From Zootoca vivipara (lineage: Eukaryota): a stretch of DNA of 64,000 nucleotides. The stretch lies in assembly GCF_963506605.1 (NCBI RefSeq), contig NC_083276.1, forward strand, positions 28,458,001 through 28,522,000, written 5' to 3'. The position numbers were made by a program, and so were the translations under genes. Position 1 is the stretch's first letter. Every line of letters starts with the position of its first letter. Under the pieces are notes generated by a model. The model was not told the origin of the DNA. It did no database searches and saw only the letters and a program-made list of their open reading frames with translations. Shown piece after piece: positions 1 to 64,000 of the stretch.

Positions 1-484
1 TATATCTGCCTTCTATCTGCATTTGTTCTCTTGATTCAAAATAATCTGCTTCTTGTGGCTCTTAACTAAATAATCAAAATTTGAGGCTGCGACAAAGGAA
101 GAATACCCCAATTGTATAATACCATGTGCCCCAGAACACGAGGTAATTCTATAATCAAAGCCAAACTATTCTATTATTAGAATGTGCACCTACTTAGAGT
201 GATTGGATTTCCTCTTTGTGTGCCGGTGCCTGAAGAAATAGCTCAGAGTGTTGTTTTTTAAGTCCAAAAATATTCAGAGATTATCCAAAACTGCCAAAGA
301 GGAATGCTTTTATCTTCTTGATAAACAAATAACCAATCTCAAATATCCTACATAAGCTCACAGCTTGCTCACGCATTACCCACAAAACACTAAAGAGCAA
401 TTGATTCAATCAACAGAAGCAAATGGTGAAAGATTGTCCTGAAAAAGAAAAAGATAAATGATTATCTACCACTTCATGATGCAA

Positions 485-919
485 GTAGCGATGTATGGAA
501 GTGAGAGCTGGACCATAAAGAAGGCTGATCGCCGAAGAATTGATGCTTTTGAATTATGGTGCTGGAGGAGACTCTTGAGAGTCCCATGGACTGCAAGAAG
601 ATCAAACCTATCCATTCTTAAGGAAATCAGCCCTGAGTGCTCCCTGGAAGGACAGATCGTGAAGCTGAGGCTCCAATACTTTGGCCACCTCATGAGAAGA
701 GAAGAATCCTTGGAAAAGACCCTGATGTTGGGAAAGATTGAGGGCACTAGGAGAAGGGGACGACAGAGGACAAGATGGTTGGACAGTGTTCTCGAAGCTA
801 CGAACATGAGTTTGACCAAACTGCGGGAGGCAGTGGAAGACAGGAGTGCCTGGCGTGCTCTGGTCCATGGGGTCACGAAGAGTCGGACACAACTAAACGA
901 CTAAACAACAACAACAACA
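485..919 (+). mobile_element. BovB (RTE clade) LINE 3' fragment
   Basis: MYGSESWTIKKADRRRIDAFELWCWRRLL...VHGVTKSRT; (CAA)n tail; possible TSD ATGCAA. Confidence 0.93.
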
Positions 920-1189
920 ATGCAAAAATACCCATTTAATGCAAAAATCACCTATACTTCCCAAGGGGAAGTATTCAACCATGCAATCTCACTGGCAGCC
1001 TCAAGGAGTGCAGCCCAAGGAAACCTTTAATACCAGATGTGTTGCCTGCTGTTTAGACTACCGGTACTTTTGTTTTTATGTAATTTTTAATATATTTGTA
1101 AGCTGCTTTGAGCACAGTTTTGACTTTCGAAAGGTGACATACAAATAAAATGATTGGTTGGTTGGAACTAACTTTTTACATTCTATATA

Positions 1190-1400
1190 ATCATAGAATT
1201 GCAGAATTATAGAGCTGGAAGGGATCCCAAGGGTCATCTAGTCCAACCCCCTGCAATGCAGGAATCTTAGCTAAAGCATCCATGACAGGTGGCCATCCAA
1301 CCTCTACTTAAAAACCTCCAAGGAAGGAGAGTCCACAACCTTCCAAGGGAGACCGTTCCACTGTCAAACAGCTCTTACGGTCAGAAAGTTCTTCCTTATA
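1190..1400 (-). mobile_element. CR1 LINE 3' end
   Basis: atcatagaat...ggaagggatcccaagggtcatctagtccaacccc...gttccactgtcaaacagctcttac. Confidence 0.85.
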
Positions 1401-2338
1401 TTTTTCCAGACATGTGATGCCATTAAATATTCACAGGAGGCAAATCAAAGACAGCATGAACATCAAAATTGATATCACACTTGCCATTAGGATCACAGCA
1501 TTTTTTGAAAATAGGAAAGTGATATTCTATATTGAAAATAGTAAGTGGTGGAAAGCAAGGCTTAAAAGGCATAATTCAATTCTTAAATTCCGAGTCAGCC
1601 CACTAGCTACAATTGCATCTTTAATACGGAGCATTTAGCTCTGTCATAAACATATTTACTCAGAAGTAAATGCCTCTAGAGTCAATAAGGCTTCCACACA
1701 AATGCACATATTACAGTACTTACTCATATCCCTTTTTCACTTTTTACCATGTAAGGTGGCTTACAAAGGAATAAATAAAATTGGCAATAAAAATAAAGTG
1801 CAAACTACACTTTATAATACAAACTTTGCAGGAATGCAGGCAGCCTCAGTGAGGCTTCAATGTAAATACACACAGGTTTTGGCTGAATGCAGTACAACAG
1901 GTGCAACAAAAGGGGTGTGTGGAATCCTACAGCAAGCCTTTTTTGAGGTGTAGTACACTTTGTACAACTGCCAGCTAACCAGGAAAGTGCTAAACAAGAT
2001 TAGTGTGAAAAGTACACAGCAGGCAAACATGGCATAAAACAAACCAACTGTAATTACAGGCCAAGTAGTACTAAGTGAATATTAATGTATATGAAAGTTG
2101 CACCCTTTACTGATACATAAATATTAAAACTCCCTTTGCTTTTCAGTATTTTATGGGACGGCAGGGTAGGGCTTAACAGAACTATTCAATGGTTCATTCC
2201 AATATATAAAAACAATTCCAAAAATCTAGATTCAGGTTACATAACTAAATTTACTTCAGAATAGAGCCCCTCCAGCCTGGTGTTATTTTCTTGTAGGTGT
2301 ATTCTGCAACATATCATTGATGCAATAATACTGTAGTG

Positions 2339-2450
2339 CAGGCATAGGCAAACTTGGCCCTCCAGATGTTTTGGGACTACAATTCCCATCATCCCTGACC
2401 GCTGGTCTTGTTAGCTAGGGATGATGGGAGTTGTAGTCCCAAAACATCTG
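2339..2450. mobile_element. Palindromic hAT MITE, right end shortened
   Basis: TSD CTGTAGTG / CCGTAGTG. Confidence 0.8.
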
Positions 2451-2487
2451 CCGTAGTGCATTAGTGGTGGATTTATACTAGCTAGAC

Positions 2488-2623
2488 CAGGCATCCCCAA
2501 ACTTTGGCCCTCCAGATGTTTTGGACTACAATTCCCATCTTCCCTGACCACTGGTCCTGCTAGCTAGGGATCATGGGAGTTGTAGGCCAAAAAATCTGGA
2601 GGGCCGCAGTTTGGGGATGCTTG
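2488..2623. mobile_element. Palindromic hAT MITE of about 136 bp
   Basis: CAGGCATCCCCAAACT TIR; perfect 8-bp TSD AGCTAGAC (nnnTAnnn, Buster/Charlie-type). Confidence 0.9.
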
Positions 2624-3089
2624 AGCTAGACCGTCCACACATTGGTCCATTTTATTAATCATTCTGTGATGACTCCCCATTATTCGTATTATTGCTGTCT
2701 GTAAGGGAACTGTTGCACTAGTGTGCAGCAAACAAACAAACCCCCCAAACACTGGTGGTATAGAAGCTACAGGATTTTTGCAGAAAGTTACAGGACAAGC
2801 CCTGAATTGACATGACACAGTATTAAAATTCCATAAGGAAGGCACAATAAAAGGATGTCTGGAGGGACTCAATACGATTGCACTGCATATCTACCACAGC
2901 CTGTTCAGAGGATGCAACCACCCCGCTCTCCTCGAATGGAGTTTGCACCCAAATTGAAGGGCATGTGGATTTTCTATCAAGAGACTGCATAATTATTTCC
3001 TATATGTTCCCCTTGAGTTCCATGTAGTCCAAAGCCGAAACAGCATTTTCCTTGACCTGTCTCGTTTTCAAGCTTCTCCTTTTCTCCCC

Positions 3090-3360
3090 GTAGTGGAGGG
3101 AGTGGTGGGAAACACCGCGGACTGTGAGGACCCGCCATCCGCACGGCATACTACAGTATTTCCACGCATCCATATCGGAAGCAGGAGAGGCCAGTCACTG
3201 ACGCGCATGCGCCGAAAGCAGCCTCGAGACCTCGCGTCGGCAAACGAAGGAAGCTCAGGCACTACAATTCCCAGAATGCCTTTGGCTCCCAAGCGAGTCT
3301 TGCTTTATCGACGCTGTCAGGAACCGCTGGCTAGGCCCAGAGAAGAGGAAGAACGGCAAG
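3090..3360 (+). promoter_or_regulatory. SNW1 CpG-island promoter with NRF1 and ZNF143/SBS (THAP11) motifs
   Basis: GCGCATGCGC at 3203-3212; ACTACAATTCCCAGAATGC at 3261-3279; AAGATGGCG (YY1-like) overlaps the ATG; CpG-rich about 3090-3800. Confidence 0.8.
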
Positions 3361-3374
3361 ATGGCGCTGACCAG
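3361..3374 (+). CDS. SNW1: SNW1 exon 1 (MALTS)
   Basis: caagATGGCGCTGACCAG|gttggt inside a CpG island. Confidence 0.93.
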
Positions 3375-6300
3375 GTTGGTTGAGGGCCTGAAGCGGCACC
3401 CTGTGAGGTGGTGGGAACAGATTCCCCTCTCTTTTCCGGAGCTCGTTTTATTTTGAACCGGAGTCCCAGGTTTTCCTTTATGGTAGTCGGTTGTGAGGAG
3501 GTTGCGATAGCGGCGCAATTTCGCCAGTGAGGCCTGGACCGATCCGGGCATTTTCCCGAGAGGTTGATCCGAAGGCCTCGCTCTTTTCGTGGGGGTAGGG
3601 AGGCCTCTCTCCCTCCGGCATGTCTAGTAACGGCAACGGAATTTCGGTTTCGCCGGTGGGGGGGGGGGCGGGGCGGTGACCTTGGTTGCAGGATACGGGT
3701 ACACTGATCCAGACGTGGTTTTGGATTGCTCTCGCTGTCGGCCGCACCTGGGCGAGGATTTAACCTCAGCCGGGAAGCTGTTTTTGTACCCCACTCTGTT
3801 TTCATACGGGATGTACTGTGTGTTGGAAAAAGGGTTTCTTCGCATGTTTTATGCCCAAGCGGGATTTTCACACGTTACGTTCAATGAGTGTACAATCTAT
3901 ACACAGAATTTGAGCTGTGCACTTGTAGCGTTATTCACACGCTACAACAGTTGAGCTCTACAGAACGCACATGCTCATTTGTACAGGTACAGACGGTTTG
4001 TACCTGTGTTTAGTGTAATGTGTGAACAAGGCTTTGGGGACTGTGGCATCAAGTGGGCTGTAGCTCCGTAGTAGAACACTTGCATCGCATGGAGAAGGTT
4101 CTAGATTGAGTCATTGGCTGCTCCAGGTAGGGCTGGGAAATGTTGTTGTTTAGTCATTTAGACGTGTCCAACTCTTCGTGACCCCATGGGAAATACCCCA
4201 TGGGCTGAGAAATACTTATGCCTAAAATCTTCTGCCAGTTAACATATGCAATACTGAGCTAGATGGATCATTGCAGTTTGTGTTGCCTCAAACAAAATGT
4301 TCCTCAGTGTGTTCTGTTTACACCTTCAGTTGCAGCTTATCAGGAGTAGTCAATTGATGCAGTGCATGTATGAAATCAGCAAGAAAGTGTGAAAGCCATG
4401 TTTACATTTTCATGTGCCATTGTTACATGTTAATCACATGTATGCACGGTGAAAATAATTAACATGTTCAGCTTTTTCAAACCACGTGCAGGCTTCAGGA
4501 TTTTTTCTGACATCAGAATATCATATGTGGAGTTATCTTATATGTGATTTGATTAATCCTTAGTTATACGTTCCCAAATTTATTTGTTTCCCTCTTTATG
4601 CATACCAGCTCAGTTGCTTAGACTTAGCATGCTGATGATGATACCAAGGTTGCAAGTTTCATCCCCATATGGGACAGCTGCATATTCCTGCATTGCAGGG
4701 AGTTGGACTTGAACAGTCATCCCCAAACTGCGGCCCTCCAGATTTTTTGGCCTACAACTTCCATGATCCCTAGCTAACAGGACCAGTGGTCAGGGAAGAT
4801 GGGAACTGTAGTCCAAAACATCTGTAGGGCCGAAGTTTGGGGATGCATGGACTAGATGATCCCTTCCAACTCTACAATTCTAAGATTCTATGAAATACTA
4901 GAACTCATGGACATCCAATGAAGACTTTGGGGAAGGTTTGCCTCATCATGCTGCAACAGCAAACTGAAGGACCATAAGTGTGAACGTGGTGTTAAGTGGT
5001 TTGATATTGAAAGGCTAGAACCTTGCCACCCAAGGGTCACGGATTAAGTAGGTAAATAAATATGGGGAAGGCAAAGTGTTTCTTAGAGAAAGATCTGAAA
5101 TATTTTCCTTGAGGCTTGAATTTGTTTTACTCTGGATTGTATTATTTGATGTTTTAATGTGAATTGCTAACCACTTTGAGATTTTTTTCTTTAAAATATA
5201 AACCAGTATAGAAATGAAATTAATAATAGTAATAAATTTCATTGAGGGGGAAATTGTGCCTAGACCAGGGGTAGGCCACCTAAGGCCCATGGGCCAGATG
5301 CAGCCCAATCATCTTCTAAATCTGGCCCGCGAACGGTCTGGGAATCAACATGTTTTTACATGAGTAGAATGTGTCCTTTTACAGTGGTACCTCGCAAGAC
5401 GAATGCCCTGCAAGACTAATTTTTCGCAAGACGAATGCGTCTTGCAATCTGATGGTGACTTGCAAGATGAATTCGTTTTGGGGGAAATTCATCTTGCAAA
5501 TCGTGGTTTCCCATAGGAATGCATTAAAATTTAATTAATGCGTTCCTATGGGCAAAAAATGAAATTTCAATGCATTCCTATGAGAAACCGGGATTCGCAA
5601 GATAATTTTTTTCGCAAAACAAATTGACTCGCGGAACGAATTAAATTTGTCTTGCGAGGCACCACTGTATTTAAAATGCATCTCTGAGTTATTTGTGGAG
5701 CATAGGAATTCATTCATATATTTTTTCAAAATATAGTCCGGCCTACGGCTGAAAAAGGTTGCTGACTCCATGTACACATGGAAATCTGTTGTGCCAGTGG
5801 AGCTGCAATGTTGGGTACAGCCACTGTCTTTTCTGCCTAGTTGGAGTAATGCTCAGATATGCTCTTATTTTAAACCAGCCCCCCCAAAACTGCAGCCCTC
5901 CAGATGTTTTGGCCTACAACTCCCATGATTCCTAGCTAAGAGGACCAGTGGTCAGGGATGATGGGAATTGTAGTCCAAAACATCTGGAGGGTCGAAGTTT
6001 GGGGATGTCTGCTTTAAACCAAATGTTTATTGTAATATCAGCATTGCAAACCAGTGGAAAGGAAGAATGACTTTTGTCACAAGAACTCAGTACTTTATGG
6101 ACTCTACCTAAACCAGCTTGGATTTTGTATCAGAACTGTAGCAGCAGGAACCTGATGTTTAGGAATGAAAAGAGCTCTTTAGAGGCAAATTAGAGGAAAT
6201 AAATCAAAAGCACAGAACTGCAGTTTCTTTGTAAAACAGTTTAATGGAATAAGAACAATATTTCACGTGTTGTCTAATGTGTACAGATATATTCCAAATA

Positions 6301-9300
6301 TTAAGTTCCTTCTTTCTGTTTGCTTAGTTTTTTGCCAGCACCAACTCAGCTATCTCAAGACCAGCTGGAATTAGAAGAGAGGGCAAGATCTCAAAGGGTG
6401 AGACAGACTGCATTGGTGTCATCACGAAGGGAGCCACCTCCTTATGGTTATCGGAAAGGATGGATACCAAGAATGTTGGAGGTAAAGAGTGGTGTGCACA
6501 GTTGTTGACATGTTTAATTAGTTACTTTAGAGAAGGGATATCTTGGCTTTTGAATGTAAGGGCCTATAATATGTCTATTTCTGTAACTCTGCTGCTTACA
6601 TAGATACCCATCCTAACATCTAGTGCAGTGGTAAGAAACTTGGGGCCTGCCAGATGTTGAATTACGTCACTCCTGACCATTGCTCATGCTGCCTGGGGCT
6701 GATGGGATTTGGAGTGTGACAACATCTGCAGAGCTAAAGGTTTCCTATTCCTGAACTTTGTTGTATATTTTGTTGTTTCTTCAGCTTGTAAACCGCCTTG
6801 TGTACAGTAATATAAAAAGGCAGTATACAATTAAAAGTGAAATGAAATGCAAATCCTAGCCTTTGCTGTTAGTTTTTGAATGACTAATCTAGTACTAACA
6901 ATACCTTCTTGTTTCTTTTGCCCATTTTGTAATCATTTCCAATTTATTTTACTGTATAGGATTTTGGAGATGGAGGTGCTTTCCCAGAAATTCATGTTGC
7001 CCAATATCCTCTGGATATGGGCCGAAAAAAGAAAATGTCCAATGCATTAGCTGTTCAGGTGGATGCAGAAGGAAAAATAAAATACGATGCTATAGCACGG
7101 CAGGGACAATCAAAAGACAAGGTAATAGACTTCCCAGATGCTTGTATATAGATGCAGTTTTGTTGTTTATGGATATTGTTTTATTTTACTTGGCTTACTA
7201 ACTCTAATGCAACCTGGAAAAGTTTTGTTATGAATTCTAGATGAGTTTCTCACAAGTCCAACAGCACAGTGGCAGAACATGAGATTTATATTTTAAAAGT
7301 AGAACATGTCAAGACACTTCTGAATTGCTACACTCTTAAGAAATAATACAGGAACACATTTCATAGCATCTGCCTATTATAAGGATGTGAGTCTTTATGT
7401 GGTCACATAGTCAACTTCACTGAGACCTAGTCTCCATATGCAGCAAAATTATGTAATAGAGTGGACTGTACCACTTCAGGCTGCAGGGCAGCATTCAAAA
7501 ACACAACCTTCCATCCTTAGTTTGAAGTACCACAGCCAATTCTACCATCTTAGAATATTTTCACTTCATTCTGCTACATATATCGATCCAGGACCTAAAG
7601 TATTGTCCTTTAGCAGGCATCCCCAGACTTCGGCCCTCCAGCTGTTTTGGGACTACAATTCCCATCATCCCTGACCACTGGTCCTGTTAGTTAGGGATGA
7701 TGGGAGTTGTAGTCCGAAAACAGCTGGAGGACTGAGTTTGGGGGTGCCTGTCCTTAAGTGACTAAGGAGTAGGTGGCTATTCTCACAGTTAGTTGCTGAG
7801 GGTTTTGGTGCACTTTCCACTACTATAGTTGCCTACCCAGTCCACATGTCATGTTTCTGGGACCAAGGAAAGTAGAGATTGGGGAATCTACTTAGCTTCA
7901 CTCAAGAAGGGGAAGCCAACCAAAGGGATAGATGCTTGAGCACTACTTTCCTTGGTTGCAGGAACTGAAGGACAGCGAAGGTGGAGATAGTTATATTGTC
8001 ACCATATTAGTCTATGCACACACCAATTGTTCTGCCTTAAAGATCCAGTAGCCTTTAAAGTGAAAGGGAGGCAAAACTGCACATACAGCTAAATATGAAA
8101 GTGACCACACCAGCACTGCCTCTTTGGTTATACAGTTCGGCTTCTCCTTTAAAGAGCAAATTGCCTTTTGAGGCTAGAACACACCATGCATACTCTGCAT
8201 AGATACTTACCTGGCTCAGTCTTTACCCAGCCAAGGTGAATGGCAAAGCCTCTTCTCAGTGCATTCCTATTAACCAAATAGGGAATCGAGCCTTTCTTAA
8301 TTACTGTGAACTTTAGAAGTGAGTGTGAGACTATGATGAATCTGTGTTAATTATTTTGAAGTAAAATGATATTTGTGGCATGTAAAGTGGAAACATGTTT
8401 CTACCTAGTGTTCCCAATAGTTCCTCAGAGTGTGATCGTCCCCACACAGACATATTCTGCTGTTTCTCCTTCAGTAGTGTGGGCTGTTTCTCCAGGAACA
8501 AGGGAAGAGAGAGTGTGCCCAATGCTCAGCCTCCATGCATGTAAATTCTGAACATGTGGAAAAGAGAGAGCAAAGAGCATTTTGAACAACCTCCATCATA
8601 TAGCCTTGTGTTAAGAGTTGCAGTACGGGAAAGAACCAAAGAGTCATGTGGGTCTATCCTCCCAGTAGACAGGACTCACTGCTTTGAGGAAACGTTTGTT
8701 CTCCATACGTGAATGGGCAAGTGGGTAATTGCAAGCCTGTTATTACCAGTAAGGCTACCACACTGTACTCAGTTTATTATCATTTTCTCATAAACAGTGG
8801 ATAATGAATCGTGGCTTTATCATATTCAGAGCTTACTCATTTTAATGTGGATAGAACATCATCTTCTTTCATTCTCTGGGATATTTTGAGCTCTTAAAGT
8901 AAGCTTGGTTCTTCATGCTTTGAGATTCTTGGGGGTTTTATCGTTAATTACCATGAAGAAATATTGCTCTTCAAATGTCCTTCATTTGGCTTTGTGAGGT
9001 GTGCTTCCATTGATACTCATTTAAAGGGTTGTTAATTCTGGAATATTTGGATGAGAATTGGAAAATTGTTCCTGTGCTAAATTATTAGTTGAGCTACAGG
9101 TCTGTTTTTATAGTTAGGCAAATGCCATGCTACATAGAGCAATCTCTTTTGGGGTGAATACTTGCCTCGTTGAGTAATGTTGAACAATTAGGCTCAGTTT
9201 ATAGATATATAGAACAACTTAATTCCTGGTTTGCTAGGACTTAGTTCTCCATTTCTTTATTTTTTACCATCATCTTTTCGTGTATATGTTGTGTTTTGAA

Positions 9301-12300
9301 TAATAAGAGTTTATAATACATTTTCTAGCTTTCACAGTTGTGTAATTTTACACATGCTTTGAGAAAACTGTGTGGCATTACTGCCTCCCACACAGGCAAA
9401 TGATTAAGCAACCACAAAAGCATGTTACAGTAGCTTGAGAGAAATTACCTGGTAGCCCCACAAAAAAATAAAACATGTTGCCATTTCTCTTGGCTCCTGG
9501 CATAGTCAGTAAATGATACATAGGTTTAGTTTGGTAGACACCGTTATATATGCATCCTGCTGCAACATAATTGCCTTATCCCATTTCTAGATGGCAAAGG
9601 GGCACTAGTTCTTGAAACTAAAGAACATTGCCCAGAAGCTCTTAAAATGTTACCTTATTCTTTACAGAAGAAAGCTGCCACAAAAATGCAGTTATGTTGA
9701 TAGCAAATGCAGTACATGCAAAAACTGTTTTAGGCGTGTCTGATATGTGTGCGACCTCACACCCATGCATCATGCCAAACCCGGACGTGACCTGAAAATG
9801 TCTCAAAAATGGGTGGGGATGGAACACGGTGTTTGCAGGCTTTTTCAATGGGTGTTCAAATTACAGTGGGACCTCGACTTACGAATTTAATCCGTTCTGA
9901 ATGCAAACTCGTAGGTCGAAAACTTTGTAAGTCGAGTTTCCCATAGGAAAAGCGGTTTCCCATAGGGATGCATTGGAAACGAAAAAAATTGTAAGTCAGG
10001 GAAACCACATCTAAAAACTCATAAGTTGAGGAAACCGCATCTAGCCGCGTACGGGTTTTCCGTTCAGATGTCGAGAAAATCGTAAGCGCGCAGCCACTTT
10101 TTCCACTCGTAAGTCGAAAACGTCGGATGTCAAGGAGCTCGTAAGTCGAGGTCCCACTGTATATGCAATTTCATGCAACCCCTTCACAAACAGGGAGTTG
10201 CCTATAAAATGAATGCCTCACAAATAAGCCCCCAATAATTTAAGCTTATTGACACAAATGTGTTTCACTTGTTCTGGTCTCAAAAATTAATAAATATGAC
10301 AGCTTTGCAAAGCACTCTGAGTTGTTTGCTTTTTCTTAACCAATCATACTCCGTAATGCTTGAAATTTGTGCAACTTTTAAAGTCTCAGACAGCCATTGC
10401 ACAAGAGAAGGATGAGCTATTTCCTTGCAATTATTATTTTATTTATATTTTACCGTCTGTTTGTATGTTTTGGAATTTAATGTTAGCCACCTTGAGTACC
10501 ATTTGGGGAAAAGGAGATAAGCAAAATATCCCAGTAGCTCCAAATAGGGTATGAAAGAATTCCAGGTTTTTGATCAACTCAACTGTGATTCTATGGTCAT
10601 GATAAAAAGAAAATATATTCTTTGGAATTCTAAATATATTCTTAGTGTTTGGCCCTTATATGGGCAATTCTGTTTTGGAAAGCTAATCTAGTTTTGTTTT
10701 GTTTTTTGTTTTGTTTTTAATTTTAAAAAGCTCCCTAAATGAGGAGGGAAACGAAGCTCCACGGGTATGCTGGATTTTTTGTTCATTTACAGGAATCCCT
10801 TTTCATAATGCTGTTTTCAATGTTTCAGGTCATTTACAGCAAATACACAGACCTGGTTCCAAAGGAAGTTATGAATGTGGATGACCCTGATCTGCAAAGA
10901 CCTGATGAAGAAGCTGTTAGAGAGGTATTGTGGTCACTGATGCACCTAACTATTGGAGCCACTTGCATCTTGTCCAAGTGTTTAATGTAACATTTCTGAT
11001 TGCAGCTTACAGAAAAGACTCGAGCAGCGCTGGAAAAGTCTGTCTCCCAGAAAATTGCAGCAGCCATGCCAGTCCGAGCAGCTGATAAACTAGCTCCAGC
11101 TCAATACATTCGGTACTGGACAATTTTTGGATTGTTGAAATTTCTTTGCATGCAAAGTTTAATGTAATGCCTTTTTTGTGAGTGTGAAACATAACCATTA
11201 TCTCAAGCCACAAGCAGTTACATGAGTGTTAAGAAATTATTGCTGTTTAATGAAATGTGATATTAGTCCTGTTACAGAGAACGTCCTGTTACTTAGCTAT
11301 GCATAGGAAACGGTGTGGCTATGTGTTCTCTTCTTGGTTTGTTTCTGATAATGAACTTTCTTACAATAAATATATGATGGTTTTTATGGTCCATAAATGG
11401 TGAATAGCACAACGAGGGCTGTGCAGCTACCTTCAAATATATAGGTCTGAAATATAGGGTATCCAGTTGGAAATATTTTTACTGTCCTACCAGTAAAATT
11501 GGAATTAGAACATCAGGCTCTGCTGTCTGATTGAAACAGAACTCTGTAGTTCAGTGTGTGCTCAGTTTGAAAGAACAGAGACACATCATCTACTTCTGCA
11601 CTTCTACTCAGGTGTGTATGCTTGGCAATCCAATGTCTGTGAGCAAAACTAAAATTCTGGCAAAGTAAATAAGAAGCTCATTAGAGGCTCTGTACTGATA
11701 ACTGAATTTCTTCCTTGTTTTTTTCAGATACACACCATCACAGCAAGGTGTGGCCTTCAACTCTGGTGCAAAACAGAGAGTTATTAGAATGGTGGAGATG
11801 CAAAAAGACCCCATGGAGCCACCTAGATTCAAGTAAGAATCAGAAATGTACAACTATTGTGCCATAGAGGGTCCAGGGACGGAGATTGACATACTAAGCT
11901 TACTATATTTTTCAACTCATTAGGATTAACAAGAAAATTCCTCGTGGACCACCATCGCCTCCAGCTCCAGTAATGCACTCTCCCAGCAGAAAGGTAATGG
12001 ACACCTGTCACAACTCTTATGTAACATTTTTAAACATCTGATGCATAAAGTATGGAGTATTCAAGTGTACGTATCAGCAGACAATCCGTCGGGGCCATTA
12101 GGCAAGAACTGTTTTTCTTCAGCCCCAGGGAAGTTAACAAGCTGTCCCAGCATGAGACATGATGGAGAGTGGGATGGACATGGATTACAATAAAATGTAA
12201 TTTTGAGGTGTCAGTTCAGACAGTTTTAAAAATGGATGGATGTAAGTTCTTCTGAGTATATGTATTGGTACCACTGCTTTTTAACTTGTTGATAAATGGA

Positions 12301-15300
12301 CTGGAATTGGGAGCAAGCAGTGAGGTGGCCAAGTTGAGATTGACACAAAATTATTCAGTTTGGTGAAACCCAAGATTGTGAAGAGCTCCAAAAGAATCTC
12401 TACAAACTGGGTGAATGGACAACAGAATAGCAAGAGTGGTTCAAAGGAAATTGAGGGGAAAGATCCTAATTTCACATATTACACCAAGGAGATCTGAGAG
12501 CAGTGACTAACCAGAGAAGAAAGGCAGGGTTTGTGGTGGAGAGCTCAGTGAAACAGACGGAAGTCACCCCACGATGTTAAGGAAAAAGATTTGAAATTAA
12601 GAAATCTTAATTTGTATTGTTTTTATGTGGAATTGTTAGTGTTTATTGTGTTGTATTATGTTTTTATTTGTTTATGTTGTGTTATTATAAAATGAATAAA
12701 ACATTGGGGGGGAATAAGAGCGAGCTCATTGAAACAGCTACTTGCTCTGCAGCAGCTGTGAAAAAGATAAATTCCATTTTAGGAAATCTTAGGACATCTC
12801 AATTAAAAATATAATTGCTGGTACTATAATGCCTGCAACCGCACTTGGAATATTGTGTGTAGTTATGTTTGTCATACCTAAAAAATGATATTGAAATCCT
12901 GAAAATAGGTGCAGAAAGGGGCAACTAAAAGGGTCAGAGGCTGCAACAGCTCCCCTACAAGGAAGAGTACAGTGTCTGGGGATTCATAATTTATAAAAAC
13001 TGTGAGCAAGGGGAAATAAGTTTCATGGCCATAAAATTACACACAGCATGGGGGAAGGGGATAGAAAGTTGTTTTGTCTCCTTGTCTCATAATGCTAGAA
13101 GCCAGGGTCATTCAATAAAGCAGAGGTGAGGGAGATTCAGGACTAACATATGGAGGTACTTCTTCACACAGCACAAAGTGAAACTGGAATTCACTGACAT
13201 GATTTATGGTGATAGCCACATGGTTAGATGGCTTTAAAAAGGATTTTTTTAAAAAATATATATATTTATTGAATAGATTTTTCAAAACCAATCATCAACC
13301 AATATAGTCAATTACATTTCTCTCCCCCTCCAAAGACTTCCCTCAGCTCCCTTCTCTGATTTATTTATACATATTATTCTCTGCATGTTATAAAATTGTA
13401 CATATCATTACCTTATCTGTCATATGTTCTACTAATAAATTTGTGGAGGTTTTTTCAAAGCCTGCCAAGGAGTCAAATCCTTTTGTTGTCTTTTTAAGTA
13501 GTTTGTAAAAAGTTCCCATTGTGCCTTAAAGTATGATTGTCCTTCTCACATAGTTTGTGTGTTAGCTTTGCCAACTCCGCATAACTCATTAGTCTCTCTT
13601 GCCATTGTTCTTTCGTTGGGATTTCCTCGTTCTTCCATCTTTGTGCTAACAAGACTCTTGCCGCTGTACATTAATAAACTCTTTGTTTTCCTTGGCAGGT
13701 TTTGTCCTAAAATCCCTAACAAAAATGCTTCTGGATTTTTTACAAATGTCATTTTAAACATTTTTTCAATTCATTATATATCATCTCCCAAAACTTTTTG
13801 ACTTCTCTACATTCCCACCACATATACAAAGTACCTTCTTTTTCTTTACATTTCCAACATATATTTGATCTGATTTTATACATTTTGGCCATCTTCACTG
13901 GTGTTCTATCTATACAGCATTTTCGTATAGTTTTCCTTCAAAAGAGAACAATCTGTAAATCTCAGATCCACCTTCCACAATTTTCCCCAGTTCAAATTGT
14001 ATATTATGTCCTATATCTTGTGCCCATTTAATCATGACTGCTTTGACCTCTTCATCTTTTGTTTCTCATTCTAGCAGAATACTGTATGCTTTCTTCAGTA
14101 GCTTCCCATCTTCTTCTATAACCTTTTTCAAATCTAGAAATTGTGTAACTAAACCCTTTTTTGTTATCTTCCTTATACATCTCATTTAATTGTCTATAGT
14201 GCAGCCAACTCTGAACATGGTCTTTAATTTCATCATAATCTTTTAATTTCCATTTTCCTTCTTGATCTCTCAGTAACTCTCTATATATAGGCCACTTCCC
14301 CTTTTTGCCAAGTGGTTTGAGTAGCAATGCTTCAGTTGATGATATCCACCAAGGTGTTTTTTGTTCTATTAGATCAGGATTAGGCAACCTAAGGCCCGTG
14401 GGCCAGATGCGGCCCAATCGCCTTCTTAATCCGGCCCACGGACTGTCCGGGAATCAGTGTGTTTTAACCTGAGTAGAATGTGTGCTTTTATTTAAAATGC
14501 ATCTCTGGGTTATTTGTGGGGCATAGGAATTTGCTCATCCCCCCCCCCCCCAAAAAAAATATAGTCCAGCCCAACACATGGTCCCAACCCTCTGCTGGAC
14601 CCCTGGAGTCCCCACTTGCCTGTGGGTTTTTTGGGGGGGTGCCGAGCCCTGGCGCTCACTCCCGGAGCCCTGACAGCCTGGACCGTGTCATCTTTCATTC
14701 AGATGACACGGAGCGCACCGCCATTCTGCTCTGCAGCAGACTGAAAGTGGATGGCTTTAAAAAGGAATTAGGCAAATTCCTAGAAGATGAGGATATCACT
14801 GTCCACAGGTCATGATGGCAATACACTTCTTATGCCTCTGAATTCCAGTTTTGAGGAAACAACCAGAGGAGAGGTTTGTCCCGCTTGTTTCCAGCTACCC
14901 ACTCTGAGAAACAGTTTGTTGGGCTAGATGGATCTTTGACCTGAGTTAGATTCATGGAATTGTAGAGTTGGAAGGGACCACAAGGGTCATCTAGTCTAAC
15001 CCCCTGCAATGCAGGGATCTTTTGCCCAATGTGGGGTGTGAACCCACAACCCTGATATTATTTTTTTAAAGATAATTTTTATTAGATTTTCCAAAAAAAC
15101 AAAAAACAACAAAACAAAAACAATTACATTCCATCTTAGTTTCCCCCTCTCAGTTCCTTACGCTCTGCCGAGCTGTGGCTTCCCTCCCGCCCGCCATTCG
15201 ACTTTGTTTCTCACTCTTATCTCGCAGTTCCTTTTTACAAACATATATAGATTAAGTTCGTAGGATTTATTTCAGTCCCGCCAGTGTCCTTAAACTTCTA

Positions 15301-18300
15301 CAGCTGCACAACCCTGATATTAAAGAGTCATGTTCTAGCAACTGAGCTATGTTTCCCCTGGTTAGATTGTCTAGTGACATTCTAGTTTTTTTTTTCCTTT
15401 CCCTATAGCTTGTGGCTAAACTTGCTTGCTTGAAAAGTCTGGCGCCATCTATTCTGTAGACACCTTGGCATGGTAAACCTTGTTCATTCATTCCTGATAG
15501 CTACTTGAGCAATGTGATGGTGTTTATAAAAGCCATGAATATTCTTTGGGCTACTATTTGCTGAAGAAACTTTCAGTGCTACCAATGAGGATTATGTAAA
15601 TTAAACTCATTGGATACGGATGGAAGTTCCCATTTTGAAGAGTTGGACTGGATAAACTGACCTACATCTTCCCAAAAAGTTTGTTATCTGAAGTTTAAAT
15701 ATTCAGCTCCTGTTGCCAAAATTGCTGACAGCCTCTCTCTTAGTTTTAGCTTTCCAGAAGATGCAGCTTGAATGAACATGACAATTGCTGGGGGAAAACA
15801 TTTCACTGTTTTGTTGACACTTCCTGTTTGACGGTTCATGGCTACTCAGCTACTGTGTTTCATAATGGGAATGAATCCCCGCCTCTCATTGGGGGTGGGA
15901 ATCTAAACTCTCTTTACCTCTTCTCTGTTCAGATGACCGTGAAGGAGCAACAAGAATGGAAAATTCCTCCTTGCATTTCAAACTGGAAAAATGCTAAGGT
16001 AATTAACTTGTCATAACGTCAAACTGTAATGTTGCATCCTGCTGGGGAAACTCCTTAAAAATGATCTGCAGTCTGAATGATACTTTAAAGCATCCAGAGC
16101 TGAGTAAACCAGCTGTGTTCAGAAAGAAGGTTGCAGTGATATGGCTTGACTCTTCTCTGCCTTTTATCTTAAAACTGCCAAGATGACAAGGGCAAACAAT
16201 ATGCTAGATAGTAAATGGCTGTTTTACAGTGATCAACTGTGCTTAGGGAAAGGAAAGTATTTAAAATTCCCTCATACTGCTGTTTGCAGGGTATGAAACC
16301 AATTTGCCCTGATGCTCTCAAGCCTTTACCAAAAAAGGATATATTCTTGCAGTAGCATCTATTTATCCAAGTCATTGGAAGTGTTGGACTTGAATCAGAA
16401 AGAATTAGATTCAAATCCCCAATCAGTCATTTACCCTATATGATTACCTTGGGCCAGTTGTGTACACTCAGGCTAACATACTTCAGCAGACTCTTGCTAT
16501 AGACTGGGGTAATCATATATACACAATGGAGGAGGAGCAGGATACAAATGGGAGGAATTATATAAAATTATTTATTGGTTCACATTTATGGTATTTATGG
16601 TAACTAGCTTCCATTGCAGGCAGTGTGTATATGTACCACCTTCTGTGTCTACCAACTAAGATCTATGACAGGCATAGGCAATCTTGGCTCTCCAGATGTT
16701 TTGGAACTACAACTCCCATGATCCCTAGCTAACAGGGCCAGTGATCAGGGATCATGGGAGTTGTAGTTCCAAAACATCTGGAGAGCCAAGGTTGCCTATG
16801 CCTGGTCTATGATGTTGCTAGAGAAAGCTTGTGCCACAATAAATTGGTTATTCTTCAGTTGCCTCAGCTGCCTTTGTATCTCTCCTATACTCTGAGCTAT
16901 TTTTCTCTTTTGCAAAGGCCCTTTGTTGTCCTGTTCAGAGAACAATGACACTGACAGTTCAGTGCTTGCAAGAAGAGAGACTAGTGATGAATTCCTGTGG
17001 TGTTTAGGATAATCCTCCTTGTTATTAAAACTTCTGTGGCAGGTCTTACTAAGAGAATATCACATTGAGGCCACTGAATATGTCATAGGTGCAGGTGTTT
17101 CTTTGATTCTTTTAATAAAACTTTAGTTTGTAGAAACGTAATTAATCTTCCCAGCAACTTAAACATGTTTGGTGCTACTTTGGTGCTGCTTTTATTTGGA
17201 ATGCTATTCCCATTGTTAAATAAACATGCTCAGGGTTGCAGCTTCAGTCAGATACTTGGTGGTGGTGGTACTAATCACTCCTTCATTTCTTGGGATTCTT
17301 CAGTATACAACAAATAGTAAAAAGGGAAAATGTGTTGCATGGATAGAATCGAGGATGTTTTAAAAACCATTTTAAATCTTGAAACTGAGGGAATTGTATT
17401 ACTTTAACTAATGCCATAAACAGGGGCTTGGTGTATGGAGGATTAAAAAAGTAGGAACCAAACAATGCAACTACTTACATAGCTGCACCTAGAGCAAATG
17501 AACTACCCTGAGACCTTCGGGTATAGGGCAGTATAGAAATTAATGAATTAATATTAAATTACAAATAAGGATTTGGGGCAGCTTCTTGGCATGCCATGTC
17601 TTTTCCTTAGTGATCAACTGTCTTGTCTGTTTTTCCTCCAGGGTTACACCATTCCATTAGACAAGCGTCTGGCTGCGGATGGCAGAGGACTGCAGACTGT
17701 CCACATTAATGAAAACTTTGCCAAGTTGGCTGAGGCTCTCTACATTGCTGACAGGAAGGTCAGGCTATAGTTGCTTCTCTGCAGTGCATCTTTCTGAGTA
17801 ATTTCTTTCCACAGAATAAATTTGAGCAGCATTGCAACTTTTAACCGGTTGCTTGGAAACGGCTTTGTGTCAGTAGTGTAGCATGGCTTCTACACTGTTC
17901 TTCTAGCCCTCGTCTAGTTTCTTGAATGGCCCAAAGCAGCTGGCTGTTTCCAGTTCTGGACTGCACATCCTGTTTTATATTACAACTCAAAAGCATAAAA
18001 ACTAGGTCTTCTTGTTCTCTCCTTACCATCTGACTGTGCTCTGAATCTTGTGCAGGCTCGAGAGGCTGTGGAGATGCGAGCCCAGGTGGAGCGGAAGATG
18101 GCCCAGAAGGAGAAAGAGAAGCATGAGGAGAAGCTCCGGGAAATGGCCCAGAAGGCCAGGGAGCGAAGGGCGGGGATCAAAACCCATGTGGAGAAAGGTA
18201 CATCCCATCCTCCTGTGGTTTTCATAAAATATTCCCAAGAGGGTTCTGTGTACTGACCTTATCAGGAAGACTGCACTACATGCCATTACAAGAAGGGTGG

Positions 18301-21300
18301 CTTCATTCTGGAGGCCTCTACATGCATAGTGTTCCTCATACAAAAATAATGCAGCTCATTTCTATGCATATTTATGTGGAAGTAAGTTCTCCTTCATTGA
18401 GTGGTGTTCACTTCCAAGTAGGTGTGCATAGAATTGTAGTTTAAGTGGCTTCTTGTTAATGGCATGTAACCTTTAGATGAAAACTCGGGAAAGTTGTTGG
18501 GCCAGAAAAAAAACTAAGTATTTCGTGAACAAGTGTAAAATGTTAGGAGATCCTTCAACTTCTGAGTACTTAGTCCACCATCCACTGTGTTCTTCATAGC
18601 TGCAAGTTCAGCTTCCACTATGTTGCTGTTAACTCACATAAGAGATGGCTGCATCTAATTTTGAATTTCAAATGTATCTGTGCAGAGGACGGAGAAGCTA
18701 GAGAACGTGATGAAATCAGACATGACAGACGAAAAGAGAGACAGCATGACCGGAATCTTTCCAGAGCAGCCCCTGACAAAAGGTAAAGTTGTTCATCTAA
18801 TAATAACTGGGCAGTATACTACTTGATCAAGGTAAATTGATTCTAACCCAACAAATTAGCATTCATTTGGTTGTTCTTTTGTACTACGTTACTGTTGTTA
18901 TTCCATAAATTTTATATACCACTTCATTGGAGAAAACCTCAAAGCAATTTACAAGATTCGGAAATGTACATACCTGTAGTGCACTGATTTCTGGTGTGCT
19001 ATGGCACACTATTATGTTAAGAAGAGTAGTTTGTGTTGATTTTTGTGCTTCTATGTATTAAGTGCTTGTGTGTTCTTCTGCATAGCATTAGTTGAGGCTC
19101 TGTATAGCACTAGTTCCTTAGTTTCTCTCTATCAGCCCCAAAGGAGGGACCAAGGATGTATTATGATGGGATCTGCATCTGATGGGAACAAGATTCTGGT
19201 AGGTAGCCGTGTTGGTCTGATGCAGTTGAAATATTTTTTTAAAAATAAAAATTGTCCAGTAGCACCTTAGAGACAAGAACAAACCTAGTTGGTCTCTAAG
19301 GTGCTACTGGACAATTTTTTTATATATTTTTGATGGGAACAAGTTGACTTTGAGGATTAGCATGGAGAACATTAAACCGTTAGACAATCTATGGCCTTTT
19401 AAAATGTGGGGAGGGGTTATGGTTTTGTTTATTATTAAGATATTTATTGTTGTTTTTATACTGTAAACCACCCAGTAATCCTTGGAGGAAGAGAGGTATA
19501 TAAATTTAATAAATAATAATACCACCATGATCTTGCTTTTGATGGTCAGACAGGAGAGTGATACTGTAGAATGCAATATTTACCCTTAGGCAATAATGAT
19601 GCCTGTATAAAGGCTTGAACGTGGCAGGTCCTCCTGTGCCCATCATGTAGTTTACTTTTAGGCTGCACACTTTGTGCCAGCCGGACTAGCTGTCTATTGT
19701 ATTTTGAGAACCATATTTCTTTGCAGGCTGGATTGATTTTTAAATCACCCAGAAAAAACATAAATGGAATAAATTTGCATCTGAAGATTTAAATTGTTTC
19801 AAATCATTTCCCTTGCTTTAATTTATGCACTTCCTGAGCAAGCATATATGTGAGCTAGCTGCTAGAATAACTAACACACAATTGTGTTAAGTAGCAATTA
19901 ATAAGAGCCTTATACAATATATTCCACAACTTCTATGCAGCCCAGTTCTTTTGCGTAGCAGAATTATACCTGTTTTGGCCCTTTCTGTATTACCTGCAAA
20001 AACACTAAGCAAGATAACTTCCTGGAAGTTGAATGCCAGAATCCAAAGACGCTCAGAACTTGTTCCTAGCGACTTAAGAGGACTTTAGGTTTGTTTCTCC
20101 TGAAAGAACACTCCCCTTGCTGTTGCCCAGGCCTGTATGGCAAGCTATTTTTTGAAGTTGAGAGTTTCAAAAACAGGTTGTCATGGTGTGAAGTCAGCTT
20201 TATGAAGATGGGAAAATGCAAAGGAACCACTGGGTAGTTCAAATGTCATTCATGACTAAGTTATTCCTGTGTTCAAGCAAATCAGCACTGCTTCCTCAAA
20301 GTATGTATACCCCGCCCCCCAATAACTGCAAAACTCTCACTCCGACTTCCAACATCTTTATTCTGAATAGGCAGACTCCTCACATGGAAGTTTTAATGGT
20401 TGATATTTTTGCAACATAACCAGTATGCAATGTTGTTAACTCAGGTCGAAGTTGCAAAGGAATGAGAACAGAGATATTAGTGAAGTCATTGCCTTGGGTG
20501 TTCCTAACCCTCGGACATCCAGTGAGATCCAGTATGACCAAAGGCTCTTCAACCAGAGTAAGGTAAGTAATGCCATCCATTGCTCTGGAAAGTTATCACG
20601 ACGTTTGTTCAGAGACAATTGCCATGTATATGGCCAGATGTACAGCATTAAAAAGATAGGTACGACATAAAATAAAAATACCCTAAGTCAGGCATCCCCA
20701 AACTGCAGCCCTCCAGATGTTTTGGCCTAGTAACTCCCATGATCCCTAGCTAACAGGACACGTGGTCAGGGATGATGGGAATTGTAGTCCAAAACATCTG
20801 GAGGGTCGAAGGTTGGGGATGCCTGCCCTAAGCCATGTCAGCCAATTGACTGAACAAGCCATATTTTATCTTCTCATTTTCCAAATAGCTCACTGTGTAG
20901 TAGATCTGACAAGAGTTATTTGAGCTGTTCGTAAAATTTGTTCATAATTTCCAGCAATTCTAGTTTAAAGTACTCAGATGACAACAACTAGGAACCTGTA
21001 ACTAGTGTGTGTTGCAGGTTATACATTTGTTGTGGAAAATATAAGGCTGGTGGGGAGTGGGTAGGAAATAAATTGGACTCTGAAGACACATGTCCTCAAT
21101 ATTATTTTTGTAATGAAGTGGAAGCTACCAAGCACTCTACTGTTGCGTCCCAGACCTAGAGAGACCACAAGAAGGCCTATTATGCAAGCACCACATCCCA
21201 GAATGGGGTAGCTCTATCCTAGAACACGTTGAGTGAAGGAAAGCAAACTCTGCACTTCCTCCGGATGATACAATTAAACAGCTTCATTTCCTCTACAGCA

Positions 21301-22582
21301 CTAGATTCTAAAACCAACCCTTGCCTTTCAGTTGTTAAGAATTCAACATGTAAATTAGGGGTAGGTAACCTATGGCCCTCAGGAAAATTTTATGCAGTAA
21401 TGATTTTTAAAACCATCTGCAAGTGATCAGTTCAAACCTCTGGCATACAATAATCTGCCCACCCCCACAACCTGCTAGGTTGAGGAGGCAGCAGAAAGAG
21501 ATGAAGAGTACCCCCCCCCTTTTTGGCTCTGACACATCATCATCATCATCCTACCAAATTACCCCTAAAGTAGGTAATGTGGCCCTCAACAGGAAAAATT
21601 GGTGCCCACTCCAGTATAATTTAATACAAAATAAGCCACCTCTAAATATAACTTAATATACCACCAAAGCCCCTCAATGAGCAGTGGTTAGAAAACTATG
21701 GGTAGGTTAAAGGTAAAATGCATTGCACTATCCTGCTACAGTAGATTGCCTTCATTATGGGTAAATTTAGCATTCACTATAATAGTGTTTCAAAGCATGC
21801 AGCACTTCTGTTTAGTGGAGAAGAGTGGCCTCAGATACCACTGTGGTTGGAGGCCAAACCTGAACCTGGTATCCCAAGCCATTGAGAACAAAGTTTCTCC
21901 TTTCATCTGAATAGTTCTATCCTTTTCTCTTACGTTAGTATGCAACAAAGTTGGGACTTGTTGGTTTTATGGGTAATTTCTGTTCTCCCAGAGAATGCTG
22001 TATTTTGACTCTGAACAGCAATCTACCTAATGCAGTTAGGTAGGTTTTCGGAGCAGTATTGATGACTTCTAAGGGAACGTGTTTTTGGACATTGTGCTTG
22101 TTAGTATCCAACTAATATAGATGGTTTTGGTGTTCTGCTAGGGTATGGACAGTGGCTTTGCTGGAGGAGAAGATGAAATTTACAATGTCTATGACCAGCC
22201 CTGGAGAAGTGGTAAAGACATGGCCCAGAACATCTACAGACCTAGTAAAAATGTGGATAAGGACGTGTATGGTGATGATTTGGAGGCACGAATAAAAACT
22301 ACTAACAGGTATGGAAATTTCAAGTATTTCCAATTGTATTTTTACTACTAGAACACTAGATTTACTACTTTCTTTTGGTCTTGCAGGTTTGTTCCTGATA
22401 AGGAATTTTCTGGCTCAGACCGCAGGCAAAGAGGTCGAGAAGGACCAGTTCAGTTTGAGGAGGATCCTTTTGGTCTAGACAAATTCTTGGAGGAAGCCAA
22501 ACAGCATGGGGGCTCAAAAAGGCCTGATAGTAGCCGCCCTAAAGAACATGAGCATGAAGGCAAGAAGAGAAGGAAAGAGTAA
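3361..22582 (+). CDS. SNW1: SNW domain-containing protein 1 (SKIP/NCoA-62), complete 14-exon CDS, 536 aa
   Basis: Exons 3361-3374, 6328-6481, 6960-7121, 10829-10924, 11006-11112, 11728-11832, 11924-11993, 15933-15998, 17642-17758, 18056-18197, 18686-18782, 20445-20562, 22142-22308, 22387-22582. All introns GT-AG; total 1611 nt in frame. Reads MALTSFLPAPTQLSQDQLE...KIPPCISNWKNAKGYTIPLDKRL...HEGKKRRKE*. Confidence 0.98.
4606..4893 (+). mobile_element. tRNA-derived SINE with CR1 tail, containing a hAT MITE (4714-4849)
   Basis: cagctcagtt...caaggttgcaagtttcatcccc...cctgcattgcaggg...cccttccaactctac. Confidence 0.7.
5266..5772 (+). mobile_element. hAT MITE (second family) hosting a Tigger-like MITE
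   Basis: caggggtaggccacctaaggccc...; sister copy at about 14375-14580. Confidence 0.75.
5382..5667. mobile_element. Tigger/pogo-like MITE
   Basis: TA|CAGTGGTACCTCGCAAGAC ... GTCTTGCGAGGCACCACTG|TA. Confidence 0.88.
5876..6011. mobile_element. Palindromic hAT MITE
   Basis: TSD TTTTAAAC / CTTTAAAC. Confidence 0.88.
6328..6481 (+). CDS. SNW1: SNW1 exon 2
   Basis: FLPAPTQLSQDQLELEERARSQ...GWIPRMLE; ag/gt boundaries. Confidence 0.97.
6960..7121 (+). CDS. SNW1: SNW1 exon 3
   Basis: DFGDGGAFPEIHVAQYPLDMG...ARQGQSKDK. Confidence 0.97.
7614..7750. mobile_element. Palindromic hAT MITE
   Basis: TSD TCCTTTAG / TCCTTAAG. Confidence 0.88.
9864..10159. mobile_element. Tigger/pogo-like MITE
   Basis: Perfect 21-bp TIR CAGTGGGACCTCGACTTACGA; TA TSD. 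Confidence 0.9.
10829..10924 (+). CDS. SNW1: SNW1 exon 4
   Basis: VIYSKYTDLVPKEVMNVDDPDLQRPDEEAVRE. Confidence 0.97.
11006..11112 (+). CDS. SNW1: SNW1 exon 5
   Basis: LTEKTRAALEKSVSQKIAAAMPVRAADKLAPAQYIR. Confidence 0.97.
11728..11832 (+). CDS. SNW1: SNW1 exon 6
   Basis: YTPSQQGVAFNSGAKQRVIRMVEMQKDPMEPPRFK. Confidence 0.97.
11924..11993 (+). CDS. SNW1: SNW1 exon 7
   Basis: INKKIPRGPPSPPAPVMHSPSRK. Confidence 0.97.
12300..14945 (+). mobile_element. Old CR1 3' region (12300-13243 and 14750-14945), interrupted by the L1
   Basis: Degenerate CR1 RT 3' sequence (cacttggaatattgtgtg, tacttcttcacacagc, gatggctttaaaaagg). Confidence 0.7.
13244..14749 (-). mobile_element. L1 relic (ORF2 3' end plus putative 5'UTR, middle missing) inserted in CR1
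   Basis: 17-bp TSD GATGGCTTTAAAAAGGA (13227-13243 and 14750-14766); ORF2 C-terminal peptides FVKNPEAFLLGI and WLHYRQLNE. Confidence 0.85.
14950..15352 (-). mobile_element. tRNA-Lys-derived SINE with CR1 tail, split by an L1 fragment
   Basis: Minus strand tagctcagttgctagaacatgactct...cagggttgtgggttcacaccccac, then CR1 tail cctgcattgcagggggtt. Confidence 0.75.
15061..15306 (-). mobile_element. Short L1-like 3' fragment inserted in a SINE
   Basis: T-rich tail on plus; 16-bp TSD CACAACCCTGATATTA (15045-15060 and 15307-15322). Confidence 0.75.
15933..15998 (+). CDS. SNW1: SNW1 exon 8 (SNW motif)
   Basis: MTVKEQQEWKIPPCISNWKNAK. Confidence 0.97.
16669..16804. mobile_element. Palindromic hAT MITE
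   Basis: CAGGCATAGGCAA TIR; TSD ATCTATGA / GTCTATGA. Confidence 0.88.
17642..17758 (+). CDS. SNW1: SNW1 exon 9
   Basis: GYTIPLDKRLAADGRGLQTVHINENFAKLAEALYIADRK. Confidence 0.97.
18056..18197 (+). CDS. SNW1: SNW1 exon 10
   Basis: AREAVEMRAQVERKMAQKEKEKHEEKLRE...KTHVEK. Confidence 0.97.
18686..18782 (+). CDS. SNW1: SNW1 exon 11
   Basis: EDGEARERDEIRHDRRKERQHDRNLSRAAPDKR. Confidence 0.97.
19193..19330. mobile_element. Penelope-like inverted pLTR fragment (related subfamily, no hammerhead core) in SNW1 intron 11
   Basis: ggtaggtagccgtgttggtctg...cagtagcacctta motifs, inverted arms, 13-bp TSD TGATGGGAACAAG (19180-19192 and 19331-19343). Confidence 0.8.
20445..20562 (+). CDS. SNW1: SNW1 exon 12
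   Basis: SKLQRNENRDISEVIALGVPNPRTSSEIQYDQRLFNQSK. Confidence 0.97.
20689..20825. mobile_element. Palindromic hAT MITE
   Basis: TSD CCCTAAGT / CCCTAAGC. Confidence 0.88.
22142..22308 (+). CDS. SNW1: SNW1 exon 13
   Basis: GMDSGFAGGEDEIYNVYDQPWR...LEARIKTTNR. Confidence 0.97.
22387..22582 (+). CDS. SNW1: SNW1 exon 14 (stop)
   Basis: FVPDKEFSGSDRRQRGREGPVQFEEDPFGLDKFLEEAKQHGG...KKRRKE*. Confidence 0.97.
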
Positions 22583-23029
22583 GGAATTGGTTTCAAGCAT
22601 TTCAAACAAGACTGCAGGAGATTGTCTAAACCACCTGACAGTTCCTCTATAGTGGATATAGGCACCCAGCTAAAGAGACACTTTTGCCCAAGGAACAGAG
22701 AAAGTCAGGAAAAACTGGACCACTGAATTTTAGGTTTTGTGTTTGGGGCTCTAGCTGTATGCTGCCCCTTTGTTTTTACACAGGTGGAGCTCTGTTCTCT
22801 TAAGGTCAGAATAAGCTGCCTGGTGTATATGGAGTTCTTAGTTAAAGCTGCTTATTCCATCTGATAATACTCCCCCTTGTACATAGTTTGCCCTGCTTCT
22901 GCTACACATGTGAGAGAGGGGAGAAAGTGTATTGTGGTTCATTTGGTCTGCTGTGATTGTATAGTTCATTCATCTTAAGACTAAGAGAAACAGCTGGATT
23001 CATTTAACTGAGATGAATACATATCCAAG

Positions 23030-23035
23030 TTTATT
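23030..23035 (-). terminator. Probable SLIRP polyadenylation signal AATAAA
   Basis: TTTATT on the plus strand, 40 nt past the SLIRP stop. Confidence 0.65.
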
Positions 23036-23058
23036 TTAGTTTCTTTATACAGCAGTGA

Positions 23059-23064
23059 AATAAA
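23059..23064 (+). terminator. Probable SNW1 polyadenylation signal AATAAA
   Basis: First AATAAA I found after the SNW1 stop, followed by U/GU-rich sequence. Confidence 0.7.
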
Positions 23065-23075
23065 GTCTCCTTCCT

Positions 23076-23141
23076 TTAACTGATGTCAGCGGTTCTTCTG
23101 TTTGAAATGTGGCCTTTGCTTTTCTGACGTTTCACTTCAAG
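23076..23141 (-). CDS. SLIRP: SLIRP exon 4 (stop)
   Basis: tgtttgttcaatctttcag|[21 protein letters not shown]; phase 0 matches exon 3; supplies the final RRM strand. Confidence 0.82.
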   Translation of the reverse strand, partial: LEVKRQKSKGHISNRRTADIS

Positions 23142-26100
23142 CTGAAAGATTGAACAAACACAATTGCTAGTAAGGCGGCAGAAGAAACAAGCTTAATATC
23201 CATATCAATGCTGATATACTTTATATTCATTTTTAGGTGATGTTCCACATAAGTTGAAGCCACTTTTCATAAAACATTTATGTAAGTCTCTATGAATCAA
23301 GGCCTGTTATGAACCCCTAATGAAATGCTTTTTTGGCTGAAAGAAATACCAGATCAGCTTATTAATTAAAGTTACCTACAGGATTACTACAATGTATGTT
23401 ACAGATACAGCTTCATAAATGGCTTTCAACATTTAATTATGCCAACTTTCAACTGTAAATGCACTGACTAATGATCAACCAACTTTCCTTTATTCAATAT
23501 ACACCATTTCACATTTAGAACGATTTCCATAACCTTACACTCCACTAAATTTTCAAGATTCATTTTCATTTGTGAAGTATATGTCTGTGAAGAGACTGTT
23601 AGACTGAACTATGAAGGACTGAACATTAGAGCCATTTTATTTATTTCGCTTCTTTCCTGTAAGGACCTGAAGGTGGGGTGCATAATTTTCCTCTCCTTTA
23701 TCCTTGTAACAATCCTGCAAGAAAAAATAAGTGGTACAAGGTCTCTGAAATGGCAAGCAGGCTTTGCATTCAGCTCCTTTTAATTGGCACCGAATGCAAA
23801 ACCCGCTGGAAGTGGTTGCTCTCGGGAGCTCTTTACAAAAGTTCCATAGTACAACTGATCCCTGCTGAAAGTTAGGTTTGCAAAGCACGGCTGGTCAGCA
23901 ATGCCTGAAATCTTGCTTTAACAGGGTTCCTCCTTTGCAGCCTGGCTTGCGTTGAAGCTGAGCTGCAAAGAACCAAGAAGCACACTTAAGAACATGCCCC
24001 TGAGTATTTCAGTATTTCAACTCCAGCCCACCATCTCTGCTGCAATTGGAAGCAGTAGAGGAAAAAGTGTAGCGATCCGTTTTGAATTAATGTTTACGGG
24101 TGACAATGGTAACTAAGGTGCCTCTCAAGTACCACTACAGAGTATGTACAAATTAGCTGTGTCAGTTGTGTTCTCCTTGCCCTGTTCTCCATGGTCCACT
24201 CGGCTTGGGAAAGTGGTGGGTTGAGGCCTAACCACTAGCATTGCCCCCTACTCAGTGCTGCCTGTGGGAGGGGGAAACTATTATAACATAGTACAGTGAT
24301 GGGCAACCTTTTGAGCTTGGTGTGTCAAAATTTGCCAAAAAAACCAAGCATAACTCGGGTGGTGTGTGACTTCGAGAAAAAACCCATAATTTTGTTATAT
24401 TTATAGTTTAAATAACAAAAATGTATAATTGTAATATATAACTGTATTTAATAAACCAAAAACTAATTATTTAACCAAACCAAACCAAAAACCCCTTATT
24501 TATCACAAAGTGCCCAGAGTTGTTGAGCTTTTGGGGGGGGGGAGCTGCTGACCAAAGTTTTGGAGGCACAGAATGGGTTAAAAATGAACGCTGTTATACC
24601 CAATCATAGTCTGCCAAAGCACCAGAAAAAACAGCAGAGAAAGGGTTAAAAAACCAATATCTGGCTACCAGCTACAACAACAACAAAAAAGGATCGGGTT
24701 TTAACAGCGGAGACAAGCTGTAGTGTGAGGAGGAGCGGGAGAACAAATGGGGAAATGGGGGAAAACAACAACAACAGCATGAATGGGCCGATGGGGCGTG
24801 TGCCAGCAGTGAGGGCTCTGTGTGTCACGTCTGACACGCGTGTCATAGGTTCGCCATCACTGACATAGTAGAAAACAATTCTCTTCCTCCTCCACACTAC
24901 CAAGCAATGAGACCATGTTAGGAGAGTGCAAACTGACCCTCTCCTTCCTCAGACCATAATGATATATTACACCCTGTAGATCAGGAGTGGGTAAAACAAA
25001 GACATGCCACCAAATGCTGGCTCTCAAGACTCCTCAGTCCACACCTTTCTCTTTTACCAAGCTGGAACATGTTCTTTAACTGTGGTGCTGCCTCTTGCTT
25101 TTCTATATGGACAGGTGGATGGATAAAACCTCTGGTTTTGCATGGCTCTTAGGTAACCTACTGTAAGTCGCATCCATTGCTCTGTCCACTTTCTGGACCC
25201 CCTCCACCACTGGGGTGTAGGCTAGAAGGTTGTCCACGAGGGATTATGCCCCTTGGACTGAAAACTATTCACTCCCCTGCTTATAAATCTATTGTATTAA
25301 TGCAAGTCTCAAGTCACTTATTAGGCCTGAACTTGTGAAAGGTCTGAAATGTGCAACAAACAAGCTAACCAGGCCATTCTCAGTGTTCACCTTTAAATAC
25401 AAAATAGCAATTCACTTCTAGGATAAGAAATTCAGTATGTACAGTACCATAGCCTCTTACCTTAGCTCCTTCTAGAATATGAGTGTCTTTCTGCAAAGAA
25501 TTTTTAACACCTTCTTCTGTAGAAAATCCAATCCAGCAAAAACCTTTGTGGAATCCCGTTTCTTTATCCTAATCATCCAAAACAAGTATGTTACATCCAA
25601 AACAAGTACATTGAATTGATTTAGATTTGATGGATCCTATGTACAGTACTTAATCAACAACTGCTTAAATGCTACTTCAGTATGGACTATATGTGCCCTT
25701 TTCACCTTCAACAGAAACCTGGTGTCATGCAGAAAGCCATTTCCAATCATAAATGTTAAACAACTGGTGAATTATATTCTCTTCCCAGCAGACTAGGAAG
25801 TTTCCTAGCCACTTATTTCACTGGTTTATTTGGGATGACAAGAATGAATTTGCTGGAAGCTATGTAACTAGTTGCCTCGGGAGTAGCCAATGTGGTGCCC
25901 TCCACATGTTGTTTAACTCAAACTTCCACCAACACCAGGCATCTTGCACAAAGGCGACAAAGGAGTACCTTGGTTGGTTTTCCCATAGTTACCTTATACT
26001 GGGGGGTTGGGAATTTCCTGGGGAAAACAAATTTTGGATAGGCCACTGGGAACGGGTGGAGTTACAGCTGAAATCCTACAAGCTGGGAGTAAATCCTCAT

Positions 26101-27663
26101 TAAAAGATGAATTACTTGTGAGTAGACTTAAGTGATTGCACTGTAAATCAATATAAAACTTTATTTATCCCCCAGCCACTCTGGGTGGCTTCCAACAGAA
26201 AAATAAAATACAATAATCTATTAAACATTAAAAGCCTCCTTAAACAGGGCTGCCTTCAGATGTCTTCTAAAAATCTGGTAGTTGTTTTTCTCTTTGACAT
26301 CTGATGGGAGGGCGTTCCACAGGGCGGGCACCCATACCGAGGAGGCCCTCTGCCTGGTCCCCTGTAAGGAAAGCAGTTACTCTACAAGTAACGTTTTGTA
26401 CTTGATTGCCAATATCCAAACACAAAAAACTCAACTTAGAACATGATCTAGCTATAGTTGCATAATTAACCCTTCCACTGAAACTCAAAGGGCTCATTTT
26501 TTTATGTCTTCTTGTCATTGTGTTAGCACAGCAAAAGCTCGCTCTGTGTGTGTGTGTCCCTGATTTAAATGCACAAGCGGTGAACTGTACAAGATAGGAA
26601 ACTATCTTAAAGTGGGAACGGTATGCCCTCCATATTAAGTACATGCTTTTCTTTATCCCTGAGATATCAGTGTCTGAGCACAAGCAGCCCTTAGATGCAG
26701 ATATAGCAGAGGGCAGAAACTAGCTGAAAGTCCATCTGAAAATAAAGTTTGTAAAATGCATGGGAAGAAAAAGAACCATTGGTGGCCTCTGCTAAGTGTG
26801 TTCAAATACAGTTCTAAAGGTGCCAGCAGGGAATACTGCATTCTCTCAATAGTTTGATTTTTTTAAATATAATTTTCAGATGCATTTTAAAATCCAAATA
26901 CAGGTGATACCAACTGGATATTAACATTTGTTAGGTGGCTTTGTGCCAGTCCTGAATTTTACTGTTATATGTAAATTGCAATTGTATAAAACTAAAATGC
27001 GGTGGACAGAAATATTTTGTTGAGTTTAGGTTCAGTTAACAGCAATGATACGGTACTCACAAATGGCAGCATGCATTTTCTCACAGAGCCAAACTGAGCA
27101 AAATATTGTTTTACTTCATCTGCAAAAAGAGAAGAGAGTCATTTATCAAACCAGGTTGTCTTGGGGCGTTTCTGTGCATGACGACGATGTTATTTTTAAA
27201 TTAGGGCGAGAATAGTGGAGATCCTCTTAGCGCTGCAAAGATGGAAGATGGCCCGTTGCAAAATAATTCAGAGCGTTGCAGAGGATGGGGGAGGGTTTCT
27301 GTAGGTGCCGCTTGCATGACGTCAGCCGAAATCCCTTCCTCTGTAGCCTTTTGGTCTGGGTACAAAGCCCTTAGCACAAGAAAGAAGGTGGGTTCGACTC
27401 ACGTTTCGGGCTCTCCAGGTTCTCCAAAGCATCTGATGCAGGAATGGAGAAAAGGGCTTAAAACCTCGGGAGCCGGAGGCGCCAGGGACCCACGCTATAA
27501 CCCCGGCTAGCCTTCTTTTAAGACGCGACTTACAGCACCATTGGGACTCTCTGAAACCCCTTCCCTTCCCTAACCCCGCACCCTACTCACTTGCCCCCGC
27601 CGTCCAAGGCACGCGGGCGACGAAGACCTCGAAGAGCCGCCGGGAAGGACCTGCCGCCGCCAT
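23076..27663 (-). CDS. SLIRP: SRA stem-loop-interacting RNA-binding protein, mitochondrial (single RRM), 4 exons, 101 aa
   Basis: Minus-strand exons 27591-27663, 27061-27119, 25461-25568, 23076-23141 (306 nt, GT-AG): [101 protein letters not shown]. Syntenic position between SNW1 and ALKBH1. Confidence 0.95.
24294..24862. mobile_element. Non-autonomous hAT element in SLIRP intron 3
   Basis: TIRs CAGTGATGGGCAACCT / AGGTTCGCCATCACTG; perfect 8-bp TSD ACATAGTA. Confidence 0.9.
25461..25568 (-). CDS. SLIRP: SLIRP exon 3
   Basis: [36 protein letters not shown] (RNP1-like), donor gtaaga. Confidence 0.95.
26161..26365 (-). mobile_element. L2 3' fragment
   Basis: Reverse complement of the 51040-51402 family. 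Confidence 0.75.
27061..27119 (-). CDS. SLIRP: SLIRP exon 2
   Basis: [20 protein letters not shown]; ttgcag acceptor, gtgagt donor. Confidence 0.95.
27591..27663 (-). CDS. SLIRP: SLIRP exon 1
   Basis: [24 protein letters not shown], donor gtgagt. Confidence 0.95.
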
Positions 27664-27769
27664 CTTGAAAGCCAGGAGGAAGTAAGGCGGGCTCTCGCCG
27701 GCCAGCCAATGGGGAGGCGCGCTCTTGCCCTTTCCGCTGAGGGCGAGCAAGGTCACTCCCGGCGCTAAG
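27664..27769. promoter_or_regulatory. Bidirectional CpG-island promoter shared by SLIRP and ALKBH1
   Basis: 106 bp between divergent ATGs; CCAAT at 27706-27710; YY1-like AAGATGGCG at both start codons. Confidence 0.85.
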
Positions 27770-27901
27770 ATGGCGGCGGGCGCTGTCTCCGCGCGGGAGG
27801 GTGGCGAGGACGCCTTCCGCCGGCTCTTTCGCTTCTACCGGCGGTGGGAGGGCTCGGACTCTTGCGGGGCCATTGATTTCTCGAAGCCAGCGGCGCGGCA
27901 G
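27770..27901 (+). CDS. ALKBH1: ALKBH1 exon 1
   Basis: [25 protein letters not shown]...[10 protein letters not shown]|gtaaac. Confidence 0.95.
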
Positions 27902-30900
27902 GTAAACCGGGCGGTAGTACCCTACCACACCGCCTCCGCCAACGCACGCTCTTGTCTCCATGGTGACAGCTGCCCCTTCCGGGTTATTGCATGTGCCGGG
28001 GGGAACCTTCTCTCCTCCATCCTCGGTACAGTTTTTGCCTCTGTATTTGCAGCTTAGCAGGAATGCCGAATGGATGGATGGAGGTGGGAAGGCTCCTCTT
28101 GTGGCAGAACTGAGGTTATTTTTTTGGGGGGGGGTTAGGCCAGCCACCCACAACAGGTGCACTCAGGTGTGGAATTCCTCAGGTAGGGAGGGTGTCGATT
28201 TTTAATTTTATTTTTTTTAAGAAACTAGTACAGCATATCGCTGCATGCAAGCAGCCACAAGCCTTCAAAAATATGACTCACACACGTGCAATGTGAAGCA
28301 ATACAGGATTCTGCTTTGTTTTGTATAAGTGGACTCACATATACAGTACTAGTGTATTTCAGCCCATTCAGTAACGGGCGCTAGAACATCCCGGGGTTCG
28401 GAGAAGCGCTTGGTTATCTTTAGGATATCTTTTTTTTTTTTTTGCTGGGCAAGCAAAGAGACGTTGATATTCATGGCATTTTCAAAAGATTAGCATCTTG
28501 CAAATGCTACGGTTTATTGATCTGTCACCAGCATTCTAATCTTTTCCACTGAACTCAATAGTTACAGTCAGAAGTATGTCCCATTGAGTTCAGTGAGGCT
28601 TACTCCCAGGTAAATGGGGTTAGACTTTAAGCCTGTTAATTTCATAAAGCTCCTTGAGAAGCAGCCTGAAGATGTGTAACAAACGTTCTACCACTATGGC
28701 ACCACATAATAAATGAAGTCATATCCATGTTTGAACATTTTTCTACTTGTTAATCACCTGGGCCAAAGCTATATGTTACATACACTACGATGTCAAGATT
28801 CTTTTTGATGACTAAAAAAATTCCTTCAGTAGCACCTTAAAGACCAACTAAGTTTATATTTTGGTATGAGCTTTCGTGTGCATGCACACTTCTTCAGATA
28901 CACGATGGACTTCCATTTCATGCGGCTCAATGTGGTGCCTTCCATAGTTCTAGTTACAGGTAGGTAGCCGTGTTGGTCTGAGTCGAAGCAAAATAAAAAA
29001 ATTCCTTCAGTAGCACCTTAAAGACCAACTAAGTTTATATTTTGGTATGAGCTTTCGTGTGCATGCACACTTCTTACTGGTGTATCTGAAGAAGTGTGCA
29101 TGCACACGAAAGCTCATACCAAAATATAAACTTAGTTGGTCTTTAAGGTGCTACTGAAGGAATTTTTTTATTTTGCTTCGACTCAGACCAACACGGCTAC
29201 CTACCTGTAACTTTTTGATGACTGTTGCTGCAATTAGGTAGAAAACTAGTGAGGTGGGGAGGGCATTCTGGTTTTTCTCTGAATATCTCTCCCTTTAGCT
29301 ACTTCTGCTTTGGGTTCTTAAGTCTAAATCTTTTAAAGACTATTTAATTGTTTAAATTTATGAATTGTCTTTTGTATGAGCCTCAAGGCAATTTTAATAT
29401 GCATCTTATCTGATCTTAGGTTCTTGCCTCTGAAAACTAAAGTTACAATCACCTACTTGGTATTTAAGGGGCTGCTTTGGGGGTTTTTAACAATCAAGTG
29501 GCATATACATTTTATGAAATAAATAAATAAACAATAGGGTAATCTTTTTACTGGTCACAGTGCCTTAGCCATTGTTTTGAAAAATAATTGGTATACACAT
29601 GACAACGGAGAAGTATGGTAGTTAAAAAAAGATAACCCGTTGATAATTAAGGGCAGCTAGTTGTAAGAGTCAGAAGGCTGGATGAATATGCAAATCTCTG
29701 TGCCACTAAAAGACTCAGCCAAATTTAGTGGTGCCCAGATTAGCATTACCCTGCAAATAGAGTGCACATCCAGAAACATTTGTGCATCCATATCAGCTGG
29801 TTTATGAATGGAAGTTTGCTTCTTCACAGGGATTTTCCTCATTGGATCTGGGCAATGGAGTCAAAGTTTGATAAAAGTGTTTAAGGGGAATGCGATATAA
29901 ATTGTATAAAATTGCATAAAAAGAGGAATCTGAAATGATTAACTCTTTTTTTAAATGCTAAATTTATACAGTACTTATTGAAAACAACATGAAACTTATT
30001 AAAAACTCTTTAGACCAGGGGTAGTCAACCTTTTTATATCTAAAGGTAAAGTTTCTTAAGTCCAGTCGCGAATGACTCTGGGGTTACGGCGCTCATCTCG
30101 CTTTACTGGCCAAGGGAGCCAGCATTTGTCCGCAGACAGTTTTTCCAGGTCACGTGGCCAGCATGACTGAGCTGCTTCTGGTGAAACCAGAGCAGTGCAC
30201 GGAAGCGCCATTTACTTTCCTGCCGGAGTGGTACTTATTTATCTATTTGCATTTTGGGCATGCTTTCAAACTGCTAGGTTGGCAGGAGCTCACCTTGTCA
30301 CGGGGATTTGAACTGCCGACCTTCTGATCGGCAAACCCAAGAGGCTCAGTGGGTTTTAGACCACAGCGCCACCTGTGTCCCAACTAATGCATCTTTCTTG
30401 ATGGTAAAATTTCCTTACCGCCCACCAGTGCTCGATGAAAGGAGGATTCAGCTTGTGCCATAGCACCCCCTACCGCCCACCTAGAATCCTGAAACGCCCA
30501 CTAGTGGCCTGAGGAACCAGGTTGACAACCCCTGATATAGACAAAAATTTATCTCTGGAACTCACTGCCTGCCCCCCATCATCCTCTTGGTCTCCTTAGA
30601 GCAGACTCAGTTGCCAGAAGCCTAGATGTTGTGATCGTTGTTCTCTGGTAATGTCTCCTGTTGTTGAATTTACTTTTGCAAATATTTGGAGGTGACCCTA
30701 ATAGATTGTATAAGAATGCATAGACAATTGTCCTAATTTTGGAATATTGCTGTTGAACATTTTTAATGTAGATTTCTTATCCCTTTGGTTGCTCTTTAAA
30801 GCTGGAAGGAGAGACCTGTATCATGGCCCACTCGCTTGTTTGGTACATCCACAGTGCCTCTCATTATCATCATCCTTGTGTATGGCAAATGTACGAATTA

Positions 30901-33900
30901 CATTTGTTCTTCTCTGTGCTTGATCTTTTTATCAATGGGCTTTAAACACTGGTGACAAGTCACAAAAGTTCATTATATCTTTGTAAGGAAACTGCTTAGG
31001 AGTGCTCACTGTGTTATGCATTTTACTAGTTAGTTCTCCACTGTGTGTTCTGTCTCTTCCCTGTCTTTTTTTTAAAAAAAGCTCCTTTGCCTTATTATCA
31101 GACATGTTGCAGAAAGGAAGATTCTGTCTTGCCTCTTGCTTCTTACCCACCTCATCCCATTATCTTCTGACTATTGCAGGAAATTAACTACTGAAGAGAA
31201 AATTAACAATAAAGGTGACATTTTCAGGGTGACAGAGGATTAACACTGTCTTCAGTAACAAAAGATCCCTTTTTATTTCATTAAGAGTAACATATTAAAA
31301 GTGACTACTAGGTATTAACAATTTCCGACTAGCACCAGTGCTTAGACAGGTTTACTGGTCCTCAGTTAATACTGTAATGAGTGCTGTATAATTACAGCCC
31401 TCCCAAGGAGAATTTCTGTCACAGAAAGAAGCTCTTCAGACCTCAAGATTGCATAATTAGGATCACCCTCTTATTTCTTCAGCATCGTTTGTAATTTCAA
31501 TTAAAATCACATAGCCACCAGAGTTGGAAACTAATGCATTATCCCATTTGAAATTGGGATTCTACTCTGCCACATGCTATAAAATGTTGTGGCTTTCTAG
31601 CACTAGCAATCCCCGTGTTAATAGCCATAATCGTACATAATGTTGGGATTATGGTGCAGACAGAAAAGTGAGCTGTTTGTCAGAACGTTGTGACTTCAGG
31701 TTTCAGTATCGCACAACCTACTGAATCAAGAAATAAAATGTGCCACAAAAACCATCACAGGTCCAGAGAAGCAACTGCTGCTTTATTGACTACCGGTATC
31801 TGACAGTTCCCCTGTAATGAAAACAAATACTATATTGCTTTGAAGAGCTGAAATTCTAAATATATCACATGCCTCTGACTCAGATATTTTACAACCTGGT
31901 AGATTTCAGGAAGCATCGCAAATCAGTGTGATAGGTATGCATCAATGGGAAAAATTGAGTGTAAGTTCAATTTCCTGGGTTTCCTATTATTTCCATTTTA
32001 AAGCTATAGTAACAGACTCTAAAAGATAGTAGGCACAGTCCAGCAAACAGCCCCAGTACAACTAACATCAGGCCCACTTATTTCAGAAAAACACTATTAA
32101 CTTTTGCTTCATTGTCCCCAGTGACTTACTTTGATAATCCATTGAATCTAAAGCTAACACTATCCAATGAACTGTGCTGCTAATTAAAATATTTTAGTGA
32201 ACTTTTAGTATAAACTTGCCTTCTCCACAGATTTATTTGTACGAATATTTAAACTGGCAAGGTTCTTCCTCCCCTCAACTGCTTTTTTTGAAGGCTGACT
32301 TCGAGAAATATCAAGGTGTTTTCTGGGCATGTCCAAACTCAGCACAAGACTTGGCTGGTTTCTCTGCTCTTGTTGGGAAAATGCCCTGGAGAGGTCCGTC
32401 AGGCAGCTTAGTAAGGGACAAGGCACCCTCAACTCTGAGCTAAGGAGGAAGTTTGGTGCTTATTTTTGTAGTTGAACTTAGCCTCTCTGAAACATATTGA
32501 CATCACAGTCAAGACTCAGTTCCTTTCAAGGGGCAAAGTAGGGTTGGTGATGGGCACAACTCCTACCAGCTAATAAAATTCAGCCAGATTTTGTGGGCCA
32601 CATTTCAGGTGTCTCATATTCAATTTTCCTCCACCAGATTGTCAGCTCTCCCCTGAGTTTTTCATCAGTAAGTGATCACGATGCTTACAGAGCAGGACTG
32701 CGTCCAGTTAATCAATGGAAAGCCTATGGCCTCAAAAACTATCCAGGTGAGTGTGTTTGTATGACAAGCAAGGGGCAAGGAAGCACTTTTTGATGTGGTG
32801 TTTGCTTCTCTCATTATTTATGATACAATTTTTATATGATACAAATTTAGTTGGGAGAACAGCTTATAGCAACCTGTATTGTTTCTGAAGGACATAGGTT
32901 GCAAATTTGTAAGCTCTGTGTTCCTGCTGTTTCTCAACGTTCTTTTCAGTGCTCACATGTACTGTATAGAGGCCCTAACAATCTCTTCCCCATCCACCTT
33001 CATTTTTGTCTAGGGTTTATATTTATCCCAGATCCCTTCCTTCCGGGCTGCCAGCGTCACTGGGTGAAGCAGTGCCTGAAGACGTACACCCAGAAGCCTA
33101 ATGTGTGCAATTTGGATATGCACATGTCTTCTATGGAGACCACTGATCTATGGGGGAAGAGTCAGCATCAGTTGCGGTATGTCCTGGCTCCAAATATTCC
33201 CAAGGCAATTTGATAAAAGGTCATTTACATATCCCCTTTATAACCCACTTCAATAATCACTGAGCCCATCTGTATGAGTGCCATTGCTTACTCCCAGAGT
33301 TGGCTCATTCAACAACATCATGAATCCAAGCCTTTAGTCTCATCAGCCCAGTATTGTGTAATACTCTGCCAGTAGATACAGCAGGCACCTGCTGTTTCAG
33401 CATTAAAATGCCTGCTGAAAGCTTCTATTCTGTCAGGGTTATTCAGACAGTTGAGAGCATATCCACAATAATCAGCTGATTTCTGATTTCAACTTCTTTA
33501 TTGTTTTTATTGAATTTTTATGCACAATTGTTTTAACTGCTCTGATTTTTTATGAATAGTTATATATAAATACATTTATAAATAAATAATAAAGTCTCTT
33601 AACTATGGTTTAAGTGTCTAGTATTGTCTTTGGTTCCATTTAAGAGCTAACATATTTCTATTCAGATTATTTAACACTAACCAACTTGTTCTTTGAAACA
33701 AACTAGGTATTTACTTTTTTAAAAAATGCACACAAAATCATGTAAGCAGTTGAAAGTTTGGACTTAGGCAAGAAAGTGAAAGGCTTTCTCCCCTTTTCCC
33801 TTGATCATTTCTTCTACCTCAACTTCTTTCTCTGAGGATTTTTTTGTCTTTGATTATTCTGTGAGCAGTAGAGGAAGCTGCGCTGCTCAAGCAGTTTTGG

Positions 33901-36900
33901 AGATACAGTTTTTGCAGCATCGCAGTGAATTAACCTTGTTTGTAGTTGTTTGACCTGAGTTTTTGACATTACAGTTGGGCATCCAGTCAAGCAAAGGGGC
34001 CAAAGCATTAAATGTGGCTGAAATGCTCTTGCAGAGTAATGTAATTAAAACTTGCCATTATCTGCACATGGAGCCAGTTATTTGTAAAGGCTGGCGGTTC
34101 TATTTGACCCGGCAATGAAATTTAAACGCTGAAGTTTTACCTCTATAAAACTTTCCTCCAGCACCAGGATAAAGGGTTTCAACAGTGACTGTATAATTGC
34201 CCTGGGAAGCCTTAAATGGTAAAGTCGGGTGATTTGCTCTTCTTTTTCAGTTATTTTAAAAGTCTTTTTTTATTGCCCAAATGTGGGCTTTGGGGTGTGT
34301 TCTCTGGTTTTGATGTCTGAATTAACTTATAACGAGTTGGTGGTTTAGTAATACCCCAATAAATAAATATTTGGAGGACAGTATGTTTCTGCTTTTAGGG
34401 TAATGTGGTGTTGACTCCTTTCCGTGGTCAGAGATGTTGGGTTTCTGCCTTGACCTGGTGGTTGCTAGCAGATTCCACTGACAAACTTTTAATATCCATT
34501 CTCTTTTGTTTTGGAGCTAATTTCATAGTGACCAAAGACAGTGATGCCATAAGAATAACAGTAATAACAACAACAACAATAATATATTTCTTAAACCCTG
34601 TCCAACCGACTGGGTTGCCCCAGCCATGCTAGGCAGCTTCCCAAAAAAATACAGGGGGGGGGGAAAGCATTATAAGCTTGAATATACCAAATTGAATTGC
34701 ACACACACACAACTCAATGTAGGAGGACTCTTGGGAGACCTGGAGGCTTCCCTGCACCTTTCCACGCATAGATCTGTGACCTACAGCCATTTATTTGCTA
34801 CTCCGGAGTTTCTGTAGTTTTCAAAGTTTTGATGCCTCTCAATTCTGCTGTGCAGCGAGCGCTGTCTGCCATCTTAATTAGGGGCACCCTGCCAAGATGT
34901 GTCAGTGTTCTTCAACCAAATCGCCAAACTCCCTTGCTGTTCCTCCTCCCACTCACCCAGCTCTTTAATCCCGACCTGCAGTTCTCCCTGCTGCTTTGTT
35001 CTCAGTAGCGTGGAATATCATATTAGGCAGGACAGCAATTGCTTGTGAAGCTACGTGAAAATACGAAGACCTGAGCAGCTTACTAAAAATATGTCGTGAA
35101 CTTTGTGTCTCTCGGTCAACTACATAGTTTGCTCTAGGCAAACTTAGAAAATTAATTTGCAAGTGCCAAAATCAGTGCAATTTGTCTGTGTCTTGGAAGC
35201 TTGGGGCTGCTTGTGGATCTCAGTGTCACTGGCAGTGCTAAAAAGTTATTGCGTAAAAGTAACTGGATCCCGCCCCCCCCCCCCCCGGTGAGATTAAGGA
35301 AGAAAATGGGATAATTTATTCTGTTAAAAAAGGATAGTAGTAGTGGGTGCAAGTTGGATTTTCTTCCTGTGCACTTAAAGATAGGGATGCCCAGCTTTCC
35401 AGATCAGATACTGCTATTGAGATTATGTAACTTCAAGAATTGGTGCCTGAATTTGTGTGCTTTTTTTCCACCCTCCCCATCTTGTTTTCCTTTTGTATTG
35501 TATCTATTGGATATTAAGCCTGTCAGCAGCTACTACCCTTTAAAATATATTTTAGGGTCTTCACAAGTGATAAATAATAATAATGAATTTGAGCCACTTG
35601 GCACTATCATTTATCAAAATCCTCTGAACAGAGGCCCCCAAGGTGCGTGTCTTAGTATTTCATTGATTTGAAATAAAAAGTTACAGGAATGTGCAATTAT
35701 CTGTGGATTGGGAAACATAATATTTTTACCATTATCACATGCAATCCTACATGATTTCTGATAGGCAATCTGCCATATTGTCGCTAGAGAAAAATGGAAT
35801 GGATTTCATTTACTTTAGATTCAAATATGTTTCAAAGGTGGAACTTAAATTCCTCCAGTCAGACCAGCTCAGCTTTCCATTAAGCCTCTTACACAAATTG
35901 ACATCTTTCCCAGTCTTGGAAATACACATCTGATCCAGCTTTTCTTCACCCTTCCATAGTTCCATTTCACTTTTCCAAAATACTTTCTGTGAATTGCCTT
36001 AATCAACTCTTCAGCTCACAGCCCATTTTTTTCGCTTTATATTTTTATCATTGAACCTATTGTTGAAAATGTAGCACAGATCAAAACTCACTGACACTTG
36101 TACAAATAATAATGAGAATCAAGCTTTATGGCCAGGCTTTTTTAAAGTTAAGAATTGTATTAAGCTGCATCAGAAGCCTGGCTTTCTGTATGAAACTCTT
36201 GCAGAGATTCATAATTGAAATTGATTTTTTTTTTTTTTAATTTTCTTTTGTATCTTTTCAGAAACAAAAGTTCCAGCAAACGGGCCTCAAAAACTTTACT
36301 GGAAAAGCTTCGCTGGGTGACTTTGGGTTACCATTATAACTGGAATACAAAGGTATTCAAGGACAACAGAGCCTCTTGGCGATGTATAACAGGAAGATAA
36401 TATGATAGCAAATATTTGTTGATTTTATTTTTGCACTGGTTAGAAAATGTAAGCATAACGTCACTGTGCAAGCTTTCTGCTGAAGACACCATGGCTTCTT
36501 AAAGATATTTGAAGCCAAAACATTCTAATCAGATTGAAAACTTGAGGTAGAGTGAGAAAGAATTTTCTATCAGCATGCTGCAGACATGCTTAACCAAATG
36601 AGCCTGCAGCCTTATCTGCTTATTGTCTGGCCTTAATAAGAAATCCACCTATTCCCAGTCTTCTCATCAGAAACATTTAGCAAACCATATTGAGGTTTCT
36701 AGTTCAGGGAAGTTTGTATTTAGGCATTTGGGGAAAGATTCTGGACTATGTCACCCCTGTGTGAAAAATATTAATCATCATGTCTGAAATACTGAGTGTC
36801 TTGGTTTTTGTTCCTGGGTCTGAACTACAACTGCAACCGCTAGCACTAACTGAGCTTCTTGTTGGCAATAGCAGAGGAAGTGACAGTTCAGGCTCTAAAG

Positions 36901-39283
36901 CCCATTTTGCATGGATGTTACACTTGAAACTCCAGTAGGGGAAGCTGCCTAATCTGCCCTCCACCTCAGCTTTGGAAAGGAGATAGTGGGTATTGACCTA
37001 AAACTCACTTTATTTTAGGTATTGACCTAAAACTCACTTTAAGTCACGACTGGATGTGTTCATAGGATGACTTTGTTCCTCTGGAATTCTTTTCTGTGTA
37101 TTTGTTGTTGTTCTTTTGCTCCTTCACCAGAAATATTCAGCCAACCACTACACACCCTTTCCATCTGACTTGGCTTTCCTCTCGGAGCAAGTGGCTAAAG
37201 CTTGTGGTTTTCCACGTTTCCAAGCAGAAGCAGGAATCCTCAACTACTATCACTTTGATTCATCTCTGGGAATTCACGTGGATGAGTCCGAATTGGACTA
37301 TTCTCAGCCGCTTCTATCATTCTGGTAGGCTACCCAAACATTTCATCTTCTAGCTAACACATCTTGATTAAAGTGTACAAATGACAGGCTTCGTGTGGCA
37401 AACATAAACTTCTTCCCTGAAGTGTAGGGATGTGGCAGATCAAGCTCACGGGCAACTGACTACTGATCCAGAATACCGTAGTAGGATTGCTGAAGTCAAT
37501 GGGAGCCATTGTTTATTTCATTTATAAACATTGATTCCATACCCCCCCCCAATAATAGCCCTGTAGGCTAGCCTGTCAATTGACCTTTGTCCATCCTAAC
37601 ATTCTGCATTGTTCCTGAGTTTCTTCTCTGTACTCTGAGGTCAGACTGTTAGTGAAGGCTACAACCCAAAATAGAAGACCTATTCCGTGGAGGAAGCAGG
37701 GAAGGAGTACTTCTTAGTGCTTCTTTTTCTTTACTGTTTACATTGGGAAAAGTGCCAATATATAATTTCTATTATTGGGGTTAGAATGGAGAAGAAATTT
37801 TAGCAGAAACATCACCAATTGGGAGATGGTTGAGAAACACCCCACCAAGCCTTCATGGCTGCATTTTGTAAAAGAAAATAGTAACACCTGGGACAAGCTA
37901 CATGCCATTGAGTGCCGTGTGTGGTTTGGCCCTGAGAATAACTTTGACCATTATATAAGAACAGGGCCAGCTCACCCATGAGACAAGGTGAGGCGACCGC
38001 CTTGGGTGGCAGGATCCACAGCGGCAGCAGATCCCAATGTAGATATTCAGTTCTTCCCCACACCTTGTTTCTGGTGTAGATCTTCATTCACCTTTCTTCC
38101 CTGGTAGGGAGCAGGACACCATTTTGCAGTTTGCCTCAGGTGCTAATATGTTTTGGGCTGTCCCTGTACAGGAACATTGGAAGTTGCCCCATCCCTATGA
38201 AACACCCTCCCTTGAGATGTCAAGGAGATAAAGAACTGTGTGTAACTTTTAGAAGACATCTGAAGGCAGCCCTGTATCGGAAAGCTTTTAATGTTTGATG
38301 TTTTATTATGTTTCAATATATGCTGTAAGCCGCCCAGAGTGGCTGGGGAAACAAAGCCAGATGGGCAGGGTATAATTAATGACATTGTTATTATTATTTT
38401 GTTTGTTTATTATAATTATTATTATTTAAGTCAGGTCCATCTAGGTTCAGAATTGTACGCTGACTGGCAGTGACTGTCCAGGATTTCAGACAGGGGTGTC
38501 TCCCAGACCAACCTGGAAATGCCAGGGATCGAACTTGGGACCTTCTGAATGTAAAGCAGATGTTCTACCACTGAGCTACAGCTCTTCCCCTAATAAATGT
38601 GTTTAAAGTACCATAAGAGGAAGGGTGTGGGGAGCTGTTTGCTGGCTTTGGAGTTGAATGAGATAACGCTTTGGAAAGTGCATATATACTATGTAAATTA
38701 TAACATAAAAAGAACCAATACAGCACAACACTGGTGGTCTTTATGTTTATGCCGAGTTGCAGCGGAACTTCCGCCTAGCCTATTGAGAAGAGAATAGCTG
38801 GTAAAATCTACCATAGCTACAGTTTTACTAACTGCCTTCTCTCTTTTTCCTCTGTCTAGTTTTGGACAGTCATCCATATTTTTGTTAGGGGGGCTGAAAC
38901 GAGATGAAGCCCCTGTGGCCATGTTCATGCACAGCGGGGACATGATGATCATGTCTGGCTTCAGCCGCCTGCTGTACCACGCAGTCCCCAGGATTCTGCC
39001 CAACCTGGAGGGGAAGCCTTTGCCTTCTTGCCTGGAGCTGCCTGTCCATGCTGACCTTCCTGAAGACTCTGTTATGGAGCCCTGCTCTCAGGAGGACTGG
39101 CAAGTCTGTGCCAAGTATCTGCAAGCATCCCGTGTCAACATGACTGTCAGGCAAGTGCTTGCTGAAGGTCAGAGCTTCCCAGCTGAAGCCAGGACAGGGA
39201 GAGACCTGGATGCTTCTTCCATAGGCTCTTATCATGAGGAGCACAGTGAAATAAAAAAGCACAAGTCTGATCCGGGCAGCTGA
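27770..39283 (+). CDS. ALKBH1: Nucleic acid dioxygenase ALKBH1 (AlkB homolog 1), 6 exons, 370 aa
   Basis: Exons 27770-27901, 32638-32746, 33014-33176, 36262-36352, 37131-37324, 38860-39283; 1113 nt with consistent phases. [24 protein letters not shown], Fe-binding GIHVD and LLYHAVPR, 2OG-binding RVNMTVRQV. Confidence 0.97.
28349..28425 (-). mobile_element. Probable minimal non-autonomous Helitron (77 bp)
   Basis: Minus strand a|TCCTAAAG...GCCCGTT(ACTG)AATGGGC-TGAAATACA-CTAG|t: TC start, subterminal hairpin, CTAG end, A/T site, no TSD. Confidence 0.65.
28863..28901 (-). ncRNA. Minimal type I hammerhead ribozyme motif (PLE-type)
   Basis: GUAU-CUGAAGA-A-GUGUG(CAUG)CACAC-GAAA-GCUC-AUAC on the minus strand. 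Confidence 0.8.
29082..29119 (+). ncRNA. Minimal type I hammerhead ribozyme motif (PLE-type), sense strand of ALKBH1 intron 1
   Basis: CTGAAGA 29086-29092, stem II GTGTG/CACAC, GAAA 29108-29111, CUC triplet 29113-29115, stem I GTAT/ATAC. Confidence 0.8.
30041..30381 (-). mobile_element. Sauria SINE nested in a hAT MITE (30016-30534)
   Basis: taaaggtaaag tail, gactctggggtt, gggatttgaactgccgacc B-box region; host TIRs caggggtagtcaacc / ggttgacaacccctg. Confidence 0.85.
32638..32746 (+). CDS. ALKBH1: ALKBH1 exon 2
   Basis: [37 protein letters not shown]. Confidence 0.95.
33014..33176 (+). CDS. ALKBH1: ALKBH1 exon 3
   Basis: [37 protein letters not shown]...QLR. Confidence 0.95.
36262..36352 (+). 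CDS. ALKBH1: ALKBH1 exon 4
   Basis: [30 protein letters not shown]. Confidence 0.95.
37131..37324 (+). CDS. ALKBH1: ALKBH1 exon 5
   Basis: [14 protein letters not shown]...[32 protein letters not shown]. Confidence 0.95.
38250..38425 (+). mobile_element. L2 3' tail fragment
   Basis: agaagacatctgaaggcagccctg...gccgcccagagtggctggggaaac. Confidence 0.75.
38430..38590 (-). mobile_element. tRNA-derived SINE
   Basis: gggatcgaacttgggacc...ctaccactgagctacagc (A/B boxes on minus); related copies near 4056-4270 (+) and 53625-53790 (-). Confidence 0.7.
38860..39283 (+). CDS. ALKBH1: ALKBH1 exon 6 (stop)
   Basis: [27 protein letters not shown]...LLYHAVPR...RVNMTVRQV...*. Confidence 0.95.
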
Positions 39284-39453
39284 AACCTGGCCATATGGAG
39301 CAGCAACATACTAAGTGGATGTGTAACAAAATGTTTTGGAACTTTGTGGGCAAAGTACATGGTTCAGACCAAAAGACTACTTGTGTTTTCTCCCAAGGTC
39401 ACACAACTAAAGAATGTCACTCCAGTGCACCGTCTGAATATAATATATGTTCC

Positions 39454-39522
39454 CTGTTTCCTGCTTGGCAGGGGGTTGGACTGGATGGCCCTCGTGGTCT
39501 CTTCCAACTCTATGATTCTATG
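39454..39522 (+). mobile_element. CR1 3' tail downstream of the ALKBH1 stop
   Basis: gcagggggttggactggatggccctcgtggtctcttccaactctatgattctatga. Confidence 0.8.
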
Positions 39523-39552
39523 ACTTATAGCTGTCTGTAACAAGTGACATAT

Positions 39553-39700
39553 TTTAGAAGACATCTGAAGGCAGCCCTGTTTAGGGAAGTTTTTAATATC
39601 TGATGTTTTATTGTATTTTTAATTTTTTGTTGGACGCCGCCCAGAGTGGCTGGGGAAACCCAGCCAAATGGGCGGGGTATAAATAATATTATTATTACTG
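39553..39700 (+). mobile_element. L2 3' tail fragment
   Basis: Same family; its (tta)n tail was the target of the Penelope-like insertion. Confidence 0.75.
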
Positions 39701-39902
39701 GTTACAGGTAGGTAGCCGTGTTGGTCTGGGTCGAAGTAAAATAAAAAATTTCCTTCAGTAGCACCCTAAAGACCAACTAAGTTTTTATTTTGGTATGAGC
39801 TTTCGTGTGCTTTCGGTATCTGAAGAAGTGTGCATGCACACGAAAGCTCATACCAAAATAAAAACTTAGTTGGTCTTTAAGGTGCTACTGAAGGAAAAAA
39901 AT
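39701..39902. mobile_element. Miniature Penelope-like inverted pLTR insertion
   Basis: Same family as 28814-29210; 14-bp TSD TATTATTATTACTG (39687-39700 and 39903-39916). Confidence 0.85.
39815..39854 (+). ncRNA. Minimal type I hammerhead ribozyme motif downstream of the ALKBH1 stop
   Basis: GGUAU-CUGAAGA-A-GUGUG(CAUG)CACAC-GAAA-GCUC-AUACC; 5-bp stem I; predicted cleavage after 39849. Confidence 0.82.
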
Positions 39903-41928
39903 TATTATTATTACTGTTTTAACTTTGGTTCAGACTGAAATGGCCATTCAAAGGCACTTTGCTAACAGCAGCACCTTAATGTACATCCCTTCATACTGCT
40001 AGCCTGAAGTCCTGCTGTGTTGTCTAGAGAGACCTGCTGTGTGCCTTGCAATGTGCTTATTACCTATTGACTGATACCAGGGGTTCATTTTGAGGGTGGG
40101 ATGGGGCTTTTATTTAAAACAACCTCCCTTTCTCGGAGGAAAATAATTAGGGACTGTGTAGTGATTTTTCTATTCAATATGTCCTTTTCTTCCCCTTGTC
40201 TCTGAATACTAAAACTGCCCTGTTCCATCAGCGTTAGGCCGTTTGGCTGCCTGCATAATGCAATCTTTGCAGTCTGCCTCCTTCAGGAGCAAGCAGAAGA
40301 GAATGACTTTACAAACAGGAACAATGAAGTTGTAGATGAAGCGCCCAGAAAGAAAATTAATCAGCGACTATCTCTATTGCCCAAAAGGTAAACATATTGA
40401 AACAAATAAGGACAACACAGTCTTCAGTGCCCATCTGTTTTAGGATTCCGACTTCCCTATCTGGTTTTTAATGCAATTTTAATTGCCAGAGTGCAGCGCT
40501 CTGTCCCAGGGGTGTTTTGTCGCACTTTTCCCATGAATAAGCTTACTCTGTTTTAAATTAAAGATCCCTATCTGTCTTGGAGAGCTGTTTCTCTCTCTCT
40601 TTCCTCCTCCCCTCCTCCTCTTTGGTTAGTTATTTTGTTCATGCTGCAGTATTGTTCATGCTGCCTTGAGCAACTCTCACCTTTTCCTTCAGGCTATGTC
40701 TAGCTCTGCTGTTCCTGATATCCCCCAGCAGAACATGGAGTATCTGCTCACCTCTACACGGCTAAACTCTGAGGAAGTTGGGCGTTTCTTTGCAATGCTC
40801 GACCATGGTGTGGGTTTGGTATAGTCCTCCATATCTCTCTCTGGGCTATGCATTCCTGTGATGCATCAGGATTTTCAAAAGAAAACAACTGGCACCTGTT
40901 TTCAGAAGTTAGGCTTGCATTTCATTAATGGTTCAAAGAGAAAAGTCTTTTCTGTGCAGGCATTCAATATGGAATGATATTAATAAATTAAGTTTTCCTG
41001 AGATAATATATGAGGGTACACAAGGGAAGAACTGAATTCTCTTTCACATTGAGCCTCAGAAACAGCCCACATTTGCCAGCAAATGCAGCTGGGAGCTGCA
41101 TCCAATCATGACATGCTTGTTGTGTTCACTCTTGGCATTTCCAGGGGAATACTTAGGCTTTCTTCTGAGTAAGCATGCATAGGGTTACACTGTTAAAATG
41201 TTTGGGGGTGTATACTTATAAAATTATAATGTGTACAGTAGCTCACAGATCTCCCATATAAAATATGTACCTGAGATTTCTGCTTCTGCTTGTGGAAAGA
41301 AGGGGGCGTGTTTAGGTTTACCTTAAGAGGTCAGCTAATCCCGGGACATTTTAAATTGTGCTCAGTGTGGCTGCCTATCATTTTATTTAACAAACAGTAT
41401 ATAGCATTTAACTGTAAGTAAACCTCTAAGTGGTTTACAAAAATATTTTTCCCCACCCCCAATTATGGTAATCTCTAGCCCAGAAAAAAATGTTGTAGGT
41501 CAATATAATTATCCCATTGTCTTGGGGGTGGGGGACTTTCCCTTGGATACTTTAATAAGAATATCCTAATAGATAGCAGTTAAGATGTCCCAGCCATTTG
41601 TTCTAAACTCTGTTACTACCGTACTCCTTGATTAATACATGCAGTGGAACCTCGGGTTGTAGACATAATCCATGATGGAGGCACATCCGCAACCTGAAGC
41701 GTTCTCATCCTGAAGCACGGCGTCTGCGCAGGCGCCGGTGCGATCTGGCACTTCTTTTTTTTTTTTTTTCCAAATAAGTTTTTATTCATTTTTTTCATAA
41801 AGATATTAACAATCATACATATTACAAATAATTCATTCTATGTGACTTCCTTCCAACCCATAAGTGGTAACTTCTGTCAAGCTTGCTTCGTATTTTCTAT
41901 TTACAAACAACTCATCACACTGTAGGGG

Positions 41929-44900
41929 TTATGTTACTACCCCTAACGCTCTCATGCCCAGATAATTTCCTTTAGCATATTCTATAAATTTACTCCATTC
42001 AGCTTGGAACTTCACATCATCCGAGTCACGTACCCTGTGTGTTAATTTGGCTAATTCCATAAACTCTAGGACCTTCGACTGCCACTCAACTATAGATGGT
42101 ATATCATTTGTTTTCCATTTCTGAGCAATAAGAATCCTGGCAGCCACTGTGGCGTACATAAAGAATCTTATATCTGATTTTGGGATTTCCTTATCGACTA
42201 AACCCAGCAGAAAAGCCTCAGGCTTTTTCGGAAAGGTAAGTTTCAAGATTTTTTTAAGTTCATTGTAAACCAGATCCCAAAATTGTTTTATCCTGTCGCA
42301 CCCCCACCACATGTGGAAAAATTCCCCCACCGATGTTTTACATTTCCAGCACCATTTGTTCTGGTTCCTGTACATCTTAGATAATTTTGCTGGCGTTAGG
42401 TACCAGCGGTAAACAAGTTTCATTACATTCTCCTTAAGTACAGTACAGGCTGTAAAATTGATATTTTGTTTCCACAATTTTGACCACATATCGGATGAGA
42501 TGTTGTGCCCGAAATCTCTGGCCCATTTAATCATAGAATCCTTGACAGCCTCGTCCATAGTATGCCAGTCCAGAAGTAGACTATACATTTTAGATAGCAG
42601 TTTGTAATTTTTACCTAATAACTCAATTTGAAATCTAGATTTCTTATCTTCAAAACCAAATTCTTTTTTATCTTTATTAAATAGATCATTTATTTGATAA
42701 TATTGCAACCATCCTGCTAATTTGTCCTTGATTTGATCATACGTTTTTAATTTATAACCTTCGTTTGTTTTGATAATAATGTCTTCATAAATAAGGCCTT
42801 TCTTATCCATATTGATCTTCCGGATCGCTAGTACATTCAGAGGGGACACCCACAAGGGCATTTTCTTTTCAAGTAGGGCCTTATTACGGTCCCAAACTTC
42901 AAGTATTGAACGTCTAAATATGTGGTTAGTAAAGCCCTTGTGGGCTTTCGCCTTGTTGTGACAGAGGTATGCATGCCACCCAAAACGATTTGTGTAACCT
43001 TCAAGGTCCAGTAGATCTGAATTCTCCAACAAGATCCAGTCCCTTAACCATACAAGGCATGCTGCCTCATAGTAAAGTTTCAGGTCAGGCAAGGCGAATC
43101 CTCCTCTCTCTTTTTTGTCAACTAAGATTTTTAACTTGATCCTGGGTTTTTTCCCTAGCCATACAAACTTTGATAATACTCTTTGCCAATCTTTAAATTG
43201 GGAAACTCCTTTTACTATAGGAATATTCTGAAAAAGAAATAAAAATCTTGGTAGAATATTCATTTTGATGACCGCGATTCTACCCCATAGGGATAGTTTC
43301 AAATATTTCCAATTATCTAAATCTTTCTTGATATCTTTCCAGGCCGAATCATAATTATCTTGAAACAAATTTAAATTTTTTGAGGTTAACCAGATTCCCA
43401 GATATTTTATTTTTTTAGCACACGATATTCCTATTTGTTTTTCTATCTCTTCACTCTTCTCTCTTCTTATATTTTTCAAAATCATTTTAGTCTTTGTCTT
43501 ATTGATTTTGAAGCCCGCCACTTGACCAAAATCTTCCATAATCTTTAGAGCTTCTGGTAGGCTAGTCTCGGGTTCTTCCACCGTCAAAGCCAGATCGTCG
43601 GCGAACGCCTTAACTTTGTATTCCTTGTTCCCGAGCTTGATTCCCCTTATTTCCGATGTGTTTCTCAGACGGTTGTTTAGAACCTCAATTACCGTTATAA
43701 ATAGCAGTGGTGATATGGGGCAGCCTTGCCTGGTCCCTTTTGAAATATTGAATTTATCTGATAAATTATTATTTATAATAAGCCTGGCTGATTGATCCGA
43801 ATAGATTGCCCTGATGCCTCTCATAAACATATCTCCTATCCCCATTTCTTTTAGATTGTTCAGCATGAAATACCAGGAGACGTTGTCAAACGCCTTCTCC
43901 GCGTCGACGAACAAAAGCGCTGCTTGTTTCTCGTTTCTTACCTCTAAATATTCAATTATGTTTATGATATTTCTGATGTTTTCCTTCATTTGGCGGCCCG
44001 GTAAAAAGCCCGCCTGGTCTCTATGTATTATCGCATTTAGTACATGTTTTAGTCTATCAGCCAAGATATCTGCGAATAATTTGTAATCATTATTTAATAA
44101 AGAAATGGGCCTATAGTTTTTAACATTTTGAGAATCTGCATCTTTTTTTGGAATCAACGTGATGAAAGCTTCCTTCCAGGTGTTTGGTATCGTCCCCGTA
44201 TTGAGAATATTATTCATCACTTCGCACAATATTGGTGCAATTTGGGTAGCTAATACTTTATAATATTTGGCCGAAATCCCGTCGGGACCAGGCGCTTTGC
44301 CCAATTTCATCTTATTGATAGCTTTTTCTACTTCTTGAATTGAAATTTCTTTATTCAATAAATCTTTCTTATCTTTTGATATCTCTTGGAGGCCGAATGA
44401 TCGAATAAAATTTTCTATTTTCTTTTTGTCTTCTTTTTCTTTCCTATATAATTCTCTATAGTATCTTTGAAAGACATTTCTTATTTCTTTGGGATCAACT
44501 ATTTCGACGCCTTCTTCTTTAATTGCATTAATTGTACTCTGTTTCTGCCGCATCTTTATCTGCCAAGCCAATAATCTACCCGATTTATTCGCTGATTCAA
44601 AATTTTTTTGTCTTAACCATTTGATTTTCCATTCGACCTCCTGGTTGACTAACATTGATAACTGTGTTTGTAATCTTGAGATGGTCTGTTTTAGAGATTC
44701 ATCTTTTGGTGAAGTAATTAATCGCTTTTCGCAATGTGTTAATTGTGTCAAGATTTCTTCTTTTCTTTTCCCTTTTTCTTTAACTTTGTGGCTGTTTTTT
44801 TGTATCAGAAACCCCCTCATAACCGCTTTACTAGCGTCCCAAACGATGTCAATGGGGGTTTCTTTATTTAAATTCCATTTAAAATAATCCGTGATTGTTT

Positions 44901-45684
44901 CTTTAGCTTTCTCGACTATATTATTATCATTGAAGAGGGTCTCATTTAATCTCCATCTGGAATTAACTCTGTCTTTTAATTTTAGTTCCAGGTAGATTGC
45001 ATTATGGTCCGAGAATGTTCTAGGCTGAATATCTACTTTAAGAATTCTTGGGATCAAATCATTAGAAACCCATATATAATCAATTCTTCCTGAGCTATTG
45101 TTCCGACCTGAAAAGAAGGTATATTGTTTTGTAGTGGGGTATTTAAATCTCCAACAATCCGTAATGCCTGCGATTTCAATCAATTCAAAGAAGGGTTTTG
45201 GTAGTTTGCCCTCATTCTTATCCTTTCTTATCCCTGACCTATCCATCTCCGGCATAACTACTCCATTGCAATCGCCCATGAGAATAATTCTGTTATCCAA
45301 ATAATCCGCAATAATATCTTTTAATTTAGAATAAAATTCTGCCTTTCTTTCATTTGGGGCATAGATGCCAATCAAAATTATTCTTTCACCTTGCAGTGTG
45401 ACTTGGACAATCAGGATCCTTCCTTCATCATCTTTAAAGAGCATTTTGGACTCATATTTTTCTTTTACATAGATAGCTACCCCTCTTTTCTTACTCTGGT
45501 CTGATGTCACAAATTCATTGCCCAATCTTTTATTTGTCAGGATTCTTTTATGTTTATCTGAAATATGGGTTTCTTGAAGACAAATTATATCGAGATTTCT
45601 TTTTTTCAAAACATGTTCAATTTTATTGCGTTTATTTTTATCATTAAGACCATTTACATTCCACGACAGTAGTTTCAGAGCCAT
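41929..45684 (-). CDS. L1 ORF2p: APE endonuclease, reverse transcriptase and CCHC domain, 1251 aa, uninterrupted
   Basis: SWNVNGL, LQETH, GDCN, RIDY, SDH (APE); KAPGPDG, YRPISLLN, DAEKAFD, GTRQGCP, FADD (RT); CWKC-x8-HMWWGC. Confidence 0.96.
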   Translation of the reverse strand: MALKLLSWNVNGLNDKNKRNKIEHVLKKRNLDIICLQETHISDKHKRILTNKRLGNEFVTSDQSKKRGVAIYVKEKYESKMLFKDDEGRILIVQVTLQGERIILIGIYAPNERKAEFYSKLKDIIADYLDNRIILMGDCNGVVMPEMDRSGIRKDKNEGKLPKPFFELIEIAGITDCWRFKYPTTKQYTFFSGRNNSSGRIDYIWVSNDLIPRILKVDIQPRTFSDHNAIYLELKLKDRVNSRWRLNETLFNDNNIVEKAKETITDYFKWNLNKETPIDIVWDASKAVMRGFLIQKNSHKVKEKGKRKEEILTQLTHCEKRLITSPKDESLKQTISRLQTQLSMLVNQEVEWKIKWLRQKNFESANKSGRLLAWQIKMRQKQSTINAIKEEGVEIVDPKEIRNVFQRYYRELYRKEKEDKKKIENFIRSFGLQEISKDKKDLLNKEISIQEVEKAINKMKLGKAPGPDGISAKYYKVLATQIAPILCEVMNNILNTGTIPNTWKEAFITLIPKKDADSQNVKNYRPISLLNNDYKLFADILADRLKHVLNAIIHRDQAGFLPGRQMKENIRNIINIIEYLEVRNEKQAALLFVDAEKAFDNVSWYFMLNNLKEMGIGDMFMRGIRAIYSDQSARLIINNNLSDKFNISKGTRQGCPISPLLFITVIEVLNNRLRNTSEIRGIKLGNKEYKVKAFADDLALTVEEPETSLPEALKIMEDFGQVAGFKINKTKTKMILKNIRREKSEEIEKQIGISCAKKIKYLGIWLTSKNLNLFQDNYDSAWKDIKKDLDNWKYLKLSLWGRIAVIKMNILPRFLFLFQNIPIVKGVSQFKDWQRVLSKFVWLGKKPRIKLKILVDKKERGGFALPDLKLYYEAACLVWLRDWILLENSDLLDLEGYTNRFGWHAYLCHNKAKAHKGFTNHIFRRSILEVWDRNKALLEKKMPLWVSPLNVLAIRKINMDKKGLIYEDIIIKTNEGYKLKTYDQIKDKLAGWLQYYQINDLFNKDKKEFGFEDKKSRFQIELLGKNYKLLSKMYSLLLDWHTMDEAVKDSMIKWARDFGHNISSDMWSKLWKQNINFTACTVLKENVMKLVYRWYLTPAKLSKMYRNQNKWCWKCKTSVGEFFHMWWGCDRIKQFWDLVYNELKKILKLTFPKKPEAFLLGLVDKEIPKSDIRFFMYATVAARILIAQKWKTNDIPSIVEWQSKVLEFMELAKLTHRVRDSDDVKFQAEWSKFIEYAKGNYLGMRALGVVT

Positions 45685-45719
45685 ATCAACAGTTGAATTT
45701 GGATTAACTAAGGTTTACT

Positions 45720-46392
45720 TTAAGATTGTAATTCAATATCCATATCTAATGGTATATCGTTCACTTCTTTTCCTTCTTTATCCTCTTCTTCCTCTTCGTC
45801 CGTTCTTTCTTTGTCATCTTCATCGTCTTTTTCATCTTGTAGTGGACCTGGTACTAACTGTTCTGGTACACCCAGAAATTTGTAGTATTTTCTGGCAAAT
45901 TTGTTTATGTCATGTTTATTCTTTGGCGTATGTCTCTTATTTTTATAGTAGAACACCAAACCTTGGGGGTATTCCCATCTATAAGGGATCCCATTTTTAC
46001 TCAACAAGCCTGCCAACTCTTTAAACGGGTCCCTTTTTTTCAGAAATCTAGTCGGTATTTCTTTAAAGATGATAATTGTCTTTCCTTCAAACTTCAAGCT
46101 GTTGTTATAGCTTGACCTCACTATGAAGTTTTTAAATTCCATAGAGGTGAATGTAACCAGACAGTCTCCTGGCAATTTTTTAGATCTTGCCTTAACTGAT
46201 CTCACCCTAATTCTAAACGCATTGCTTATCTTGTTATCCACCTCTTCTTCCTTTAGTTCCAGCCAAGTCGCCAAGCTGTTAACTATTTTGATTCTGATAT
46301 TTTCATTGGGTTCTTCTGGGATCCCCCTAAATTTCAGGTTCAACTGCTTCTGTCTCATTTCTAACATCGCGATATTATCCAGAAGGTCTTCG
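45720..46392 (-). CDS. L1 ORF1p C-terminal part (RRM/CTD-like), 5'-truncated
   Basis: LNLKFRGIPEE, AFRI, YRWEYP motifs typical of non-mammalian L1 ORF1; ends 35 nt before ORF2. Confidence 0.85.
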
Positions 46393-46689
46393 GCGATCTG
46401 GCACTTCTTCGCAGGCACAAGCGGCACGAGTGGCGAAACCCGGAATTACTTCTGGGTTTCCCGTGGTCTGCAACCCGAAAACATGTAACCTGAAGCGACT
46501 GTAACTTGAGGTACGACTGTAGTTATTTAAAAGCAACATTTTAATAGTACAGTCACCTATTTGTTGCTGGCCCTGGGGATAATAGCTTCATTGATGAACA
46601 AGAAACTGTGATGGTACTCCAGAAACCCGCTAAAGGGCAAGAAACTGCAGGAAGAAAGTAGCTGCAGGGAACAACTCATGGTTTCAGTT

Positions 46690-47850
46690 CTCTCTACACA
46701 AATGCGCAGAGTATGGGAAAGAAACAAGATGAACTGGAGCTTTTAATACAGGATGGCAAATACGACCTTATAAGCATGACTCAAACCTGGTGGTATGAGA
46801 CTCATGACTGGAATGTAGGAATTAAGGGGTATAACCTGTTCAAAAGGAATAGACCAAACAGGAAGGGAGGAGGAGTAGCATTGTATATAAAGGATGTGTA
46901 TACTTGTGAAGAAATCCATGATCTGGAGCATGAAAAGCAGATTGAGAGTATATGGGTAAAAATTGTAGGAGAGAGAAACAACAGTGACCTTACTATGGGT
47001 GTCTGCTATAGCCCGCCTAGCCAAACTGAAGCCTTGGATGATGCCTTATTAGAGCAGATTACCAAACATTTTAAAAGGAGAGAAGTAGTAATCATGGGGG
47101 ATTTCAACTTCGCAACTATCTGTTGGGACTCAAACTCTGCCAAGTGTAAGGTCTGACAAATTCCTCCATTGCCTCGATGACAATTTCATTTCCCAGAAGG
47201 TGGAAGAACCAACAAGGGGATCATCTATCTTGGACCTGGTCCTCACCAATAGGGAGGAACTGATTAATGAAGTGGAAGTGCCTGGAAACTTGGGAGGAAG
47301 TGATCATATTCTCCTGGGTTTCAGGATACAGAGGCAAGGGAAAACTGAATGTAGTCAGATACGCACTCTAGACTTTAAGAAGGCCAATTTCAAAAAGCCG
47401 AAGGGGTGTGATCCCGTGGTCAGAAATACCCAATGAGATGGTAATCCAAGAAGGACAGGAGTTTCTAAAATGAGAAATATTGAAGACCCAAATGCAGACA
47501 ATATTAACAAGAACGAAAAGTGGGAGGCATCTAAGGAAACCGGTGTGGCTGCATAAGGAGCTTACAGTTGAGCTGAGAGTTAAGAAGGGCATGTACAGTA
47601 AAAGAAATGGAAGAAAGAGAAAATCACAAAGGAGTAGTATACATGAGTAGCCAACAGTTGCAGGGGGAAAGTCAGGCTGGCTAAAGCTCAGAATGAGCTC
47701 AGGTTTGCAAGACAGGTTAAAAATAATAATAAAAGGTTTCTTCGGTTATGTCCGATGTAAGAGGAAGAACAAGCAAGTGGTCTTCTGCATGGGGAACCCG
47801 GAGAAATGCTATTGGGTGACAGAGAAAATGTGGAACTACTCAACACCACT
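46690..47850 (+). mobile_element. CR1 ORF2 N-terminal (APE) relic
   Basis: YTNAQSMGKKQDELE, RKGGGVALY, MGDFN, LDLVLTNREEL, LGGSDH with stops. Confidence 0.88.
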
Positions 47851-48279
47851 ATTCAGTGCTGTCTTATTAAGCACCTTGAATTACCTGAGAATATCCTCCC
47901 TGCTTTTCATTTTCTGAAGGAGATTGAGAGAAGTAGTGTCCTGTAGCAGGACTCCTGGGAGTCTGGTTTCACAAGGGAGTCTCCTAAGCATCCATTCCTT
48001 TCTTTGTTAAGTGCTTGAGGAAGAGATAAGGAACTTTTTTCTCATTAACAGAAAGGTCCTGTTGATTACAGAAGAGGGAAAAACAAACTATAGTTTGCTG
48101 TGGCACATTACAGCCATAATGAGGCTCAGAAGAGCTAACTGATGAGTATTGGAGATGGTTATTGATTTTTAAATGACGGACGATTCAGCACACAGAAGTG
48201 AATCTAGGAGCCAGACTCATTCTTCATGCCATGTTTCTTGGTTACATATAATCAGCACAATACAAAGAGAGGAGAGTAC

Positions 48280-48912
48280 AGTACGTTCTTGGCATCCGTC
48301 CGTCTTGGGAGGCAATGAAGGAGTGCACCTTTGATGGTGACGCTCCCCCTCCCAGTTTGTTGCCATCTGCAATTTTGATGAGCATCCCCTCAATTCCTTT
48401 ATCCAAGTTGTTTGAATCGGAGTAAATTGGGTTTTCTGTGGGTTGCCGTTTGCTCCAGTACAACGGTAAAATGGGTTTTTTCCCAGGGAAAGCACCGGAG
48501 CTAAAATAAAATAAAAACACAACTTGGACATGCGGCATTAAAGTGGAGACCTGTGACTGGAAAACATGGTGCAAAAGGAAGTCCGGATGAGCCTTTAGGT
48601 TCTATTAAAATATGTTTGCCAGTCTTTTTGACCTTGAGATTATTCTTTGACCATTGCACCCACTATTGGTGCCGCCTGCTCAATCTGCTGGAGCCTGTCT
48701 TCGTGGGCAGGGGGAAGTCCCTAACTCACCAGGGGTTTAAAGACCTATTGGCTACTCTCACCTTGTTTAACTGATCAGTCAAAGCCAGTTCCGGGGTGTG
48801 GCCACTGCTGCATGTTGACTAGGAGCCACAGGTGAGAGCTGAGTGTATGGTAGGGACCAATGACAGACAAACTACCTCAGAAGGAGCATGGCGGGTTCCC
48901 CAGCAGAGATAC
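48280..48912 (-). mobile_element. Degenerate RTE-derived element (5'UTR-like and 3' end), with a CR1 RT-like fragment inside
   Basis: Minus strand cactcagctctcacctgtggctcc...gtggccacacccc resembles RTE-1 5' ends (from recall). Confidence 0.5.
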
Positions 48913-48992
48913 GGTAGTAGGAAAAACGTGCATGGGCTGCTGTGTGTTTCAGGGTCTCCGAAGAAGAAACACGAGAGAACTAGATATTAAAA

Positions 48993-49010
48993 CACACACA
49001 CACACACACA
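48993..49010 (+). repeat. (CA)n microsatellite
   Basis: acacacacacacacaca; a (GT)n tract also lies at about 63656-63673. Confidence 0.85.
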
Positions 49011-49671
49011 GCCTGCTGTCAACATCCTAGGCATCCTAGGACAGCGGCTAGAAATAGAAATACTTTATTGTCACTGTACCACTTGTTTACAATGAGATTA
49101 AATGAGCCCCCCCCCCAATCTCTCAGTCCTTGTTACACTCTGTGTGCTGTTGTACAACCACCAACCCTGAACGTCAGCTGCAATGTTAGAAACTGTTCTT
49201 TAGCCTCCAGGGTCCAGTTCCAGCCCCTCTATATCAATTGTGTCTTGAACCTGCATTTAACTTTCCCATAATACCCTTGGAGAGGCGCCATGTCAGGTGC
49301 TCTGGGCATTATGGGAAATTAAAATGGTCACACCTGGCCACCTTTGAATTGTTGCTGATGTTACAAGTGCCATGAAAGCCTAAAGGGGCATTTTGCCCAG
49401 GAACCACTCAAGCCTGTAGCCTTTCTTGAACGCCATCATGCAAGGAGGATATTGTTCTATTTGGGCCTGTCAGCCACTATCATTCAAGATAAACAAAGAG
49501 GAGGCATATATCAGTTGTGTTTGTTATAGGATACAAGGTGGAAATAGGCCCGTATCACATCTCCTGGCCCAATATGGCAGCCATGAAACCCAGTTTGGAA
49601 AAGATAATTCCGCCTGGCCTTTGGGTTAGACTCAGCCTGACCCCTGTGTTTTTCTCCCTCATGGCTTGGAT

Positions 49672-49889
49672 TTATGGCCTACTTGAAATGAGGCTGCATT
49701 TTAAATTTTAATACTGTATTTTAATCTGTATTTTAACTAATTGTTTTTATGTTTTATTGTGGTTCTGTTGGTGTCAGCCACTTATGGCCTACTTGAAATG
49801 AGGCTGCACTTTAAATTTTAATACTGTATTTTAATCTGTATTTTAATTAATTGTTTTTATGTTTTATTGTGGTTCTGTTGGTGTCAGCC
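49672..49889 (+). repeat. 110-bp-period tandem duplication within an L2-like 3' end
   Basis: ttatggcctacttgaaatg...gtgtcagcc at 49672-49779 and 49782-49889, about 2 mismatches. Confidence 0.9.
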
Positions 49890-51039
49890 GCCCTGAGCCC
49901 GGTTTTTGACTGGGGAGGGCGGGGTATAAATAAAAATTTATTATTTATTATTATTACATTAGGTGGCCTATCTTGTGTTTTGAAAAGCCTGCCTTCTGGA
50001 TGATCCCTTGCCATTTCTGATCTGCTCCTTCCCCCTTGTGGCTGCTCCTGGCATAACAGTTAAACGCCACGCAGATTACAGCTGCTGGACGCCTTTGAAC
50101 ACAATGCCATTTCTGTTAAGAACCAGACCGAGTGCTTAGAAGCACGTTCCACCACCGGTGCCTTGACTCACACAGCACTTGGCGCACTGCAAAACAAGGG
50201 GGTGGGGGAGAGAGAGAGAATTATCCCCCGGCAGAATCATGAGCGATTTGGGAGTTTCTGCCTTTTTTTCTTGCAGGGTTTATGTGCCTTTATTTAGCAG
50301 CAGCCTGGCATGTGGGCTTCAGCCTGGAGATGCAGTGATGGAGAAAGATAAACCTGTTGATCTGGGAAGGTGAGGCTCTAGCTGACTCCAGTAGCAGATG
50401 CTGCTCCTGCATCTCATCCTGCATCCTGCAGATAAAGGCGCAGAAAGACCATCCCCCAATAACTGGTCCTCTGCCTGACACATTTCCACCTGGCCTGGGA
50501 GGGCAGTGGCCTGGCTGACTTCAGCTACTGAGGCTCCTCCCTGACACGTTTGGGGGAATTTTTTTGGGGGGGGGGTTAGTTTGCCACCATGGAGATAATA
50601 CGGTCTTTTACGAAATGTGTTTGAGCTATTCAAGAACATATTTCTGTTGTATCTCAATATTAATTTGTTGATTGTTCTAGTGAGCCACTTTGAGCACAGA
50701 TTGGAAAAGCAGCATTTAAATAAGCTCGACGATAATGTGTTTTCTCTCATCACACAGCTGTTAGTAAGAGCCTTACATTGGGGACTGTTCAAAGCTCCTG
50801 TTTCCGTGTGACCAATAAAACTCAACAGGTTTGTTAGGCATATAGAAATCTTATGTACATACACACTGCATCTAAGGAGTGATGGCAATGTTTCATCATA
50901 CTAACAGCATACTGCTAAGTTAGGGGTGGTTTTTGTTTCAGGGGCCGAAGGCTGCACTTTAAAATCAACAACACGCCTTTATTTTTGAATTTTCATCATA
51001 GTGACAAAAGAACAAATACTGTACATCTAAGATAAATCC

Positions 51040-51402
51040 CCAGTTGTATACCTGAAGGAGCGTCTCCACCCCCATCGTTCTGCCCGGACACTGAGGTCCA
51101 GCTCCGAGGGCCTTCTGGCGGTTCCCTCATTACGAGAAGCCAAGTTACAGGGAACCAGGCAGAGGGCCTTCTCGGTAGTGGCACCCACCCTGTGGAATGC
51201 CCTCCCACTAGAGGTCAAAGAGAACAACAATTACCAGACCTTTAGAAGGCATCTCAAGGCAGCCCTGTTTAGGGAAGCTTTTAATGTTTGATGGATTTCT
51301 GTATTTTAGAATTTCTGTTTTTTTGGAAGCCGCCCAGAGTGGCTGGGGGAACCCGGCCAGATGGGCGGGGTATAAATAATAAATTATTATTATTATTATT
51401 AT
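51040..51402 (+). mobile_element. L2 LINE 3' end
   Basis: YLKERL...RTLRSS...RAFSVVAPTLWNALP; 3'UTR gccgcccagagtggctgggg...gggcggggtataaat then (tta)n. Confidence 0.85.
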
Positions 51403-52419
51403 TCCCCCACCCCTCACAACAGCACATGCTGAACCCACAAAAAGCAAGACAAGCATCTTAAACCTAGGATCCATTTTTAACCCAAACATGCATTTGGGGA
51501 CCCATTTTTCAATCTTTTATCATATATTGGCATGGTGGTAGTGCTCCTGTTATGGCCCAGCTGGATTCAGGACATGGCCCAGCAGTTGAAGATCAGTGAG
51601 GTAAGTGATCTATGCCACATTTTGTTTTGTGAGTAACTGCAGTCATTGAAGATAAGATAAAATAACATGTTATGTGCTGGTGGTGGAGTCATCTCTGGAT
51701 TTGTCGTCATACTGCCTTGTCTGATGTATTAAATAAACATATCAAGTTCCTTCAGAGTAATATTTGGGGTTTTTTTTGCTTGTTTGTTTTTAGAGCTTTA
51801 AGTTGCTTTGTCAATTTTTCCATGAGGGCAATGTTTCAAACTTTCTAGTCATGCCTCCCGTGATAGATTGGCAGCTATTCTCCAATAGGTGATCTATTAT
51901 TTGCTTAGCTGCTATAAAAATGATTAGCTTTAAACATCAGGGGTGGGATCCAACTAACTAGTGCTGCTAGCGGAAGCCTGAGCAAGGACTTTGGCACTGG
52001 GTCTTTTCTCCCTCTCCTCCCCCTCGTACCCTCTAAAATGGGCTGGGGGGGAGGAGAACCCCCAGAACAGTGCAAGGGGGGGAATCATTCTGACTGGCAT
52101 GCTGAAAAGCTTGTGCTGGTTGAATGATCCAATTAAAAATACACAAGGTGGTTTGCAATAGAAAATCATCTATCAGGTGATATTGTTTATTTGAGTATAT
52201 GGTGCCATAGCAACGCAAGGTCTTTACACATCCACCACTCTATCCAATGGTCAGCAGTCTCTCTCCATTAGACACAGGGAGTAAGTACTAAGATAGAGGT
52301 AAGTATTAAGATAGAGGTTGTACGACCATATTGTTGCCAAGTATGCCTTCTCAAATATCTGGTGCATGGTCCCTTTAAGATGAAAAATCACACCATTCCA
52401 AACTGCACCTCTCAAAGTA

Positions 52420-52778
52420 CAGGTGAAACTTGGAAAATTAGAATATTGTTGAAAAATGCATTTATTTCAGTAATGTAACTTATTATTTTTTATGTTTCTT
52501 TTAATTTTTACAAATGCTTTCTTTTGGAAATTCCACAATAATAAAACAAATAGTTACAATAATACAAAAACAAAAATAAACACTGCTATTACATTTCATT
52601 AATTACATTCCATTTATAATTGACCCGCCTAACGACAAATAATTACAATAAATAAAGGCTTGACATATCTTGCTTTGCATGTCATGCATCTATCTCATAT
52701 ATTGGTTTCACCTTTTAAGTTGCATTACTGAAATAAATGCACTTTTCGACGATTTTCTAATTTTCTGAGTTTCACCTG
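52420..52778. mobile_element. Tc1-like non-autonomous element
   Basis: Imperfect TIR of about 60 bp, CAGGTGAAACT...TTATTTCAGTAATG; TA TSD. Confidence 0.85.
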
Positions 52779-52917
52779 TATTGTCACCCAATTTTTTGTG
52801 ACATTTCCTGAGATTGTACATTTGGGTAGCATTTTGAGACAAGATGGGGGACCAAAATGTTTCAACTTATTTTCTTTCTTAGAATTCCAATATTAGTCAA
52901 TATATTGGTGGTCTCAT

Positions 52918-53280
52918 TCTGGCGGTCAACAAAAGAGGTTCAAAGACTCAAGGCAAATCTTTAAAAATGTAGTATAAACACCAACAACTGGGAAACACTG
53001 TCCTGCGAGTGCTCGAATTGGAGAACAGGCTTTACCAAATGTGTCATGGGTTTTGAAGACGCTCAAACTCGGGACGAAAGGGAGAAACGTGCTAAGAGGA
53101 AGGCATGCTTGGCAAACCCTCACCACGATCAACTCCCATGTGGAAATCTATGTCCCCGCTGTGGAAGGATGTGTGGATCCAGAATTGGCCTCCACGGTCA
53201 CTTACGGACTCACTGTTAAGTCCGTGTTGATGGAAGACAATCTTACTTGGCCACATGGTCGCCAAAGAGAAAGAGGACTC
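52918..53280 (+). mobile_element. RTE-clade LINE 3' fragment
   Basis: GGQQKRFKD...CPRCGRMCGSRIGLHGHLRTH-type zinc-finger C-terminus. Confidence 0.8.
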
Positions 53281-53339
53281 ATTACAAAACATGACAGTAT
53301 TGTGTAATTCCTTGGCTGGCCACTGACTGGCCAGAGGCA

Positions 53340-53505
53340 GTATGCTTGTGAAAATCCATTGCTGGAAACTACCGGAGGGGAGAGTTCCTCTTGTGCTTGG
53401 GTCCTGCTTACAGGGTTCCCCTTGGCATCTGGCTGGCCACTGTGAGAACAGGATACTGGACTAGGGGGCCACAGGCCTGATTCAGCAGGCTCTTCTTAAG
53501 TGCTC
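53340..53505 (+). mobile_element. Old CR1-like 3' end
   Basis: ggcatctggctggccactgtgagaacaggatactggactag...gcctgattcagcaggctcttctta. Confidence 0.6.
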
Positions 53506-53920
53506 ATGACCACAACCAATAATTCAAATAATTGAGGTTAGTAGGATTAGATTATTTCGTATTGGAGACGTATTGCCTTTTAGATATTGGATTAACAGGA
53601 TGAACTAAAAAATAAGGCACCTAGGAAGCTGCCTTACACTAAGTCTGGTCATTGGCTCATTGAGCTCAGTACTGTCAACACTGACTGGCAGTTATTCTGC
53701 AGTATTTCATAAGCGAGTCTCTTGCAGGCCTTCCTGGATATGCTGGTGATAGAGCAAATGCTCTCGACCACTGAGGTATGGTCCGTCCATGAAACAAAGG
53801 GAAGGCTAGTACTAAGAGAAGTGTTCCTCTCCAGTGAAAAGCTGTTATCTGTATATTGATTCTAAATTCTAGTGCCTGTAAATTCCACTCAGGTAGTCAC
53901 TGTGGGGAGCATTTAGAATA

Positions 53921-54161
53921 CAGTGGTACCTCAATTTACGAACAGCCCTCTTTATGAACTATTCGGTTTATGAACTCTACAAAACCGGAAGTAGTGTTCT
54001 GGTTGGCGAACTTTACCTCGGTCTATGAACGGAAGCTGAACAGTGGAAGGACACTGGTGGCAGGAGGCCTCATTAGGGAAAGCGCACCTCGGTTTAAGAA
54101 TGGTTTCGGTTTAAGAACGGACTTCCAGAACAAATTAAGTTCATAAACCGAGGTACCACTG
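53921..54161. mobile_element. Tigger/pogo-like MITE
   Basis: TA|CAGTGGTACCTC ... GAGGTACCACTG|TA. Confidence 0.88.
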
Positions 54162-55880
54162 TACTATTTTATACCATATTCTCACCCATAACTCAAGAGT
54201 GCTTGCATTGACCTATAAAGTGCTAGATCTGACATTTTGAAGGCATTTGATTTATCCTACCAATGTTCCAATTTAATGCTATTTTGCAGCGGTTTCCTTT
54301 TATCTTTTCTCGCCATTTTGTTTCTAACGTTGCTTTGATTTTATTGATTTTATTTCTTGAATGGATTTGTACATTTTGTTGTGAGCTGCCTCTGGATATA
54401 AGGCAGAGAGATGGGGAATAAATACAATACGGAAATCAGTCTTGAAAATATTGCAGACTTGCATATTTTATCCTCCCCAACCATTTTGTTTTCAATGGCA
54501 GGAACTTTGTTTTAACACTGAGTGTAGCTGTTGCCATAAAATAACGTGTTTGTGTGTGTACGTAAGACCTAGAAAAATAGGTAACAGTACGCAACCAGAT
54601 GAGTTATACAGAACATCTCTGTTATTGCATATACTTATTAGTTAATGGTAGGCAGACCTCAACCTTTTCTAGCCTCAGGCAAGGCTAAACAATGAATAAT
54701 ATTTTCTCGCCTTTCATTCTTATGTGATGCTTATCTGTCCTGTGTCCTTTGTGGTGCACTACTTCTAGGTTTCTCTCTCTTCCTTTTACGTGCAGTTACT
54801 TGTTTTCATTTAGTCAGGAAATGCTGCAGCAGGAAGTAAGACTAAATTCTTACATAGTTTTTAAAGACACATTCACACAAGAGTGACATCATCAGGAAGT
54901 TGGAGTGAATATAACAGAGAGACAAAAGTGCTGTGCCTGAAATCTAGAGGAAAGTGGGGTTATTCTGACTGAAACCTCTTTATCTGCAAAACAGACCAAT
55001 CTCAGGGAAGCAACAGATCCTCCAAGTGTCCCTATTTTCCAGGTACAGTCCTGGATTTACAGAAGCCATCCCAGTTTCTGATTTGATCCTAGAATGTCCC
55101 ACATTTCCTTAGGATGTCCCTTTTTTCAGCAGAGAAATGTTGGAGGGTATGAAGCAATTAGAAAATAAGTTTAAAAACATACAATGTAATTGGCTACAAA
55201 TCCACCAGTCTTACACTTTGCTCACCTGCAGACCATTCAGCAAAAATCTAGAGAGCATATTCTTTATGAATCTTTAGTCTCACAGAGCTGTAGAATTCAT
55301 ATTATTGCCTACCATCCCAATCTCTAAGCAGTGCAAGATTCCAGGGATTTAAGTCCCATTTACCCAGGGTTTTATATTTCCTTTTGGAAATGAGGCACAG
55401 CCAGGGGCGCTGACTTGTCGTCGTCCCACGGCTCCCCCCCCATGTCACGTGATGTCATGCACACGATGTCGTGCCCCTCTGCGCTTCCTATCCCGCCCCC
55501 ACCCGGCATGCAAGCACTCCCCCAGCAGCAGTTGGAGAAGGAATGCGTGGAGGGTGATCTTCACCCTCTGCACGTCCCACCCTGCACGAAAGTGCTGTTT
55601 GCCGGTGGTGGCCCCTTCGATATTGGTCTCATGTATTGCATTCTCTGTGAGGCTTCCTTTACATCTGGCCTGGAGGCTACATCTGGTGTAAAGTGCTGTG
55701 GCCTGGGAGGTGAGTGCTTTTCTGCTTGTGTGGTGGCACCTCGGTAAAACGTAAAACCACTTGTTAGTGTTTGTAGCAGTTTCCCCCGGAGGCAGAGGAC
55801 AAGAACAAGAGTCATACTCAAATTCAGTCAAGAGCTTCTTTATTGCTTGACTGATTGCACAAGCATTTCTGTTACTATTA

Positions 55881-56125
55881 AAGGTAAAGGTAAAGGGACC
55901 CCTGACCATTAGGTCGTCGTGACTGACTCTGGGGTTGCGGCACTCATCTTGCGTTATTGGCCGAGGGAGCCAGCATACAGCTTCCAGGTCATGTGGCCAG
56001 CATGACAAAGCCGCTTCTGGCAAACCAGAGCAGCACACGGAAACGCTGTTTACCTTCCCGCTGTAGCGGTACCTATTTATCTACTTGCACTTTGATGTGC
56101 TTTCGAACTGCTAGGTTGGCAGGAG
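55881..56125 (-). mobile_element. Sauria SINE, 5'-truncated
   Basis: aaggtaaaggtaaagggacccctgacc tail; 12-bp TSD CTGTTACTATTA (55869-55880 and 56126-56137). Confidence 0.88.
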
Positions 56126-56186
56126 CTGTTACTATTATATACAAGCTATTTACATTCCTTCTTTATCTCTGGGCCAGTAAGACACA

Positions 56187-58231
56187 ATCTCAATCAAATC
56201 CCTTATGAACAAACAGTGGAAGTGAGGAACAGGTTTAAGGATTTAGATTTGGTGGACAGAGTGCCTGAAGAACTATGGATGGAGGCTCATAACATTATAC
56301 AGGAGGCAGCAACGAAAACCATCCCAATGAAAAGGAAATGCAAGAAAGCAAAGTGGCTGTCCAATGAGCCCTTACAAATAGCAGGGGAGAGAAGGCAGGC
56401 AAAATGCGAGGGAGATAGTGAAAGATACAGGAAATTGAATGCAGACTTCCTAAAAATAGCAAGGAGAGACAAGAGGGTCTTCTTAAATGAGCAATGCAAA
56501 GAAAGAGGGGAAAACAACAGAATGGGAAAAACCAGAGATCTGTTCAAGAAAATTGGAGATATGAAAGGAACATTTCGTACAAAGATTACCATTACAAAGG
56601 ACAAAAGTGGAAGGGACCTAACAGAAGCAGAAAACATCAAGAAGAGGTGGCAAGAATACACAGAGGAATTATACCAGAAAGATATGGAGGTCTTGTATAC
56701 CCCAGGTAGTGTGATTGCTGACCTTGAGCCAGACATCCTGGAGAGTGAAGTCAAATGGGCCTTAGAAAGCACTGCTAATAACAAGGCCAGTGGAAGTGAT
56801 GATATTCCAGCTGAACTATTTAAAATTTTAAAAGATGACGCTGTTAACGGTGCCACACTCAATATGCCAGCAAGTTTGCAAAACTCAGCAGTGGCCAGAG
56901 GATTGGAGATCAGTCTACATCCCAATGAAGGGCAGTGCCAAAGAATGCTCCAACTACCACACAATTGCGCTAATTTCACATGCTAGCAAGGTTATGCTTA
57001 AAATTCTACAAGGCAGGCTTAAGCAGTATGTGGACCGAGAACTCTCAGAAGTGCAAGCTGAATTTTGAAGAGGCAAAGGAACCAGAGACCAAATTGCAAA
57101 CCTGCGCTGGATTATGGAGAAAGCTAGAGCGTTCCAGAAAAGCATCTACTTCTGCTTCATTGACTACACAAAAGCATTTGACTGTGTCGACCACAGCAAA
57201 CTATGGCAAGTTCTTAAAGAAATGGGAGTGCCTGATCACCTCATCTGTCTCCTGAGAAATCTCTATGTGGGACAAGAAGCTACAGTTAGAACTGGATATG
57301 GAATAACTGATTGGTTCAAAATTGGGAAAGGAGTATGAAAATGCTGTATATTGTCTCCCTGCTTATTTAACTTATATGCAGAATTCATCATGCAAAAGGT
57401 TGGACTGGATGAATCCCAAGCCGGAATTAAGATTGCTGGAAGAAATATCAACAACCTCAGATATGCTGATGAGACAACCTTGATGGCAGAAAGTGAGGAG
57501 GAACTAAAGAACCTTTTAATGAGGGTGAAAGAGGAGAGCACAAAATATGGTCTGAAGCTGAACATAAAAAAAAAACTAAGATCATGGCCACTGGTCCCAT
57601 CACCTCCTGGCAAATAGAAGGGGAAGAAATGGAGGCAGTGAGAGATTTTACTTTCTTGGGTTCCATGATCACTGCAGATGGTGACAGCAGTCCTGAAATT
57701 AAAAGACGCCTGCTTCTTGGGAGAAAAGCAATGACAAACCTAGACAGCATCTTAAAAAGCAGAGACATCACCTTGCCGACAAAGGTCCGTATAGTTAAAG
57801 CTACGGTTTTCCCAGTAGTGATGAATGGAAGTGAGAACTGGACCATAAAGAAGGCTGATCGCCAAAGAATTGATGCTTTTGAAATATGGTGCTGGAGGAG
57901 ACTCTTGAGAGTCCCATGGACTGCAAGATCAAACCTATCCATTCTTAAGGAAATCAGCCCTGAGTGCTCACTGGAAGGACAGAGCCTGAAGCTGAGGCTC
58001 CAATACTTTGGCCACCTCATGAGAAGAGAAGACTCCCTGGAAAAGACCCTGATGTTGGGAAAGATGGAGGGCACAAGGAGAAGGGGACGACAGAGGACGA
58101 GATGGTTGGACAGCGTTCTTGAAGCCACCAATTTGAATCTGACCAAACTGCAGGAGGCACTGGAAGACAGGAGTGCCTGGCGTGCTATGGTCCATGGGGT
58201 CACGAAGAGTCGGACACGACTAAACAACAAC
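56187..58231 (+). mobile_element. BovB LINE, 5'-truncated and frameshifted
   Basis: VEVRNRFKDLDLVDRVPEEL, FIDYTKAFDCVDH, NLRYADET, IDAFEIWCWRRLL; (CAA)n tail. Confidence 0.95.
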
Positions 58232-59684
58232 AGCTGTTAATCATTAATGAGGAGAAAAGAAAACTGGCTATATGTGTCCCTATCCCTTCTGTTGTCATCC
58301 AGTAACACACACCTGCTTCTGGCATCTAATCTTTAAATCTTTGCTTCTTGACCTTTGAAGTGATCGCCATATATTTGCCAGAGGCATCACTGCTATGTGC
58401 TACTCTGACCAGACTGGCTTCTCAAGCAATAAGAATCATACTAATTTCTGCTCTTGGCATGCGTCCCAAATCAGATAAAGGGAGGGGATAGGAAATACCT
58501 TTACTCTGCTGCAGACTCTATAGTGATATTCTCTCTCTCTCAACATGATATAAGGCCAGAGCACACCCTATTAGCTAATATAGAATGGAAACAATATTGG
58601 AGGATGGTATATATCACGATCAGGCAGGTTTCCTTCCTGGGAGACAAATGAAGGATAATATAAGAAATATCATAGATGTGATAGAATACTTGGAAGAAAG
58701 AAATGAAAAGCAGGCAGCATTGATATTTATAGATGGTGAAAAAGCGTTTGATAATGTTTCATGGGAATTTATGAAAAAAGTCATTGAAGAAATTAATTTT
58801 GGAGAAAATTTTAGGAAAGATGCAAGCAATATATTCTGATCAAAAAGCCAAATTAATTGTAAATCAGGTGGTAACAGATCATTGTAAGATACAGAAAGGA
58901 ACAAGACAGGGATGTCCATTATAACCTTTCTTATTTATTTTGATTCTAGTCCTGATGAGAAATATCAAGGCAGATGAAACCATTAGAGGAATTATGGTGG
59001 AGAAAAAGACATATAAATTAAAGGTATATGCAGATGACCTTGTAATTACAATCGAGGACCCTAAGAACTCTCTCTCGAAAGTTTTAGAAAAAAATAGAGG
59101 AATTTGGGCAAGTGGCAGGTTTTAAGTTGAATAAAAATAAGACAGCTGTTAGTGAAAAAATCTATCAAAAATGATAAAAAAGAACTACAGCAGAATATAG
59201 CAATAGAGATCCATAAAAAAGTTAAATATATAGGAATTTGGTTGACAACCAAAAATATTAACATTATTGAAGACAATTATGAAAAAAATTGGAATGAAAT
59301 AAAAAGGAATTTAGAAATATGGGGAAGAATGAACTTATCATTGTTAGGAAGAATTGCAGTGATTAAGATGAGCATATTGCCAAAAATGTTATTTTGATTT
59401 CAGTCAGTTCCGGTTATAAGTACTGTAATGCAGCATGCTTCAAGAAATGGCAAAGGGCTATTACAAAATTTATCTGGAAAGGGAAGAAACGAAGAATAAA
59501 ATATAAATTACTTATGGACATTAAAGACAGAGGTTTCTCCCTTCCAGATTTTAAATTATATTACGAAGCTGCTTGCATTGCTTGGATCCAGGACTGGAAT
59601 AAATTAGAAAATGTTGATTTGTTAGATCTTGAAGGACATGAGAACAGATTTGGATGGCATGCGTATTTGTGGTATGATAAAGGG

Positions 59685-59734
59685 CCCCAGAGTCAGTCAC
59701 GACTGAACCTAATGGTCAGGGGTCCCTTTACCTT
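59685..59734 (+). mobile_element. 50-bp Sauria SINE tail inside the L1 relic
   Basis: ccccagagtcagtcacgact...ccctttacctt; TSD TAAAGGG. Confidence 0.8.
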
Positions 59735-60551
59735 TAAAGGGAAAGTGCATAAAGGATTTTACAATCATATAATCAGGAGATCACTTCTGAAAGTCTGGGA
59801 AAGATAAAAAGATTTATTAGATTAGTTGTCACCAACAAAAGCAACATCAATTAAAAAAATAAATAGGAAAGAAGAATGGCTTACATATTGAGATCTCTTA
59901 ATATAAATAGAAGGGAAATTAAAATTGAAAGATTTTGAAGAGATTCGAGAATATGTCAATGACTGGTTGCAGTATTTCCAAGTAAATGAGATATTTAAAG
60001 ATAAAAAGAAAGGATTCAGTTATACTCTGTCTAGATTTCAAAGAGAAATTGTATATGACTATACCAAAATATTGAAGACAATATACATCCTTTTCACACA
60101 CAAAGACAACAGGTTGCACGTTTACATATAAATCAAATAAGGTCTTCCTGGCATTACAGCCAAGAGGCAATTAAACTGACACAGAGACATCCATCCTAAA
60201 AGGAGCCCCAGTACATTCCTAGGATGCTGGAGTTTGGCTCATCCCAGAATGCTCCGTGTTTCATGAACCAAAGTTTTTAAACATACACAGAAATTTCCCC
60301 CAATTTCACTACAATGGGAAATAAAAGATGAAGAGGTCAAATGTGTTATGATTAAATGGGCACAAGATTTAGGACATAATATACAAATGAAAGATTGGGG
60401 GGAACTATGGAAAGTGGATTTAAAATTTACTGATTGTACAACTCTGAGAGAGAATTACAGTATATGAAAATGATTTATCGATGGTATATGACACCTGTTA
60501 AACTTGCAAAAATGTATAGAACAAGTTCCAATAAGTGCTGGAAGTGTAAAG

Positions 60552-60687
60552 AAGGCATCCCCAAACTTCGATCCTCCAGATGTTTTGGACTACAATTCCT
60601 ATCTTCCCCGACCACTGGTCCTGTTAGCTAGGGATCATGGGAGTTGTAGGCCAAAACACCTGGAGGGCCACAGTTTGGGGATGCCTG
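60552..60687. mobile_element. Palindromic hAT MITE inside the L1 relic
   Basis: Same family, flanked by TGTAAAGA repeats. Confidence 0.85.
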
Positions 60688-60707
60688 TAAAGATAAATAA
60701 TTTACAT

Positions 60708-60711
<4 letters not shown>

Positions 60712-60747
<36 letters not shown>
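60712..60747 (+). repeat. (AAT)n microsatellite
   Basis: About 12 AAT units; similar tract at about 61770-61809. Confidence 0.9.
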
Positions 60748-60748
<1 letters not shown>

Positions 60749-61775
60749 TGTTTATACCCCGCCCATCTGGCTGGATTTCCCCATTTTATCAAATCTGGTG
60801 ATCAAAAACAATTGGGAAATGATATATAATGAATTGAAGATGTTTTAAATAACTTTTGTTAAAAAAACCAGAAGCTTTTTTGTTAGGCATTATAGGACAG
60901 GAATTGCCAAAGGAGCGGAAGAAGTTATTCATGTATGCTACAATGGCGGCTACGATTCTATTAGCTCAAAAATGGAAAGATGACAAGATTCCAAAGAAAG
61001 GAGAATGGCAAGTCAAACTTACGGAATAGTCAGAAATGGCAAAACTCACGGGAATACTCAGAGACCATGATAATATTGGGAACCGTTCATGTTGTATCTA
61101 CAGAAATATTGTAAAGAAATGGACTCACTAGCAGCGTTACACTTACAATTAAGAAAACAACTGTAAAGGTTAAGAAACAAGAATATGGAAATTAATCAAG
61201 TGTAAGATGCAGTTTGAAAGAAAATTTGGTATAAGAGCATTTAGCTAAAAGATAATAAAAATAAGATAAAAATTAAGCAGAACTAGCAAATATTTAAAGA
61301 ACCAGAAGGGGAAGTTGAGGGAAGTCACGGGGTGGGGTGTTTCAGTTTCTTTTATTTTTTTCTATTATATGATAAACGTGTTGTACAGTATATTAAATTG
61401 TAAAATCTAATAAAAAGTATATAAAAAATTATATAAAAAATACTGGTGAGCATTTTAATCTGTTTCAGTATTATAACTTTTAATTTTTAAAAAAAGTATT
61501 GTATTTTTTTCTTGATTTTTTCTTGATTTTATTATTCTGTCTTTTCGTAAACTGCTTTGAGGTTTGTTTGTTTACAATCAAGCAGTGTATAAAATGTTTT
61601 GTCGCCTGAGGTGGCCGCTTCACTCTGCCTCGTGAGCGGGTCAGCCGGCCTTCTCTGTAATAATGCAACCACACATAGTTCCTAATACTTTACTGTAACA
61701 CGTGTAAGTGTGGAATACCCCATCTCACCCGCAGACTGTTCGCTTGTTCAAAAAGCTTTGATGATAATCCTAATA

Positions 61776-61809
<34 letters not shown>

Positions 61810-62039
61810 GCAGCTTCTTCAAAAAAAAAACCACAAAAGCTTCCGGCTCCACTTTGACAAAGAACGAATCGCCTGTCCGGGATCCATACCGGCAGAGCAT
61901 GAAACAGAAAGGTCATTTCAGGTGGCAGCGTCGTCTTGGCAACCTCAATCTCAGCCAGGAGAGTTGAAATTAGTTTATTTCAAAAATAAACATTTCAGTA
62001 GGAAAGAGATCAAAGGCCAAACGGGGTTTAAATTCAATG

Positions 62040-62511
62040 CATCGTTCCGTGGCATCCTAAGGCCGGACTCGAACCGCCTCGGACAACCTCCACAGCAGCT
62101 CGCCGTCGGCGGCCTGACCAGCCTCTGCTCCTCCTTCACGGGGCGATTAGTGCTAGCCCCGCCCCCTCTCCGCAACGATTGGACCGTCCTTCTTGACCCC
62201 GCCCCGAAACCGACATCGCTTTCTTAGTGATTGGCCCTCTCGATTCTCGGGGCGCCGAGCCGCCTAGTTTACGCGTCTGGGTCCCGCCGCCCGGCTAGAC
62301 TTTCGAAGGCGTTGCCACTCTGCGCGCCCCGCCACCCCTACCCCGCCATGTCAGTGTAGTAATGCGCTCCGACCTCGCCCCGCGGTGACGTTCCCGCCTG
62401 CCATTGGCGGACGCTTCCGGCTGCGTTTCCGGTGCGATATTACCAAGGCAGGGACGGGCGGTGGTTGGTTTCTAGGCTGTTGGCCGGGGACTGACTGACG
62501 GAGCCGGCAAG
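62040..62511 (+). promoter_or_regulatory. SPTLC2 CpG-island promoter
   Basis: Several CCCGCCCC GC boxes, inverted CCAAT boxes (GATTGG near 62177 and 62229), TGACGT, and ETS-like TTCCGG near 62415 and 62427. Confidence 0.75.
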
Positions 62512-62640
62512 ATGAAGCGCGGCGCCGAGAAGCTGAGCGGGCAGCCCCGCGCCAACGGCTGCAGCCTCACCGGGCACCACGGCGGCGGCCTGAAGAACGG
62601 CTACGTGAGAGGCTTCCCAGGAGCAGAGCCCCATGGCCAG
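62512..62640 (+). CDS. SPTLC2: Serine palmitoyltransferase 2, exon 1 (gene continues beyond the window)
   Basis: MKRGAEKLSGQPRANGC...LKNGYVRGFPGAEPHGQ|gtgagg; RANGC...NGYVR...GQ matches vertebrate SPTLC2 exon 1 as I recall it; CpG island; synteny with ALKBH1. Confidence 0.85.
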
Positions 62641-63898
62641 GTGAGGCGGGTCGACGGGGCGCCTCTGCCGCGGCGCGCCCTGCTGCTGCTGCTCCTGCCG
62701 CCGAGCGGCCCCTCCCCAGATCCGAACCCAGGCCGCGGCCTGCTCGGTCCCGGCTCGCGTCCCGTTGGGCCGAAGTCTCGCCTCAGGGCGAGGTTCTTGG
62801 TCTGGGCCGCGCTTGCCTCTGGCGTCCCCCGCTGTGGGGGAGAATGATGGCCTCGAGCGACACAGAGGCTCCTTTGGCTGGCTCTGCCCGCCCGCCTGCC
62901 CTGCCCTCTTTGGCGTGGCCGAGAGGAACGCTCGATGCTGGCAGAGTCAGGCGACTCCCCGCTCCAGGGAGGGACGGAGGGAAGCAAAAGTGCCTTTTCT
63001 TCCTCTTATTTTCCTCGAGGGGACGGAGAGTTAATCTAACCCAGGGCTGGCGTCCTTCCCTTTCCTTCCTTCCCTCCTTCCCTTTCTCTGCGGCTTTGGA
63101 AGCCCAGGATGATTTCCGCAGGGACACACGCACACTTCGTGTCTCGAAATTAACTCCCCTGGTTTCCTCTTCGCATTCAAGAAGGGGAAGAAGGGAGGAG
63201 TTCAGCGCCGGCCTTACTGGCTGCTTTCAGTGAGGTTTCCAGGCTTACTCTCTTCCGAAGCTGGAAGGCGAGTCTCCTTCACCCCCATTCCAATGCATCC
63301 TGATTAATAAAGGATGGCACGAGGGCAGGCCTGACACACGCACGCACACACACACCATGGTCTTCTTTGCCCGAGCTTCATATTCAGATCAACGGGAAAG
63401 CCCCAGAACAGGGGTGGTAGTGGCGGGAATTAGCAGAAGGGTAAGTTATGGTCCCCAGTTATGGTCCCCAGTGATGAGACTCCGGTATCTAGGCTTCAGT
63501 AAGTCACAGGGCCAGGTAAGAAGGGGATCTGCCACCTATTTAATCCTTTTTATTTAACTGCATTCACAGCATTTCAGGCCTGAAGCTCTGTTTCTTCTTC
63601 TATAGTTTAGTTGGGAGGGGGTGTTTCACAGGGGTGCAGCCCTCTGAATTGGCATGCTGTGTGTGTGTGTGTGGTAAAACAAAAAAGAAACACTGAATTT
63701 CTAATTAAGGCCACATTTTGGTGCTTTATATAAAAACCATGAATCCTGTTACACAGTTTACTGTGTGTATTACTTATTTCTGGAAATGATGCTTGAAATT
63801 GAAGTGTGTTTAGTAGTTGTACTACTTTTTATATCTTAAGATGTTCTGGCCATTATTGACAGTTTGGTTATGATTTATTGTGTTTTGCTGCTTTTCTT

Positions 63899-64000
63899 AG
63901 AATCATAGAATCATAGAGTTGGAAGAGACCACAAGGGCCAAGCAGGAAACACCATCAAAACATTATTGACATATGGCTGTCAAGCCTCTGCTTAAAGACC
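63899..64000 (-). mobile_element. CR1 3' end (continues beyond the window)
   Basis: agaatcatagaatcatagagttggaagagaccacaagggcca. Confidence 0.75.

What the first reader, a model, noticed from the sequence alone, without database searches (positions are those of the whole stretch)
28801..29223. Retrozyme-like miniature Penelope cassette with hammerhead ribozymes in ALKBH1 intron 1
Seen: a 397-bp insert between 13-bp TSDs. On the minus strand it has two tandem copies of a ~130-nt repeat (period 181 nt; ttccttcag at 28821 and 29002), plus a third, inverted copy. The repeat has a hammerhead layout: stem I GUAU/AUAC, CUGAAGA, stem II GUGUG(CAUG)CACAC, GAAA, palindromic AGCU in place of stem III, and a CUC cleavage triplet. 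Cores are intact at 28863-28901 (-) and 29082-29119 (+); the middle core is broken at the inversion. The ~50-nt spacer reads ATG(28945)[14 protein letters not shown], which from recall resembles the N-terminus of reptile Penelope ORFs. Known: Penelope-like elements carry minimal type I hammerheads in their pLTRs that cleave as dimers, and metazoan non-LTR retrozymes are short tandem hammerhead units. Inference: a PLE that lost almost its whole ORF and may move in trans as a ~181-nt self-cleaving, possibly circular, RNA unit.
Basis: partly seen in the sequence, partly recalled or inferred. Interest (0 to 1): 0.82.

Follow-up and report, generated by a model that had tools for sequence, protein, structure and literature searches.

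The report
Truncated Penelope retroelement insertion with hammerheads
This is a young, ORF-less insertion of a Penelope-like retrotransposon tail carrying minimal hammerhead ribozymes in intron 1 of a lizard ALKBH1 gene; its odd tandem-plus-inverted layout is the standard footprint of how these elements insert, so it is a good example of a known kind, not a new one.

Summary
A 397-bp insert (28814-29210) sits between exact 13-bp duplications in ALKBH1 intron 1. It holds 1.45 tandem copies of a 181-nt unit on the minus strand plus an inverted copy, all 100% identical. Complete minimal type I hammerheads lie at 28864-28901(-) and 29082-29119(+).

The layout is the published Penelope-like element (PLE) signature: extreme 5' truncation, partial tandem, adjacent inverted copy, and a ~40-nt tail at one end only. 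Its two outer ends lie 54-55 and 95-97 nt past the ribozyme cut. The two internal reverse-transcription starts measured for Anolis Poseidon lie 56 and 90 nt past it. Two more insertions in the window share these ends and 13-bp duplications.

The tandem junction falls exactly on the distal start site. The 181-nt unit is therefore a head-to-tail join of one truncated copy, not an ORF deletion. The 39-codon ORF has no relatives.

This locus cannot release a 181-nt RNA: one same-strand ribozyme is truncated, and a ~125-bp perfect hairpin locks the rest. First-stage notes flag many similar insertions elsewhere in this genome.

The parts
28801..28813 (.). Left 13-bp target-site duplication, CTTTTTGATGACT
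   Evidence: Exact copy of 29211-29223; the flanking bases differ.
28814..28903 (-). Arm A: the 3'-most sense copy, running from 2 nt upstream of the hammerhead to the proximal RT start site (+70/71 from the ATG in loop II). It has no tail.
   Evidence: 100% identical to 28994-29075 and complementary to 29080-29170; alignment A1.
28864..28901 (-). Complete minimal type I hammerhead. The predicted cut is after C at 28868. It is the only ribozyme outside the long hairpin.
   Evidence: Descriptor hit. The monomer MFE forms stems I and II, -7.8 kcal/mol. It lies outside the hairpin in the minus-strand fold.
28829..28945 (-). 39-codon ORF (MEGTT...RCY; stop at 28826-28828) running from the spacer through the hammerhead. 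Judged non-coding.
   Evidence: Translation. No relatives or families. Every frame of the unit has stops.
28904..28951 (-). 48-nt unique spacer between the distal RT start site of the upstream copy and the hammerhead of the downstream copy. Most likely the last ~50 nt of the element's 3'UTR/pLTR upstream of the ribozyme.
   Evidence: Single occurrence in the window. Best local match elsewhere is no better than shuffled controls. Position follows from alignment A1.
28952..29075 (-). Arm B: the upstream sense copy. Its hammerhead lacks GUAUCUG (dead core). It runs through the 41-nt tail to the distal RT start site (+112).
29076..29079 (.). 4-nt filler (ACTG) at the head-to-head junction of the two cDNAs
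   Evidence: Not part of either arm.
29080..29210 (+). Arm C: the inverted copy, with a complete hammerhead (29082-29119, cut after 29115) and the tail. It ends at the distal RT start site, overlapping the TSD by 2 nt.
   Evidence: Fully paired with arm B in RNA folds of either strand.
29211..29223 (.). Right 13-bp target-site duplication
39687..39915 (+). Second insertion of the same family. TSD TATTATTATTACT (39687-39699 and 39903-39915). Tail arm 39700-39810(-), 5-nt filler, then hammerhead arm 39816-39902(+). It is about 4.5% diverged from insertion 1.
19180..19343 (-). Third insertion, from a diverged subfamily. TSD CTTGTTCCCATCA on the minus strand (19180-19192 and 19331-19343), 138-bp insert at 19193-19330. 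It has the same head-to-head layout and the same two kinds of end, but is truncated before the hammerhead.

Best explanation
The insert is the product of one retrotransposition event by a Penelope-like element reverse transcriptase/GIY-YIG nuclease acting on short pLTR-region RNA.

Proposed mechanism:
- The nuclease made nicks staggered by 13 bp, and both 3' ends primed cDNA synthesis.
- One strand started at the proximal internal start site, 54-55 nt past the hammerhead cut.
- The other strand started at the distal site, 95-97 nt past the cut. This leaves the 41-nt 'tail' at one end only.
- The two cDNAs met head-to-head and were joined through a 4-nt filler, giving the inverted arm.
- On the longer cDNA the enzyme ran 48-51 nt upstream of the hammerhead and then re-initiated at the distal start site of another RNA, or another unit. 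This created the 181-nt partial tandem.
- The spacer is therefore most likely 3'UTR/pLTR sequence, not ORF.

I favour the junction having been made in this event (about 0.5) over inheritance from a pre-existing 181-nt tandem template (about 0.35).

At this locus the element is dead on arrival. It has no ORF and one truncated ribozyme. Its main local property is a ~125-bp perfect hairpin in any transcript, including ALKBH1 pre-mRNA.

Shown: the anatomy, the end positions, the ribozyme motif, the hairpin. Inferred: the enzymology, by analogy to Anolis Poseidon_Ac.
For: - Exact 13-bp TSDs at all three family insertions in the window.
- In all three, one arm ends at ...GGCTACCTACC(TGTAAC/AGAAT) and the other ends in the T-run after CTACTGAAGGAA (alignment A1).
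- These ends lie 54-55 and 95-97 nt from the hammerhead cut. PAc starts lie about 56 and 90 nt from its cut (cut after +29, ~34-nt tail spanning +85 to +119). PAc also cleaves and extends both DNA strands in vitro (PMC11167929).
- Craig et al. 2021 (PMC8557442) describe PLE insertions as highly 5'-truncated partial tandems. They often have an adjacent inverted 5'-truncated copy and a 30-40-bp tail, often at one end only.
- The tandem junction GTAAC|TAGAAC coincides, within about 2 nt, with the ends of arm C and of the insertion-2 tail arm.
- All internal copies are 100% identical, which fits one event. I estimate an age below 4-10 My (95% bound).
- The dead-on-arrival reading rests on the descriptor scan and RNA folds and on the absence of a TRF array.
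Against: - No full-length relative of this family was available. That the spacer is 3'UTR is therefore inferred, not shown.
- The enzymology comes from a different PLE family (Poseidon_Ac), whose sequence is unrelated to this one.
- Template jumping to the internal start site has not been demonstrated for PLEs.
- Three perfectly identical copies, in a family that shows 4.5% divergence between insertions, fit a single multimeric template somewhat better than several independent RNA molecules.
Confidence: 0.5

Rival explanations
1. The template was a multimeric or circular RNA from an ORF-less 181-nt tandem family (a squamate non-LTR retrozyme). That family propagates in trans on PLE machinery, and this locus is one of its insertions.
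For: - The unit length (181 nt) and GC content (41%) fit published non-LTR retrozymes. These are reported as 170-400 nt in PMC7229834, with a reptile mean of 176 bp and presence in 4 of 5 reptiles in 10.64898/2026.07.22.740005.
- The three copies are 100% identical, as expected from one multimeric RNA.
- Unchecked first-stage notes report tandem 138-nt and 140-150-nt hammerhead units elsewhere in this genome.
Against: - The spacer occurs once in 64 kb, although two other insertions of the family are present.
- The locus fails the operational retrozyme criterion of two consecutive complete hammerheads.
- By analogy with PAc, RNA recognition needs sequence out to about +172. A 181-nt unit replaces this after +112.
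- No expression or copy-number data could be obtained.
Confidence: 0.35
2. A full-length PLE suffered an internal deletion that removed nearly the whole ORF, leaving its N-terminal codons ([14 protein letters not shown]) as the spacer.
For: An ATG-initiated frame exists in the spacer. In PAc the ORF begins inside the hammerhead region, so coding sequence near the ribozyme is plausible in principle.
Against: - The frame stops after 39 codons, and every frame of the unit has stops.
- It has no relatives or families.
- It is unrelated to the PAc N-terminus.
- The spacer lies upstream of the hammerhead, where PAc has 3'UTR. The PAc ORF starts in stem II, downstream.
- The left breakpoint would have to coincide by chance with the RT start site.
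Confidence: 0.05
3. The structure is an assembly fold-back artefact, or a local duplication-inversion unrelated to retrotransposition.
For: Perfect 124-nt inverted arms with a 13-nt loop resemble long-read fold-back chimeras.
Against: - Exact TSDs bracket the element precisely.
- Two other insertions in the window have the same architecture, different TSDs and some arm divergence.
- The palindrome consists of element sequence only, not flanking DNA.
Confidence: 0.03

Closest known systems
Penelope-like element insertions (pLTR / partial tandem / inverted 5'-truncated copy / tail), as described by Craig et al. 2021 (PMC8557442) and dissected for Poseidon_Ac of Anolis carolinensis by Frangieh et al. 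2024 (PMC11167929)
   Same: - Extreme 5' truncation, a partial tandem and an adjacent inverted copy.
- A ~40-nt tail at one end only, and a TSD.
- A hammerhead just upstream of the ends.
- Two insertion end points at nearly the same distances from the ribozyme cut as the two PAc RT start sites.
   Different: - This is a different sequence family from Poseidon_Ac.
- No RT/GIY-YIG ORF is retained.
- The tandem period is 181 nt instead of about 2.7-3 kb.
- The TSD is exactly 13 bp in 3 of 3 insertions, whereas the literature describes variable TSD length.
Metazoan non-LTR retrozymes (Cervera & de la Pena 2020, PMC7229834; Li, Clavereau & Pollet 2026, bioRxiv 10.64898/2026.07.22.740005)
   Same: - A short AT-rich unit of the right size with a type I hammerhead.
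- PLE-related sequence, and a TSD longer than 4 bp.
- Dimer-dependent ribozyme design.
   Different: - Only 1.45 units, with one complete and one truncated hammerhead on the same strand.
- It is accompanied by an inverted arm.
- No evidence of a multi-copy family, of expression or of circles.
- The ribozyme is the minimal PLE type. The 2020 paper defined retrozymes by the canonical type I hammerhead with loop-loop contacts.
Minimal hammerheads of PLE pLTRs (Cervera & de la Pena 2014, PMC4209133)
   Same: - CUGANGA/GAAA core, short open helix I, and an unpaired nucleotide before helix II.
- Helix III replaced by a 4-nt palindrome, implying action as a dimer.
- 'Dual motifs 100-700 bp apart on opposite strands' are reported there too.
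- Such motifs were noted there in turtles and snakes.
   Different: Helix II here is 5 bp with a CAUG loop and forms a 14-nt perfect palindrome. Cleavage was not tested here.
LINE-1 twin priming (Ostertag & Kazazian 2001; cited from my own knowledge)
   Same: Both produce a head-to-head inverted 5' segment within one TSD pair, by priming from both nicked strands.
   Different: Here both outer ends are site-specific internal start sites on the RNA. In L1 they are a poly(A) end plus a microhomology-chosen internal site.

Membership tests
Minimal type I hammerhead of PLEs | Conserved catalytic core: CUGANGA ... GAAA ... cleavage triplet ending in H (not G) | tested here: met
   CUGAAGA, GAAA and C17 are present at 28864-28901(-), 29082-29119(+) and 39816-39853(+). 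The descriptor gave 3 hits against 0 in 200 shuffled windows.
Minimal type I hammerhead of PLEs | Short open helix I, helix II hairpin with an unpaired 5' nucleotide, helix III reduced to a short palindrome (dimer design) | tested here: met
   GUAU/AUAC (4 bp); an unpaired A followed by GUGUG(CAUG)CACAC; AGCU. The features are as listed in PMC4209133.
Minimal type I hammerhead of PLEs | Self-cleavage (as dimer or protein-assisted) | not testable with these tools
   No assay was possible. In PAc, cleavage needed the protein, and no in vivo reads ended at the cut site.
Rfam hammerhead families | Match to a curated covariance model | tested here: not met
   No hammerhead family matched at gathering score in the window, or at E<=10 in 28700-29320. 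Only sub-threshold miRNA-like hits caused by the hairpin were returned.
Penelope-like element insertion | ORF with telomerase-like RT and GIY-YIG endonuclease | tested here: not met
   No ORF longer than 39 codons. There are stops in all frames and no Pfam family. This is consistent with a 5'-truncated or non-autonomous copy.
Penelope-like element insertion | Partial tandem (pLTR) plus an adjacent inverted 5'-truncated copy | tested here: met
   1.45 tandem units plus a 131-nt inverted arm. The feature is defined in PMC8557442.
Penelope-like element insertion | 30-40-bp tail present at one end, reflecting two internal RT start sites | tested here: met
   A 41-nt tail is present on one arm only in all three insertions. 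The distances from the ribozyme cut match PAc.
Penelope-like element insertion | Target-site duplication; AT-rich target | tested here: met
   Exact 13-bp TSDs in 3 of 3 insertions. The targets are T/A-rich (CTTTTTGATGACT, TATTATTATTACT). The ATT preference could not be judged from three sites.
Non-LTR retrozyme | Tandem array with at least two consecutive units, each with a complete hammerhead | tested here: not met
   One complete and one truncated motif lie on the minus strand. TRF finds no array.
Non-LTR retrozyme | Unit of ~150-450 nt, GC below 45-50% | tested here: met
   181 nt and 41% GC.
Non-LTR retrozyme | Multi-copy family sharing the whole unit; expressed as linear and circular monomer RNAs | not testable with these tools
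The public contig scans were empty. The spacer is unique in the window.

The most novel reading that the evidence does not exclude
The 181-nt unit is a genuine squamate retrozyme family. This locus would then show, at nucleotide resolution, that animal retrozyme RNAs are integrated by the PLE machinery: the same two internal RT start sites, both-strand priming and a fixed 13-bp stagger. It would also show that tandem units arise by re-initiation at the distal start site. That would give a concrete birth-and-spread mechanism for animal retrozymes, distinct from rolling-circle copying of ribozyme-made circles.
Probability: 0.3. Interest if true: 0.55.

Novelty: new member of a known kind. Interest (0 to 1): 0.3.

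Why it matters
As it stands this is a textbook PLE insertion footprint. It is useful mainly as a clean, very young example.

It has one modest point of wider interest. The tandem junction coincides with the distal reverse-transcription start site, and both outer ends of three independent insertions fall on the two start sites. This supports, from genomic anatomy alone, the in vitro finding that PLEs initiate internally at two sites and extend both strands. It also suggests that 'retrozyme-like' short tandem hammerhead units can be by-products of PLE insertion and need not be independent replicators. That bears on the current proposal that animal retrozymes are non-autonomous PLE derivatives.

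Locally, the insert places a ~125-bp perfect dsRNA hairpin about 0.9 kb into ALKBH1 intron 1.

Tried and rejected
- Exact-pattern scans for the hammerhead core and for a conserved pLTR motif gave 0 hits in metagenome contigs and 0 in viral contigs. These collections hold little or no lizard DNA, so the result is uninformative.
- A full-text search for four sequence strings of the element found no paper.
- The word-based protein search with the 63-aa stop-to-stop frame found nothing. Pfam found nothing.
- The exhaustive phmmer search gave three hits at E=2.7e-5 to 6.2e-4. All are to internally repetitive proteins, at 33-42% identity over 26-39 residues, with scores inflated by repeated stretches. 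I rejected them as spurious.
- The left flank shares short words with the spacer (I9/I10). I rejected a suspected similarity because the alignment score was no better than shuffled controls.
- Snap-back self-priming cannot explain the inverted arm, because it cannot produce the spacer.
- Palindrome-mediated annealing of the two cDNAs through stem II predicts a loop-less perfect palindrome, which is not seen.
- I rejected two successive nested insertions, since there is no internal TSD and all copies are identical.
- The search of earlier findings by sequence returned nothing.
- The supplements of the 2026 retrozyme preprint hold no reptile sequences.
Full report
**What is there**

Reading both strands and the repeat finder confirm the observation. 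An exact 13-bp direct repeat, CTTTTTGATGACT, lies at 28801-28813 and 29211-29223. It brackets a 397-bp insert and cannot be extended on either side.

On the minus strand the insert reads as follows:
- an antisense copy (29210 down to 29080);
- a 4-nt filler (29079-29076);
- 262 nt of sense sequence (29075 down to 28814), which is 1.45 copies of a 181-nt unit.

All repeated parts are 100% identical: 82 nt direct at spacing 181, and inverted arms of 124 nt and 91 nt.

I wrote an explicit descriptor for the minimal hammerhead. It requires a 4-bp stem I, CUGANGA, an optional unpaired base, a perfect stem II, GAAA, a short A...U segment, a non-G residue, and the return strand of stem I. It hits exactly three places in the 64-kb window:
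- 28864-28901(-)
- 29082-29119(+)
- 39816-39853(+)

It gave no hits in 200 shuffled windows. The middle copy begins at AAGAAG and so lacks stem I and the CUG of the core.

Rfam's hammerhead models do not match, even at E<=10. The only sub-threshold hits are to miRNA-like families and reflect the long hairpin. TRF reports no tandem array, because there are fewer than two units.

**Gene context**

The last coding exon at 38798-39280(+) matches human ALKBH1 structures at E=1.6e-55. Further ALKBH1-like exons lie at about 33.0-33.2, 36.3 and 37.1-37.3 kb. An exon-1-like ORF ([24 protein letters not shown]...) starts near 27770 in a CpG island.

The insert therefore lies about 0.9 kb into intron 1. 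The 1.45-unit part is antisense to the gene.

**Two more insertions reveal the rule**

The window holds two further insertions of the family.
- One is at 39700-39902, with TSD TATTATTATTACT.
- The other is at 19193-19330, with TSD CTTGTTCCCATCA on the minus strand. It belongs to a diverged subfamily and is truncated before the ribozyme.

Both TSDs are exactly 13 bp. Both insertions have the same head-to-head layout.

Aligning all seven arms in sense orientation (alignment A1) shows a consistent pattern. In every insertion one arm ends at ...GGCTACCTACC(TGTAAC or AGAAT). The other ends about 41 nt earlier, in the T-run after CTACTGAAGGAA.

Counted from the predicted ribozyme cut, these ends lie at 54-55 nt and 95-97 nt. 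There is 1-2 nt of ambiguity where the element and the TSD overlap.

**Match to published PLE biology**

Craig et al. 2021 (PMC8557442) describe PLE insertions as highly 5'-truncated. They are often partial tandems, often have an inverted 5'-truncated copy immediately adjacent, and carry a 30-40-bp tail that is often present at one end only.

Frangieh et al. 2024 (PMC11167929) studied purified Poseidon_Ac of Anolis carolinensis. They report that:
- the protein cleaves and extends both DNA strands;
- reverse transcription starts internally at two adjacent sites whose spacing is the tail (roughly +85 to +119);
- the hammerhead straddles the pLTR-ORF junction, with its cut after +29.

The starts are therefore about 56 and 90 nt past the cut, close to the 54-55 and 95-97 nt found here.

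The Poseidon_Ac consensus is a different sequence family. The agreement is one of geometry, not of homology.

If both nicked strands prime at these fixed sites, the product must have both outer ends at start sites. It must also have two 5'-truncated copies meeting head-to-head. All three insertions show exactly this. L1-type twin priming would not give site-specific outer ends.

**The 181-nt period and the spacer**

The only unusual feature is that the partial tandem has a period of 181 nt, not about 3 kb.

The junction between the two sense copies reads GTAAC|TAGAAC. It therefore falls, within about 2 nt, on the same distal start site at which arm C and the insertion-2 tail arm end. That coincidence is expected if the unit is one 5'-truncated copy joined head-to-tail to the next at the RT start site. 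Such a copy would run from 48-51 nt upstream of the hammerhead to the distal start. The coincidence would be an accident if the unit arose by an internal deletion of the ORF.

By position, the 48-nt unique spacer (28904-28951) is then most likely the end of the element's 3'UTR/pLTR. In Poseidon_Ac the sequence upstream of the ribozyme is a 126-nt 3'UTR, and the ORF starts inside stem II.

- It stops after 39 codons inside the repeat.
- Every frame of the unit has stops.
- The word search and Pfam found nothing.
- The exhaustive phmmer search gave only three weak hits to internally repetitive proteins. These are artefacts of summed repeats.
- The peptide does not resemble the Poseidon_Ac N-terminus.

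A caveat applies. A match of only 14 residues could not have reached significance. I also had no full-length element of this family. So the N-terminus idea is unsupported, not formally excluded.

**What this copy can do**

RNA folding of either strand gives a perfect ~125-bp hairpin (-256 and -261 kcal/mol). It pairs arm B with arm C and so buries the plus-strand ribozyme and the truncated one.

Only 28864-28901(-) stays free. It folds into stems I and II as a monomer (-7.8 kcal/mol). But the design, with AGCU in place of helix III, needs a partner.

PLE minimal hammerheads cleave poorly in vitro (PMC4209133). The Anolis one needed the PLE protein and left no in vivo reads at the cut site.

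With one dead ribozyme on the same strand, this locus cannot release a 181-nt monomer. It is a product, not a source. It also fails the operational retrozyme criterion of two consecutive complete motifs.

Zero differences over about 370 comparable sites gives a 95% upper age of about 4-10 My at 0.8-2 x 10^-9 per site per year. The rates are my assumption.

**What remains open**

The template may have been RNA from an existing 181-nt tandem family, that is, a reptile non-LTR retrozyme. Li et al. 2026 report a mean unit of 176 bp in reptiles and argue that retrozymes are PLE derivatives. Alternatively the join may have been made during this event, by re-initiation at the distal start site. I could not decide between them.

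Points favouring an existing template:
- the perfect identity of the three copies;
- first-stage notes, unchecked, of 138-nt and 140-150-nt tandem hammerhead units elsewhere in this genome.

Points favouring a de novo join:
- the spacer occurs once in the window, although two other family insertions are present;
- by analogy with PAc, RNA recognition needs sequence to about +172, which a 181-nt unit lacks.

I put these at about 0.35 and 0.5.

Public contig scans found nothing.

Full-length elements, and repeated joins from one defined RNA 5' end, would share that junction too. The +112|spacer junction, the array length and the period distribution are the informative quantities.

**Verdict**

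It over-reads the spacer and the autonomy of the unit.

The structure is the known PLE insertion footprint in a family that I did not find described by sequence. First-stage notes show that the scan has flagged many similar insertions in this same genome.

Noticed in passing
window 39687-39915: A second insertion of the same family lies about 420 nt downstream of the ALKBH1 stop codon, with an intact hammerhead in the gene's sense orientation (39816-39853, cut after 39849). The insert itself supplies two AATAAA hexamers on the plus strand, at 39740 and 39857. It might therefore contribute a polyadenylation signal or sit in the 3'UTR.
   Followed up: partly
window 19180-19343 (minus strand): A third insertion, of 138 bp, comes from a diverged subfamily and is truncated before the hammerhead. 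It still has the head-to-head layout, the same two kinds of end and a 13-bp TSD.
   Followed up: partly
window 28801-28813, 39687-39699, 19180-19192: All three insertions have TSDs of exactly 13 bp, although the PLE literature describes variable TSD length. Two of the three targets share ACT|GTT at the right boundary. This hints at a fixed 13-bp stagger for this family's nuclease, possibly a dimer.
   Followed up: partly
window 28952-29212: Any ALKBH1 pre-mRNA carries a perfect ~125-bp intramolecular hairpin with a 13-nt loop, about 0.9 kb after exon 1. This is a potential ADAR or Dicer substrate. It also explains the sub-threshold miRNA-family hits in Rfam.
   Followed up: partly
window 28876-28889 and copies: Stem II with its loop is a 14-nt perfect palindrome (GTGTGCATGCACAC). 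RNAcofold prefers an intermolecular 14-bp duplex between two ribozyme copies (-32.6 kcal/mol) over two hairpins. In two insertions the head-to-head junction lies within or a few nt from this palindrome.
   Followed up: partly
window 38514-38585 (-): A tRNA-like sequence (Rfam tRNA, 42.4 bits) lies inside an ALKBH1 intron. It is probably the head of a tRNA-derived SINE and not a tRNA gene.
   Followed up: no
window 458-901, 56096-58237, 58579-59804: Long reverse-transcriptase-like ORF fragments of other retroelements are present. By eye they look like BovB/RTE and L1 types. None is a PLE, so no candidate autonomous partner lies in this window.
   Followed up: no
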